A program made the position numbers and the translations under genes. A stretch of 63,613 nucleotides of DNA, the filler included, from Porpidia crustulata (lineage: Eukaryota), in the NCBI GenBank assembly GCA_964255105.1. It is 11 parts of 11 records of this genome, joined end to end, with 100 filler letters (N's around TTAATTAATTAA, not from the genome) between each part and the next. Parts side by side here need not be neighbours in the genome. Positions count along the whole stretch, not along the records: positions 46,399 to 52,070 come from CAXUWE010001733.1; 10 more parts are not named here. The stretch is one strand, 5' to 3'. Shown here in pieces: positions 1-63,613 of the stretch. Position 1 is the first letter of the stretch; every line of letters starts with the position of its first letter. Below the pieces are notes generated by a model. It worked only from the letters and a program-made list of their open reading frames with translations. It was not told the origin of the DNA and did no database searches.

Positions 1-1726
1 GCGGTAGGAGGCGCTGGGGGCGGCGAGGAGTGTCGGAGTGGTGAGGCGGTTGATTTCGATGCCCATGAAGGCGAACGGGGCCCAGCAGGCGAGAGCCCAC
101 GGGCTGGTAGTTGTTTTAGTAAAGTGCTAATCAAGAAGGCTGGGGGATCATACATTCCGCAGATGGAAACGAGGATAGTTGCCATTCGAAGAGATCTTAC
201 AAAGGGCGCGAGAAACATTGCAGATGCGAAGATGAAATGGCTGTACATCCAGGCAGTCAAGAGGTCTGGTTTGTATTTGTTGAACAAGGCAAGTAGAGGG
301 GCAATCTTAGGGGGTGGTCTAGGCGTGAACTCCGGTCTTTCGTTGTCAGGAGATTGTACAACCCAGGGGAGAAGGATGGAGCCAATGAACGTGATGACGG
401 AGAAGATAACGAGGGAGAATGAGCCGATACGACCGACATCGCCGAGGGTATCGGTGGATTTGGCGATGGAGGCATGTTCTTCGTAACGGAAATAAGTCTC
501 GCCAACCCAAGTCGTACTGTAGAAGAGGAACGGGAACCATCCTAGAACGAAATTAACAAAAGTAGGTCTAATGAGAGAGAATATTTATATTACCAATCCA
601 AGCCCAGAATTGAACCCAGCAGATGGCTTGTATTCGATCTGGTAGGTGTAGAGTTGTATTGAAGATTTTGCTTACAGTCTTTACTGCACTTGACTTGACG
701 TCGGCATCTCTGCATCAGTGAGCTTTAATATCCTGTTGCTTTGCAAACACAAATCGTACCTCGCTGCTGATACCAGTACTCGCTCTTCCACGGCCCATGA
801 AGTGACACCAACAGCGACAGCTAACGAGGCAGCAGCGATGACTGTCAACTGTTTGAATTGGCTATCTCCCAAGAAAGAGCCAAAGATACTGGGAAGGTTG
901 ATGGTTCCAGCACCATAGCCTACTAAATGACCAATGGCGATCATCCTAGTTGCTTCAGGATCTCAATGCCCGTGTGACTGCTAGAGAAGGAAGGGAATCT
1001 TACCCCAGGCAGATCCAAGCTGTTGCTTTGGGATCGGTAATGTGTCGACAATTAAACTTCGACATGAGGACTGCACTACCTCGACGTTAGTAGATCCAAG
1101 TCGCTCACAAAACCTAGACTTACCGGCATTGATAGCAAAGTCTACAGCGTAGATACTGACGACGGCCAAGATGATGGTAAAAGTTTGTTTCTTTGACCCA
1201 TGAGACCCAGTACCTCTTCAACGCGAATTTGTACTCACCTTATCAGTATCTTCAACAAATATACCCACGATTTCTGCTGTCCATCCAAGCACCAGTAAAG
1301 TGAAGCCCACGATTACTGTACCACCGATCATGAATGGCCTTCGTCGTCCCCACTTTGATCTCGAGCTATCCGCCAGCACACCTATGACTGGCTGCATTAT
1401 GAGCCCTGACAGTGGTCCGGCGATCCATACTAAAGAGGTATGGGCTTTACTTAGGCCGAGTTGGAGGAGGTATGGGGTGCAATCTGTGTATCAGGTATCA
1501 GCGTTTTGTCCGACTGGAAATTGTGAACAAACGATATGCCATACATGTCATTTCAATACCCCACGTGAATCTACCATCCATTCTATGAGACAGATATCTT
1601 GCCAATGCGCCGAACAGAAATTACTTACTGGAGCCCCACCAAGCTGAAAGTCAACAAGGCCATTCGAATGGACTCTGTTGAGCCCTTGATCGAGGGTGTA
1701 CCTGTCCATGACGCCACCTGAGGCAT
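1..1726 (-). CDS. Sucrose/general alpha-glucoside:H+ symporter (GPH/SUT1, SLC45-like MFS), multi-exon, 3' end truncated by window edge
   Basis: Spliced minus-strand translation from ATG 1726: MPQVASWTGTPSIKGSTESIRMALLTFSLVGLQ / FTWGIEMT / CTPYLLQLGLSKAHTSLVWIAGPLSGLIMQPVIGVLADSSRSKWGRRRPF ... YAVDFAINA ... RSLIVDTLP ... CWAPFAFMGIEIN. These are hallmark SUT-family motifs, with canonical GT-AG introns. Confidence 0.92.
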
Positions 1727-4426
1727 TCCAGCCTCGTCCTCCTCGTTTTCTGTAAGTCAATTAGGCTGCAAATTCGGTTCTTTGCATATATCAAGCTGCG
1801 CTATGTCGTAGAGTACTGCGCACAAACCCCGATTGAGATGATGTTGGTCACAGTGTGACATGGAACACTGAGGTGGTGGTATCTCGAAGAAGAGCCTAAA
1901 ATTGGAGAAGGTGCAGCTTTGAAAGTAGCTATGAGAGTGTTCTGATACTGAAGGGAATCCTGACAAGGATTATTAGATACTTGGACGTAAGCGCTGCCAA
2001 TCAGCCACTTAACCAGGTTGCTGTCATCGCCGCCTGTGAGCTGTAAGGCAATTTCAAGGTGTGGAATTCGTCGTTGTTGATCACCGTTTACTCGAAGCTC
2101 GGACCTCAGGGCTGATATCTTGATGACTAAGGCAGCATGCTGGAATTTGAAGCTATTGGAGCGTTTACGGATATACAAATTGTGCGAGGGTCTTTCCAAT
2201 CTAATGGCATAGCTCGACCCTCAACCACCAGCTGCATTTGAAAGCGGGGTACAGCTTATGAAGATTCCTCTTCTGCCATCGTTGACTCTGCTGTGACAGC
2301 GTGCTTTGACTAATGTTTGCCCGATACAATTTAATGCAAGGCCACGAATACGCCTTCCAAAACACGCATCTTAAGGTACAATGATGATTTTCTTCATCCT
2401 GACTTCCCACGGGCACAATCCCCGTGCGAGTAGCACCCATAAAGTCGGGATATCTAGCATTTGTCATCCGATATCTGGTTATCTCTCATATTTTCTCCAG
2501 ATCATGGTGAACGTACTTTGTCCTACTCGACTTATGAGTTGATAGCGTCGATAGCCATTCACGCAAGTCTTTCGCATGACGGTGCAAATGTGCATCGGGT
2601 TAGGGATCAGCTGCCCATACGGTGTTGCGACGCTCGTGACTTACAGGAAGTTGGAAACCTACCCTCTCTTGGAATGCCCTGCTTGGCTTCAGACAGGGCC
2701 GACAAAGACCTTGAGTCTCGGGCTTATCTTTCAAGCTGGTCTTTGAGACGCAGCCAAATGCTCTCAAGTTCAACTAATGTTTACACTGGTATTCTCGATT
2801 CTGAGGCCGGAAACATTGCCTTAGGTCAGCCGATATCTTCCGGCCTGCGTCAGCTTCTCACAAGGGACAGAAGAAGTGAGCAAACGGATAAGTTGTGTCC
2901 TTACCCTCTCATTGTCTTGTGAGCAGAAGTAGCTTGAACGAGTTGCATTTACCGTTCTTGCGGTGAAACTACACAACAATGACCCGCGGACTTGGACACT
3001 CGAGCTTTGTCCAACTTGTAATGTACTTAGGCTTGAAAAGAGAGATGCGTTGTGGCTGTTGCCGGACATGCTTGGAAGATGGTTGTGCGTTCCTGGATGT
3101 CTAGTACGCTTTGAGTAAGTGAAAAGGTGCGGACAACAGCTCATTGGCCGCGCAATCAACCTGTCACGAACATTATAGATGCGCCGGCCCACTTTGGACC
3201 AGTACGACAGGGGATGCTAGGAGGTGACGTTGACTCATGGATGTGTTTTTGGTGGCTTGCATTATTGTGCAGTCCAGGACCTGCATTGCAGGTTCCAAGG
3301 GTCAGCGAGGATGTGCTCACAGACGTTGTTGCCATCTTCTTACGAATCAATTCCAGACTCATGAATCCAGCCCATCTGAGATGCCCGGCGGAACAAAGGA
3401 AAAACATGTCGATATTTGATCCGGAAGAAGAACCCACAGTTTCGATTCGCGAATACCTAGGACCGGGAATTGGACGGGTGTGGCAGCCTCGCAGATAGAT
3501 TAGATTAAGGTATGGTGACACCACAAGCTGTATGTTTCAGATGTCCCTGTCCCTGGATCTTGCATGTCAGTCCATCTAGATCGCTCTCCGTCTCTCAGAC
3601 ACATCCGGATTATTCGTCAACGACAACTGGATGGCAGCTATCCCAGTTCCCAGTGTGCGACCGTGCAAGCTGCGGCAATGCCTGTGAGTCCATAAGGAGG
3701 GGTAATGGAAGGACCCAATGGGTATGCTGGCATTTCCTGCGTGAAGGAGCTTTGTCCATCCGATTGTTGAGTATCCGGCTATTCAACGGTTCGCTGATGG
3801 TATGGGATATGCAGTCCTGTATGGGTGTTCAAGATCGAGTCTTCGATAACTCAAGATACGGAAGGACAACGCTCGGATACCGCGATCTGGCTCCAACCTT
3901 ACTGCGTACTTTTTACCTGCCGTTTGGTATAAATCTTTCGAAGCCTTCAATCCCTGGTTCCCGCCCACCATTGCCCCCTATGCCCCTGATCTCGCAGGGG
4001 TTGAAACTAATCCGGGCGTGTACGATATCACCGCCTTTGTTCGCACACTCACCGTAGTGGCTCTGCGTCCTGTCACTTGCTGGTGCTCATGCATGCCTCT
4101 CAAAAATGCAAGGAAGAATAAGATTGCAGTGAGGGCCTGTTTGACTAGCGCTGAATATGGACGAGTTTGTGATGTTATGTTAAAGTGTTAGTGAATAATG
4201 ATATAAAGACTTGGCATGCTGTTTAGAATCCTTTTTTTTTCTTCACCACTGCACCTTCGTTCGTCGTCAATTCTTCTTCAAGATAACGTGCAAGGCTTCG
4301 AGAGTCAATCGTTTCAGCATCTATTTGAGCAACTGCTCGTCCTCTCATTGAAAGGTTCATTCTGTTCTGCAATCGGTACCTCAGAGGGGTACCCTTCGCT
4401 ACCTCTCAATTCTATACTTACGCACC

Positions 4427-5711
4427 ATGCATTTCTCCGCTTCTTTTCTGGCGCTGAGCGTCACCTCGTCTGGTGTATATGGCGCTGCCGTACGTCGTGA
4501 TATGTGCTATGAAGACAACACCCTACGTGCACTTGAGCGTTACCCCAACGAAGCTACAGCATTCTGTCCTAAATTCCTGGCCGGCTCTGACTCCACGATA
4601 CCTGCTTGGGTAGGCAAAGAGGATGCTTCCAAGGTCTCCAGTGCTTGCAAGTGTTTCGACAAGACTGCTGGTCCAGCCTCTACCACTTCTGCGGTGACCA
4701 CGACTGCAACCACGGCTCATACCACCACGACACTCACTACTACCAAAGCCACGTCAACACCAACAAGCGCTCCCATAACGGCGCCATCAAGCGTTGCTCC
4801 AACCTCTACCGCCTCTGCCCCGGTAAGCAGCGCCTTGTCGACTCCAATCACCGGCAACAGCGCCACCGCCAAACGCGGCCTCGTCTACGACTACAACTCC
4901 AAAACCTCCTACGGCGACCTCTTCAAAGGCAGCAACCACGTATCCTTCGGCTCCAACTGGAGAGACACCCGCAGCATCGGCAGCGTCACCCTCGACTCCT
5001 CCTTCGCCTTCGTCCCCACCCTCGGCGTCGACTCCTCCCTCCACTCCGCCGACTGGCTTTCCACCATCACCGCCCTCGTCAAATCCGGCGGCGCCACCAA
5101 ACTCTTCGCCTCCAACGAACCCGACAACGCCGGCCAGGCCAACCTCAAACCCGCCGACGCCGCCACCGTCTACAAGGCCTACATGCAGCCCTTTGCGGGC
5201 CAGGTCAAGCTCGCGACCCCGGCGGTGACCAACGGTGGCGGCGCTACGGGTCTTACCTACCTGGATGCCTTCCTCAGCGCCTGCGCCGGCTGCTCCTTTG
5301 ATCTTATCAACGTGCACCATTACCTGCAGCGCACGGACGTCAACGTCGACCAGGCCGTCGCGGCCCTGAAGTCGTACCTGCTCAACGACGTGCCCAAGTT
5401 CCAGGCTGCGCACCCACAGGTCAAGGATGCCAAGATCGTCGTCGGCGAGGTAGCTCATTTCCTCTCTTCTCCCATCTCTTTCCCCTCCCCCCGCCTTTAA
5501 TACCCACCTTAGAAATTTAACAAAAAAAGAAAAAAGAGCAAGCTGACACAACCCCCGGCAACGAACAGTTCTGGCTCTGGGGCGCCTCCGACGCCGAAGG
5601 CGCCGCTTACCTGCAGCAGTTGATGCCCTGGCTCGATGCCAACCCGGCCGTGGATAGCTATCAGGCGTTTGGCGGGTTGTGGACGGGGAATTTCATCACG
5701 GGGGATGGGAA
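4427..5711 (+). CDS. Secreted GH128 (Asl1-like) beta-1,3-glucanase with small Cys-containing N-terminal module and Ser/Thr linker; 3' truncated
   Basis: Signal peptide, CYEDN...FC...SSACKC module, T/S-rich linker, then KRGLVY, NEPD (acid/base), LATPAVTNG, C..C..D...VHHY, VGE|F (nucleophile). Intron 5450-5568; exon 2 reads FWLWGASDAEGAAYLQQLMPWLDANPAVDSYQAF. Confidence 0.88.
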
Positions 5712-5811
5712 NNNNNNNNNNNNNNNNNNNNNNNNNNNNNNNNNNNNNNNNNNNNTTAATTAATTAANNNNNNNNNNNNNNNNNNNNNNNNNNNNNNNNN
5801 NNNNNNNNNNN
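5712..5811. other. Artificial contig linker N44-TTAATTAATTAA-N44
   Basis: 100-nt spacer with stop codons in all six frames. Confidence 0.99.
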
Positions 5812-6050
5812 GGTAGACGGACTGTGGAAGGCCTTTGAATGATACTTCAATTTTAAAAGGTGTATTTTTCGATCGAATTAGAACAGAGTGCAATTGCGCG
5901 ATATTTTTGGTGAAGAAGCGATTTGATAAGAGAAAGGTTCATATGATCCTAACACTAAGGTAAGTCTCGTTTGGATAGAACTAAACCCCATTTGAGGGGG
6001 TGTACGAGTAGGCAGAGGGGTGTACGGTCAGTGACTCCCTATATATATTA
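5812..6050. mobile_element. Possible DNA-transposon terminus (Mutator-like or other TIR end) at contig edge
   Basis: Direct repeat GGGGTGTACG at 5997-6006 and 6017-6026, ending GTCAGTGACTCCC (6039) and followed by TATATATATTA. It lies at a contig end, as multicopy elements often do. Confidence 0.35.
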
Positions 6051-6586
6051 CGTCTTAGTGTATCGTCTGCTTTATGGAGCATCCGCAAAAGGAGACCTTG
6101 AAAGAGAAGATAGATGACTTGAGCCTAACACTCACAGCCTACTAATCAAAACATGTAGTGTTTTCTGCCAGCGACTTTTGGAAGATTCGATACAACTATT
6201 AATGCGAGTCTTCAGGCGACTTGAGGTATTTGCCTTAGAAACAGACAGTAGCGTGGTCCACACAGTTAGCAACTCAAACTGCAGGAAGTCTTCAAGCGCT
6301 CCTCAGATCTCAAGCAGAATGCGAATTGTAAGAAGAGATTAAGCATACTTGAGTCGCGAAAGAGTCCCGGACATTAAGAGATCACTAGCTACGGAGTATT
6401 GATTCAAGGTTGAGAGAGGCGTGCTTAGAAAGACATCGTTTTCTCTTTTAATTGACTAATAGTCTACTCAATCAGGTTCTTTGAAATGAATCATTAGTAG
6501 CTCACAATATTGAGGAGTAACAATTATAAAGTAATGAAGAGCGATCAAGAAGAACGGCGAAAACATCCTGCCGGTTCGATGAGACT

Positions 6587-8570
6587 TTAGAGTGGTGGCT
6601 CCACAGCTGTCAGAACTTCTTCTATCACGAGTTCGGGGGTTAGACCGTCCAAGAGAGCGGTGACAGCTGCAAGATCACTCCCATACTGCATGCTTCGCTC
6701 GTGCTCAGGGCTGGTTATGGAAATCCGATGGGTGTAGATTTTCCTGGCGGCCAACGCAACGAGAGACGGGGTCACATATTCAAGCCCATGCAGAGGAGCA
6801 AGGCACCTGAACAATACTGAGTAAAGTTGAGACAAGGAGACCAGACGTTACGTACTTGACCAACAGATCGAAATGCTTCGTAGCCCGAGGAGATATGCCC
6901 CCTCCTACGGCACGGTGCATTCGGAGGAAGACAATCACATTTTGGAGATAGGCCTTTACCTCGGCGCTTGCAATCACATTATCGCTAAGTTCCGCTAATG
7001 CTCGAATATCCTATCGATACTGTCAGCTCTCTGCTATAATGTTGACACAGTATTATTTACATCTGGCGTGAAAAGAGAGGCTCGCCCCATCGAGCTCGTA
7101 ACCATAGAGTGATGAACAACCGAAGATAGAGAAGCTCGATCATCCTCAATCCATTCGGATCCTTCTTCTAAATTGGAAAAGCCATCTTCTAGGTCATGGT
7201 AATGGGAAATGAACATGTGATCATTCTATCAATCGCTAAGCCGTTGCTGAAGGCAATATCAAGGGAACCATACCAGATGGGAAACCAAAGACGGGCCCGT
7301 GATCGACTTTAAAACGACCACAAGGAAGGGCTTCGGTGCTGTGTGGCTCGCGTTATGTGTGATTATGCGATTATTTCGTATCATCTGAGAAAACTGTCAA
7401 GCTTCCGAGCGCAAGCTATTGGTTCTGACTGCTGACCTCTAGGGTTTGTATCTGAATATCGTGGTCGGCCAGATGAAGGTTCTGGAGTATGACTATATTT
7501 GGTATTTGGGGACCACTTTGTGGTGCTACGGAGTTTTGCGGACGCCCATTCTGTGTCTCCTCAGAAGAATGCAGCCCACTATTGGGATTCGGTCTCTGGA
7601 ATTAGAAATTTTCTCAGCCATTATAAGCCAAGGTCAAAGGGGAAGAGTGAATTGGTAGTAGGGTAATAGCAAAATCCAGACTAGAAGGGCACGCCCATTA
7701 TTGAAGAAATTTGTGAATCTAGATACAACATCCCAAAAGAAGAAAAGTAATATAAAATCCGACCAGGGAGTGGGTTGCAGTACTTTGCACTGTTTTGTAG
7801 ACTGCTTAAAGTTTGAGTGTAGAAACATACTGACTCTTCCGATACTCGAGGGCTTGCAGTGAGCATGCTGGCCTTGAGAGATAGAGAAGAACGACAGGGT
7901 TAGATTCTCCGGTCAAAATAGCAATAGATTATTAGAATCGGCCCTGTATCAAAGCACAATCAACTCCACTAGCAGAAAGGCGCATAATAATATTGACGTT
8001 ATGTGGGATCCTTTGTTTTGTTCTCGTTGCGACCTTTCTTCTTCTTGAGCTTGGTTTACTGCGAGCCAGTGCAAGCTAGTAGCTTCGTTGAAATCTACGA
8101 CAGCGCTTCAAAGCAACAGACCTGAAATGACCTCTATTGTACTTCTGAGAGGTTCTCGAAGAGATTGTGGAAATCAGAGCAAAGAATAGTGGATAAAAGG
8201 AATGATAGTACAACCTACATCAATTGGACTTATCACATCTTGATCCTCTACTGCTTCCACAGAGCCACCATCAATCAACAATCCCATAATAAGATCATCC
8301 AGAGTCGTGGCATCGTTGCATCGAATGGTTGAATGGGAAAGACCAAATATATTCGAGGCAATCTGGCCAATTGACTCAGCGGATGCGCAGTTCAATCGGA
8401 TATTGCATGCCCACTAATTGTATTTCTTGTTCTAGCGAGTTAATTGCTTCGTTTTCTGTCTGAACAACACAATGTTGGCCAGCAATGAGGCTCACGAGCA
8501 TCGCGAGCTCAACATCAGTCAGTTCCTGCACCCTTTCGATTAAATCCGAGACTTCCGTCGCCTTATCCAT
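6587..8570 (-). CDS. Conserved fungal protein with degenerate MoxR/Mg-chelatase-type AAA lid (Mtc2-like), multi-exon
   Basis: Exons: MDKATEVSDLIERVQELTDVELAMLVSLIAGQHC; IASNIFGLSHSTIRC; IPNIVILQNLHLADHDIQIQTLE; FISHYHDLEDGF; EVKAYLQNVIVFLRMHRAVGGGISPRATKHF; LAPLHGLEYVTPSLVALAARKIYTHRI...ERSMQYGSD. The exon structure between about 7600 and 8210 is uncertain. Confidence 0.7.
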
Positions 8571-8841
8571 GTTGAGAATGAGCGAGGTCGTTTCATGGGA
8601 TTGGAAATTACATAATGCGCAGCAATAGCTACAAGCTTATTAACAAATTGAGACTCCCCATGATCAGGGGGTTTGGATTGTCCAAAGCACAATATTTTTA
8701 GTTGGCCACTTGGCGTATGGGAGGTCCTACACTAACGGATCTTATTACCCCGCGGAATGGTTCCACAATCCTCATATGAAAGTCTGTTTAAACGCATGGG
8801 CTTGAGAATGTCACGATTGCGCCTGAAGCTGCTGTATCTCA

Positions 8842-11519
8842 ATGTCAAGTCCTACGCTGGACTGGGAGCGGGTTGGAGATCGATACTATCGTAAAGTCAA
8901 GCTCTACGAAGCTGTCTTTGACCAGGATCTTGAACTCGAGAACTACGTTGTTGTAGGGGCCCCTTGTGGGGGAGCCCTTGGTATGGACAACATTGTTTGC
9001 TCTCTATAACATGTGGCTGAGTATTCTCAGCACTATATCGTAACGAATCTAAACTCCACACCTACCGAGGGAGCCAAGCTTCCAAGGCCAGCATTGACCT
9101 ATACAGCTGCTCTGGCAAGCTAATTCGGCAGATCAATGTGGGCAATACCTCACGCTTGATTCAGAAACGATCTTACAGACTGATATCTTTAGTGGGATAA
9201 AGGCTCAATACGTGGGCTAGGATGGTCGAAAGATGAGAAGCTGCTGGTCATCACAGAGGATGGCACCGTGAGATGCTACTTTGACCTCCAAGGAGATTTT
9301 ACTCAATTTTCCCTAGGCTATGTGAGTGCCATAATGGTGGCGAAAGGAGGCAACAGACTGATCAGCAAAGCACTAGGGTGCTGAGGAACATGGTGTGGAG
9401 GCTTGTCGCTTCTGGTCAACCGGCTTTGTCGCCATCCTTGGCAACAATCATCTTATAGCCGTCTCGAACTATCTCGAGCCACGACCAAAGCTCCTAGCCT
9501 TGCCTCCCGAAGATTCCGTACATTCATGGACAGTAATCCCTCCAGCATACACATTATCACGAAGTGTCGAAGTCTTACTTGCCATTGGGCAAACTATATA
9601 CGTCGTGGATTCTACCGATGCTGAGGACCGGGTGCTATCCAATGGCCCATTCAAGCACGTCAGTGTTTCTCCAAACGGCCAAGTTGTCACCCTTTACACG
9701 GAGGACGGGAAGGTCTGGGTGATTACCAGCGACTTCCAAAACAAGCTTGGCGAGTATGAATCGAAGACAAAAACTGTGCCCAAAGATGTGCAATGGTGTG
9801 GCAATGATTCCGTTCTTTTGGCATGGGAGGATGAAGTTCATATGATCGGCCCAAAGGGCGCTTCATTGAAGTGAGTAATACCCAAGTAGGATTACGCACA
9901 AACCCTAAGGCCTCTGCAAAGATACTATTACGATGGATGGGTTCATCTACTGCCAGATGAAGATGGTGTCCGACTGATCACAAACGACATCTGTGAATTC
10001 TTACAAAGAGTACCAGGTAATCCCTAAAACGAATAAGTTTCCCGTTACTAGTACTGACTATGACTAGATACAGTTGAAGACGTTTTCAAATTAGGATCTA
10101 CATCTCCAGCGGCCGTGCTTCTAGATTCCTTAGATCAGCTCGAGAAAAAGTCTCCCAAAGCCGACGACAATATTCGGCTGATCCGATCGAACTTACCCAA
10201 CGCTGTAGCTGATTGCGTTCAAGCTGCTGGACAAGAATTCAGCACGCACTGGCAGAAGCAGCTTTTGAAGGCAGCCTCTTTTGGCAAATCTGTGTTGGAC
10301 CTGTACAGCAGTGACGATTTTGTCGATATATGCGAGAAACTTCGAGTTCTTAATGCTGTTAGGGACTATCGCATAGGTCTTCCACTCTCATATGAGCAGT
10401 ACGAGCGTCTTACCCCGGAGAAGCTCATCCAAAGACTCATCAATCGTCACGAATACCTTCTTGCCATTCGGATATCCGACTATGTTCACCTCCCGACGGA
10501 TAAAATTTACACTCACTGGGCCTCATACAAAGTCCGGAACTCTTCCGATGACGAAGACACGATCTGTACAACGGTCGTCAATAAGCTTGCCAATAAACCC
10601 GGCATCTCTTTTGAACTCATCGCCCGCGCTGCCTACGACGAAGGCCGTGCCCACCTCGCCACTCAACTCCTCAATCATGAATCTCGCGCCGGCAAGCAAG
10701 TTCCCCTGCTCCTCTCCATGGAAGAAGACGAACTCGCCCTTGACAAAGCCATACAATCCCTTGACACTGACCTTGTTTTCTTCGTCCTCCTGCATCTGAA
10801 GAAGAAACTTCCACTTTCCTCATTCTTCCGTCTCCTAACCAATCGTCCCCTCGCTACTGCCCTTGTGGAGAGTAGTGCTAGGGCCCAAGATACCCCTCTC
10901 CTTAAAGACCTCTATTACCAAGACGACCGCGGCCTGGACGGCGCAAACCTCCTCTTCGCCGAAGCCCTCTCCCAATCCCTCCTCCAACCCAAACTCGACA
11001 AGCTCAAACTCGCCCAGAAACTCCTCCAGGACAGTAAAGACCCCACCGCCCTCCTCTACACCAAATCCTACGCCGAAGCCTCCCAACTCCTCAAAGCCCA
11101 AGACACCCTCGACCGCGACCTCCCCTTCAAAACCACCGGCCTCGCCCTCAACCAAACCCTCTTCACCCTCATCAAATCCGGCTACGCCAAACGCGCCGCC
11201 AAACTCCAAGCCGACTTCCGCCTCCCCGAAAAAACATGGTGGCACCTCCGCCTGCGCGCCCTCGTCGCCAAGCGCGACTGGGCCGAGCTCGAGGAGTACA
11301 CCCGCCAGCGCAAGTCCCCCATCGGCTGGGACCCCTTCTTCGCCGAGATCCTCGCCGCCGGCAGCCCGAAGCTGGCCGCCGGCTTCGTGGCCAAGTGCGC
11401 GGGCCTGACGGCGCAGGAGCGTAGCGATATGTTCCTCCGGTGCGGCGCCGTTGTCAAGGCCGGGGAGGAGTTGGTTAAGGTTAAGGATGTTGCGGGGTTG
11501 GAGGCGCTGAGGGGGAAGG
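8842..11519 (+). CDS. VPS16: HOPS/CORVET subunit Vps16; C-terminus truncated
   Basis: MSSPTLDWERVGDRYYRKVKLY...VGAPCGGA; QKQLLKAASFGK; LRVLNAVR; KQVPLLL; DTDLVFFVL; KSPIGWDPF. Five canonical introns. Confidence 0.96.
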
Positions 11520-11619
11520 NNNNNNNNNNNNNNNNNNNNNNNNNNNNNNNNNNNNNNNNNNNNTTAATTAATTAANNNNNNNNNNNNNNNNNNNNNNNNN
11601 NNNNNNNNNNNNNNNNNNN
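11520..11619. other. Artificial contig linker
   Basis: N44-TTAATTAATTAA-N44. Confidence 0.99.
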
Positions 11620-11671
11620 TTGGTGGGGTGTGCGTTTAGTGTCGGCGTGCGTTTAGTGTCGGATTACGTTA
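11620..11671. mobile_element. Terminal inverted repeat end of a Fot1/pogo-family (Tc1-mariner) transposon with TA target site
   Basis: The reverse strand reads TA|ACGTAATCCGACACTAAACGCACGCCGACACTAAACGCACACC. ACGTAATC is a terminus typical of Tan1/Vader-type TIRs, and there is an internal 16-bp direct repeat GTGCGTTTAGTGTCGG (11630-11645, 11647-11662). Confidence 0.75.
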
Positions 11672-14600
11672 GTCCTAAGCCGATAAAAAAGAGAGGTATT
11701 CTCCACGCGCTCAGACACTTCTGCGAGATGGATATGTGCGTTGTCAGACATATTCAAAAAAAATCCTAGAGGAAATATCAACCACAAACGCGCTTGGCGC
11801 GTCCCGTATCCGGCGCTTGTTTCGTCCTTTTTCTCTTCTCAAGTTTAGATTTTCACAGTCTTCTGGTTTTATGTTGAGTGCTGCCACATAGTACTGTTTC
11901 TTCGTCTTCGTACTACTGCATTGACAACAGATACTCAGGTGCATCTTCAATAATTCTATTATGCGGCAGATCCTCATAATCCCCAGTTACCTTAATATGT
12001 CCTTCCTCGCTTTCTTGCACAAGACGCCTGTTGTTTAATGGCACCTTTGACTTGTGGAGTCATCTACCCTATTTATCCTGATTGTCTAAGTCAAGGTTAA
12101 GTCTCTTTCTGTGGATGTATTTTCCGTCTCATTGAGATACGATTACCAATCTTAGGAATTTCCTTTGTCAACATTGCTTGCGATATACCTTTGGTGGTAA
12201 ATGCGCGTTGTTTTCATGCTAGAGCATTGAGGACTCATTTTGCGTTTCTGCAAGGCCATCTTCGTCTCCTTATGTGTCATGTTGGAGCTGGAAGCCTCAA
12301 AGTGCGGATACGCCTGACGCTGAAGCTAGAGGCCGCTGAGTAGATCCAAGGAAAGGTGAATTGATGTACTTCTTTCATCGCAGGCGATCGTGGAAATTGC
12401 TTTGGGAGGTGAAAATTCTGCGTAGCAGGGAAACCCTAACAATTTTGCTGACAAAATCTTAGAAAGTCGATCCGTAATCTGGGATAATGGGTATCTTGCA
12501 CTGCATTTCTTCATTTCTGCTACGGTAAAGGACTAATATGAGATTCCTAGTAACAAAGAAAGTCTTGAAGTGACTGTCCCGAAAATTATAAAAAAGAGGA
12601 GTAGAAAGCGCAAAATTGGTACTCTAGCTACAATTGGAGGACTCAATACCACATCCCGATCGTGCTCCTCATTGAAAACTACCTTGGCTTAGGTGGAAAA
12701 TAGCTCATTAAAAGCGGGCTCGACTAAGTTTACCAGGCCAGTACGATTCCAAAGAAAGACCGCCACCACTATGTGAGCAGTTTTCCTAGGGTCATCTCCA
12801 GTTGACCTGGCCTTCTACTTCCTTGGCAGGACTGAAACCCAAGACTGGACTCCAAGACTGGACTCTAAGATTGTGGGTTGGACTGATAGGTTTCTGGTTC
12901 TTGGTTTTCATCTACCTAATCTCTCGTGAGATACGCACAATTGGAAAAAAAACCAAATGGACCTTACCTAATTTCGCCTTTTTAACACCAAAACCATTTC
13001 CAATTTTTCTACGACGGCGTGACCTGTCACAAGAATCCTTTGCTAGATCAGTAAAGCTCCGGTAGGCTTCAATATCATTAACCAAAGAGGCCACGCAATT
13101 CGCGGGACCTTAATCTTACGAATTTTGAACATTGGATGTTAGCCTGCGTTTCGTCATTATCAATTGATGGGACTATATGATGTTCTCGTAATACACTGCT
13201 TAAATCATTCGGCAGGACCGTTGACTAAGCTTCGCTGCGAAGAGAACACAATCGAGCGTTTAATGGTAGAATGTTAGGATAACTCTCGTCACCGCCCTCG
13301 CGTTGGTAGCTATTACCTTGATTATGCAACATCTATATAGGTTCTCAGAATGCTGATCAGTAGGTACAATACTCTTTCTAGGTCCGAGTTTCCAAAGCTA
13401 CGGCGGATTTCTCGTGCTCCAAAGTGCGAGAGATAGACTTTTTTCTGTTGTGGAAAAGCGTGCTGGAGCAAAAATGATCAGTAAGAGTTCAATACCAGGT
13501 TTAGCACGCAGTCATTACGCACTACTTGAGAGAAGTTGCAAGTGCATTATCCAGTACACAATCGATAACGCCATACTTCGTGGATACTAGAGAGTACGAG
13601 CCCAAGAACATTTGACCCAGAGCACATACATGCATGACAGCCCCAACCGACAATAAATTGCAAAATGGTTAACTAAGCTAGCGAATTATGTATAGAATTG
13701 AACCCATGCCGTCATCAAACCGATTTACGACACCGAGCAGAGTTTTTGGTTTCGAACAACTAGGTGTATAAACAAAAGCTCCAGGCTTCTAGCTGGGATC
13801 TTGAACCATTCTATCCAGAAGCGCGTGGTGTCTTCCGAGGCGTTGCTGATAGCTTGGGCCTTTTGTTTTGCCGACCAGCAGCTTTGGCATCTTGAGCACC
13901 GTTCTTATCACCAATTTTGTCATCGTCCCGCGCACAGACTCTTGTGAAGCTAAAAGGCTGCTTCGTAACATCTTCGGCCTCAAACCGCTCCAGTGGGGTC
14001 ATTTGCCGGTGATTAAGTCTGTGTCCGACCGGTGTCATATTTCCGTGGATGAGGTCTCCAGGCTGTTCTCTGGGACGGTGCGGTAAGATACGTCGGCCGT
14101 GGTTGAAGGCACCGCCTTGGTCAAGACTCGTTCCCACTGTGGTCCTGCTATAGGGGGGTTGCCAAGAAGCGACCCCTCTCAGGCAAGCCTCGGCTTGGTG
14201 TTGACTGCTCTGTGTCTTCGAGCCCGGACCAGTCAGTGTATGTGTAGTAAGGGTAGGTTCCCTCATGCTCGTGGCTGTATTCGACGACGACGACGACCCG
14301 CTAGCGACATAAGTCGCTGAATCGGAAGCTGTTCGTCTACCAATCAAAAGGTCAATGGTGTGGCTGTTCCCTGAATCGGAAGTGTTGCCTTTCAATCCAA
14401 TGTTGGAGGGGGTAGGCTCTTACCTGGTGCTGTATTCTGGCCTCAGCCTGCCCTCGCTGGTGGGCATTGCGGAAGGTGCAATTTGATGACCCTATTGATC
14501 AAAGGCTTGATCGAATACCATGAAGGATATGAAGGTGATAAAGCAGCGAAGCTTCACGGGAAGGTTCTGCTTATTTGTACTCATGGTGGCCAAGAAGCGT

Positions 14601-16555
14601 GGATCGCTCTGCGGAGAGTGTCTACTCGCGCTGCCGAGGATAAACATAAGATAGGACAGCCTACGATACAAAAATCCCCTTGAAAGAAAGACGCAAACAA
14701 AACTAACCAGTATCTTAGCCTTTCTATGATTAACCCCTTTCCATGTGATTGCGACTTGGTGCGACCAGGTGGTTGCAGACGTGGGGGCGAGATTGGGGCA
14801 CCAGATGACCATTGCCAGTTATCTTCGAGCAGACACTCCTGCGGCGCTTACGAGGACATGTGGATGAGGCTCAAATTTTTCCACCCGGCTTCCGCATCGT
14901 TGTCATAACCCGTTCATGGCGTAGTTGAAACGGGTCCTTTGAATACCTAGACCATGTGCAGAGCCGTTTGAACTCTAAATGCCTCCACTGTCGGTATCCG
15001 GGCACACAATTATGATGGTCGTTATGCTTTGAAGGAGCAGTTCCGCAATCAGGCAATTGGATTGTGAACATCTGCAGTCATACATGTCGGAAAATCACAA
15101 CCACCCGCCAAGACCGGGCATACCTAGAAATCGATTTGACGATGCTGATCGTCCAGACCAGCCAGAGAGTCGCGAAAAGGGAGGACACATAGCCGACGCA
15201 GGGCCAGATCATGCACGCCGGCAGACTTTTCTCCGGAAAGTTTGATGTTTACTGGTGGGTGGCGATTATGCACAAGAAAGCAGCTTGCATGAGGCATACC
15301 TGATAACCTCGGATTGAAGCCAATCGCATGGTAGCTTTAGCTGCAGACTGGAATTATTAGTAAGCCAAATTGTATTAAACAGTCCATCGACATCAGCTTC
15401 ATCCCTATCGTCATTGGTCGAAGTGGATAAGGCAAGATCGCATGATTGCCTTCCCCTCTTAACGTTGATCAAAATCCTGATTCACGCTGTGAACAAGGGT
15501 GGTAACATACGATGCTCCTTGGGGAAACCATCAATCTCCGTCGATACCTTGGCCCCGATCAACACGTCAAAAAAATTCGAACTTACGATAGCCGCATGAT
15601 CGTGTCGCTATCTGGCCAAGCAGATCCTTGGGTGCACTTCCTTGTCTAACAGCAGGTACAGGAACAGGCGGAAGGCTCTTCGATGACAGCGCTATGCATG
15701 CAACTGCCGAAAAGCATAAGCATGGAAGATCACGAGATCATTCGAATCAGCCAAGTCGAGACGGAAACAGGAACCGTTTGGCGCCCTCGATCTATGAGTC
15801 TTGCCTTCAGGAACATACAAGAAACGCCAGGATGCCATTCAATAATCTTTGGTATCCTACGAAACGGGAGGAATGTTACAATGACATGTTACGCTATGGA
15901 TCTGCTGAGTTGCATCGACTATGCGCAATCGTGCCCTTCCCCAAACTTGAACCTCGATATGCCACCAAAGGTGTAGCTCCGCGTGTTCTTCGTCGCGAAG
16001 CCGGCTGACTGCTTTGCGGCTGCGTTAATCCCGCTGCAGTGCTTATCACTCCTTCCAATATCTATTCCCAACCTCAGGCCTACCGTGTCTATCACAGGCA
16101 CTGAAACCTGTACTCTTATTTTTCTGGATCTGCAATTCTGCCCGACGAGGCAGTTTGGCCTCGAGTGGGCGTGGACCAGGAATAAACTAGATTTCTCTCA
16201 CCAATTCTTATTATTCAGTATTGCTAAGAAATAAGCCACGCCTTTTCTAATTCAAATTTCAGAAGGGTTATTGAATAGCCCCTGAGTTTTCAAAAAATAG
16301 CCATTAGACCATCGTCTCACAAACACTGCTCCTTCGGCCCTCGGTTGATCAGAACCAGGCTTTTCAAGTTTATTTTGTGACACAATGGTCAGCCTTGGTG
16401 CCTGAAATCACCCAGTGCCCGGCAATTACGAATCATACCCAAGCTATGTCTTTCCTCATTAAAGTAGCAAAATCACTCTCAGGGAGGAATCCCTACGTGT
16501 ACCAGAAACATATGTCTTGCTTCCACCGCCTTCTCGATCGCTTGCAGGACCACGA

Positions 16556-16843
16556 ATGAAAGTATCAGAACCACCTCTCCACAAGAGACGCCTCATGGCT
16601 TGAGTATACGACGGCAGAGAGGAAACAAGCGCTTCTGATTGACGTCGCGCGCTGTAGTGAGTCCCATAAAGCATCTTCCATGATGATCATTCAGCCCAGA
16701 TGAAAGTATCAGAACCAATTCTCCATAAGAGACGCCTCACGGCTTGAGCTTATAACGGCCGAGAGCAAACAAGCGCTTCTCATCCACGTCGTGCGCTTTA
16801 GAAAGTTTGGCAAAGCATCTCCCGCGATGATTATCTAGGGCAC
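16556..16843. repeat. Diverged tandem duplication, 144-bp unit x2
   Basis: ATGAAAGTATCAGAACCA starts at 16556 and at 16700. Shared blocks: AAGAGACGCCTCA, GGCTTGAG, AAACAAGCGCTTCT, AAAGCATCT. Confidence 0.9.
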
Positions 16844-17327
16844 GAAGATTGACACATCAGTATCAGCAATATCCATTCAGCTCCCCGATCGAACGAGAGC
16901 TCTAACAACAGCAGCCTGAATCTCCATCCGCCCTCCCCCATCGCATCTTCCATACCACCACAAGCCATCACACCAAGCCGACACCCTCAAATCCTCAATA
17001 TCCCTTCCATCAAAACGCATTCCAAGTAGCCTTCTCAGAATCACCTCAGCCTCGAACTCAAAAGCCCAACTCAGCCAATAGTCGAAATACAACTCTACAG
17101 CAACCCAATCAATCAGTCAATCACCCAGCCAGCGAACCAACCCCAACCCATATCCCAAGCGGCAGACTTTTCCAAACCCGATCTACAAGCCTCCCCTGAG
17201 CGGCTTCCTCATTGAATGCAACGTCCGAATGAGTCCTTCATACAGCATTGAGCAAAACAAACAAACATGGTAGATCACCAGGGCGGTATGAATGATTGTA
17301 AATATCCCATTGTCCCACATTCCCCTC

Positions 17328-17427
17328 NNNNNNNNNNNNNNNNNNNNNNNNNNNNNNNNNNNNNNNNNNNNTTAATTAATTAANNNNNNNNNNNNNNNNN
17401 NNNNNNNNNNNNNNNNNNNNNNNNNNN
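17328..17427. other. Artificial contig linker
   Basis: N44-TTAATTAATTAA-N44. Confidence 0.99.
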
Positions 17428-17690
17428 ATCATCACTTCCCCCCTCCGTATCCCCCCCACAAGTCCACCTTCACACCATTCTACCTTCACACCATTCCACC
17501 GCCACAACAATCTTCATCGCTAAAGCATCTTTGACATCACAGTATCGTCTGTGTGAAAGACTATTCTATCTATAGGTTTGTGCTCACAAGAGCTATCTGC
17601 TTTCATCGAAGGTGATGAATGAAAGCTGAGAAGATTTGAGCGTGTCTCGTTTTTTGAGAGAGAAGACCTCGATGATGAAGAAATGAAGAA

Positions 17691-17853
17691 NNNNNNNNNN
17701 NNNNNNNNNNNNNNNNNNNNNNNNNNNNNNNNNNNNNNNNNNNNNNNNNNNNNNNNNNNNNNNNNNNNNNNNNNNNNNNNNNNNNNNNNNGAGATGAAGA
17801 GATGAAGAGATGAAGAGATGAAGAGATGAAGAGATGAAGAGATGAAGAGATGA
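17691..17853. repeat. (GAGATGAA)n microsatellite adjoining a genuine 100-N scaffold gap
   Basis: Plain N100 at 17691-17790 (no TTAA core), followed by nearly 8 copies of GAGATGAA at 17791-17853. Confidence 0.95.
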
Positions 17854-18656
17854 GTGATGAATGATGAACGAGAATTCATTTTAATTTTCTTTGGCGTGGT
17901 TTCTATTAAGCTCAAACCTCTTTATTCACCTTTCCGTTTCAATCTTCCGTGAATGCGATTTCAACCACCCTTCAGCTCTCTCGCCTTCAAAAATGAATGG
18001 TTTTATTGTGTTTGACTCCTTTCCCAATTTCTGATATTCAATATTCCTTCCTATATCAGAATATCCTACACTCTTGTCCCGTGAAAGTCATGGCTCCAGT
18101 CGTACATTGCGTCTCCACGAGGTTCCCTTGCTTTTACTTTCAACGGTGAAGAGTCCCTCCGACACTACCTTGATATTTTGTACAATACTCTACTCACTAT
18201 ATTTATGCATGCTACCTTGATGCCATCTGTATCACACATCCAGAATTCCCGGATCTCTGACTCCTACGCTTGACAATGAACGCCCAAAGATGAAACACCA
18301 TTCACAGCGCAGGAGGCTCTTATTCTTAGAACTATCGTTCTCTTGCCTTCTCAATCTTGGTCCTGTCCACGACTAAAGTGTAGATTCCAGTCATCTCGCT
18401 ACGCTGTTGCGATCGCTAGCTCACTCGACTGCCAAACCGTCAGCAAACAACAAGGGCAAACGAAACCAAGCAATCACGACCTACATCAGAGTCTGACACC
18501 CGGCGTCTTCCTGTAACGATACGACACACTACACGCCACGATCCGCCAAATAGACGACCGTGACGCATCTATTCAACAACTCACCATCTCATCAGTTCAG
18601 AACCTTACACCCCTATCGCCCTCTCAATCACCTCTCCTCACTACAAGCCATCCAGA

Positions 18657-19069
18657 ATGCCACCCTCAGCCTTACCCAGCGCCCATCCCACCACAAGCGC
18701 CTCACTCAACCCCAGATACCTCACCTGCACATCTAGCCCCCTATCTCACGGAGCCATCGCCGGGGTCGTCGTCGCCTCGGTTATCATGACCTTTTTGTCG
18801 ATTATCGGAATCTACACGATCCTGAGCTGGCTCGTTATAAGAGCTTGGTCGAAGAAGAGTTGAGCGAGCGGTGGGTGGCGGCGGAGTGGTATTCGAACCT
18901 GGGAGAAAGAAGGTTTGGGGAACGTTGGAAAATGGGAGCGAAGGAGATGTTGCGGTTTCGAGTGCCACGGTATTGGGATTGGGCAGAAGGATTTGTTGGC
19001 TATGTGCCGAGATTTATGACTGGATTTTCTTCGTCAGAGGGGCGTTCTGGGTGTGATGACGGAAGATAG
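18657..19069 (+). CDS. Small single-pass membrane protein, possibly frameshifted near 18845
   Basis: ATG in a good context, S/T/P-rich N-terminus, TM helix LSHGAIAGVVVASVIMTFLSIIGIYTILSWLVI. The frame stops at 18863, but an overlapping frame (18845-19069) continues with protein-like sequence. Confidence 0.4.
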
Positions 19070-19513
19070 AAAGGGGGAAGAATGACGGAAGTGGACGAAG
19101 ATGCTTTCGTCATACCTTGGCTTAACTTACAAATTGTGGATCGGTATCTCAAGTTTCCTATAAGGACGAGTTTAAGAATTTTAAATCTGCCCCTTTATTA
19201 AGGGTTTCTCACCAGCAACCACGCATTCGCGTGCTATCGGCTTTTCGGCGTCCATTATTGCTCTCGTAATTATCCGTCCAGTTGTGCTTGAGATGTGCTC
19301 CTTGATGGCGAGCATCCCTAGCGAAGCACCATATAAGATCGTGTCAGAAACGGTGTCTGTGATCCCTAGGTTATCCGTTGGTACATTGTTCGACGGAGAA
19401 ACCGACTATCCGGGATTATATTATACAGGCCAGCGAAGGCGTTCCATTTGTGTCTGCCCAAGAGCAGTTTTGGTCCGATGCCTTATCTTAACTCAATTTT
19501 GCCAGATGCTTCT

Positions 19514-21280
19514 TCACACCCGCCAAATGGCATCGGCCATCTTCGCCACCTGTCCCATCTCCACCGCATCATGCACTCTCACAATATCAGCTCCACCCTT
19601 TACAGCCGCAGAAACTGCAGCCGCAGTTCCCCAGCCCCTCTCACTCGCCTCTTTGACGCCCGTAATCCGTCCTATAAAGGCCTTTCGGCTAGCACCAACC
19701 ACCCATGGCAGCCCGCGCAGTCCTTCCCAATCCCTCAGCTCGTCAAAGCGCCTCAGGAGCTCCAAATTCTGGGCCTCGGTCTTTGCAAATCCAATACCCG
19801 GATCTAGGATGACTCGCCAGCGCCGGATACCGGCCTCTTCGGCGGCAGCGACGCGCTCGAGGAGTTCGGTGGCAACACCTTTAATCACGCCGTCAGGGTA
19901 GGAGGTCAGTTGGGTCATAGTATCTGGGGTACCACGCATGTGCATGAGAACAACGGTGCAGCCGAGCCTGGCCATTGTGGTGAGCATGTCCGGGTCCATC
20001 TGCCCTGCGGAGACGTCATTGATGATGTTGGCACCTGCGGATATAGCTTCTGCTGCAACGGAAGCACGGTAGGTATCTACTGATATTGCTACTTGATTGG
20101 CGATGGGCTGCGAACGGATTGCCTTGATGGTGGGGAGGATGCGAGAAAGCTCTTCTTCTGCAGGTATTTGTGGTGCATGAGGTCGGGTGGATTGGCCCCC
20201 AATGTCGAGGATAGATACACCAGCGGAAATCGCCTTTTCGAGAAACGGTCGACTGGAAGGAGAATTGGTGGTATGTAGGCCACCGTCAGAGAAGGAGTCG
20301 GGGGTTAGGTTTATGATACTCATGACGTGCGTGTATCGAGTTGGCAACAAACATTTCAGAGGAGAAGTGTTTGGCGAGAGGGATGTTAAAGGCGAAAGTG
20401 GAGATATAGGTTTGGATATTTCTGCAAGTTTGGCTAAGAAGCTAGATGATACAATAGGAGGTGGAAGTGTTGCGTGAGGAATTAGGCTGAACGGGTCAGA
20501 TGTGTACTTTGGCTGGGACTGACCGTTGACTTACTCGCATAAAGGTCTCAGAACGAATTCGCGCTCAAGGATTCGCTTGTGGGGGACAGAGAGCCGTTCA
20601 GTATCAACGATTTCATCGTCGTATAATAAAATGTCTAGGTCAATGGTGCGAGGGCCATTTGGTACCGTCACTTGCCTGCCGAGTATTGTTTCAATGTCTT
20701 TGAGACTGTCCAATAGCTCGAAAGGTCCCAGTCTTGTCACAATCTAAAATGTATCTTAGCTCTGCACGACTCGTAAGGGACGCTTCTCACTACTGACCTC
20801 ACACGCCCCGTTGATGAACGGCGGTTGATCCTGTACATACATAGCTTCAGTCTCGTAGAGTCCGCTTGTTCGAACAACGCGAATACCGCGTCGTTTCATT
20901 TCAAGGCAAGCAGCTTCAACCATACCCAACCGGTCCCCAATGTTACTTCCAAGCGCAATGTAAGCTCGGTGTACTCCTTCAGCTGCCTGGTCGTCCATTG
21001 GCACACATTTAGACTTTTCATACTTCCGTCGCTGCTGTCTGATGGAGTATTGGTCATGTTCCACATGTTGCAGGCCTTTTGTACTGGTGTTCAATCTTCG
21101 AGAGCTCATGGTTGATAATTTCAAAAATCCCCTAGCTGTAATTTCTTTGACTTGATTACAAGCAGACCATTTGTCGGATCTTTGGAAAGCTAGGTGAGCG
21201 ATTTCTAGCCCCATGGCTTGCGTATCAACGTAGGATCTGTGCCTGACTACCCCAGCAAGTCCACGAAGGAGATGAAACAT
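19514..21280 (-). CDS. FOL1: Folic acid synthesis protein, bifunctional HPPK-DHPS
   Basis: HPPK motifs AYIALGSNIGDR, FINGACE, GPRTIDLDILLY, PHKRILEREFVLRPL. DHPS motifs INLTPDSFSDGG, DIGGQSTRP, INDVSAG, LDPGIGFAK, SRKAF, VRVHD. Two introns. The start at ATG 21280 (MFHLLRGLAG, presequence-like) is tentative. Confidence 0.95.
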
Positions 21281-22411
21281 CGGATAGACCGTACTAGAGT
21301 CTGACGCCTGACGCTGGAACGTCTCTGAATCTTTCCCGTGGTGTACTAACGGGTTCCAACGTCCCTTCTCTAACGTTAAGGTACGAGGGATTTCTTTTGT
21401 CACAATTGTGAAATTAATTAGCCGCGCCTCCCCACATATATCGACAATCAAGTGCCCTCTTCATATGCAGCTATACTCGCATTAACGTTGATCAAGATAC
21501 AGATTAGCTTGTCCTCCTTCCAAGGATTTCTTTTTGGAAAGCTTCAAGTGCTGAGAAAAATCCTTCGCAGCTCCGTAAGCTTTCAGAGTCTCGAATATGA
21601 CTTTGACGGCTATTGTGCTATCGGACCAAGGGAGTAATTTTCGGCGATTCGTTTTCCTGAACGTGCAGGCTGATGAGGTTTACCAATTTCAACTTTAGCA
21701 ATCGTAAAGACCTCAACATAGTTTGGTGGCGACTTATTTCTCCTTTAGAGCGTCATGCTGATACGACTGAGAGTCTTTTTTTGACCTTATGATATTATGC
21801 CTGGAAAGTCGGTCGAGTTTGGTAGACAGAGGGATTTTTCTTGTCGTGAGCTTCTACCCACTGGCTAGTAAGATGTAACTCCTAGTATTTGCTGCAATTT
21901 CTTATGGCACAGAATTTTGCTCCTGACGATATAGGGTTTGGGTATGAAAATATGGCGCTAGAATCCGATGATCATAGGTATGACCGACTGCTACGTCCAG
22001 AGTCGGTCAGTAAGTGCACGCCAAGAAAGTACGATATTTTAGCCATGTCATGAAAGCTGCAAAGGTTGCATGGCCTGGCGTATACTTTGAAATGCAACGC
22101 AATGGATTCTCAGCATGCACTGCCAATGTCCAATCATATCGAACTTTTAACGCGTGAGGTTTTTTTTGATATATTACCGTTCTCGGACATGTGTATTTCG
22201 ACATGGTGTCTAGCCACTTTCAGCCCTCGGTCCCAGGATTACTATGTCCGAAGAAGATGCCTCGGCTCCCCATCATAGCATATGTACATCGTCGCCCTCT
22301 GCCATGATACATCCTCGTTCATCCATTTCACAAAGAATTATCTCTACTACATTCCTCTACATCTGAACAGATTCCATTCTTTTCTCCTCCCCTAACTCTG
22401 ATCATTTCGTC

Positions 22412-23135
22412 ATGGCGTCCCCTCGTACGTACTGTCAACTTCTTCCTCGATGTCTATGTCACATGTCTAACTAAATCCTAGAACAACTCCGCACCACGGT
22501 CACTAACCTCCTGAAGATTAATCACCCTGTCATGCTCGCCGGCATGAACGTAGCGGCCGGGCCTAAGCTCGCTGCTGCCGTTACAAACGCCGGCGGACTG
22601 GGGGTTATCGGTGGCGTCGGCTACACACCGGACATGCTTCGAGAACAAATTGCCGAGCTCAAGGGTTTCTTAACGGACAAGAACGCTCCCTTTGGTGTAG
22701 ATCTCCTAATTCCTCAAGTCGGTGGCAGTGCTCGGAAAACCAAGTAAGCCGAGACTATCAGTGCAATGAGACTTGTGTCCAAGTTGTCAGGCGCTAACAT
22801 TCCATTTCCACAGCTACGATTACACCAAGGGCAAATTGGACGATCTCGTCACCATAATAATAGATAGCGGAGCCAAGCTCTTTGTCTCCGCCGTCGGCGT
22901 GCCGCCCAAGCACGTCGTCGAGCGCCTCCACAAACACGGCGTCCTCTACATGAACATGATCGGCCACCCCAAGCACGTCCAGAAATGCCTAGACGTGGGC
23001 GTCGACTTGATCTGCGCCCAGGGCGGAGAGGGCGGAGGACACACCGGAGACGTCCCGACAACAATCCTGATCCCCGCTGTAGCGCAAATGGTCAAGGGCA
23101 AGAAAAGCCCCATGACCGGCGACGAAGTCCAAGTC
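22412..23135 (+). CDS. Nitronate monooxygenase / 2-nitropropane dioxygenase family FMN oxidoreductase; 3' truncated
   Basis: MASP / QLRTTVTNLLKINHPVMLAGMNVAAGPKLAAAVTNAGGLGVIGG ... PFGVDLLIP ... AQGGEGGGHTG. Two canonical introns. Confidence 0.93.
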
Positions 23136-23235
23136 NNNNNNNNNNNNNNNNNNNNNNNNNNNNNNNNNNNNNNNNNNNNTTAATTAATTAANNNNNNNNN
23201 NNNNNNNNNNNNNNNNNNNNNNNNNNNNNNNNNNN
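23136..23235. other. Artificial contig linker
   Basis: N44-TTAATTAATTAA-N44. Confidence 0.99.
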
Positions 23236-24308
23236 GGGGATGGGGAGAGACTTACACGGTCCATATGAACAGAAGGTAGGTGTTCCCTACGAGATGGTTA
23301 GGCTTTGGGTCGGTGCGGATCAAGGAGAAACTTACATGTGTAATCCGATCTCGCACTTTGCGCTGTCAATGTGGTAACCTTGACGATCCCAAAGACGCCG
23401 TCGCTGTAGGGCGAGGTTTTGAGTTCAACTGCAAGCGCGTTCCAGGACGGACAGCGGACTTACAGTATTCCTGTACCCAGAAGCGCGGCCAGTTGGATCC
23501 GTCGAGCTATACTGAGCTTTAGATTCCAGATGATTGTGGTTGAGATGAAAACCAGGATGAAATCCAAGGACGCGCCATAGGCTGTGGCCATGAGTTCATC
23601 ATTAGTCGCAGAGTACGATAGATCTGGTTGAGTAGACACATACCACTAATCCCCATGACAAAATTCGTAAACGTATCCGGAGGCCAACATCTGGCCGTAG
23701 GGAGGAGATCCGGAGACCACAACGCCCGCGGCGGATTGCACTGCACGAACGTGAAGATGCACACCAGAAGGTTGCCGATGTTGACACTCAACGCTATAAA
23801 ATACAGCACCCGCGTGCGCCATTTGTTCGGCGCCTGGAAGCGGAGAATCGTAAAGGCCACGGAAGCTTTTGCAATGGAGATCGCCATGATGCCGCTCGGC
23901 TGGGAACTCCAGTTGAGCCGGATCACATTCGTGCGTTGCTGCGCGTTCAGGTAGTAGACGTGACGGGCGCCGCCTTCGCGCACGTAGAAGATCCAGATGA
24001 TGGGGAGCGGCGCGGCGAGGACCTTGGGGATCAGGAGTCAGTTTTTACGATCTCGCTGTTGCCATGTCCCGCGTTTGCAGGTAGGATTTTTTAGTGGTGA
24101 CCCCCCCAGCGGGCGGGGGGGGAAGGAAACTTACAATGGCAACGACGGCGAGCCAGTCATCCCACCAGATCTTCTGGACCAGCCTGACGCGAGTGTAGAC
24201 ACGCAGGGCGACGAACGTGATGGAGATCAGAGTCAAAGTCCAGGTCACGCCCAGTATGACGGACCCGCGGTCTCGATCGCCGCCGGGAGGAGGAACCGAG
24301 TCTTCCAT
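23236..24308 (-). CDS. PTH11-like fungal rhodopsin-domain integral membrane protein; 3' truncated
   Basis: DRDRGSVIL...FVALRVYTRVRLVQKIWWDDW; AKASVAFTILR; FVQCNPPRALW...CW; DFILVFIS..IIWNLKL. Confidence 0.9.
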
Positions 24309-25644
24309 GTGGAGTACGAACGGGCTTGTACTTTTTTCAGGGCGGTGAAGGTGTTTCTTTCTTCTTTGAGAACATTACTATCTGGAATATAGGTGACCGG
24401 CCCGGATTGGAAGTTATGGAGCCTCGGACTCCTAGCGGCAAGAGTGCTGTGCATGTCATGGTGCTTGGGTTAATGTGCGTATACTTTGCTGTCCCCGCAT
24501 GGACCTCAGCTTGGGCGCTGAGGTGCATTTCTGGAGGGTTGAGAAGCGCTACACCCATGTTTCTGCGCTCTTGCGTCTCAGCACGGTAGAGTGTTTGTAT
24601 TATCAGAGTTTCAATTTCGGATGTTTTTCCGTGCCTTGACCCTTCCTTCGATGCACTACGCCACGATGAATTGCAGCGAAGCACACCTATGAAGCCCCCC
24701 TTCCATACCAAGACGGACAAAAACTCCTTCTCCATCCTGCGTTGCACATGGTCTGCTTGGTCGTGGTTCGCGATCAGTAAGGTGGGGGAGTGAGATTATG
24801 CCTACTCAACTAGCGAGCGCCGTTTGGGCGCTCTGTACTCTACACCCTCCCGCCGCCCTTCAGCCTAGCCCACCACGCCGTCTAGGTTTCTAGCGCCAAA
24901 GTTGCCAAAATGAGTGGAGGGAGGCCCCTAGAGTTAGCTGGAAGCCTGGAAGTTCGCAGCTGAATGCCCCCAAAAGGCCCCCGGTGTCAATAGGTCCTCG
25001 CCTACATGAGCGACGAGTAGCTGTAGATGGCTCGTTTTAGTTCATGCTTTCAACATGGTCGTGGGGGTGTAGTCAAAATCGTGGTTGGACGAGCGAGCAA
25101 TTATTGGCCCGTTCGACGCTGGGGGCTCCGCGCGGCACAGTGAACCTTGTGTGCAGGATATCTAGCAGTCCTCCAGCTCACCACCGAAGCTCCTTGAAGT
25201 CAGAGAACACCCTCAACAAGTAAGATGTAAATCACTAGGCGTGCAAGGTAATCCAAGGCAACGCAGGTAGTACATTGTTCCATAAGGCGTGTCACATGCC
25301 GTACGTGGCACATTGGTGCATGTACGTGAATTACCATCCCGGAAACCTCGAAAAACCATCTCAAGCGACAGCTTTTATGGACCTTAATGACAGGGGATCT
25401 TTTGCATCCATTGTCCAGTGAGATCATGTGATTCTTTCGACTTATCTAAGGTACTTGAGGTACCTTACCCGGGTATCTACTTACCTTACGCGTCTCGTGC
25501 ACCTATGGTCAAAGTGCATGCTAATTCTCCCCGGTGTCAATCTCTCATCTCTCACCATTCTCTTCTCTCATCATCTAAGTATTTACTTATCTCCTCACAA
25601 GTCTTTCAACTTGATTACACCACGTTTTCTAGTTTTGCCTGTCT

Positions 25645-27081
25645 ATGGATCCAAATGCAGACTTGCGCTCCGTCGAGCAGAGTCTGACCGCGTTGACAAA
25701 ACGTATATCTGAGAATAATTCTATTGATCTCAAGACTCGTCGAGCTTTGCAGAAAGCCACTCAGAAACTCAGCAATGCCTTAGAAGAACCCGAAGATACT
25801 TTGCAACGCATTGCATTCTTGGTAATGCTCTCATCCTCTGCCACCATATCTTATTCATTGTCACATACTCACGAGTGATCCCCGACTACCTCAGCCTCTT
25901 CAAGCTACAGTCTACCACATCGCACTAGATCTTGGCCTGTTCAATAAGCTAGGGCAGGCTGGGCCGAGCGGCAAAACCATAGATGATCTTGAGAAGGATA
26001 CCGGCGCTGATCCAGTATTGCTAAGTTTGTCTCCTTTTCTTGACCTATTGGTTCCTTAGATTTCAATTCTAATTCGTGTGTGGTAGCTCGTATATTGAGA
26101 TATCTCACCGTTACGGGAGCCGTCGATCAGGTAGATCAAAATCGATACGTAGCAACGAACATCTCCAATGCTTTATCAGATCCAGTAAGACATGCAGGAG
26201 TGATACATAAGTGAGCATTGCGGTTCGTATGATGGGAAAAATGCGATAACTCGTCATAGTCACGACTTCGTAGGCCGGTCATTCTCCAAATTGCCGCAGT
26301 ACTTTGCAAAGACCAAGTACCACAACCCCACAGATGTCATGAACGGCCCTTTCCAATACGCATTTGACACGAAACTCAATGGCTTTGCGTGGATCATGCA
26401 GCCGGAAAATTCCACACTTCTCAACAATTTCAATACCTGGATGGGTGGTATCCACGTGGCTCACTGGCTTGACTGGTTCCCTCTTCAAGAAGAGGTGATC
26501 AAAGACTTGGATTCCGATGAAAATGCGGTCACTATGATTGATGTTGGAGGAGGGTTAGGACACGAGCTTTTAGAATTGAAAAAGAAATATCCCGAAATAC
26601 CAGGACGCCTGATTCTACAAGATTTATCGGAAACCATTAAAAGCGTGCCAGATACCAAAGCATTTGAGCGAACGGTACATGACTTCTTTACTCCACAACC
26701 AGTCATAGGTTAGTCTATTCTACTCTCCTTAATACAATATGCCATGTTCTAATACCGCGGTTTTTAGGGGCACGTGTATACTACCTGCGTCAAATCCTAC
26801 ACGATTGGCCCAACGAAAAATCTCAGATCGTACTCAAGAACCTCATTCCCGCCCTGCGCAAAGGCTATTCTAAGATCTTCATCAACGAGATCGTGATCCC
26901 TGATGTTGGGAGCGGTTCGAGAGAAATGCACTTGGACTGGACTATGCTGGCTTGTCTATCATCCATGGAGAGGACAGAGCAACAGTGGCGTGACCTTCTG
27001 TCTTCCGTCGGCTTGAAGATAGTCAAAATATGGCGTCACCCTGACTCGACAGAAAGTATCATTGAGGCTGTTCCCAGTTGA
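25645..27081 (+). CDS. Fungal secondary-metabolism O-methyltransferase (Methyltransf_2)
   Basis: LEEPEDTLQR, ALDLGLF, GADPVLL.RILRYL, IDVGGGLGH (SAM-binding), HDFFTPQP, YYLRQILHDWP, ERTEQQWRDLL. Four canonical introns. Confidence 0.93.
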
Positions 27082-28286
27082 TAGGCTCCCGAAATGCCGG
27101 CAGATAAGTACCCTCCAGAGGCATGTTTTATGAGTCCTCAGCAATTGGTTGTCATAGACAAGCAAATCTTGGGAGTATGCGCTTTGACATTCGTTTGCAT
27201 CAAGTCAAGCAAGTACTGAAAGGCTGTGAGAACAAGCGTAATTTGGTACTGCATGTGCTTTCCTGCTTTTAAGGAATAGTAGAAACGGATGATCAAAGTA
27301 CTTGATCATGCGGCGTTGCAAGCGCAGTGGTACACACGTGCCCTTTCAGATTCTTCGATACTCGTTACACAATCAAAAAAAACCGGTATAAATAACCAAG
27401 GTAAACAAGGTATTAAAAAGAATATCGAATTTCCAGGCATCCAGGCTAAGAGACCACGGTAGTCTGGATAAGTGGTGTGGTATGCTGCTTTGGCATCGGC
27501 AGCTAGTATGTCATGCATGCAGTTCAAGCATGCAGTCTGCAGAGCACTGAGCCAAACGATCCGAGCCCCATACGCAAGCAAGCAACGCAAAGTCCCCGCA
27601 TTGCATGGATCTCGAGCGACTGAGCGTCATTGTGTTCAAGCATCATGTCTCTTTTGTTCCTTTTTCTCGACATTTTACAACCCGACTGAGGCACAGCGTC
27701 CAGTAGTATCAGGAGATATATCTCCGATCATGGGAAATATCGGGCTGTTCCAAGCAACTTCATCAGGATCGTGATGACCTCAATACCATGTTCTGGATGT
27801 TTTGATCCGAAGATCGCATGGATCTCTCTGGAATACATGACATGTACGGCGTTATATGAACGGTGCTTGTGGCACGGTGCTCTGATCACTGCCAGATGTT
27901 CCAAAGAGCCAGTTCGTCGCCATGTGGGCCTCATGAAATCGAGCTCAGTACAGGAACGGATTGTACGCTAGACAACGTACCTCCTCACCATCGCTCTAGA
28001 TATGCATGTCCCAGTTCGCGTTAAAGTATCACGAATGCTTATCAGCCAAGACTCGAAATGAAGCAAAGACTATCGTGCTAGAGCCTACTTCTATGCATAG
28101 CAGATATGGGCTTGGTCTCATAGCTTTGAAGAAGCGGCTCTCCTCTGAGCGATGTGTTGAGGGCCAGTCAACAGGGTAGTAAGCGAAAAAGCGGTGTCAT
28201 CAAATTCAACATGCACAAGAAATGCCAGGTTCGCAGCTTTTCATTGTTCGCATGTATGTTTGGCGTCAAAGTCGCCGACGACCAGT

Positions 28287-28939
28287 ATGTTCTCTCTTAC
28301 ACCGCAGCGCGTAATCTCGCAAGCATATGCTCATCGATGCAAAGCCTTACCGTATCCAATCAGAAATCTTTCTTCAGTCACTCAAAGTCGGCGATTAGGT
28401 CGCTTACCACCGCCTTTCCTCGCGCGCTGTCCCAGCTTCAATGTCAAAGCCCCTTCTCACATTCGCATATGCCATGCAAACACCAATGCATCGTCTTATG
28501 AGCCCACAACTGAGCAATCGATAATCCAGCCAGCTTCAAGCTCATCCGCGCAATACAATGCTCCTACCAAGGGCATCCTCTCACGCCTTCCTTCATCCCT
28601 GGTTCCATATGCCGAGCTCATTCGTTTGGACAAGCCCACCGGCACTTACTATCTCTATCTACCTTGTCTCTTCTCCACTCTCCTCGCCGGCCTCCTATCA
28701 TCACCAATCCCGCCGCCAAGCTTGATCCTCAGCACAAACGCCCTCTTCTTCATTGGCTCCGTCATATTCCGCGGCGCCGCCTGCACCTGGAACGACACTC
28801 TTGACCGTGACCTCGACGCTAAAGTGACACGCACCCGCCTCCGCCCTCTTCCCCGCGGTGCCGTCACCGCAACCCAAGCCCACGCCTGGACCGGCCTCCA
28901 GCTCCTCGCCGGTACCACCCTCCTCGCCACCGCCTTCCC
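28287..28939 (+). CDS. UbiA-family polyprenyltransferase (Coq2-like), 3' truncated
   Basis: Basic presequence-like N-terminus; PYAELIRLDKPTGTYYLYLPCLFSTLLA; RGAACTWNDTLDRDLD (first Asp-rich motif); RTRLRPLPRGAV. Confidence 0.88.
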
Positions 28940-29039
28940 NNNNNNNNNNNNNNNNNNNNNNNNNNNNNNNNNNNNNNNNNNNNTTAATTAATTAANNNNN
29001 NNNNNNNNNNNNNNNNNNNNNNNNNNNNNNNNNNNNNNN
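28940..29039. other. Artificial contig linker
   Basis: N44-TTAATTAATTAA-N44. Confidence 0.99.
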
Positions 29040-32000
29040 GGTGTGGGTGGTGGGGGTGGATTTTTTGGGTTTGGATTTTGATTTTGGTTTTGGTTTGGGA
29101 GGCGGAGATGGGTCGATGTCCATGGGATCTGGTGGTTCGTCGCCGTCCGGATTGGGCTCGGTTTGCGCTGCTGGCTTTGCTACGGAGGGTGAGACGTCGA
29201 GGTCGGATGCATCCTCTTCCTCTTCCTCTTTTTCCGTCCCGTCGCTGAACGCCTTGCTTGGCATGACCTCGCCATCGACCTCCCACTCCAATACCTCCAT
29301 TTCTTCATCGTCATCCTCACTGTCGCGTTCGGCATAGGTTTTTCCGCCAACAGGCTTCACCCTTCCGCTTGTTCGTCGCTCGCTAGATGTCACCTCGTCG
29401 GATGCCCGCTTCACAGGTCTCTTGGGCGTTCGCGTAGATGCTTTTGCTGCAGCTTTCTTCTCTTTGGGCACTGCTTTGCCAACTTTTGGTGACCGCTTTG
29501 CCCGCTTGCTTTCTCTACCCTCATTGTGGTGATCCCCAATTTCGCTACGACGCTTTTTGCTTCCGTGACTCTTACGTAGGCTTCGACGAACGAGAACCTC
29601 GACGCCTTCTTCGACGCCTTCGGGGAGGTGGTTGCGCTCTGCGATTCGCTGGGCTTCCTCGTGGGATTTAATCTCCACGAATAGGGAGAAAGGCAGGCGA
29701 ATCTTTGCTGGTAGAGTCTGGATGTTCCAAGAGTGCGCGTCTTCGAATTTGCGGATCGTGAGCTGGGCTAGGTCGCTGAGGTGGTACAGATTGTCGTCGA
29801 GATTAGCTATATGGTCAGAAGAGGAACTTGTAGGTATTATTGCGTCACGACATTGCTTGACACGCTGCGCTACGTGGTAGATGAGGGAAATATTTTCTTC
29901 AGTCGCAACGTTTTGAAGGTAGAAAATCATGTAGCGAGCGAAGTCGAGAAGATTGTCAGTTGTTGAGTCGTAGTCAGGGTGGTGAGCAAGGAGAGAAAGT
30001 AGACGGGCAAAGACAGATTCCATCAGGGTGTTTGCTTTTCCACTAGACGCATGGCCAGTCGATTGCGACTTGAGAGTCAAGAAATATACCGCACGGCTTC
30101 GGATCCACGTCACGGTCTCGTTTTTTAGTCGATCGTTGGGTTCGAAAGCAAGGAGAAATGGTATGGCGTAAAAGCGTTGGGGAAGCTTCTGCTGCCCGAG
30201 GTATTTCCTGAGTCTCTGGAGGAAGCCTGCACGCACGTGGTATTCAGCATCTTGAGCAACTACGGCCAGGCCATTGAAGGCGGCAGGGCTGAGAAGAGCG
30301 TCGTGGGTTCTCTTGATACAGAGTTTGAGGTAAAGACGAGCTGCAGCTAGACGAAGACGTGGTTTATGAGAGGGAGGTGTGTTCCTCGCACTGGCTAATT
30401 CGCCATCATTGCGGATGAGAGTAGAGAGGAGATTGTACACTGGTTCGGCGGCTTCTGCTAATGTAGACTCTGTCGGATGCGAACGCAGGCGGTTGACTAA
30501 GATCTTCAGTGCCAAACATTTGGCAGTACATTCCGTATCAACCTCGGCAGACCATTTATACTCATCTGGAGCCTCCTTTGAGGGCGCGCGGACTTGGAGC
30601 AGGATCTGTTTGATGGCAATGTCAATGACAGCGTCACTCTCCTCATCGACTTGATCAGGTGCAAGAAGCATGAGCTGAGAGAGGGTCGCAAGGCGTGACA
30701 AGAAACCATCCCCGCCATATTCGAATCCCTTGATGCACTTGCGTACAAGCTCTTTGGCAAGCAATTCTTTTTTGTCCGATACGGCCATGATAATCGAGAC
30801 TGCTGCCTTAGCTGCTTCGGGCGGCGATCCATACATTGCGAAGCTTGTCATTGCTTGCAAGAATTTCCGATCTCGAGAGACATCCTTGGGAAACTTAGAT
30901 GCAAACGATGCGCAAGCCTTCAAGTCGTCGACAGCGCCCGGACCGTTCGCCTTCTTAGCATTCGGCGCTTCGTCCTGTAGGTTCTTGCAAATCTCTTGCA
31001 CATGGGCTTTCAAGACTTCGGGTGTCTTGGAGGATATTTCTCGTAGGATTTCATGCGCTGTGCTAGCCAAGGATTTGTCGTCGGTCCTAGAGTATTCCAT
31101 TGTTGCTGGAACGTGGCTTTTATTATAGGCGAGGACGCTGGCTCGATAGAGAAGGGGAGTCATAGTCTCTAGCAGACTAGGTGGTGCATTCGTTGATGAT
31201 TCGAGCCGTTTGGTGAATTCTTTCTGCAAAGACGCCCATTTTAGCAGGCACTCATGACTGAAGTACAAGATTGAGAACTTACTATAGCTTTGGAAACGGT
31301 TCTGAAGTCACTCTCAGGGGCCATGCAAAAGCGGATGAGCTGGTAGCTGCGCCGATCGTGCATCTTTGCAAATTTCCAGAGATCGGCTGAGGCCTTGGAC
31401 GAATCTGGTAGCGTTTTGGCGAAGCTGTCTATGAGTCGACCCATATGCTCCTTGATTTGGGTCTCGTTCTCGTCCATGACACCGCCCTTGAATATGTCAG
31501 TACTTGATCCACAACAATATGCATTAGTGGGCCTACATTGTAATCCTCACAACGCTGTAAGTATGCAGTCATTACTTTAGAGAGCAAAGACTGTCGGTCC
31601 TGAAAAGCAAGGAAAACCCTCCTTGATCTCTCATCTAGATATTTGACGAAGATGAGCATCCGCTCAGTCCATAGACTATCCGGATCAGCGCCTTCTGTTT
31701 CCTTGTCTCCATTCATCTGACTGTCCTTGGCTTTCTGAGAGTTGCCACTAGTGGTCTTCAAACCCTTCGCTTTACTTGGTGGATAGTAAATTGGTAGCAA
31801 ATCCTCAAACATGACATGATCAAGAAGAGCGTTAATCTCCAGATTATTGGCGTAGTAAGCCTCGAGTATCTTAGTGGGAGCCGCACCGATTGTTGCAATG
31901 ACTTGCGCATTGCCTGCTGCTATATCTCCTGCTGCTACACCCCAAATGCGACCCAAAATTGTCATCGCCTCTACGCGTACGCTTTGTTTGAGATCCCGCA

Positions 32001-33652
32001 CTCGCTCAGCCAAGACTGCAAGCACAGACCCTGAGTCGCTCACACCGCCCGAAGAGCCAAGTTTGGTGACGACATCTTTGTAACTGAAAAGCCCCACAAC
32101 TTTCACAGCTGCAAGGCGGACCTTGTCGTCAAGATCTCCCATCATACGGGCGATATCTGAGACCAGACGAGTCTCCTCCTGCTGGTCCAGACCTGTGCCC
32201 CCAGCTGATGTAATAAGAATTTGCCCTACACCGATGGTCCATGCGGAACGAATGACCGGAGATTTATCAAGCCTCCTACCAAGGAAATTGGAGTATGCTT
32301 GAGGGTGTGCTCGTGAAAATGGCTGAGGCGATGACGGCTTTGTCAATATATTCGTGTTTGCTGGAGTCTCCACGGGATCGAAGACGCTTTGCGGAGGGTA
32401 CATGGCAGGATCCATCACAGGAGGTGGCGGCAGGCCTACCGCTCCAATTCCCGATATAACATCACCCAAAGTTTCCGTGGCAAGCAAGCGTAAATGAACA
32501 TTTTCAGCTGACAGCTCCGCTTCCAGCTGCGGTACCACATTTTGCAAAACTGCAGGACTTGCGCGCCACAGCTCTCGGAGGAGCTGATGAACTTTGTGTA
32601 GCTCCTTCAAGTCTTCCTCCGTTGGCCCATTTGGCACATCATCTTCTGAGTCGTCTAAGCTGTTCCTTCGCTTCGGCTTTTTGCTTACGTCTTTCGCGCC
32701 GGACGATGTCGATGCATCCACTATCACATCGTTGAAATACTGACTGATGTAGCGGGACATTTTGTCTGGACATGTGTTACAAATCGTCTTTGCCATATTA
32801 TAAGCTGGTGGCAGCTCCTTCATCACCAACTTGGACTGTTTGTCGTCTACTGCAGGGAGATGACCATTTTTCTTGATTTTGCCGGTAGTACCATTCACAG
32901 CACGGGGATCGGCTCGGAGAAACTGTGCCACTATTATGTCAATTACATCAGGGGGCAAATTCGAGGTTTCATCCACCATAATGGTCAAAATACTAGCCAT
33001 GTTGAATTCTGCCTGTTTCCCCACTTGCTCACCCGTTGAGGACTTTGACGAGCCGGATAGGATATCAAAAAAGATGGCGAATAAATTGTAGATCAAGACT
33101 TCCGATGACGGTATATCCGTAAGTAGGACAATACTTTTCACTTGCGCCAGCGATTCCAGCACGTGCAGGTGCTGGATATTGTAGGCGTTCGACGGGTCCG
33201 ATAGCGCCGGGATTATCGTAGTAATAAACATGTTGAAAATCTCCTGCAATGCTGTAAGCTTCCACTGCCTCACCCTGGCTCAATCGACTGCAGGAACCAA
33301 CCTTCAATTGCTGCCCGGTGTAAGGCGCGTCCGGAGCGCAAAGTCTCAATATCTCCACCAAACAGGCCGCGGTCCACGCTCTCACTCCCTTATCTTTATG
33401 CGCCAAGAGGTTCGGACTCGCAAGCTGCTTGGCCACGTTTGTGAAAGACTGTCGCTCATTTTCCTCCTGTTCCAAATCCCGCATTTCTTTCCACAGCGTC
33501 TGCAGTCTTCGTAGGAGCTCGGCCACGGGTATGGACTTGCCAGCGCGCCATGATAGCGGTTCGTTGAATTGAAGGCCGGGCATTTCCTGTTGCTGCTCTT
33601 CTTCGTCATCCATGACTTCTGTAGCTGCTGAAGCAGCGGCTCTTGCGGGCAT
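29040..33652 (-). CDS. PDS5: Sister chromatid cohesion protein Pds5 (Spo76/BimD); extreme C-terminus truncated
   Basis: LQFNEPLSWRAGKSIP..ELLRRL; HKDKGVRAWTAACLVEILRLCAPDAPYT; VVPQLEAELS; RLLATETLG; LLAHHPDY; ENISLIYHVAQRVKQ; K/E-rich tail. Three canonical introns. Confidence 0.96.
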
Positions 33653-33883
33653 CTCGTAAGCTGGGGGCGCACGCTGATCTTCAAATCATTACTCGAATTC
33701 TGCACTTTGCATTGGGGCTTCCTGGGTATCGTCGAGTGTCATAATGACATCTGAATTGAAAGCAGTATCACAATGGGTGACACAACATATCTAGTGATTG
33801 ATCGAGTCCGGGCGCGTCTGATCGTGAATTACTGCCATTGGCGCGTCCAAACTACTCTGGGGTAATGTATTCGCTAGCATCTT

Positions 33884-33960
33884 TTATCCATGCATAATTC
33901 TCATGCTAACCCCTTATCCCCTTATCCCCATCCCTTTACCCTTATCTCGCCTATCGATAG
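33884..33960. promoter_or_regulatory. Cluster of GATA motifs (putative AreA/NIT2 sites) upstream of the agmatinase gene
   Basis: TTATC 33884; CTTATC 33913, 33921, 33941; CTATCGATAG 33951-33960. Located about 110-190 bp upstream of ATG 34070. Confidence 0.45.
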
Positions 33961-34069
33961 CCTACAAGCAGTTTTTGTTAGGCTACTTGGTCCCACTGCG
34001 CCGTTACTCCTAGATGGGACTGCGCTCTGTATCATTTTCTCATCATTGCAGACGCAACACCTACTCAAG

Positions 34070-34742
34070 ATGGGCTTCCGCAATCTGAGTCTGGCTTCAA
34101 TTGGCCTGCTCCTGATCAGAGCTTCAATCTGCGGTTCCTTCTACGACAACCCCGAGCAAGATGTGTTCCCCCCCAAAGACACCAAGGAAGAGCTCCACAA
34201 TAAGTGGGATTTTGAGGTGAATCTATCTTCAACTTCGAATTGTTTCTGCAGATGAGGAGCATGCTATTTACGGGATATAATGGGAGATCTAACGCCATTG
34301 TAGTGGGGATTCTCTGGGATTTCAACGTTCGCTCATTTGAACCACGTCAAATGCTTGAGTAACCGAGACGTGCCATTTGATATTGGGATCATTGGGGCGC
34401 CGTTTGATACGGCTGTGAGCTATAGACCTGGTCAGTAGCAACTGAACTCTTTTCATTGCTTGCCGTCAGCGGTTGTGATTCTGCGGACAAGATCAAAAAG
34501 ATCCCATATATATAATGTTCTTATCTAAGCCAAAAGTTCTCTCCTATCTACGTTCTTGTCCTCCTGTCTCGAGGTTTTTCTCATGAAGCTTCAAGATACT
34601 ACTCCATATCATGTGTAATTTGATTCTAGATCATGATTCGTTACTTGGCCATCCGTTCTTGCTACAATTGAGATCTACCCCTTTCCCTCAAACCTCTCAT
34701 TCCAACACCATCTCCCTATCATCCTAACCCCCACCCCCCAGG
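34070..34742 (+). CDS. Agmatinase / ureohydrolase (arginase superfamily) with signal peptide; only the 5' part is present
   Basis: Exon 34070-34216 MGFRNLSL...[10 protein letters not shown]; exon 34304-34430 [18 protein letters not shown]...[19 protein letters not shown]; intron 34431-34741. Confidence 0.88.
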
Positions 34743-34842
34743 NNNNNNNNNNNNNNNNNNNNNNNNNNNNNNNNNNNNNNNNNNNNTTAATTAATTAANN
34801 NNNNNNNNNNNNNNNNNNNNNNNNNNNNNNNNNNNNNNNNNN
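34743..34842. other. Artificial contig linker
   Basis: N44-TTAATTAATTAA-N44. Confidence 0.99.
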
Positions 34843-37800
34843 ATCCCCAACTCATGCCTATTCAACTTCTCCTCATCCATATTCGGATAATACGGAATCA
34901 TACTATCCGCCGACTGCACATACGCGTTATTATACAGCCTCCAATACGGCGCCCGGACTTTCCTCGCCGGGTGGAAGATGCCGGCCCAGACGTAGTTCAT
35001 GACCATTCCCGGGCCGATGGCCATGCGGATGGCATCGATGGCCTCGATGATCCGGTCGATCACGTGGGGGGACGTCTCGAAGAGGTTGGGGTACAGGAGG
35101 TTGAGCAGGTGCAGCATGGCGTCTTCGCAGCCGAGGCCGACGACGCCGAGCGCGACGTGCTTGACCACCGAGGCGGCGGTTTGCCGATGGACCTGGTCGC
35201 GGTCGATGAGGGCGTCTTCGAGGAGGGGGGTGACGGCGTAGACGTAGTCTTTTGCCATTTCGCCAATGTATTCGAAAAGGAAGGAGAGGGATTTGAGGAC
35301 GCCGTTTTGGACGTTGAGTTCGGGGACGCGGTACTCGTTCATTAGGGCAGGAAGGACGGTGAATGGGGCGCATGTTTCGGCAACGATGCCGATGGCGACT
35401 GCAGTGCAGACTCGGGATTGACGCTCTTGGACGCGAAGGTTGTTCAGGAGAGTGGCGAGGACGTCCTGGGGCCCGATAGCTTTCGCAATGAAGCCGAAGG
35501 TATTATTGGCGGCTCGGCGGATACCCCTGGGAAGTACGATATTAGCACAGACATCAAAGGAATTGACAGGAATTGACATCACATACTTTTTGTGAGCCTT
35601 CAACATATCAAGTAGCTCAAAGCAAATCCGCATCCATTCTCTTGCATTAACACTTTCAGGACCTCGATCTGCAATACGGCCAACAAGATCGATAGTATTT
35701 TCCTGCACTTTCTCATGACGATTTCGAAGAATAGGCGTCAGTCGTGGGAGAAGGTCTTTGATGGGTGGTTGCATGGAGTTTATGCCAACGACTGTAACAA
35801 TTGAACGTAGAGCACCAAGTATAGATCCAAGCACTTCAGGGTATTCCTCTCCCAGGTACTCGTAGAGTACAATACCAAGTTTTCCCATCAATGCATCTTC
35901 TCCACACTGTTTCATCACCATGGCTATGCGGGAGATCAGATCAGCAGCCTGTTGACGGACAGTAGCAGATTTGTTATTAAGTCGCCATAGAATGGTACTG
36001 ACGATTTGCGGTAGATAAGGTTTGCATCGGGTCCCCAGGGCGTTGACGACGGTACCAAAGCCATTAAGCATTACGATGTCCTCAACGCTCTGCTCCTGGA
36101 AAGAGTGAAGAACCCCATCAATCAGGCGCTCCTCCAGTCGCTCACCGATATCCGCAGCACCAAGACTAGCAATAACTTTCTCGATGGTTTCAAGTGTCAT
36201 CTTGCGGTAAGCCTCGCTCTCATCCTTGAGGTTATTGACTATTCTCTCAACGATCTCACCGACACCCACTTTCTGCCCTAAGTCGACAGTGGTCTCTACT
36301 ACCTGTCTGTAATTCCTCTTGTCCAATGCCATTCTCCGCACCCAGAAGCTTTTAAAGAATTCAGTGAGGACATGTTCCTTCAGATAGCCAGCAGTGACAC
36401 CGTCAGTACCCGCACACTGTGAGACAACCTTGAGGACTACTTTCTTCATCTCTTCATCAGGCGAAGAAAATTCTCGAAGAAGGATTTCCATGATTTGGCT
36501 TGTATAGTAATTGGCGTATTCTTCGTCCATCAAGGGTATGATATAGCCCACAGCCTTAAGGAAACCCGCTAGACCCTTCCCTCGCTGCTTTCGAGCACCT
36601 GTCCAGAGAGGGTTGAGGATGTCATCAAAGCTCTCAATACCATACGGGTTTGCAGCCTCAGCAAGTGCGGCAATTGCAAGACTGGTAACAGTGCGGACTT
36701 TAGCTTGCTCGTCGCTCAGATTGTCTCCAATACAATCGACCAAACCCTTTAGATGGGGTAGGATAGCACATCCCATAAGGATTGGAATCTGTTGAACGAT
36801 CTTGACCCCAGTATGCCTTGCTTGCCAAGACTTCTTGCTTCGACACACGGCTCGCAAGAATGGCAGCAAAGCTGGGATACCAAGAGCCGAAGCAACCACG
36901 GCAAAGGCACGGGCAGTAGTATTTCGCACGTACTCATCAACGTGATCGATATCGGGTCTCATAGTACTGATCATGTGTGCCAGACCAGCCGCTTTACTGA
37001 GGTTGGAGATAATCTCACGACCTTCGACACGAGCATAGTAATCTTGATCAATGAGCAGAGGCTCTATAACGACAAGGATCTTGTGGACATAAGGGCGTAC
37101 TAGGTCATCAAGCTTGTATAAAACACGGTCAATGACCTTTACCAACAGATGTCGCTCTTGATCTTCCAGCGTTTTCTCCATCAACAACGGAAGGATCTGG
37201 TTGAATAAGGGGCCTGCGCCAAATTGGCGCGCGTTGTCGGTAAGCTGACGTAGAGCAGTCTTCCGCATCGGAGGTGTTCCATTCTTGACTTTCAAGAGAA
37301 GGCGCATTATTTTCCTCTCCTTGAGCTCTTCCACCGACATTGCATTCTCATCTCCACCATCGACCAGTTTGCCGAAGTAAGCCATATCCTCAGCCTTGAA
37401 GAATTGAAGGTCACCGACACCAGGAATCTCGGTAGGGAGTTGTTTACCCATTGCCCGAGCGCTTTCCGGCTCCTGCATCATGAATCCACCGAATCCAGTC
37501 GAGCTTGCAATCGGCGCAGGTGTACTCATAAGCTTGCGGGCAGGTGTTCGAATTGGCGCGTATCCGGGAGGTGGATCAAGCACTTTGTAGCCCTCACTTG
37601 GTAGCATGAGATCGAGTTCTTCGTCCGACAAGGGTGCGTTTCGTGAGGAAATGTCCGTCCCAAATGCGGTAGGTATCATGGCACCCACTGATTGAGATGG
37701 GTGCATAGGAGTTGCGAGGCCATGCTGACCTATCGGAGTAGCGTCACCCAGTGATGGTGCTTGATCCCATCTTGAGCGTCTCGGTGTGGCGTCGACAGCA

Positions 37801-38629
37801 GCCTCACCGGGTACTGGCGTTTGGTCCCATCGAGATCTCTTAGTCTTAGCATCTTCCAACGCAGGAGTGCTCTCAGCTGCGACGTCCCATCGCTGCTTTC
37901 TCTTGCGTCCAGACGCCACAACAGCCGTGGAACCAGCATCTTTATTTTCCTTGTCGCTGCTGTCCTCGGATTTGAGAGTCGCTTCATGGGCAACTACCCC
38001 GTTCTCACCATTAGCTTGCTTCTCTGTAATTAACCTTTGCACTCGCTCTTCCTCTTTCTCAATATCTCTTGCTGCCATGATCTCACGGTAACTTTGACCT
38101 TCATCCTTGACGCCTGCTTGTCGATTCGCAGCAAAAGGATCTGCTCGGGTAGGGGTGAGAGGTCCACGGTTCAGACGACGCTTTTGGTAGTCAGTCTCGC
38201 GGTCAGCGATTCTGGCTGATTTCTCACGCCCAAGCAATATATCCTCTTCCTCCACCCCGGCACCCGTAGCAAACTCATTCATTTGATCCTTCGTAGCCGT
38301 ATATTGGCCAATGAGTCGCCTGCTATTATCGCCATCGGCATCTGCCATTTCTTCATCATTGCCATCAGCAGCTATTTCTGTGTTGTAGCCAGCATATTTA
38401 TCTCCACCATTACGATCATACAGGGTCGTGTCAAAACTCTCAGTCAGGGAAGCCTTCGTCGAGACGTCAGTGCGCTGGTTGAAAGGATCGAAGGTCTTTG
38501 AACCTTTCTTCCCAGCTGCAGCGGCATTGCGCTCAGCTTGAAGGCGCCTTATCGTCTCAAAATCGGCTGGTTATGGGTCAGATCTGGTGGATGAGCGGGC
38601 TTAAAAGGCGAGGACTCACAGTCAGACAT
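34843..38629 (-). CDS. SF3B1: U2 snRNP splicing factor SF3B1 (Hsh155/Prp10); last few codons truncated
   Basis: Exon 1 ATGTCTGACT (38629-38620), intron to 38567. RWD repeats (KQRWD, RSRWDQ); [26 protein letters not shown] repeats ([23 protein letters not shown]). 60-nt intron at 35527-35586. Confidence 0.98.
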
Positions 38630-39806
38630 AATTGCAGTTTAGTCACTCTGTTACACCAGGAACTAATCTGTGCGGCCCAGGCCTTACAGCCACCTCCTTG
38701 ATGTAGCTCCCTGGAAGTATGCGACGGTCGTTAATGAGGAGTAGAGATCGGTGACCCTTTATGCCTCTCTCTCACGTTGATAAACCAAAATGTCGCTCAC
38801 GCTGCTATAGCGGCAAAATCCGTGCTGCCCCGCTAACGTAGATTGGCCTAGATCAATAACAAGCGATATCACGACCCATCTTCTTTCACCTCACCTTTCA
38901 CACCAGCTATTCCTTGATTATCCCGGCCATGGTCTACTTCGTGGCATGTCATTAGAAATACTCTGCTTATCTGTCTTCTCAGAGACCTTGAGAAGTCTCA
39001 GGATTGTCCGGAAACATATTTCGTTTCGACGATATTGAAGCTCATGGAGTATGTTGCAAACTCCAAGGCTGCAAGGTGACCGTTGCACATACACCATGCC
39101 TTGTTGAGACAATTGCCACCTACACTTTAAAGATATAGCTCGAAAAGTCTATAAGATGGTGCTATGCGATACAATGACCTCTCGACAGGCCATGACGCTA
39201 TCAATTATCATGAAGGGTTGCGCTCATTCGTACACTATACTTCCGAGCGCTGTATCTCCGTACCAATCTTCTTTGTGTTTAAGTTTTACTAGTCATGGAA
39301 GTCATTGAAGAAATTTTTGGTCTCTTTTTCTAAGTAATAGTCTTTACTACTATTCTCTGAGAGGTAGACCCTCTGTTTGAGGATTATCCGTAAGCTAGTA
39401 ATGCACGGAAATCCATTATTATATTCCCTGGCTCTTAAGCACTCCAAGTTTCTAACCCAATGGTACTCCCTGCATCTCGTTAACTTGCGATCAAGGGATG
39501 TCAGCTCCTATCCATATTGATCTTACAAGTCAGGTCCACTCGAGAGTCCAAATCATACATGTTAGATACGTTAAACCCAAACGCAATTCTGGCCCTGCGC
39601 AGTGAGTAGTGTAAAATCCGTACGCAGCAGGGCGATCAGGTGTGTCTTAAAGCATCCCAACGCCCAGAAGAGCGGACAGTCCACGCTTTCTCTCGGAACT
39701 AACATTCAGGTTCCAAACGATGCTGATCTGTAGCACAGTAAGATTAATATTGAGAAACTTATTGTAGCCTATGATCCGAATTAGTCCCTGTTTAAACCCG
39801 CGAATC

Positions 39807-40160
39807 TCACGAAACCTTCCTAAAGACCAAGGTCAGGAAGCATGACAGCTTTCTCGGCTCCCAACATGAGGAGCCAGGGACTTCCATCCAAAGCACCTTG
39901 GAAGGATTGCATTGTAAAAGCACAGATCTGCAGGCCAAAACAGTGACAATATCATTCAGCCCAACATCGTCCCAGAGTAACCACTTGCGCCACCCCATTC
40001 CCGGTCCTACAAATCTCAACACGAAACCCACCACCACCACCAACGTTTTGATGCACGCAACAGCCGCCACGACGAAAAGCTACCGCGATCCAACCCACTT
40101 TCCGGACCGCGCTCGCGTGAGACGCGTCCAGGTAATGTAGATGGTGGATACCGCCTTTTG
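39807..40160 (-). pseudogene. Degenerate PTH11-like rhodopsin-domain fragment
   Basis: IKTLVVVVGFVLRFVGPGMGWRKWLLW...LLQCNPSKVLWMEVPGSSCWEP matches the K..V...LR / QC.P..LW...CW signature. There is an upstream stop and no intact flanking exons. Confidence 0.6.
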
Positions 40161-40526
40161 CAACGTCGAGGGAGCTGATGCTTCGATTAGAGTTGTGTAA
40201 AAAAAGCCTTTCGTTCCCATGATAGCGAAAACGGGTGGCACGGCAATGTACTACGGAACACTAGCAAGCTGTCCGAAAAACTTTCCTGGGACATTTCAAT
40301 GAATCTTTGCACTTTTGCTTGAAGAAGTGTTTTTACCCAAGGCTGAATGATGGTGATTCTGATCGCACCAAGGTTTTTAGAGTGTTGTGGGGGGAATGGA
40401 TGCGATCGTGTGAAGCAGCAAAGACGAACGGGGAGGACGAATGTATCATAACATTTAACGCAGGGGGTCACTCTTCGTGATCTCAAGAACGCTCGGGAAA
40501 CGTTCTTGTTTTGAACTCATATACAT

Positions 40527-40626
40527 NNNNNNNNNNNNNNNNNNNNNNNNNNNNNNNNNNNNNNNNNNNNTTAATTAATTAANNNNNNNNNNNNNNNNNN
40601 NNNNNNNNNNNNNNNNNNNNNNNNNN
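40527..40626. other. Artificial contig linker
   Basis: N44-TTAATTAATTAA-N44. Confidence 0.99.
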
Positions 40627-41160
40627 GTCTAAGGAGAAAGAAAGAGGGGGATTCGGGATACATAATGTACAAGAACCACGATCGACTTGACTGGTTCTCG
40701 TTTATTGTTGTTTTACGAATAAAACGTTGACTGCGATTAATTGTTCGATATCGTGAATCCCGCGCTTTTAATTATCATCTAGAGTTAGTTGATGCTAAGA
40801 AATGCTGTTTCTTCGACTTATCTATTTGATTATTTCTCAGATATTATCATCATAACTCTGATAATTATCACGACTTTTGCGAAATCTATCGCTATGAACT
40901 CGTCGTCTGGTTTCGATTTCGAGAATGTTCTTGTCCTGCTCGAGGGAGGTAAGATCATCGAAGTTTACAATTATCGACGAAAAGTCCAATCATCGATAAT
41001 AATATCATCAAGAACGAGCTCGAATTCCAAATTTAATTCAGTCGATAATCTATTCGTTATTGAAGTTCCGGAGTATCTAAAGCCAGACGCGACGTACAAA
41101 TCCATCGGATTTACTACTGTTATTGCCAGCTAGTTTTGGGCCAACTGTTGTAGTCACGTG
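40627..41160. repeat. AT-rich, probably RIP-degraded repeat remnant at contig edge
   Basis: Visibly more AT-rich than its flanks, rich in TA/TCGA, with no credible protein. Located at a contig end. Confidence 0.3.
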
Positions 41161-42710
41161 CAAGATAATACGTTAGACGTTAGGCAAGAATTAGCCACAG
41201 CCATCATATTACCAGATTTTCAAATATAAAGTTAACAAGCTCTACAAATATCGACTCAAAGATAGCATAAAGATACAGTACGACAGCCTTGAAAGCGATT
41301 GAAAGGAATTGGTAAAAAGGCAGATATGACGCAGAGAGCTTTCCGAAAAGTTGAGCGTCAGTTGTTAGTCCGTCAGCGTTGACGTAGTGGATTGATAATG
41401 TGTCCAGAAGCGGTCTCTAAAAAGACGGAAGATTCTTACTTCTGTTGTCTTCTTGCTGCGCGAATTGAAGTCGTGTTGGCATCCGCCATAAGAGGCGTTA
41501 TACAACGGGTGCAATTGCTTGTTTCGGAAAGGCAAGTCTGAGTCTGTTACGATCAGACCTTCCCCAACATCCCCAGCAGCCCACCGGATCAAGGTGGTGC
41601 CGAGCCTAATGAGGCCTAGCGACGCTCTAGCATTGCCAATTTCCCATCACCCCAAATACCGCTCTGCATCCGGATTTCCTTTCTTCCTTAGCATTTATTT
41701 CTTCGTTGATTTACCCCCATAGCTAGGTAGTTAGGAGGCCCCTAACAGAGTCTACATGAGACGGCTCAAACATTCTGCAGTAGGTTGTCATATCTGAAAC
41801 ATTGTCTCTCTGATGGCGGGGAGCGTCAAGAGCTAACTGATGTTAATGACACAGATCGAATGATCAGCGGTTTGCTTCTCCTTTTGAATGATCGGGAGTG
41901 ATTAGTGCAGATTGCTGGAATGAACAAGATCATACACGCTAGATTGATATGTCAATGATCGACTGTCCGATCTCCGCGCACTAGCCAATGGGTCATCGAT
42001 GCCGGAGGCGCAAAATTGCGAATCAGAGCTCGCTGAGAAGCGTTACGTGAAATACCATAGTGGAAGCCGAATGCCGAGCCTGACCAATCGAGCAGAAAGG
42101 GTTCACCCGGTATTCCATGATATTGGCTTGTAGATAGGCGCGTGGTGTGGTTGGGAAGCGCCCGTTTCGGACTGCCAATTTAGCAAAGAATTATATTGAC
42201 AGGTACATTTTTGTTTGTGAAAAGTCAGTTCCTATTTTGGGATCGTAAAAGTTTGGCTAGGATCGATTTATGTACACTCGAAGCCTTTTGAAAATTTGTG
42301 ATCAAATTTACTTTCGGAACCCGATTTCCATACCACGTATGTGGAAATTATCGGCATCAATACGTGTAATGCTGTAAGCGCTCTGCGTAATTTATCCATG
42401 CTCCATTGCGGCGTGATGGTGGCTGCATGACAGAGTTTCACAACTTCAACTGAGCGCTTGGAGTGGTGTGATGACTTTACTTGTGGGAGGAAACTCGATG
42501 TTGTGGCGTTTCGACTCTTCGAATGATCGAGGCAGGGTTCCAAGCTATTTGTATCATCCGATATTCCATATTCTATTTCTACCATCGTTTACAGAGTATT
42601 CTCGGTTTTCACGGGACCCAACAACCGACTAACTTATTAATGCCCTTCGTTAAATCAGAGATGCTCAATGCGGGTTTTTCATTCACAAGTAGAGGAAGAA
42701 AGCCGCCGTT

Positions 42711-44081
42711 ATGAATCCCACAGCTTGCTCGGGATGCAATTCGAGTCAATCGCCCGCAGAAAAGGCTTCAGTTGGTTGGGTGCTGGAGTCCTCAGGGCGT
42801 GGGACACTAGGCCTCATCATCACCTGTCTCTTCACCAGCTTCTTATGTACCTGGGTGGTAATACATCCGCGAGTCTACAAACGTCCGTTATTCCGCCGCC
42901 TGCACAAGATCGCTTTATTCTTGAAGACCATCATTGCACCTGAATTACTAGCCGTTGAAGGACTTCAGGAATGGAGCCAAGCACGAAAAATGGTGAAGAG
43001 CTGCGAAAGGTTCACAGCAGGACGGCTGAAGCTCATACACGCCTATTATGTTGGTATGCTCGCTCTCAAATACCGCACTCCGCGGGGTGAGAAGGTGATA
43101 TGGCCTAATCAATATACCTGGCTGCTGGAGCAAGGTCTGATTGACTGGAACGATCATGCGCTCTGGGGCTTAGCGGAGGAGAACATACGCGACAAGAGTA
43201 ATGTAGATGGTACCGCAAAGCTCTTGGCGCTTGGTCAAGTGTTCTGGTTTGTAGCCCAGAGCATAATGCGACGTGCTCACACGCTTCCTCTCTCCCAGCT
43301 CGAAACAATGACACTCAGCTATATCCCGCTTTTCGCCGTCACGTATTTCTTCTGGTGGGTAAAACCTAAAGATGTTCTGACTCCGTCGATCGTCGATTTG
43401 CCGGACATGCTTCTAGGACAGCAAATAACATTCGAATCGATGGCTGTGAGTGGTGTTTTTGATGATGAGGGCATAGGACAGCAAAATTCGCTTTGGAACA
43501 TCTGGTATCTCACACCTCGAGTATTTGAAAAAGAATCCGAGGACAAGACGTTGCAGGAAGCTCAACAAAAAGCGTTGCAAGAAGCGGAGCAGAAGGCGGC
43601 CGCGCAGGAAGCCAAGCAAGCTTTTATTCGTAGGAATGATAGTGGTAAGGGCTTAAAGGAGGAACCCCGCGCTTGCTTGCCACCAACGTTCCAAACCCCT
43701 GCTAAAGAGATTGTGGTCTCGTGCTGGGACCCAGATTTGTATCATTCCAACATTCTCTGGCCATTTACTTGCCTTTTTGGAGCTTCATTCGGCGCTCTTC
43801 ATCTCATATCCTGGAATTCGGACTTCCCGACGCTTATCGAGCAGTGGCTATGGCGGGCAGCAGCGCTTGTATCGATCATTTCCCTACTAATCTTTATGCA
43901 TTTCGAAAAGGTTGTTTTTCGATGGGGCGGCCCGATGACTATAATAAGCCTTGTGTCGCCGGTGTTATACCTCCTCAGTCGCATCGTCATGATAGGTGGT
44001 GTCATTGCAGCCTTTAGGGCTTCCGATCCGGCCATCTACAGTACCTACGTCGTGTCAACGTACTGGATGCATGTTATATGA
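42711..44081 (+). CDS. Intronless multi-pass membrane protein of a widespread uncharacterised fungal family
   Basis: 456-aa ORF with VGWV...GRGTLGLIITCLFTSFLCTW..IHP, IIAPE...QEWSQA, IRDKSNVDG.AK, LPLSQLE, FFWWVKPKDV, FGALHLISWN..FPT..EQWLWR. Confidence 0.85.
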   Translation: MNPTACSGCNSSQSPAEKASVGWVLESSGRGTLGLIITCLFTSFLCTWVVIHPRVYKRPLFRRLHKIALFLKTIIAPELLAVEGLQEWSQARKMVKSCERFTAGRLKLIHAYYVGMLALKYRTPRGEKVIWPNQYTWLLEQGLIDWNDHALWGLAEENIRDKSNVDGTAKLLALGQVFWFVAQSIMRRAHTLPLSQLETMTLSYIPLFAVTYFFWWVKPKDVLTPSIVDLPDMLLGQQITFESMAVSGVFDDEGIGQQNSLWNIWYLTPRVFEKESEDKTLQEAQQKALQEAEQKAAAQEAKQAFIRRNDSGKGLKEEPRACLPPTFQTPAKEIVVSCWDPDLYHSNILWPFTCLFGASFGALHLISWNSDFPTLIEQWLWRAAALVSIISLLIFMHFEKVVFRWGGPMTIISLVSPVLYLLSRIVMIGGVIAAFRASDPAIYSTYVVSTYWMHVI

Positions 44082-44523
44082 ACAAGTAGTGTTGGGTGTT
44101 TTGCCCTGTAATTTATAGATTTCAAACACAAGTGACCTTTGCGTTGTAGAATATCTGTCCCGGCCTTTGATACGGTCCTCATTTGCGGATTATATGATTA
44201 GCATCATAAACTCTGCAAATCTGACAGGAGAAATCGATTGGATTACAGCGTCATCCCTGTATGCCGAGGCCTTTATCTTGCTATACTTCTGCAGTAGAGC
44301 GATATGAATGAGCATCGACATCTCGTATTCCTTGATGGTCTGTGAAGCGTGTCTTTTCGAGCTGTACGACAACGTAGTATAAGACAAGGTTTCAGACGTC
44401 GAGCTAACAGTTCTGCAGCCGCGAAATATTCTTAATCTCAAGACGTATATATGGGCGAATCTGCTCGAGCAAGATGAAATCCAGATCATGGGATCTTCAT
44501 CCCCACTTTTTTCTGTCCGTGCC

Positions 44524-45711
44524 TTAAGTAAATCGCGGATCTAGGGCTGCAAAAATACGCATGACAGCGATGGAGATAACAGGATTTCCCATAATCACAT
44601 CGTGAAGGCCGCTTTTTAGGATTTCCTCCCTAACGGTGCCTTTTTCTGTTCGCCATTCCACCACCGACCCCGCAGCGCCCATATCCGTCCTGGACTCCCT
44701 CTTTGTCTCTTCCAATTCGTGATCGTTGATTCCTCGAGGCGCCATAGCACTAACAGCGTGCCAGAACAGGATCTCCGTATGATGCCATGGGACATCATAG
44801 TCATCCTCGGCATGGATCAGAGTCAGCCGGTACTCTTTTCCATTAGCTTCGTTGACCCGTATGTATCCTGCAATGCGGTCCTTGCTCGACCATTTGTCTC
44901 GTATGAATGTACCGAGATAATTGAACAGCCGAGGAAACCCAGCCAATGGTGATAAGATGGGTATGGTACCTCCAACACAATATGTCGCTACTAACGTTGT
45001 CGCGTCCACAAATGGTGCAACTAGGACGACACCTGCAAACGTTACGGGCGGAGACTGCGTGGCAAAGTGCTCAGAGACAGCGAGGCTCACAGCGGTCCCT
45101 AGAGATTGGCCAAAGATCAGGATTCTGGACGGTTGGATTCTGGCGACTTTGATTGCCCATTCGACGACTGCGACAGCATCAAGACACAGCCCACGCTCGG
45201 ATGGTATGCCGGGGCTACGTCCAAAGCCTCGATAATCAAAGGTCAACACGTGGATTTTACTGGGCTGACCTGCCGACAGCGCACGATAATTCGGAACTCT
45301 GTAGCCTGACCCAACAGTACCTGCGGCACCATGCATGTGAATGATCAACCGAGCATCGGGATCATCACGCAACAGCTTGAACGCGAAGCGGGATGTGATA
45401 TCCACAGCGAAGCCAGAAGGTTCCGCAACTAGGGCGGACTCGTGTTGGCGATAAAGCTCGACGGGTAAAATATGCCAGGCGTACAGCATCCCGCCACCGG
45501 GGGATTTGATGAAGAATGGGGTGGCCTGGTGACGTAGGAAGCCAAAGGTTTCGGGGACGTCGAGATCTTTGAACCAGGTCATTTGGATCTTGTGCAGGTA
45601 GACAACATGAGCTTGAAAGGAGGATGTCGTGAGTAGCCCGAGAAGACCGGCGTACAGTCCGACCAACACTGCTGCCGATATCGAAACATACTTGAGTACG
45701 AGATGGACCAT
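44524..45711 (-). CDS. ABHD12-like alpha/beta hydrolase (lipase) with N-terminal membrane anchor, intronless
   Basis: YAWHILP, HGAAG, FDYRGFG.S.G.PSE.GL, GQSLG nucleophile, HAEDD acid, GLHD His. The start is taken at MVHLVLKY (45711); the ORF is open from 45783. Confidence 0.9.
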   Translation of the reverse strand: MVHLVLKYVSISAAVLVGLYAGLLGLLTTSSFQAHVVYLHKIQMTWFKDLDVPETFGFLRHQATPFFIKSPGGGMLYAWHILPVELYRQHESALVAEPSGFAVDITSRFAFKLLRDDPDARLIIHMHGAAGTVGSGYRVPNYRALSAGQPSKIHVLTFDYRGFGRSPGIPSERGLCLDAVAVVEWAIKVARIQPSRILIFGQSLGTAVSLAVSEHFATQSPPVTFAGVVLVAPFVDATTLVATYCVGGTIPILSPLAGFPRLFNYLGTFIRDKWSSKDRIAGYIRVNEANGKEYRLTLIHAEDDYDVPWHHTEILFWHAVSAMAPRGINDHELEETKRESRTDMGAAGSVVEWRTEKGTVREEILKSGLHDVIMGNPVISIAVMRIFAALDPRFT

Positions 45712-46298
45712 AATCCCAGGTATCGCAAATTGCGAGATGATGCTGATATTTGGATTGACAAGGCAAGTCTGGACGTCTAGCATGTGTGAAGTGTGAGAAC
45801 TTTTTAGTTTTATAGGTGACCTGTGGAGTTATGGCAGCCTGATGGGATAAGTCATGTTTTCATCCGAAATATTCTGTACCGTTTCATGTGAAACATATGT
45901 TTTGAACAGCGCGAGGTGTTTTTAGCTTGGCTGCTATTTCGCAGGGGCATGAGGCCGGGTTGCGAGAGATAACTTTAGCATCATTAAGATAGCCAGGGTG
46001 ACAGGTACCGAGTACCAATGCACGCCGGGGACAGAAAAACCCGAGCCGGAAATATGGATTATCCGTCCACATCATCAAATTTATCACTACGTCTTTAAAC
46101 ACATTCACAAAAACATTAAACGTTTGATACTGTGGTATAAAGTGTTGATGCGTTTGCGAAATTTAATATTACTGTTGAGATATATGATGGGCTGACTTAG
46201 GGTGAAAAGGGTTACGGATTGAGTCGGTCTAGCTACGTGTCTACATATCGGAGGTCAGGTGATCTTACTAGCGTAAGCACCCCGAACACCTAGTCGTA

Positions 46299-46398
46299 NN
46301 NNNNNNNNNNNNNNNNNNNNNNNNNNNNNNNNNNNNNNNNNNTTAATTAATTAANNNNNNNNNNNNNNNNNNNNNNNNNNNNNNNNNNNNNNNNNNNN
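46299..46398. other. Artificial contig linker
   Basis: N44-TTAATTAATTAA-N44. Confidence 0.99.
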
Positions 46399-46789
46399 GG
46401 CGGGAGAGGGGTGGCAGCCGCAAGCCTGGTCACCGGGCTCAGGAAGAAAGTAATTGGATTCAGTTGGGAATGACTGAATTTGAGTTCTTGAAATGTGCAT
46501 GGCTATGGAGTTCCTTACGTTGGTCTTGGTGAGAGTGAAAACGATTCCTCATGACCGATTTCGATCCAGAAACTGGCTGAATGGCATGAGGATTGTTTGG
46601 CTTGGATTGATGTCTGTCATGGCTTATTCTATGTACAATATGTAGAGCCTAGAACCCGTAGTAGGGTTAACCGATCGCGGTCCCGAATGCTGGGATTGAG
46701 AATCTTACATTCCTGCGCACGAAACTAGACGTCTGAATCTTTTGAAAACCAGCCTTGAAATGCCTGTTGAGTTCCAGTACAGGTCACAA

Positions 46790-47727
46790 CTACCGCCTAT
46801 CACCACTGAAGTTTCCTCCAAATCCCGGTCCTCCACCCATCCCACCAGGTGGAGGGAATGGTCCTCCCTGTTGTGGTGGGCTACCTTGCGGCGGGAATCC
46901 TCCTAGAGGCGGCATTTGGAAGTTTGGAGGCAATCCTCCGGGGGGTGGGAAAGGCATTCCAGGCATGCCAAGCGGCGGAGGGCCACCGGGGCCTCCATTC
47001 GGTGGAAAAGGTGGAAAAGGCATGCCGCGGCCTGGGAAAGGAGCTACGAAATTGCGTTAGAAGATCTCGAGTTGTGTCAAACTCAGCTTGGAGGACTCTC
47101 ACGAGGAGGGAAACCACCTGGGCCTGGTGGACCGCCCGGCATTCCAAAGGGAGGAGGTGGCATGCCGCCTATCATTCCATAAGTTAGACCTGCATCTCAC
47201 CTGAAATGATCATGATGTTGGAGATTGCAAAATAGCCACGTTGTCAACAGCTTGCAAAAGACGAGGGTAGGATTCGCCGTACCGGGGAAGCCAAACGGAG
47301 GAGGGAATCCTGGTCCACCCATAGGGCCACCGCCCTGGTTCAACATAGGATTGGCGCCAGCTTGACCTTCGGCAGCATATGAAGACGTGATAGAGTCTAT
47401 GACCGACTGCGCTTTTTCATGGCCGATTTCTACCAGGTATTTGTTAGACGACAAGCATATCGAGGGCGGACTTGCACATTTGCATATTGATCTCATGGAG
47501 GCGTACGTTGGTAGTAGTCTAGGACGTTTCTTTCATGATTTCGGCCACTATTATGGGCCTTTCGCACACTCATGGAATCGTGGGTGAGGTAGACATCGCA
47601 GTAATCGCCTGAGGTAGGTCAGTAACAGAGCTGGGGTAACATATGCGGTGCCGTCTACAAAAGAGTACACAGCTTGTCAGTATGGCAATTCTCAATATAG
47701 TGTGAATAGGAACTTATATTTTGGCAT
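46790..47727 (-). CDS. YHC1: U1 snRNP protein C (Yhc1/SNRPC); six exons including a 6-nt microexon after an AT-AC intron
   Basis: Spliced product [57 protein letters not shown] (U1-type zinc finger), followed by a Pro/Gly/Met-rich tail. Confidence 0.95.
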
Positions 47728-48017
47728 TTCCTCGAAGTGTCTCAGATCCTTATAACGGTGGTCCGAAGTTGTCTATTGTGGCTGGCTCATTTGATGCTGT
47801 GCGGAAGCACAAAGTCACAACTTCACAGCCAGCCCTGCGGGTTTTGTGCTGCCGATATTTTGAAGTTGAGAACGAATCACACAAGTCAAATCGGTAGCGC
47901 TACATAAGATCATAGCAAGCAGCTATTTAGACATAGCTTGGAAATGAATCAAGTAATACTAAGCTACTGGGTATCTAAACCTTTTGAATTTCCTGAACTC
48001 CTCATGCTTCGAAGGAA

Positions 48018-50491
48018 TCATGTACGATGCTTTGTCCACGCATTGTGCGCAGCACTTGGCATCGGCCGATAGAACGCGCCTTGCCCACTGCTTCGAGCCT
48101 GCGATCGACTCCCTCCCTCGTGTCCGGAAGGGCGTTCCTGAAATTGTCGTGGAAGGTTGGCGTTGCCTCGACCAGAAAATGGCTCAGAAGGACGAGGAGA
48201 CTGTGATCGTTGCTCACTACGCCTATATCCATATTGGCCAGGGTCATTACGGTATTCATTGTTCCTAGTGTTGGCCCAAAGTCCTCCGCCTCGAATAGTC
48301 CTGTTATTATCATTTCGATTGGGTTGATCATTACGTGTGTATGCACCGGAATCTCGATTGGCATGGTTGCTGTTTCCCCCGGTCATTATACGTATCTGAC
48401 CCTTACGAGCCGGTCCTGGAACCCTTGGATGATAGAAGTTGGCCTCCTCATCGTCGCTATCACCAATGGTGAAACGATTCTGCTTCTGTGCCCTGCCCTT
48501 TATTGTCATTTCGCCCTGTGCCTTGATCGTAAACTGCCCTGTTGGATCCGAGGACCATGTGCTTGTCCCAGACGGTTTTCCTGGTCGGCGAGTGGGACAG
48601 TCGTTGCCTAGATGCCCACTATTGCCGCACTCATGACAGCTCAGACGTACACTCTCATTGACTAAACCGGATTCCCACGACAGGCCTGTTGTCCGCCACA
48701 GAAGTTCACAGTCCGAGGTGTAGTGACCATCTCGGTGGCACAGATCGCAGGGTCTGTTGGCAGTCGTTGGTGCGTCGGTCTTATAGGGACATCTTCGTAT
48801 ATCGTGGCCAAGCTCTTGACAGTGATGACATTTCCAAACGAGTGGACACTGCTGGCTAAAATGAATGCCTTCAATTCCACAGGTACATAGGAGTTTGTTA
48901 CAGGCATCTGCCATGTGAGATTCTTCAGCACATATTAAGCATCGAACTAGCGTGTCACCCTTCACATCGCCAGGTCTCTTAGCTATGTGGAAGTATCGAA
49001 GCTGTGCCTTTAGCTCCTCTAGGCCCAGTTCCGCTAACGTACGGCGGTGATGACTCGGTATGTCGGTAGTGTATTCGCTGGGCTTCCGCCATTCGTTGAC
49101 TACATCAGATTTTGCGTAGTCCAACATGGCATTACCACCATCATCATCGTCTTCCTCATCATTATCTTTCTTGTTTTCATGGAGCTCACCGTCTGACTTA
49201 TCCAACGTAGTCTCACCCATTTCGCGGTTTTCGGGTCCCTGACTAACATCTTCTGATATTTCTCCGCTCTCGTGCTCGCTACTCTGTAGGTTCAATACAA
49301 CTCCACCATCGCTTCCAGAATCTTGATCTTGATCCAAATCAGGCTCATGGTCAGATTGCTGGCTCTGGTCTGGGCTTTTGAGAGTTGTATCATAAGCTGA
49401 ATCTCGTCCAAAGTTTGAATTCCCGGAGAACCCTTGTCCATCATGTACATCGGGTGGTTTTGGGGTGGCAACATGTACACTAGTATCACCAGAAAGGTCC
49501 TGCTGATTGGAAGTTGCTGCTGGGCTGATGGGCTCTATATCTGCATGCAGTGATGGACGCAGATCGTCTGCCGAATAGCTCTCGCCTAGTCCACCGTCCC
49601 TCAAAGCTTCTAATCGCCCTTCCTTGGTGCACTGCTGCACCAATCGCCAAAGAGCTGGCTTTGGTCGACGAAGTTTTCCCAGCTCACCACCATCATCCTC
49701 GATATCACTACCAGAAACTTCATCTTGACGGTACGAAAGAAGGCCTTCGTACTCTTTGTCAATCGGGTAGAAGAGGCAATAATTGTGGTCAATCTCTGCT
49801 TCGCGAATACGCTGGATTAATAAATGGTACTTGGGATGGTAAGTTTCCTTTGTCGAGAGCGCCTTTCTCAGGATCCCGACTCTTCGCTTCGTTTTCTTAA
49901 TCTCTTCAAAGTAGATATAGTTAGATTTCATACAAAATTAAAATACGAATATGAAAAGCCATTAAGGTATCACGAACCGCGAGCTTGGATTGCAGACTGA
50001 GCTGGAGATTGGCTTTTTCTTCGTTCCAACTTCTTTGGCTCCCCATCCTCTTGAGAATCTGCTTTTTTCGAACCCCCACCCAGCGAAATACGAATCCTGG
50101 CCTTAGTCCCGACATTCCAATTTATGGACGGCGCAGCGCGGCTCTTGTTTACGAAGTTAACCGGGCCTGAGGCTGCATTGTGGTAGGACCTTTCAGAGCT
50201 ATACAGCGCAGTGTCTGACAGTGCGCCTAATTGATCTTTGCCCAGGTCCGAGTCTTTTGGGTCTTGCATCTCAAATCCTACAGACAATTTAGGACGCTTT
50301 GTGGGGGTCGAGTTTCGGGACATGACCTGATCACTATCTTCAGATATTTCATTATATACTCTCTTATGTTCATTTGTGAGCGTTTTTAGATCATTCTTGT
50401 CTGAATCACCAATCAGACTACCAGTACTTTGCATGGTCACCTTAGCTTGTGGTGAAATCAAGAGATCGTTGTTCTTATAGATATATGGCAT
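48018..50491 (-). CDS. Air1/Air2-like (ZCCHC7) zinc-knuckle protein, putative TRAMP subunit
   Basis: Five CCHC-type knuckles (CLICAEESHMADAC, CTCGIEGIHFSQQC, CHHCQELGHDIRRC, CDLCHRDGHYTSDC, CHECGNSGHLGNDC) with a LWR linker between knuckles 4 and 5. The upstream exon (ORF 49970-50491) is joined by an intron at about 49978-49905; the start is uncertain. Confidence 0.75.
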
Positions 50492-51146
50492 GTTGTACAG
50501 GGGTCGGATTTAAGGATTTATTACAAGCGCGGAAGTGACGATTCGTGAAGCTCCGCGACTCTCATACTGTCGTTTAGTATATATCCAGATATCTACTAGA
50601 TACGAAGCTGTAAGTCAGCACATCATCTATTCTGTACAGCAGCAGCGTACCTATCTCAACCACACATCATCTTAGCATCAAGCAGATACGCTTGTAGCCT
50701 ATTTCACTCTTTAACATCAACATAGGAAGCTCTGTTATACTTACTCTACTTACGTGGAAATTTCAACGAGCTTGCTTTATTTAGCCTGCTTTGGTTCACA
50801 TCGACTGGAAGACTTGCCTCAACAGATCCTTTCTCAAGGCATCCTGGGTGTAGCACTGAAGGTATGCTTAAGCTCGTTACGACCGTTCCCTATAGCTCTA
50901 GCAAGTGTCCCAGGCGAGCCAGATCATTCTAGGCTTGAATCTGCATACAATTCGAACGATCAAAACAACGCCAGATCCAGCGCTGATGCTCATAGATCCT
51001 TAGATTTGTGCTTTCATAATAGTCAGCACAAGGATTGCTACTTCCGCAATACCGCAAATCTGTCTTCCTTGCTCGTTCCCCGTACCTTGTCCTTTGCCGC
51101 CAACACCAATTCCGGTCCCCCACGAAAAGCGTCTCGGGATAGGAAG

Positions 51147-51840
51147 ATGAACGATGGCAAGAAGGGGCGAAGGCGGCGCTCTAGCAGTCTGCTGTATCAA
51201 GAGCCACCAGAGTCGTTGGACCACATGAGTGATCAATCAGCTTTGCCTAATCTCAACGCCAACTGGGTGAATGCAAAAGGTGTGGCTACAACTCATGGAT
51301 GGAGAGGATCTTTCCTTGGTGACGTCAAGAAAAGAGAGCTAATGAACCGTCCTATTCCTTCAGGAGCATGGACGATCCACGTCGTCCTCATAGTCGCCCT
51401 CAAAATCCTCTTCGACATCATCCCCGGCGTCTCCCAAGAAACCTCATGGACCCTCACCAACATCTCCTACATGTTTGGCTCCTACCTGATGTTCCACTAC
51501 GTGCGCGGCGTCCCCTTTGAATTCAACGCCGGCGCCTACGACAACCTGAACATGTGGGAGCAAATCGACAACGGCGACCAATACACCCCGGCCAAGAAGT
51601 TCCTCCTGAGCGTGCCCATCGTGCTCTTCTTGCTCAGTACGCACTATACTCATTATGATCTGACGTACTTTACGATCAATTTCTTGGCCGTGCTGGGCGT
51701 CGTGATACCCAAATTGCCATCGGTAGGTTGCCTTCTTTCATGACAAACGCGATCTAGCACTTCCAGCTTGTACTAATCGCCCCTCACAGAGCCATCGGCT
51801 ACGCGTTGGTTTGTTTTCGGGGAACCCTGACGATCGATAG
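51147..51840 (+). CDS. ORM1: ORMDL-family sphingolipid homeostasis protein Orm1
   Basis: RRRRSSS phospho-motif, NLNANWVNAKG|AW, SWTLTN, FHYVRGVPF, WEQID.GDQYTPAKKFL, VVIPKLPS|SHRLR. Introns 51280-51363 and 51723-51789. Confidence 0.96.
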
Positions 51841-52070
51841 CATGTCTTTCTTCCTTTCCGTCTGCCTAGCGTTCGATTTCTGTATTTGAGCATGCAAGGG
51901 TGAAAAGCGAAGGTGGATAGGCGTGGGTCGGCGGACCCGGCGACAAGCTGGATTCATTCATTGCTATTGTAGAAACAACGGACTTCTACCCTCTCTATCT
52001 CGAATTGTTCATCTCCGACCCCTGTTTCCATCCCGTTGTATGTCAATGATCCCGCGATGCCCCGATGATC

Positions 52071-52170
52071 NNNNNNNNNNNNNNNNNNNNNNNNNNNNNN
52101 NNNNNNNNNNNNNNTTAATTAATTAANNNNNNNNNNNNNNNNNNNNNNNNNNNNNNNNNNNNNNNNNNNN
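52071..52170. other. Artificial contig linker
   Basis: N44-TTAATTAATTAA-N44. Confidence 0.99.
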
Positions 52171-53670
52171 GTTGTGTGATGGGTGATGGGTGTGGGGCAG
52201 CGAATGATGGTTGCGTTATGAGATATGACGTATGGAATTTTATGGGTTTCGATTATTGAATATTCCGACGGGGCATGAAACGACGTTTTTGCTTTCTCAT
52301 GCAGCGCGCGGGCGCGGTCAGAGGGCAGCATATAGATTGATATCCTTGCGAAGCGGGCTACAGGTTGTGGGATGCGGGTAGCGTAATAATATATATATAG
52401 TTTTGCACTGGACGTCTGTCCGATTTATTTCGTCTCACAAGTTTCCTGCAGGCTGGTGAAAGCTATCTTTCGCGTCACACTCACGTAATCAGGGGGAAAA
52501 ATAGGTGGGTTCAGAGAATATGAGACACTTTGCTTAGGGTGTGGGGGCAAAGACGAAGAACTGGGAAGGCATTAGGTTATGAATGGGATTATTATTCCCG
52601 TTCAGTGTGAATAGAACCTCAGTGCTCGAGATTTATCGCCTGTTGGCTCACTGTTCGGCACACGTACGCGATTTTGTAATGCGTATGGATATTTGGTGTC
52701 GGGCGACATGATTTGCACTTCATTTTGGTTTTCCCATGGTTATCACGATATATTAGCATCGTATATCCAGGAATCGTAAAACTACCTCGGGTGATCCGCT
52801 GATGGATTGAGAATTTTCTCTCATCTAGCAATTTACCCCATCGGTTATCCATGTGGTCTTCGTTCGCTGTACTTACCCCAGCTACTAGTTCTTAGGTATT
52901 CAAGTTACAGGATCATTCTTCGTTAAGCAGAGAATGGTGAAGGCGGGAGTTTTACCATCCAACAGGACGGAAGGATGTGGAAGCGGGCAATTATCTGAAG
53001 AATCTGCCTACAGGCTGCAAGACTACAAATCCTGAAGTGTGATCATTCCTTCCAAGAGAACACTCAGATAGTGGCCAGCAAAGTAGACAAGGACAAAGAA
53101 GAAGTTAAAAAGCATGAGAATTCTTCCTGGAGTTTGACAGCCTTGTCCCACGGCAATAATTCTCTCACTACCTTGCATCTGATAGATCTATCGATACGGA
53201 CCGGCAGCCGGCCAGTCATTTTGCTGTGAAGTACTGTTGACTAACAGCGTACTTACCAACGTGCAGTCGTAGCGCCATGCATAAGATCTGTACCTTTCCG
53301 CGACCCCATTCGACGGCGAGTAGGACATCTATGGGACAAAAGATATTTAGGCAAGACGGTGGCAATAGACAGGTATTAATAATAGTAATCAAGGCGTCAA
53401 GGGCTGCATTTCCGCGATGCGTAGTTTACTCGTTTCCTTATCAGACCACTAAATCTAGGGTTAGGGCTGTGCTGATAATGATAACCCTAACCCTATGTGT
53501 AATGGTCCGATGAGGGGTGGAAACGGGTACGTAAAGCGATGCGTCACCTCTCTTCACGTCCTCGGCCTTCCACAGACTCGCACCGTTCAGAGATTGCCGA
53601 TTAGAACGATGGGCATCAAAGAGGCCAAAGGCTCTCTGGTCACACAAGTTCTAAGTATTCCCGATCGAGA

Positions 53671-54970
53671 ATGGATAAAGTGAAAAAGATTGGCAAGGAT
53701 AGGTGGCATCCAGAAGGTCGGGAAAGCTGGCGGGGTTCAAATAAGGGCATCAACAAAGTTGTATGTTATCTAAAGTCTCGATTAATATCGATGAGACACT
53801 TCGAACTCACTGCATTCATATCTTCAGGCAGGCTTGGTAGGTAAAGGCAAAGATACACACTCAAGCACGGCAGCTCTAGAGCACCAATCGCGCCCTCTCG
53901 CATCATTGAAGGACCCAGACACTTTTGGACCACCTCCAAAAAATCTGGCATTCCATGGAGCAGCTGCAAGTCCCCACACCAGTTCACCCGACCGAGCGGG
54001 ACTGGATATCCCTTCAAATACCCAGCGGATTAAAACTACGGATGGGCAGCAGCAAAGTGAGGCACAACCTGCAGAAGACCTCGATCAAGGGGCTGCTGCT
54101 CCACCAATTCCGTACCGTGTAGATACTACTGGTCTATCCACGAGCCATCTGTCCAACCCACCGGTACGTCGCCTGGATCATGACAGCCGGCCGAGCAACA
54201 TCCCTCCAAGCCCAGGTAACAAACCCAGACCCGCACTTCCTCCCAGACTGCCACCGCGTCAGAGCCCAGCTCCTGCTCAGTCTACGATAGCTCCGCCTCC
54301 GCCATATGCAAAGGTCATTCAGAGTCCAGTACAGGGTAATTATGTCAACCAAGGCGCATTGAATAGGCTTGGATCGGCTGGTGTCAGCGTACCTGGGCTC
54401 GGCATCGGTCGAGAATCTCAAGACGCAAATCCATGGCGCGATCAACGCGGCTCCAATCCCAATACCGCAACACCTAGTTCTCCTACTACTCAGACACCTC
54501 AGCTGAACGAACTACGGTCGAATTTCTCTCAAATGTCCACCAAATCGCAAAGTCCAGACACACCAATCTGGGGGACTTCATTTGCCGAAAAGCAATCCGC
54601 ACTTCAGACTGTCAATTCACTCCGTAGTGATCCATCATCAGTCTCACTCTCGGACGCTAAGACTACTGCTTCGACGGTGAATAATTTTCACGAGCGTCAC
54701 AGCGACCAGGTTGCAGCAGGCTGGAAGAATGCTAGTGCTGTGAATAGGAAGTACGATGTTGGAAATAAAGTCAATAACTTAGCCACCAATGGAAGTACGT
54801 TGTCTCGTAACGAAGCCACTAATAACCCCGGAAGCGTGGATCCTTTGAACTCGCTTGTGTCGCTTGGCAAGAAGAGAGCACCCCCACCGCCCCTTAAGAA
54901 GCTACATGCTGAAAACAACTCTGTTGCATCTCCACCCTCTATTCCTTTTAGTAGCAAGCCTAAGCCATAA
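53671..54970 (+). CDS. Proline-rich conserved fungal protein (Aim3-like, SH3-ligand rich)
   Basis: Exon 1 MDKVKKIGKDRWHPEGRESWRGSNKGINKV, intron 53761-53827, then SRPLASLKDPDTFGPPPK, PALPPRLPPR, NQGALNRLG.AGVSVPGLGI, KKRAPPPP...SSKP. Confidence 0.7.
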
Positions 54971-55959
54971 TGTTACTGTTGGCTGCGTTGTCGCGGCCTC
55001 TCAAGACTTTTTGATTCATCTCCTACGGAAACAGAGCGTTTCAAGTTTACGGATTCACAGAATCTTTGAGTCGGCAGCTATGCACAAGCTGCGAAAGAAT
55101 AGTTAAGGAGTATGGCATGAAGCTGACGTTTCAGTACACTTTTAGTCCACAATGCATGCTCGACCATTGGCTTGGGCTCTACTTCATATATTATTTGAGC
55201 GGACGGCTAGATGCTATTCCTGGTTAGCAGCCTTGGTATGATCTTGGGAATGGAGCGAGAATTTATGCTCAGTCTGCATGAGCCGCATAATTGTGACACA
55301 CGAACAGAGATTATGCAAGCAGAAACTGAGACATAGGATTGACAGACAAGAGATTTTAAAGGACCAATGAGACTGCTAGAAAATCATGATTTCGGAAGTA
55401 AATTTGGGAAAATGAGGCAGCAACGTGGACTAGCCCTAGGATCAAAGACTTTTCCACACCTAGTCTCGAAGCAGGGCTAAAATTCTATGAATGACCAGCT
55501 GCTACAACAGGATTGTAAAATGTTTCAGCCGCATGCCTTGAGACTCGAGCGCTCGTCAAACAACCAATAGACGCAAATGCTTACTCAGATAAGATAGAAC
55601 CTTATACTTGACATCTTGCAGCCACTACTGCATGAGTGGAATCCTTTGTTGACAATGAATTCTATGAAAGATGCAGGAACGTATATGTGCGCCTGCTCAG
55701 CACCATGTTATATTAACATGTACTCTATCCTTATTGTAATTCTTGAAGCAGATGTTAGGCCCTTGTGACCACTCATAACTTCGATTTTTACAGTTAGCAA
55801 GCAGAAGGCATCGACACCAGCGGTACTAGGGCCGGCATTGAATACGAGGGTGGTCGCTGAGTGTTTGGAGAGCAAAATCTGCATCGAGCTGTTGGGGTTG
55901 CAGATTCCTCGTTCTCGATTTCTTTGCTTGTAGGGTGGAATATCTACCTCCAATAAGGC

Positions 55960-57842
55960 ATGACCTTCCCAATTTGCGCTCTCGTTGGTTTAGCTTGTGC
56001 TTTATCGTACTCCACCAAAGCTGACGCAGCGAATTGCAAATGCGTAAGTCATTGCGTCGGCTCTTGTACCAAAAAAAAAGTCCAGATTTTAAGATGAAAA
56101 TTTCAGGGCCCACGTGATTCGTGCTGGCCGTCAAGTCCAGATTGGACTGCTTTCAATGCATCGGTGGCCGGCAAACTGATAGCAGGCACCCAGCCTGCGG
56201 CATCCTGCTATCCAGGGCCATTGCAGGATGCCTCGACCTGCGCGTTTGTCAATGCACATTGGACGAGCCAGACCTTTCAATCCGGCTCTGCGCTCGGTTA
56301 CTCCTTTCCTTCTGATTCCTGCCCGCTTGTTACCTTCGCTGCCGGAGCGAATCTGACTGATCTTTGTACAATCGGGGATCAGCCATGGTACACTTTGAAT
56401 GCGACAGAACCTGAAGATGTCACAAAAGGAATACTGTTCGCCAAGAAGTATAACATTCGACTGGTAGTAAGAAATACCGGTCATGACCTTCTCCATAGGT
56501 AAGAACTCAGTTTGCATTGGTCGGAAAGCAGCGATTTAACGCACTTTCAGGTCAACTGGGTATGGGAGCTTGCAAATTTGGATTAAATACATCAGCAAAG
56601 GTTTACTTTTCCATGAAACCTTTAAGCCATCAGACATTTGCGCCAAGTCCATCTGGAAGGGCAGTGCTTTCACGATTGGGGGTGGCTACGTCTGGAATGA
56701 TGTGCTAGGCGAAGCCGCAGATAGGAACGTTATAGTCGTCAGTGGTGGAACCTCGGTCAGTATCGCATCCCGGATTGTGGCTGTTACATAGCTAATGATA
56801 TGTAGTCAGTAAGCTGCCTCGGAGGTTGGATGCAGGGCGGCGGTCATGGCCCGGCAGTTCACGATTTTGGCCTCGGCGCAAACCAGGTCTTAGAGATGCA
56901 AGTTGTGCTCGCAGATGGGAGACTCGTAACAGCGAACCCGTGCCAGAATTCCGATCTCTTCTTCGCTCTTCGTGGTGGAGGTGGAAGCACTTATGGCGTG
57001 GTGATATCCACAGTCATAAAGGCTTACCCCACAAACTCTGTCGCCGTCCAGCAGCTATCTTTTGCCCCTTTAACACCTAGTGACGTGCCCGCGTTTATGT
57101 CTGCACTCCAAACAATCTACGAAGCCTATCCAGACTTATCCGATAAAGGTTTCTCTGGCTTTGGCTCCTGGTACGCCTCTTACTTTATGCCCGTTGTCGC
57201 AAACTCCACCACCGGCTTCACTCACACCATCGCCATCCTCGGTAAATCCTCAACTACCGCGAAATCCCTCTTTGCACCCGTAGCAGCCCAACTAGCAAAG
57301 TTCACCACCAACCTCCACATCAACACCACACACTCCTCCTTCCCAACCTACGCATCCTACTACTCCGCCCTCTCCAACATCTCCATGCCCGTTGGCGGCT
57401 CCGCCGCCCTCGGCTCCCGCCTCCTCGACCGTAAAGCTTTGACGTCCAACCCGTCAAAACTCGCATCCACACTCCAGACCCTTGCCGGCAAACCGGGAGA
57501 ATTTACATCCAACAACATCGTCTTCGTCGGCGGCGGCCAGGTCTTCCGCGATGCGAATGACCCTTACTCCGGCGTCAACCCGGCCTGGCGCCGATCCTAC
57601 GTCCACAACATCGTCGCGCGAGGCTGGGCGCCAGGCACGGACCAAAAGACGATCGGTGACGTACGCGACGATATCACCAACGTGAAGACGAGGGCATTGA
57701 AGGAGTTGGCGCCCGATACGGGATGTTATATGAACGAGGCAGATCAGTACGATCCTGATTTCCTGGAGGATTTCTACGGAGAGCATCTGGGGCGGCTGGA
57801 GGGAGTTAAGCGGAAGTATGATCCGGGGGATGTGTTCTATTG
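55960..57842 (+). CDS. Secreted FAD-linked oxidoreductase (FAD_binding_4 + BBE domain; isoamyl alcohol oxidase-like); 3' end truncated
   Basis: Signal peptide MTFPICALVGLACAL..CKC; CWPS..W..FN.SV.GKL; RNTGHD; GGGHGP; NSDLFFALRGGGGSTYGVV; VNPAWR; YMNEAD...FYG....L..VKRKYDP. Confidence 0.93.
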
Positions 57843-57942
57843 NNNNNNNNNNNNNNNNNNNNNNNNNNNNNNNNNNNNNNNNNNNNTTAATTAATTAANN
57901 NNNNNNNNNNNNNNNNNNNNNNNNNNNNNNNNNNNNNNNNNN
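57843..57942. other. Artificial contig linker
   Basis: N44-TTAATTAATTAA-N44. Confidence 0.99.
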
Positions 57943-58824
57943 GATTGGGTTAAGGGTATGGGAGTTGGGTATGGGAGTTGGGTATGGGAATTGGCTCTGG
58001 GAATGGAGGAAATGGAATGGAATTAGAGTGAGGGATGGATGGATAGAGGTGATGGTGATGGTGGATAGGAAGGAGGGGATTTGAAAGGGTTTGTCGTTGG
58101 GTTTTAGTAATGATGGTTAGTTGGAGTGGTTGATGTATGCATGTGTACACAGCAGTCTGGCAAGGGTTGTTTCTTTCGCTGTGGCGAGGGAAGGGGTAGG
58201 GAGGGAGGTGGTTTTATTTCAGCCTGGGCGGGAGTTTTTATTTCCTACAGGCTCAAATGTTGGCGATGGTGAGGAAGAAAGTCTTGGGTCACTGGGATGA
58301 GGAGGGTTGACATGGTATCAAATGGATAGAAGAAGATGTTGTTCAGAGCACAAGAAGAGAGGGTAGGTTGGTCCCGAATGTGCGGCTCTTGCGCGGCGAA
58401 GGTGTCGATGTTGAAGCTCGGTGCTGGAAAGTCGGGGTTGGATATCTTGAACTGTGCGCTTTGGCATCACTCGCAGAAAGCCATAGAGCTTTCTTCTACT
58501 TTCGGCCTCCTTTCTTGTCCTTGACGCTACAGCGCGAAGATAAGTCTGAATTGGGGCCCGAGGCAGCACTGGTCAGATCTTACAAGATCTGATTCTCCGG
58601 TGGCTTTTCTATCGTCTCGATCCGTGTCTCTGATCATTGAGAACCGATTCCGCAAAAGGAAAAAGTTGCGCAATGGGGGCAGTAGTCGAAACCTTGTCTT
58701 GGTGGCGGCTTTCTGGACCCCAATGCTTGATCCTTCATTTCGCGAAGTGGGTAAAGGTCCCCCACTTTTAGATATAATCGTGATTATATTGATCGTAAAG
58801 CATCGTAATCATTGTAGTAAGGCT

Positions 58825-59393
58825 TCAAGTCTTTGGTTGCTCGGTAATGGTACTCGAACCACCTCTTTTCGGCACAAGTTCATACGCATTCTTAACTTGC
58901 CTCGTCTTCCCTTTTCCATTGCTATCCCCGCCTTCTTTACTATGGTCGCAGCATTTGTCGTCCTCGTCGTAATGCTTGTGCGCTTTCGCCTTGCCCTTTC
59001 CGCGCATTTTCGCTCTGGAGTTATCGCCTTCTCTTGAGTCGGAAGAATCGGAGTCGGAGGAAGAGTCGTCTTCTGATGAGGATTCACCCACGGCGCGGGG
59101 GGGATGGTAAATACAGCATACTGTGTTTGTCTGTCAGTCACGATCGTCTGGCACGACGGATACAATCAACTGGGTTACAAACCTTTTGATTTCTTCCTTC
59201 CTAGTCCCTCATTATCAACAACGTTTTCTGCCCATTTGATTCGCCTGCTTTCTACTGGCTCTGCTCGTAGCCGTAATGTTAAGGTGTTGACAGTGGAAGA
59301 TGAGCGGGGAGGACATGTAGTTTGAGTCTGGGTCGCTGTGCTTGATGAGGGGATGGTTGGGAGAGGTCGAGCCTGGGTGGAGTGGGAGGGCAT
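58825..59393 (-). CDS. YPI1: Type 1 phosphatase regulator Ypi1 (inhibitor-3)
   Basis: LTLRLR...RRIKWAENVVDNEGLGRKKSK|VCCIYHPPRAVGESSSEDDSSSDSDS...NAYE..PK; intron 59182-59121. Confidence 0.94.
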
Positions 59394-59681
59394 TGTGGGG
59401 CAGCCGGAGACAGGTAAGTTGTAGCACTAAAAAGGTTTTTGAGAACTTGGGCGTGTAATAGGAGATTTGATAGTAGCGATCTCTGAGATTATGCTTAGGG
59501 CGAGTTTCTATACTACCTTACCTATTTATACTCGTCTACACTAGCGGCAAAGCTAAGCTACGGTATTGTTGAAGGTAACGTGATAACCCTTACCACCAAG
59601 TATAAATGCGATTTTTGACTGCCAATGCCCTGCGAAGCTGTTACTGCCAATACTCTTTGAATATCTGACAGTTCCCGAAAC

Positions 59682-60542
59682 ATGCCTCGCCGAAAGCCGT
59701 TAGAAGATGCAGTCTCGCACTGTCCTCTATTTGGCCTTTCTCCAGAGATCCGTATCATGATATACGAGCTGCTCCTGACAAGTCGGTGGGTGATTGTCTT
59801 TATAGAGCGCCATGGTCGCCGAGCTCCGAGGCTCCGCCGTATGATGTCAGTACGTTTACCACCTGGGGTACCAGATCTTTGGCCTGCACTTCTTCGAACC
59901 TGCCGCCTCCTACATCGAGAGGCTTGCCCGGTCCTATATCGTGGTAACAGTTTTCGGTTTCAAGAGCCTGAGACGTCAGACACTTTCCGTTGGGGCACCG
60001 GCTCCGATAGTGCTGCCTGGGTTGAAGAAATTAATCTTGAATTCTGGCGCACAGCCAACTTTACCTGGTGGTCAGAGTACATTTGCAAGGAGAGGTTCGC
60101 CTTTCGGGCCAACTTTCCACATTTAAAACGCCTTACAATCACTATGATTGGCGGTCTTTCAGTAGCAAGTACGGAACATCTACGCCCTGAATGCGAGCAC
60201 TTTGGAAGGAGCATTAGAGGTCTAGCTTCGGTGCAAATAATTGGGCTGAACGACGAGAGCATGGTCGAAGTCTTTGAGCCTATGCTTGAGAATTCTGGTA
60301 AGAATTCTGGAGATAGAAGAAGTGTGCAAAAACACGTCGCGGAATCTCCTACAAATGTAGGTTGGAAGAACGTAACGCTATGGTGGGGTCTTACGAATGA
60401 AAATCCACCCCATCATAACTCAGAAGATGGCTCACTGATGCCCTGGAGACGTCGTCGTCTGTTCAAACTTGGAGATGGACCTAATTTTACGTACTCCATG
60501 GGGGAGTCATGTATCCCGGGAAGCCCGCCTGATGATTTTTGA
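59682..60542 (+). CDS. Fungal F-box-like protein, intronless
   Basis: CPLFGLSPEIRIMIYELLL ... ALLRTCRLLHREACPVLYRGNSFRF ... FPHLKRLTI. Confidence 0.75.
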   Translation: MPRRKPLEDAVSHCPLFGLSPEIRIMIYELLLTSRWVIVFIERHGRRAPRLRRMMSVRLPPGVPDLWPALLRTCRLLHREACPVLYRGNSFRFQEPETSDTFRWGTGSDSAAWVEEINLEFWRTANFTWWSEYICKERFAFRANFPHLKRLTITMIGGLSVASTEHLRPECEHFGRSIRGLASVQIIGLNDESMVEVFEPMLENSGKNSGDRRSVQKHVAESPTNVGWKNVTLWWGLTNENPPHHNSEDGSLMPWRRRRLFKLGDGPNFTYSMGESCIPGSPPDDF

Positions 60543-61310
60543 CTTCTCAAAATCTTTCCCAGACGTGCCAGTGGAACGTACTGGTCCACTACGAGAGTTC
60601 ATCTCTTAGAGTGCAGAAATCAGGTACTGAGACGGTCTATTGAACAGGGTTTGTGCGATCAAGTTGACATACGAGATGGAAGTCCTCCCACCTTATATCT
60701 GACATTTTCACATAATCCAAATCTCATATCTTACCTTATTCTTTCCACTATCCCCCCGAGATATCTTTCAACTTCCTGGTCGTGGAGTTTATCTCATCCT
60801 AGTCTGTGTGTTCTCGAGTATATGCGGCTTGAACTATCATCAGCGGATCCCATGTTCAATCAGCAGAGGGGGCAATATATGTCTTGCAGCCTGTCTGAGC
60901 GCTATGATGTCGCTCTCGGTCCTGAGCGCGAAGAAACGGAAAGATGGATGATTGTAAGTAAAAAGACCAATCATCAAGTTGAGAAGACCAAAACCCTATC
61001 GAAAGTTGGCTCGATACTTTCCAAAGACTGTAAAATATAGTAAATTCATCCTTCTGTATTACATCTCGTACAGAAGCAGGCACTTACATCCATGCCATGG
61101 TGAGCATATGTAAGCACACTCGGTGATGATTTCTCGTACCTCTGCTTACGTACACACTGCGCGGCACGAAGGGACACTCACTACCTACCTGCTGCAGTTG
61201 GTCGACTCTCGTTTAAGTCACTTACGGCATCAAAAATTGTTACTCTAAAATTACTATGCATAGACTCTAGTACACAAGATCTTGACTTGACATCCTCTTA
61301 CGACATTGTC

Positions 61311-62999
61311 ATGGAGGACGTCGCTGATGTTCACCTTCGCTTGGCGAATGTTTTTGAAAACCTTGCTACACCAGACAAGCAACGTAAAGCATTGAATATA
61401 CTCTTCGAAAGGCTTTCTCATAGCCAAATCAGAGAGTCAATTGCTTCATGAAGTTCTACAGATTTCACCTATGACATTGTGGGGAATCTACCGCTCGAAA
61501 TGATTGCCATGATTTTCCAGCATCTTGAGATTTACCAGATCTTTCAGGCTCGCCGCGTTTCCTCCAAGTGGTTACGATGTCTTTCTGCTTCAGCCATTAC
61601 AGATCCACTTTTGCAGCAGTGGGATGCAATGGGACAAACGCCTTTACGCATTTCTGAAGTTCTTGAGCCTCGTTCAATGGCATCTTATAGAGCAGAGCAT
61701 ATCGATGCTTATCGCAGAGGACTGGCTTTTAGTAGACTTGCTTATGCATGGGAATTCCAGCCTACTGCAGTACCCGATGATTTTGTGTGTGCTGATGGCA
61801 AGCTGGCTTGGATCGACGAGACGAGAAAGGTTTTGAGGGTGCTAGACCTTGAGCACGGCACAACGAATTTCTTCATACCACAAAATCGGGAAACTTTGCA
61901 TCAGATAGCGATATCCATGTTTATCGTTGTAGCCTTGACTACCTCGGGTAAATGTTACGTATGGGAACTTTCTAATGGACGGGCTCATTCCTTCCGGCTC
62001 CTCAGGTATGGAGACCACCTCTTTGCTGGAATAATAACGCTGGCGATACTTCATCGTTCAAAAAGTCCTTCGCACGAGTATGTGACTACGTGGAGTCTTG
62101 AGACTCAAAATTCTTTTACATTCCCAGTGACGGCACGCGAAGGCGTATTTCAAGACGTTAATAAGCAGAGAGGGTCACAGTGGAAGGAAATCATTCTTTA
62201 TGAACAATCTATCGTCGTTTTCGAACATACTCCTGATACGAACACACTTTGGTTCAAACGCTCAGACCTTACTGGCCATGTTCAAGCATCAGGATCTCTG
62301 GACATTGGTGACACTTCCGCATACATCGGTGCCAACGAATATGAACACTTCACACGCTCGGCTAGATTCTATACCGTTTGGTCTTTGATACCAAGTTATG
62401 AGGTTCAAGCATCACGGAACGAATCTAGCGAGGACGTTTATAACGATCGCGCAGGGCTCCTTCGTGTGGTGTTCGACCTAAAACAAGATTGCCTACGCTT
62501 TGAGTGCCACTTTCCCCGTCTCCATCAGAATATATTTCAAGACGAACGCCTTTACCGAATTCCCCAGCACGATCATGAGGAAAATTATATCAATGACTCT
62601 TTTATCTATAAAGACATCGCGTACTACCGCGCACCCTGGGCCGTAGGTTCCTGGGCAGAAGGGGGTCTGAAAGTTATAGATCTTACAAACGGAACCTGCA
62701 ATGTAGCCGACATGGATCGATACACATCCGAGGATTTCGAAAGGTTCCCCTGTTGTGCGAAAAATACTGGTACCGATGGATATCAAGCTCTGCAGTCCCG
62801 ACTCCTTGGTGATGGAATTTATCTCGTAGAGATATCCGCTGGCGGTTTCGTGGCTTGGTGCTTCGATAAGCAGATCACCATGGCTAATGAAGATAGGGGG
62901 TACAGGGTATTCCGAGAGAATCTCATCTCGGAAAGGATCCGACCGAGGCGTGAACGAAGCGGAGCAACCGTCAATCAATCTTCCTCCCAAGCTGGCTGA
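61311..62999 (+). pseudogene. F-box protein with beta-rich C-terminal region, interrupted by one in-frame TGA (61449-61451)
   Basis: F-box DIVGNLPLEMIAMIFQHLEIYQIFQARRVSSKW within a 506-codon ORF. ATG 61311 is in the same frame but separated from it by a single stop. Confidence 0.6.
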
Positions 63000-63613
63000 G
63001 CCACACATGGGGTGGTGGGTCTGACCGAAAGTATCGACGAACGTAATGCGAGAAACCACGACGTTCGGAGCGTATAACGCTCATCCACAAGATGCTGCGG
63101 ATGAAAGCTTCGACCCTAATCCACCCCAATCAAGCGCCAGCTGAGATACAGAAGCTCTCTCACACCGCAAATACAAGAGACCAGATCTCCACACCTCCCA
63201 AAAGCGACCTCAAATTCACATGATCCAAGCCACGCACCCCCTCTGGCTGTATAGAAATTTTACATTCTGTGCAAGCAGAAGACCGAAGACCAAAGACCGA
63301 TCATGCTCGCTCAATCTTGTCTGGTGGCCTTGCTAGGAACCCCCTTTACACATGCCCAAATGACCATCGCAACATCTCCTGAATCCTCCCAGTCATTCCC
63401 GTATCTAATCCCTCCCCCAACCATCCCATCTCTCTCCTCGCCACCGCCATAAACATCTGCACCACAGCAACGAAAACAAAATCACCGAAACTCACCGGAA
63501 AGCTCGTGGTTTCAATATTTGATTTGCAATATTTGATATTGGCATACCATGTCCAAAGACACAAAACTAAACATAGCGCCCCATTTTCCACAACGCCATC
63601 CTCCGTGAGACTA

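Follow-up and report, generated by a model that had tools for sequence, protein, structure and literature searches.

The window, a stretch of 63,613 nucleotides of Porpidia crustulata DNA with filler included, carries on its minus strand a gene that had been named as U1-C in an earlier note. This identity is borne out by exon 3, which on its own matches the Pfam family zf-U1 (PF06220) with an E value of 5.8e-17 and 61.6 bits against a cut-off of 22, over profile positions 7-38 of 38. When the exon-3 peptide was used as a query, 515 homologues were obtained, each of them with PF06220. Our full gene model has six exons and a coding sequence (CDS) of 585 nt including the stop codon, and encodes 194 amino acids in an intact open reading frame (ORF). 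The model aligns with Lecanoromycetes U1-C proteins from residue 6-7 through the C-terminal end. Over the zinc finger the window shows no difference from a Lecanoromycetidae sp. model (P0120), and Lecanora, Wetmoreana and Lepraria are the only genera among the named models that share its 'NHERNVL' variant. By these features the gene is most likely that of a lichen-forming member of the Lecanoromycetes.

All features of the gene lie on the minus strand. Exon 1 (47718..47727; ATGCCAAAAT) codes for Met-Pro-Lys and the first base of Phe4, and the nearest in-frame stop upstream of its ATG is 48 nt away. Intron 1 (47665..47717; 53 nt) has AT-AC termini and reads ATAAGT...ACTGAC...GTAC, with a U2-type donor ATAAGT at 47717-47712 and a branch motif ACTGAC at 47681-47676, the branch A lying 12 nt from the 3' end, which reads GTAC. 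It is followed by a microexon of 6 nt, TCTTTT (47659..47664), which provides the last two bases of Phe4, the whole of Phe5 and the first base of Cys6. Intron 2 (47609..47658; 50 nt, GT-AG) has the donor GTAGAC, the branch motif ACTGAC at 47623-47618 and the 3' end TCAG. It interrupts the Cys6 codon in phase 1, a position that is common to most homologues, in which read-through ORFs show a Gly residue directly before DYCD. Exon 3 (47507..47608), which opens with GCGATTAC / GCGATTACTGC, supplies the remainder of Cys6 and the zf-U1 zinc finger. The junction across intron 3 (47430..47506; 77 nt, GT-AG), between YYQ and QIGHEK, is present in spliced homologues. The gene model is completed by exon 4 (47283..47429), intron 4 (47169..47282; 114 nt, GT-AG), the Pro/Gly-rich exon 5 (47103..47168), intron 5 (47044..47102; 59 nt, GT-AG) and exon 6, which includes the stop codon (46790..47043).

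Joining exons 1-3 by their coordinates gives the N-terminus MPKFFCDYC. Profile positions 1-6 are absent from exon 3, so that the source of the first six residues, with the first zinc ligand among them, must lie upstream. The motif MPK[FY][FY]C, in which the first Cys ligand is located three residues before the second, can be obtained only if the AT-AC intron is removed and the microexon included. Neither the window nor the 36 AT-AC metagenome loci from the best 80 of 308 described below contain contiguous upstream sequence coding for MPKF[FY]. The sequence strings and coordinates given in the earlier note are exact, and so are the two outcomes that it had described, which we recomputed from the window sequence: skipping of the microexon gives an in-frame product MPKCDYC..., and retention of intron 1 leads to an early stop. 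Alternative canonical paths (the GT inside ATAAGT, the AG of GTAG, and an AT..AG intron) were considered by reasoning; each of them disrupts the reading frame or the microexon, and none shows conservation.

Conservation and covariation of the terminal bases of intron 1

An alignment-based scan of metagenome contigs yielded 334 matching stretches, 308 of which were confirmed, and the best 80 were taken with their flanks. Segments from ATGCCNAAR to the zinc finger were extracted from 77 of these 80 loci and from the window, giving 57 distinct sequences. Three loci were left out, one because it was cut by a contig end (L062) and two because they escaped the pattern (L038 and L070); by eye, the latter likewise read AT..AC, then TCTTYT, then GTAGG.

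An intron follows CDS base 10 in all 57 distinct segments from the best 80 of 308 loci and the window. The arrangement of the window, an AT..AC intron followed by a 6-nt exon and a GT..AG intron, had been read by the earlier note from one genome as a requirement for the N-terminus; it is conserved in relatives, far beyond chance, in 37 of the 57 segments including the window itself, and would yield MPKFFC, the universal N-terminus of the protein. The same two-intron layout is found with GT..AG termini in 13 segments and with GC..AG termini in one, and six segments contain only the first intron (four GT-AG, two GC-AG). The totals at the intron 1 position, still for the best 80 of 308 loci, are thus 37 AT-AC, 17 GT-AG and 3 GC-AG. 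The intron interiors diverge freely among the loci, and the AT-AC loci are therefore not copies of one sequence.

The exons flanking the intron vary in a very restricted manner. Among the 51 distinct two-intron segments from the best 80 of 308 loci the microexon occurs as TCTTCT, TCTTTT, TTTTCT or TTTTTT and differs only at its bases 2 and 5, which are the third codon positions of Phe4 and Phe5. In exon 1 the changes are limited to the third base of the Pro codon and, in the class with a first-base G (G-type), to AAA versus AAG. Judged by its conserved position and frame, and by changes that are exclusively synonymous, the microexon is a genuine coding exon.

The two ends of intron 1 covary completely. 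Although the parser allowed AC or AG after every donor, a first-base A is paired with a last-base C in 37 of 37 segments and a first-base G with a last-base G in 20 of 20 (best 80 of 308 loci); the covarying loci are related, and independent switches from AT-AC to GT-AG may number only one. The same coupling is seen in protein databases. After additional searches, for which the proteins of Penicillium rubens and Orbilia brochopaga served as queries, 300 homologues had been fetched in total, and many of these are read-through ORFs that preserve the intron bases in translated form. The first intron base can be read as A from Tyr (TAY) or as G from Cys (TGY), and the last one from the codon that it forms with TC (Leu for C, Val for G) or, in the other frame, from His, Tyr or Asn (xAC) as opposed to Gln (xAG). 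Thirty-three ORFs run from MPK into intron 1. Five of them give no information on the 3' end, and the other 28, which are informative at both ends, comprise 13 cases of A..AC (AT..AC introns) and 15 of G..AG (GT..AG introns), with no mixed one.

Annotated protein models reflect how difficult this N-terminus is to predict, and they bear out the earlier expectation that gene predictors would mis-annotate it. Among the 300 fetched homologues, the sequence directly ahead of DYCD is highly heterogeneous: it is MPK[FY][FY]C in 120 cases and MPKC, with the microexon skipped by the annotators, in 12, and in 24 models the protein starts at MSVRKAHN, so that both N-terminal cysteines are missing. In four U1-C models from lichen fungi (934, 859, 1361 and 954 amino acids) the upstream gene has been merged into the protein. 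Of the 47 named Eurotiales models (Penicillium, Aspergillus, Paecilomyces), only three (P0121, P0135 and P0139) start with MPKFFC.

We infer the intron 1 junctions from the coding conservation described above and from one AT-AC locus, L055, in which an AT-AC intron of 49 nt, a microexon TCTTCT and GT-AG introns of 56 and 57 nt are found. Its predicted spliced product of 187 residues differs at a single position (186 of 187 identical) from P0298, an annotated protein of Aureobasidium pullulans whose model may itself have been homology-guided. Comparison of the fetched ORFs of cDNA type (those with MPKFFC and a spliced intron 3) against every locus gave no AT-AC match; close matches were limited to GT-AG loci.

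The AT-AC arrangement is old, and introns of the A type are found in several classes of filamentous ascomycetes; the class was checked for six species, and the remaining named species belong to classes that we take to be as given here. A-type cases are Aureobasidium sp. (MPKYK...YSSVG), Rhizodiscina lignyota (...HSFVG) and Saccharata proteae in the Dothideomycetes; Lambiella insularis (...HSSVG) in the Lecanoromycetes; Penicillium rubens, P. capsulatum, Penicillium sp. IBT 18751x and Aspergillus terreus in the Eurotiomycetes; and Orbilia brochopaga and Arthrobotrys musiformis in the Orbiliomycetes. G-type cases are Chaetomium tenue and Gaeumannomyces tritici in the Sordariomycetes. Placement of the metagenome loci by tblastn was too noisy because of the proline-rich tails, and only near-identical cases were kept: L055 and L080 were assigned to Aureobasidium, L035 and L060 are Penicillium-like, and the GT-AG loci L023, L044 and L078 belong with Leotiomycetes, their exon 4 being near-identical to proteins of Glarea, Hyaloscypha and Rhynchosporium. 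A candidate shared block in intron 2, which is long in the Penicillium-like loci, came down to partial similarity among three loci and probably reflects relatedness.

Splice signals and proposed splicing of intron 1

The earlier note had described the donor and branch site of the window as U2-like rather than U12-like, and this holds throughout the AT-AC class. Among the 37 AT-AC segments from the best 80 of 308 loci, the donor is ATAAGT in 33, ATAGGT in two, ATGAGT in one and ATATGT in one, so that each of the four exceptions deviates at a single position. The branch motif in these segments is CTGAC (22), CTAAC (13) or CTAAT (2), which makes 35 of 37 CTRAC, and the intron ends in CAC (26), TAC (10) or AAC (1). 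All 37 have a distance of 11 or 12 nt between the branch A and the intron end, and their introns are 49 to 56 nt long. For U12-type introns we take the consensus to be a donor /ATATCCTT and a branch site TCCTTAAC located 10-15 nt before the 3' end; neither the donor /ATATCC nor the branch TCCTTRAY occurs in any of the 37 AT-AC segments from the best 80 of 308 loci.

These signals match the donor consensus of U2-type AT-AC introns, /ATAAGT, as given in a passage of PMC5029451. U12 splicing is described as missing from Ascomycota and Pezizomycotina in passages of PMC2846911 and PMC10639083, in agreement with what the earlier note had stated, and for P. crustulata the absence of a minor spliceosome would follow from this literature. 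A search of the 63.6-kb window against Rfam gave no match, a result that covers the window only and is uninformative on the snRNAs of the genome. In three fungi, A. niger among them, AT-AC junctions make up 0.03 % in gene models guided by RNA-seq, according to the relevant part of PMC4084796.

The AT-AC termini could also stem from an assembly error or a pseudogene, or they could belong to a U12-type intron or to an AT..AG intron whose removal skips the microexon. Such readings draw on the finding that the stretch is present in just one public run, which is not recorded as RNA: a contig in it shows 0 differences from the window at a word depth of 10.5, and the run is probably the source of the assembly itself. 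They also draw on the MPKC models that some annotators produced (12 of 300). However, two coupled 'errors' would need to recur in 36 other distinct contigs, the complete ORF of 194 residues is intact, the U12 motifs are absent from all 37 segments, and skipping does not explain why microexon changes are synonymous only. We consider these readings extremely improbable.

Very probably, then, intron 1 is a genuine U2-type ('type II') AT-AC intron that is removed by the major spliceosome and is followed by a 6-nt microexon and a GT-AG intron to yield MPKFFC. The steps that we propose for its removal are drawn from established splicing biochemistry. The donor would be recognised by U1 and U6 via positions +2 to +6 (TAAGT) together with the A at -2, and the consensus CTRAC would serve as the branch site. 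In the second catalytic step, the pair of first-base A and last-base C would substitute for the usual G/G contact, and because this pair is compatible, the AC located 11-12 nt after the branch A would be used. Any AG preceding this AC would be passed over, since an A-type donor would be unable to finish on AG; this fits the 8 of 37 AT-AC segments (best 80 of 308 loci) in which an AG is located 3-8 nt before the terminal AC. The AT-AC termini probably persist because either single-base step, to AT-AG or to GT-AC, would cripple an essential gene, rather than for the sake of regulation, and their persistence probably needs no special function.

A regulatory role had been proposed in the earlier note, in which a deliberately weak AT-AC site would allow the level of U1-C to feed back on the splicing of its own transcript through intron retention, the early stop and decay. 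U1-C indeed acts at 5' splice sites. Moreover, among the 37 AT-AC segments from the best 80 of 308 loci a stop is met in 34 when they are left unspliced, and the length of intron 1 is not a multiple of 3 in 35, so that retention would be unproductive; this, however, holds for most short fungal introns. The idea of a weak site is not supported. Except for its termini the donor is near-optimal, with TAAGT at +2 to +6 in 33 of 37 AT-AC segments compared with 9 of 20 G-type segments, and the Lys codon is AAA, with A at -2, in 37 of 37 compared with 16 of 20 (best 80 of 308 loci); the distance from branch to intron end is fixed as well. All signals but the two terminal bases are thus nearer to consensus than in the GT-AG counterparts. 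Tighter remaining signals are the usual compensation at non-canonical splice sites, and the site looks optimised rather than weak, which suggests selection for efficient splicing.

Other considerations bear on the feedback model in the same way. A first-base A mainly affects the second catalytic step and is rescued by a last-base C, according to a passage of PMC1557818, and does not primarily affect the recognition that U1-C assists. A site that is aided by U1-C would be expected to make the loop self-reinforcing instead of homeostatic, and GT-AG suffices at the same position in Sordariomycetes and Leotiomycetes. Among spliceosome genes, U1C controls the splicing of U1-70K in human cells. Further precedents come from the minor spliceosome, where U11-48K and U11/U12-65K autoregulate through their own transcripts, as described in part of PMC5473595; like U1-C, they are spliceosome components whose own transcripts contain an unusual splicing feature. 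Such loops involve a conserved enhancer or an alternative exon and demonstrated unproductive isoforms, and nothing comparable was found at U1-C. Inspection by eye of the intron-1 sequences in the 57 segments from the best 80 of 308 loci and the window revealed no further conserved element apart from the splice signals. Nothing in our analysis supports feedback regulation, and we regard it as very unlikely.

Intron 2 shows an association with the class of intron 1. It opens with GTAG in 37 of 37 AT-AC segments and in only 1 of 14 G-type two-intron loci, whereas positions +5/+6 vary among the same 37 segments (GT 17, GC 11, GA 5, AT 3, AC 1; best 80 of 308 loci throughout). In 29 of these 37 segments the GTAG carries the first AG after the branch point of intron 1. 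The GTAG may be a surrogate AG after the pyrimidine-rich microexon, or a lineage marker. It is not obligatory, since two AT-type ORFs (P0006 and P0023) have GTAY and the Orbilia brochopaga model (MPKYKY...LLFC directly followed by DYCD) has a 51-nt in-frame AT..AC intron without a second intron.

As an addition to the explanation that we prefer, the microexon could be protected by the pairing of splice sites: an A-type donor needs a C-type acceptor and could not be joined to the AG of intron 2, and the GTAG together with the pyrimidine-rich microexon might act as a surrogate 'pyrimidine tract + AG' for early recognition of the 3' end. In line with this, all 37 AT-AC segments have two introns and all six one-intron loci are G-type (best 80 of 308 loci), GTAG is invariant next to variable +5 and +6 positions, and an upstream AG is tolerated in 8 of 37 segments. 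The Orbilia intron, however, indicates that AT-AC does not need the microexon, the two GTAY ORFs lack the proposed surrogate, and the microexon is kept in G-type two-intron lineages without any AT-AC device. The association may merely reflect shared ancestry, and we judge the protective pairing unlikely.

Origin, known AT-AC introns and significance

By NCBI taxonomy, every named G-type case belongs to 'sordariomyceta', and the A-type cases are spread over three other classes of 'leotiomyceta' and in the Orbiliomycetes, which lie outside 'leotiomyceta'. The simplest reading of this pattern would be an ancestral AT-AC state with one reversion to GT-AG. We can speculate further that the AT-AC intron is ancestral to Pezizomycotina, possibly as a U12-type fossil, and has been retained over hundreds of millions of years for a function, but we think this rather unlikely. 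If it were so, a U12-type intron was possibly switched to the major spliceosome when the minor spliceosome was lost, the orthogonal donor-acceptor pair may lock in the 6-nt exon with GTAG as surrogate AG, or the output of U1-C may be tied to proofreading by the spliceosome in the second step. Sordariomycetes and Leotiomycetes would then constitute a natural reversion experiment.

Our preferred reading, a U2-type AT-AC intron spliced by the major spliceosome, has its closest counterparts in animals. The type II introns of SCN4A, SCN5A and TAF2 are described in part of PMC1557818 as having AT/AC termini, otherwise U2-type signals and conservation in orthologues, and they have the /ATAAGT donor consensus in common with U1-C intron 1 (PMC5029451, in the passage on this consensus). 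Unlike these, the U1-C intron is fungal, is 49-56 nt long with a fixed branch-to-end distance of 11-12 nt, is located in a spliceosome gene, directly next to an exon of 6 nt, and its removal by the major spliceosome is a prediction. With U12-type AT-AC introns it has in common the terminal dinucleotides alone.

The compensating pair of terminal bases is the same as in engineered introns. In yeast and human, a first-base G-to-A change is rescued by a last-base G-to-C change (Parker and Siliciano, 1993, as cited in passages of PMC1557818 and PMC5029451; the rescue is described in PMC1557818). The natural covariation in segments and ORFs is the evolutionary counterpart of this engineered suppression. 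The engineered introns are laboratory mutants spliced with reduced efficiency, as those passages describe them, whereas the AT-AC intron of U1-C is natural, is found in several fungal classes and interrupts an essential gene. In S. cerevisiae, an ascomycete that lacks the minor spliceosome, as the fungi with the U1-C intron are reported to do, an AT-AC intron is nested in the RPL30 intron; according to the part of PMC5029451 that deals with it, the event concerns ~1-2 % of mRNAs, is non-productive and has a donor unlike /ATAAGT. U1-C intron 1 differs in that its removal would be needed for the protein and its donor fits the /ATAAGT consensus.

No mention of an AT-AC intron or a microexon in fungal U1-C came to light in the main texts of the literature searched. 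Mentions of 'AT-AC' in fungal papers are mostly strings of polyketide-synthase domains. In fungal xylanase genes AT-AC introns are merely 'hypothesized' in the relevant passage of PMC1557818. Judged by its sequence and distribution, intron 1 of U1-C is a newly recognised, deeply conserved U2-type AT-AC intron.

U2-type AT-AC introns are very rare: the part of the five-species survey that concerns them gives 24 (human 15, mouse 6, fly 3, worm 0, Arabidopsis 0) and no fungal one (Sheth et al., 2006; PMC1557818). The U1-C intron is located in an essential spliceosome gene, is required for the first zinc ligand and has been conserved in four or more classes of filamentous ascomycetes. In AT-AC lineages, U1-C models are mostly truncated, fused to a neighbour or devoid of the microexon, which is a practical annotation problem, and proteome comparisons would therefore wrongly show U1-C without its zinc finger. 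The sister group with GT-AG at the same position provides a natural, replicated demonstration that the first and last intron bases are coupled, and the AT-AC lineages include genetically tractable fungi, among them Aspergillus, Penicillium and Aureobasidium.

Splice sites around the microexon

In the window, the second intron of the U1-C gene, which follows the 6-nt microexon TCTTTT, opens with the donor GTAGAC (positions 47653-47658, minus strand). The same GTAG start is found in all 37 distinct segments with an AT-AC first intron, drawn from the window and from loci L001-L080, the best 80 of 308 confirmed metagenome matches to U1-C. The donors in these segments are GTAGGT (17), GTAGGC (11), GTAGGA (5), GTAGAT (3) and GTAGAC (1). 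Among two-intron loci with a G-type (GT-AG or GC-AG) first intron, GTAG is present in 1 of 14, namely L051. Two AT-type open reading frames from the homologue set (P0006 and P0023) have GTAY rather than GTAG at this position. At the sequence level, the microexon together with GTAG reads like a pyrimidine tract followed by TAG.

Eight of the 37 AT-AC first introns (L011, L018, L032, L077 and four others) carry an AG 3-8 nt before the used AC, within the last 8 nt of the intron, as in TAGCAC and CAGCAC. This AG would be a competing acceptor if the donor were G-type. In three loci (L033, L053 and L076) the first intron, placed as in the AT-AC segments, is GC-AG, with donors GCAAGC or GCACGT, so that all three donor types occur at a single intron position across fungi.

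The long second introns (125-159 nt class) of the Penicillium-like loci L035, L061 and L069 share a partly conserved block, GTCAYATC..GC..TTCCGG, which probably reflects mere relatedness.

Surroundings of the U1-C gene

An open frame of 639 codons (48018-49937) immediately precedes U1-C on the minus strand. It has CCHC-like zinc knuckles and a sub-threshold match to Pfam Efg1 (23.3 bits versus a cut-off of 25). Such an upstream gene is fused to U1-C in four Lecanoromycetes gene models, one of them named 'protein AIR1/2'.

Paired runs of 44 N recur about every 5.8 kb between 5712 and 57942, and a further N run spans 17691-17790. With their regular spacing, these runs look like the product of masking, not assembly gaps. 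The runs closest to U1-C (46299-46342 and 46355-46398) lie downstream of its stop codon and do not overlap the AT-AC finding.

Protein starts and gene models

Some homologues (P0165, P0170, P0221, P0267 and P0291) begin with MPKYFC instead of MPKFFC; Dipodascopsis, a Saccharomycotina yeast, is the only named one. Their tyrosine is a genuine Tyr4 and does not come from read-through of an AT donor.

The right start is present in only 3 of 47 named Eurotiales U1-C models. MSVRKAHN is the start of 24 models among proteins P0122-P0214, of which 23 bear a Penicillium or Aspergillus name, and the annotated U1-C therefore lacks its first two zinc ligands.
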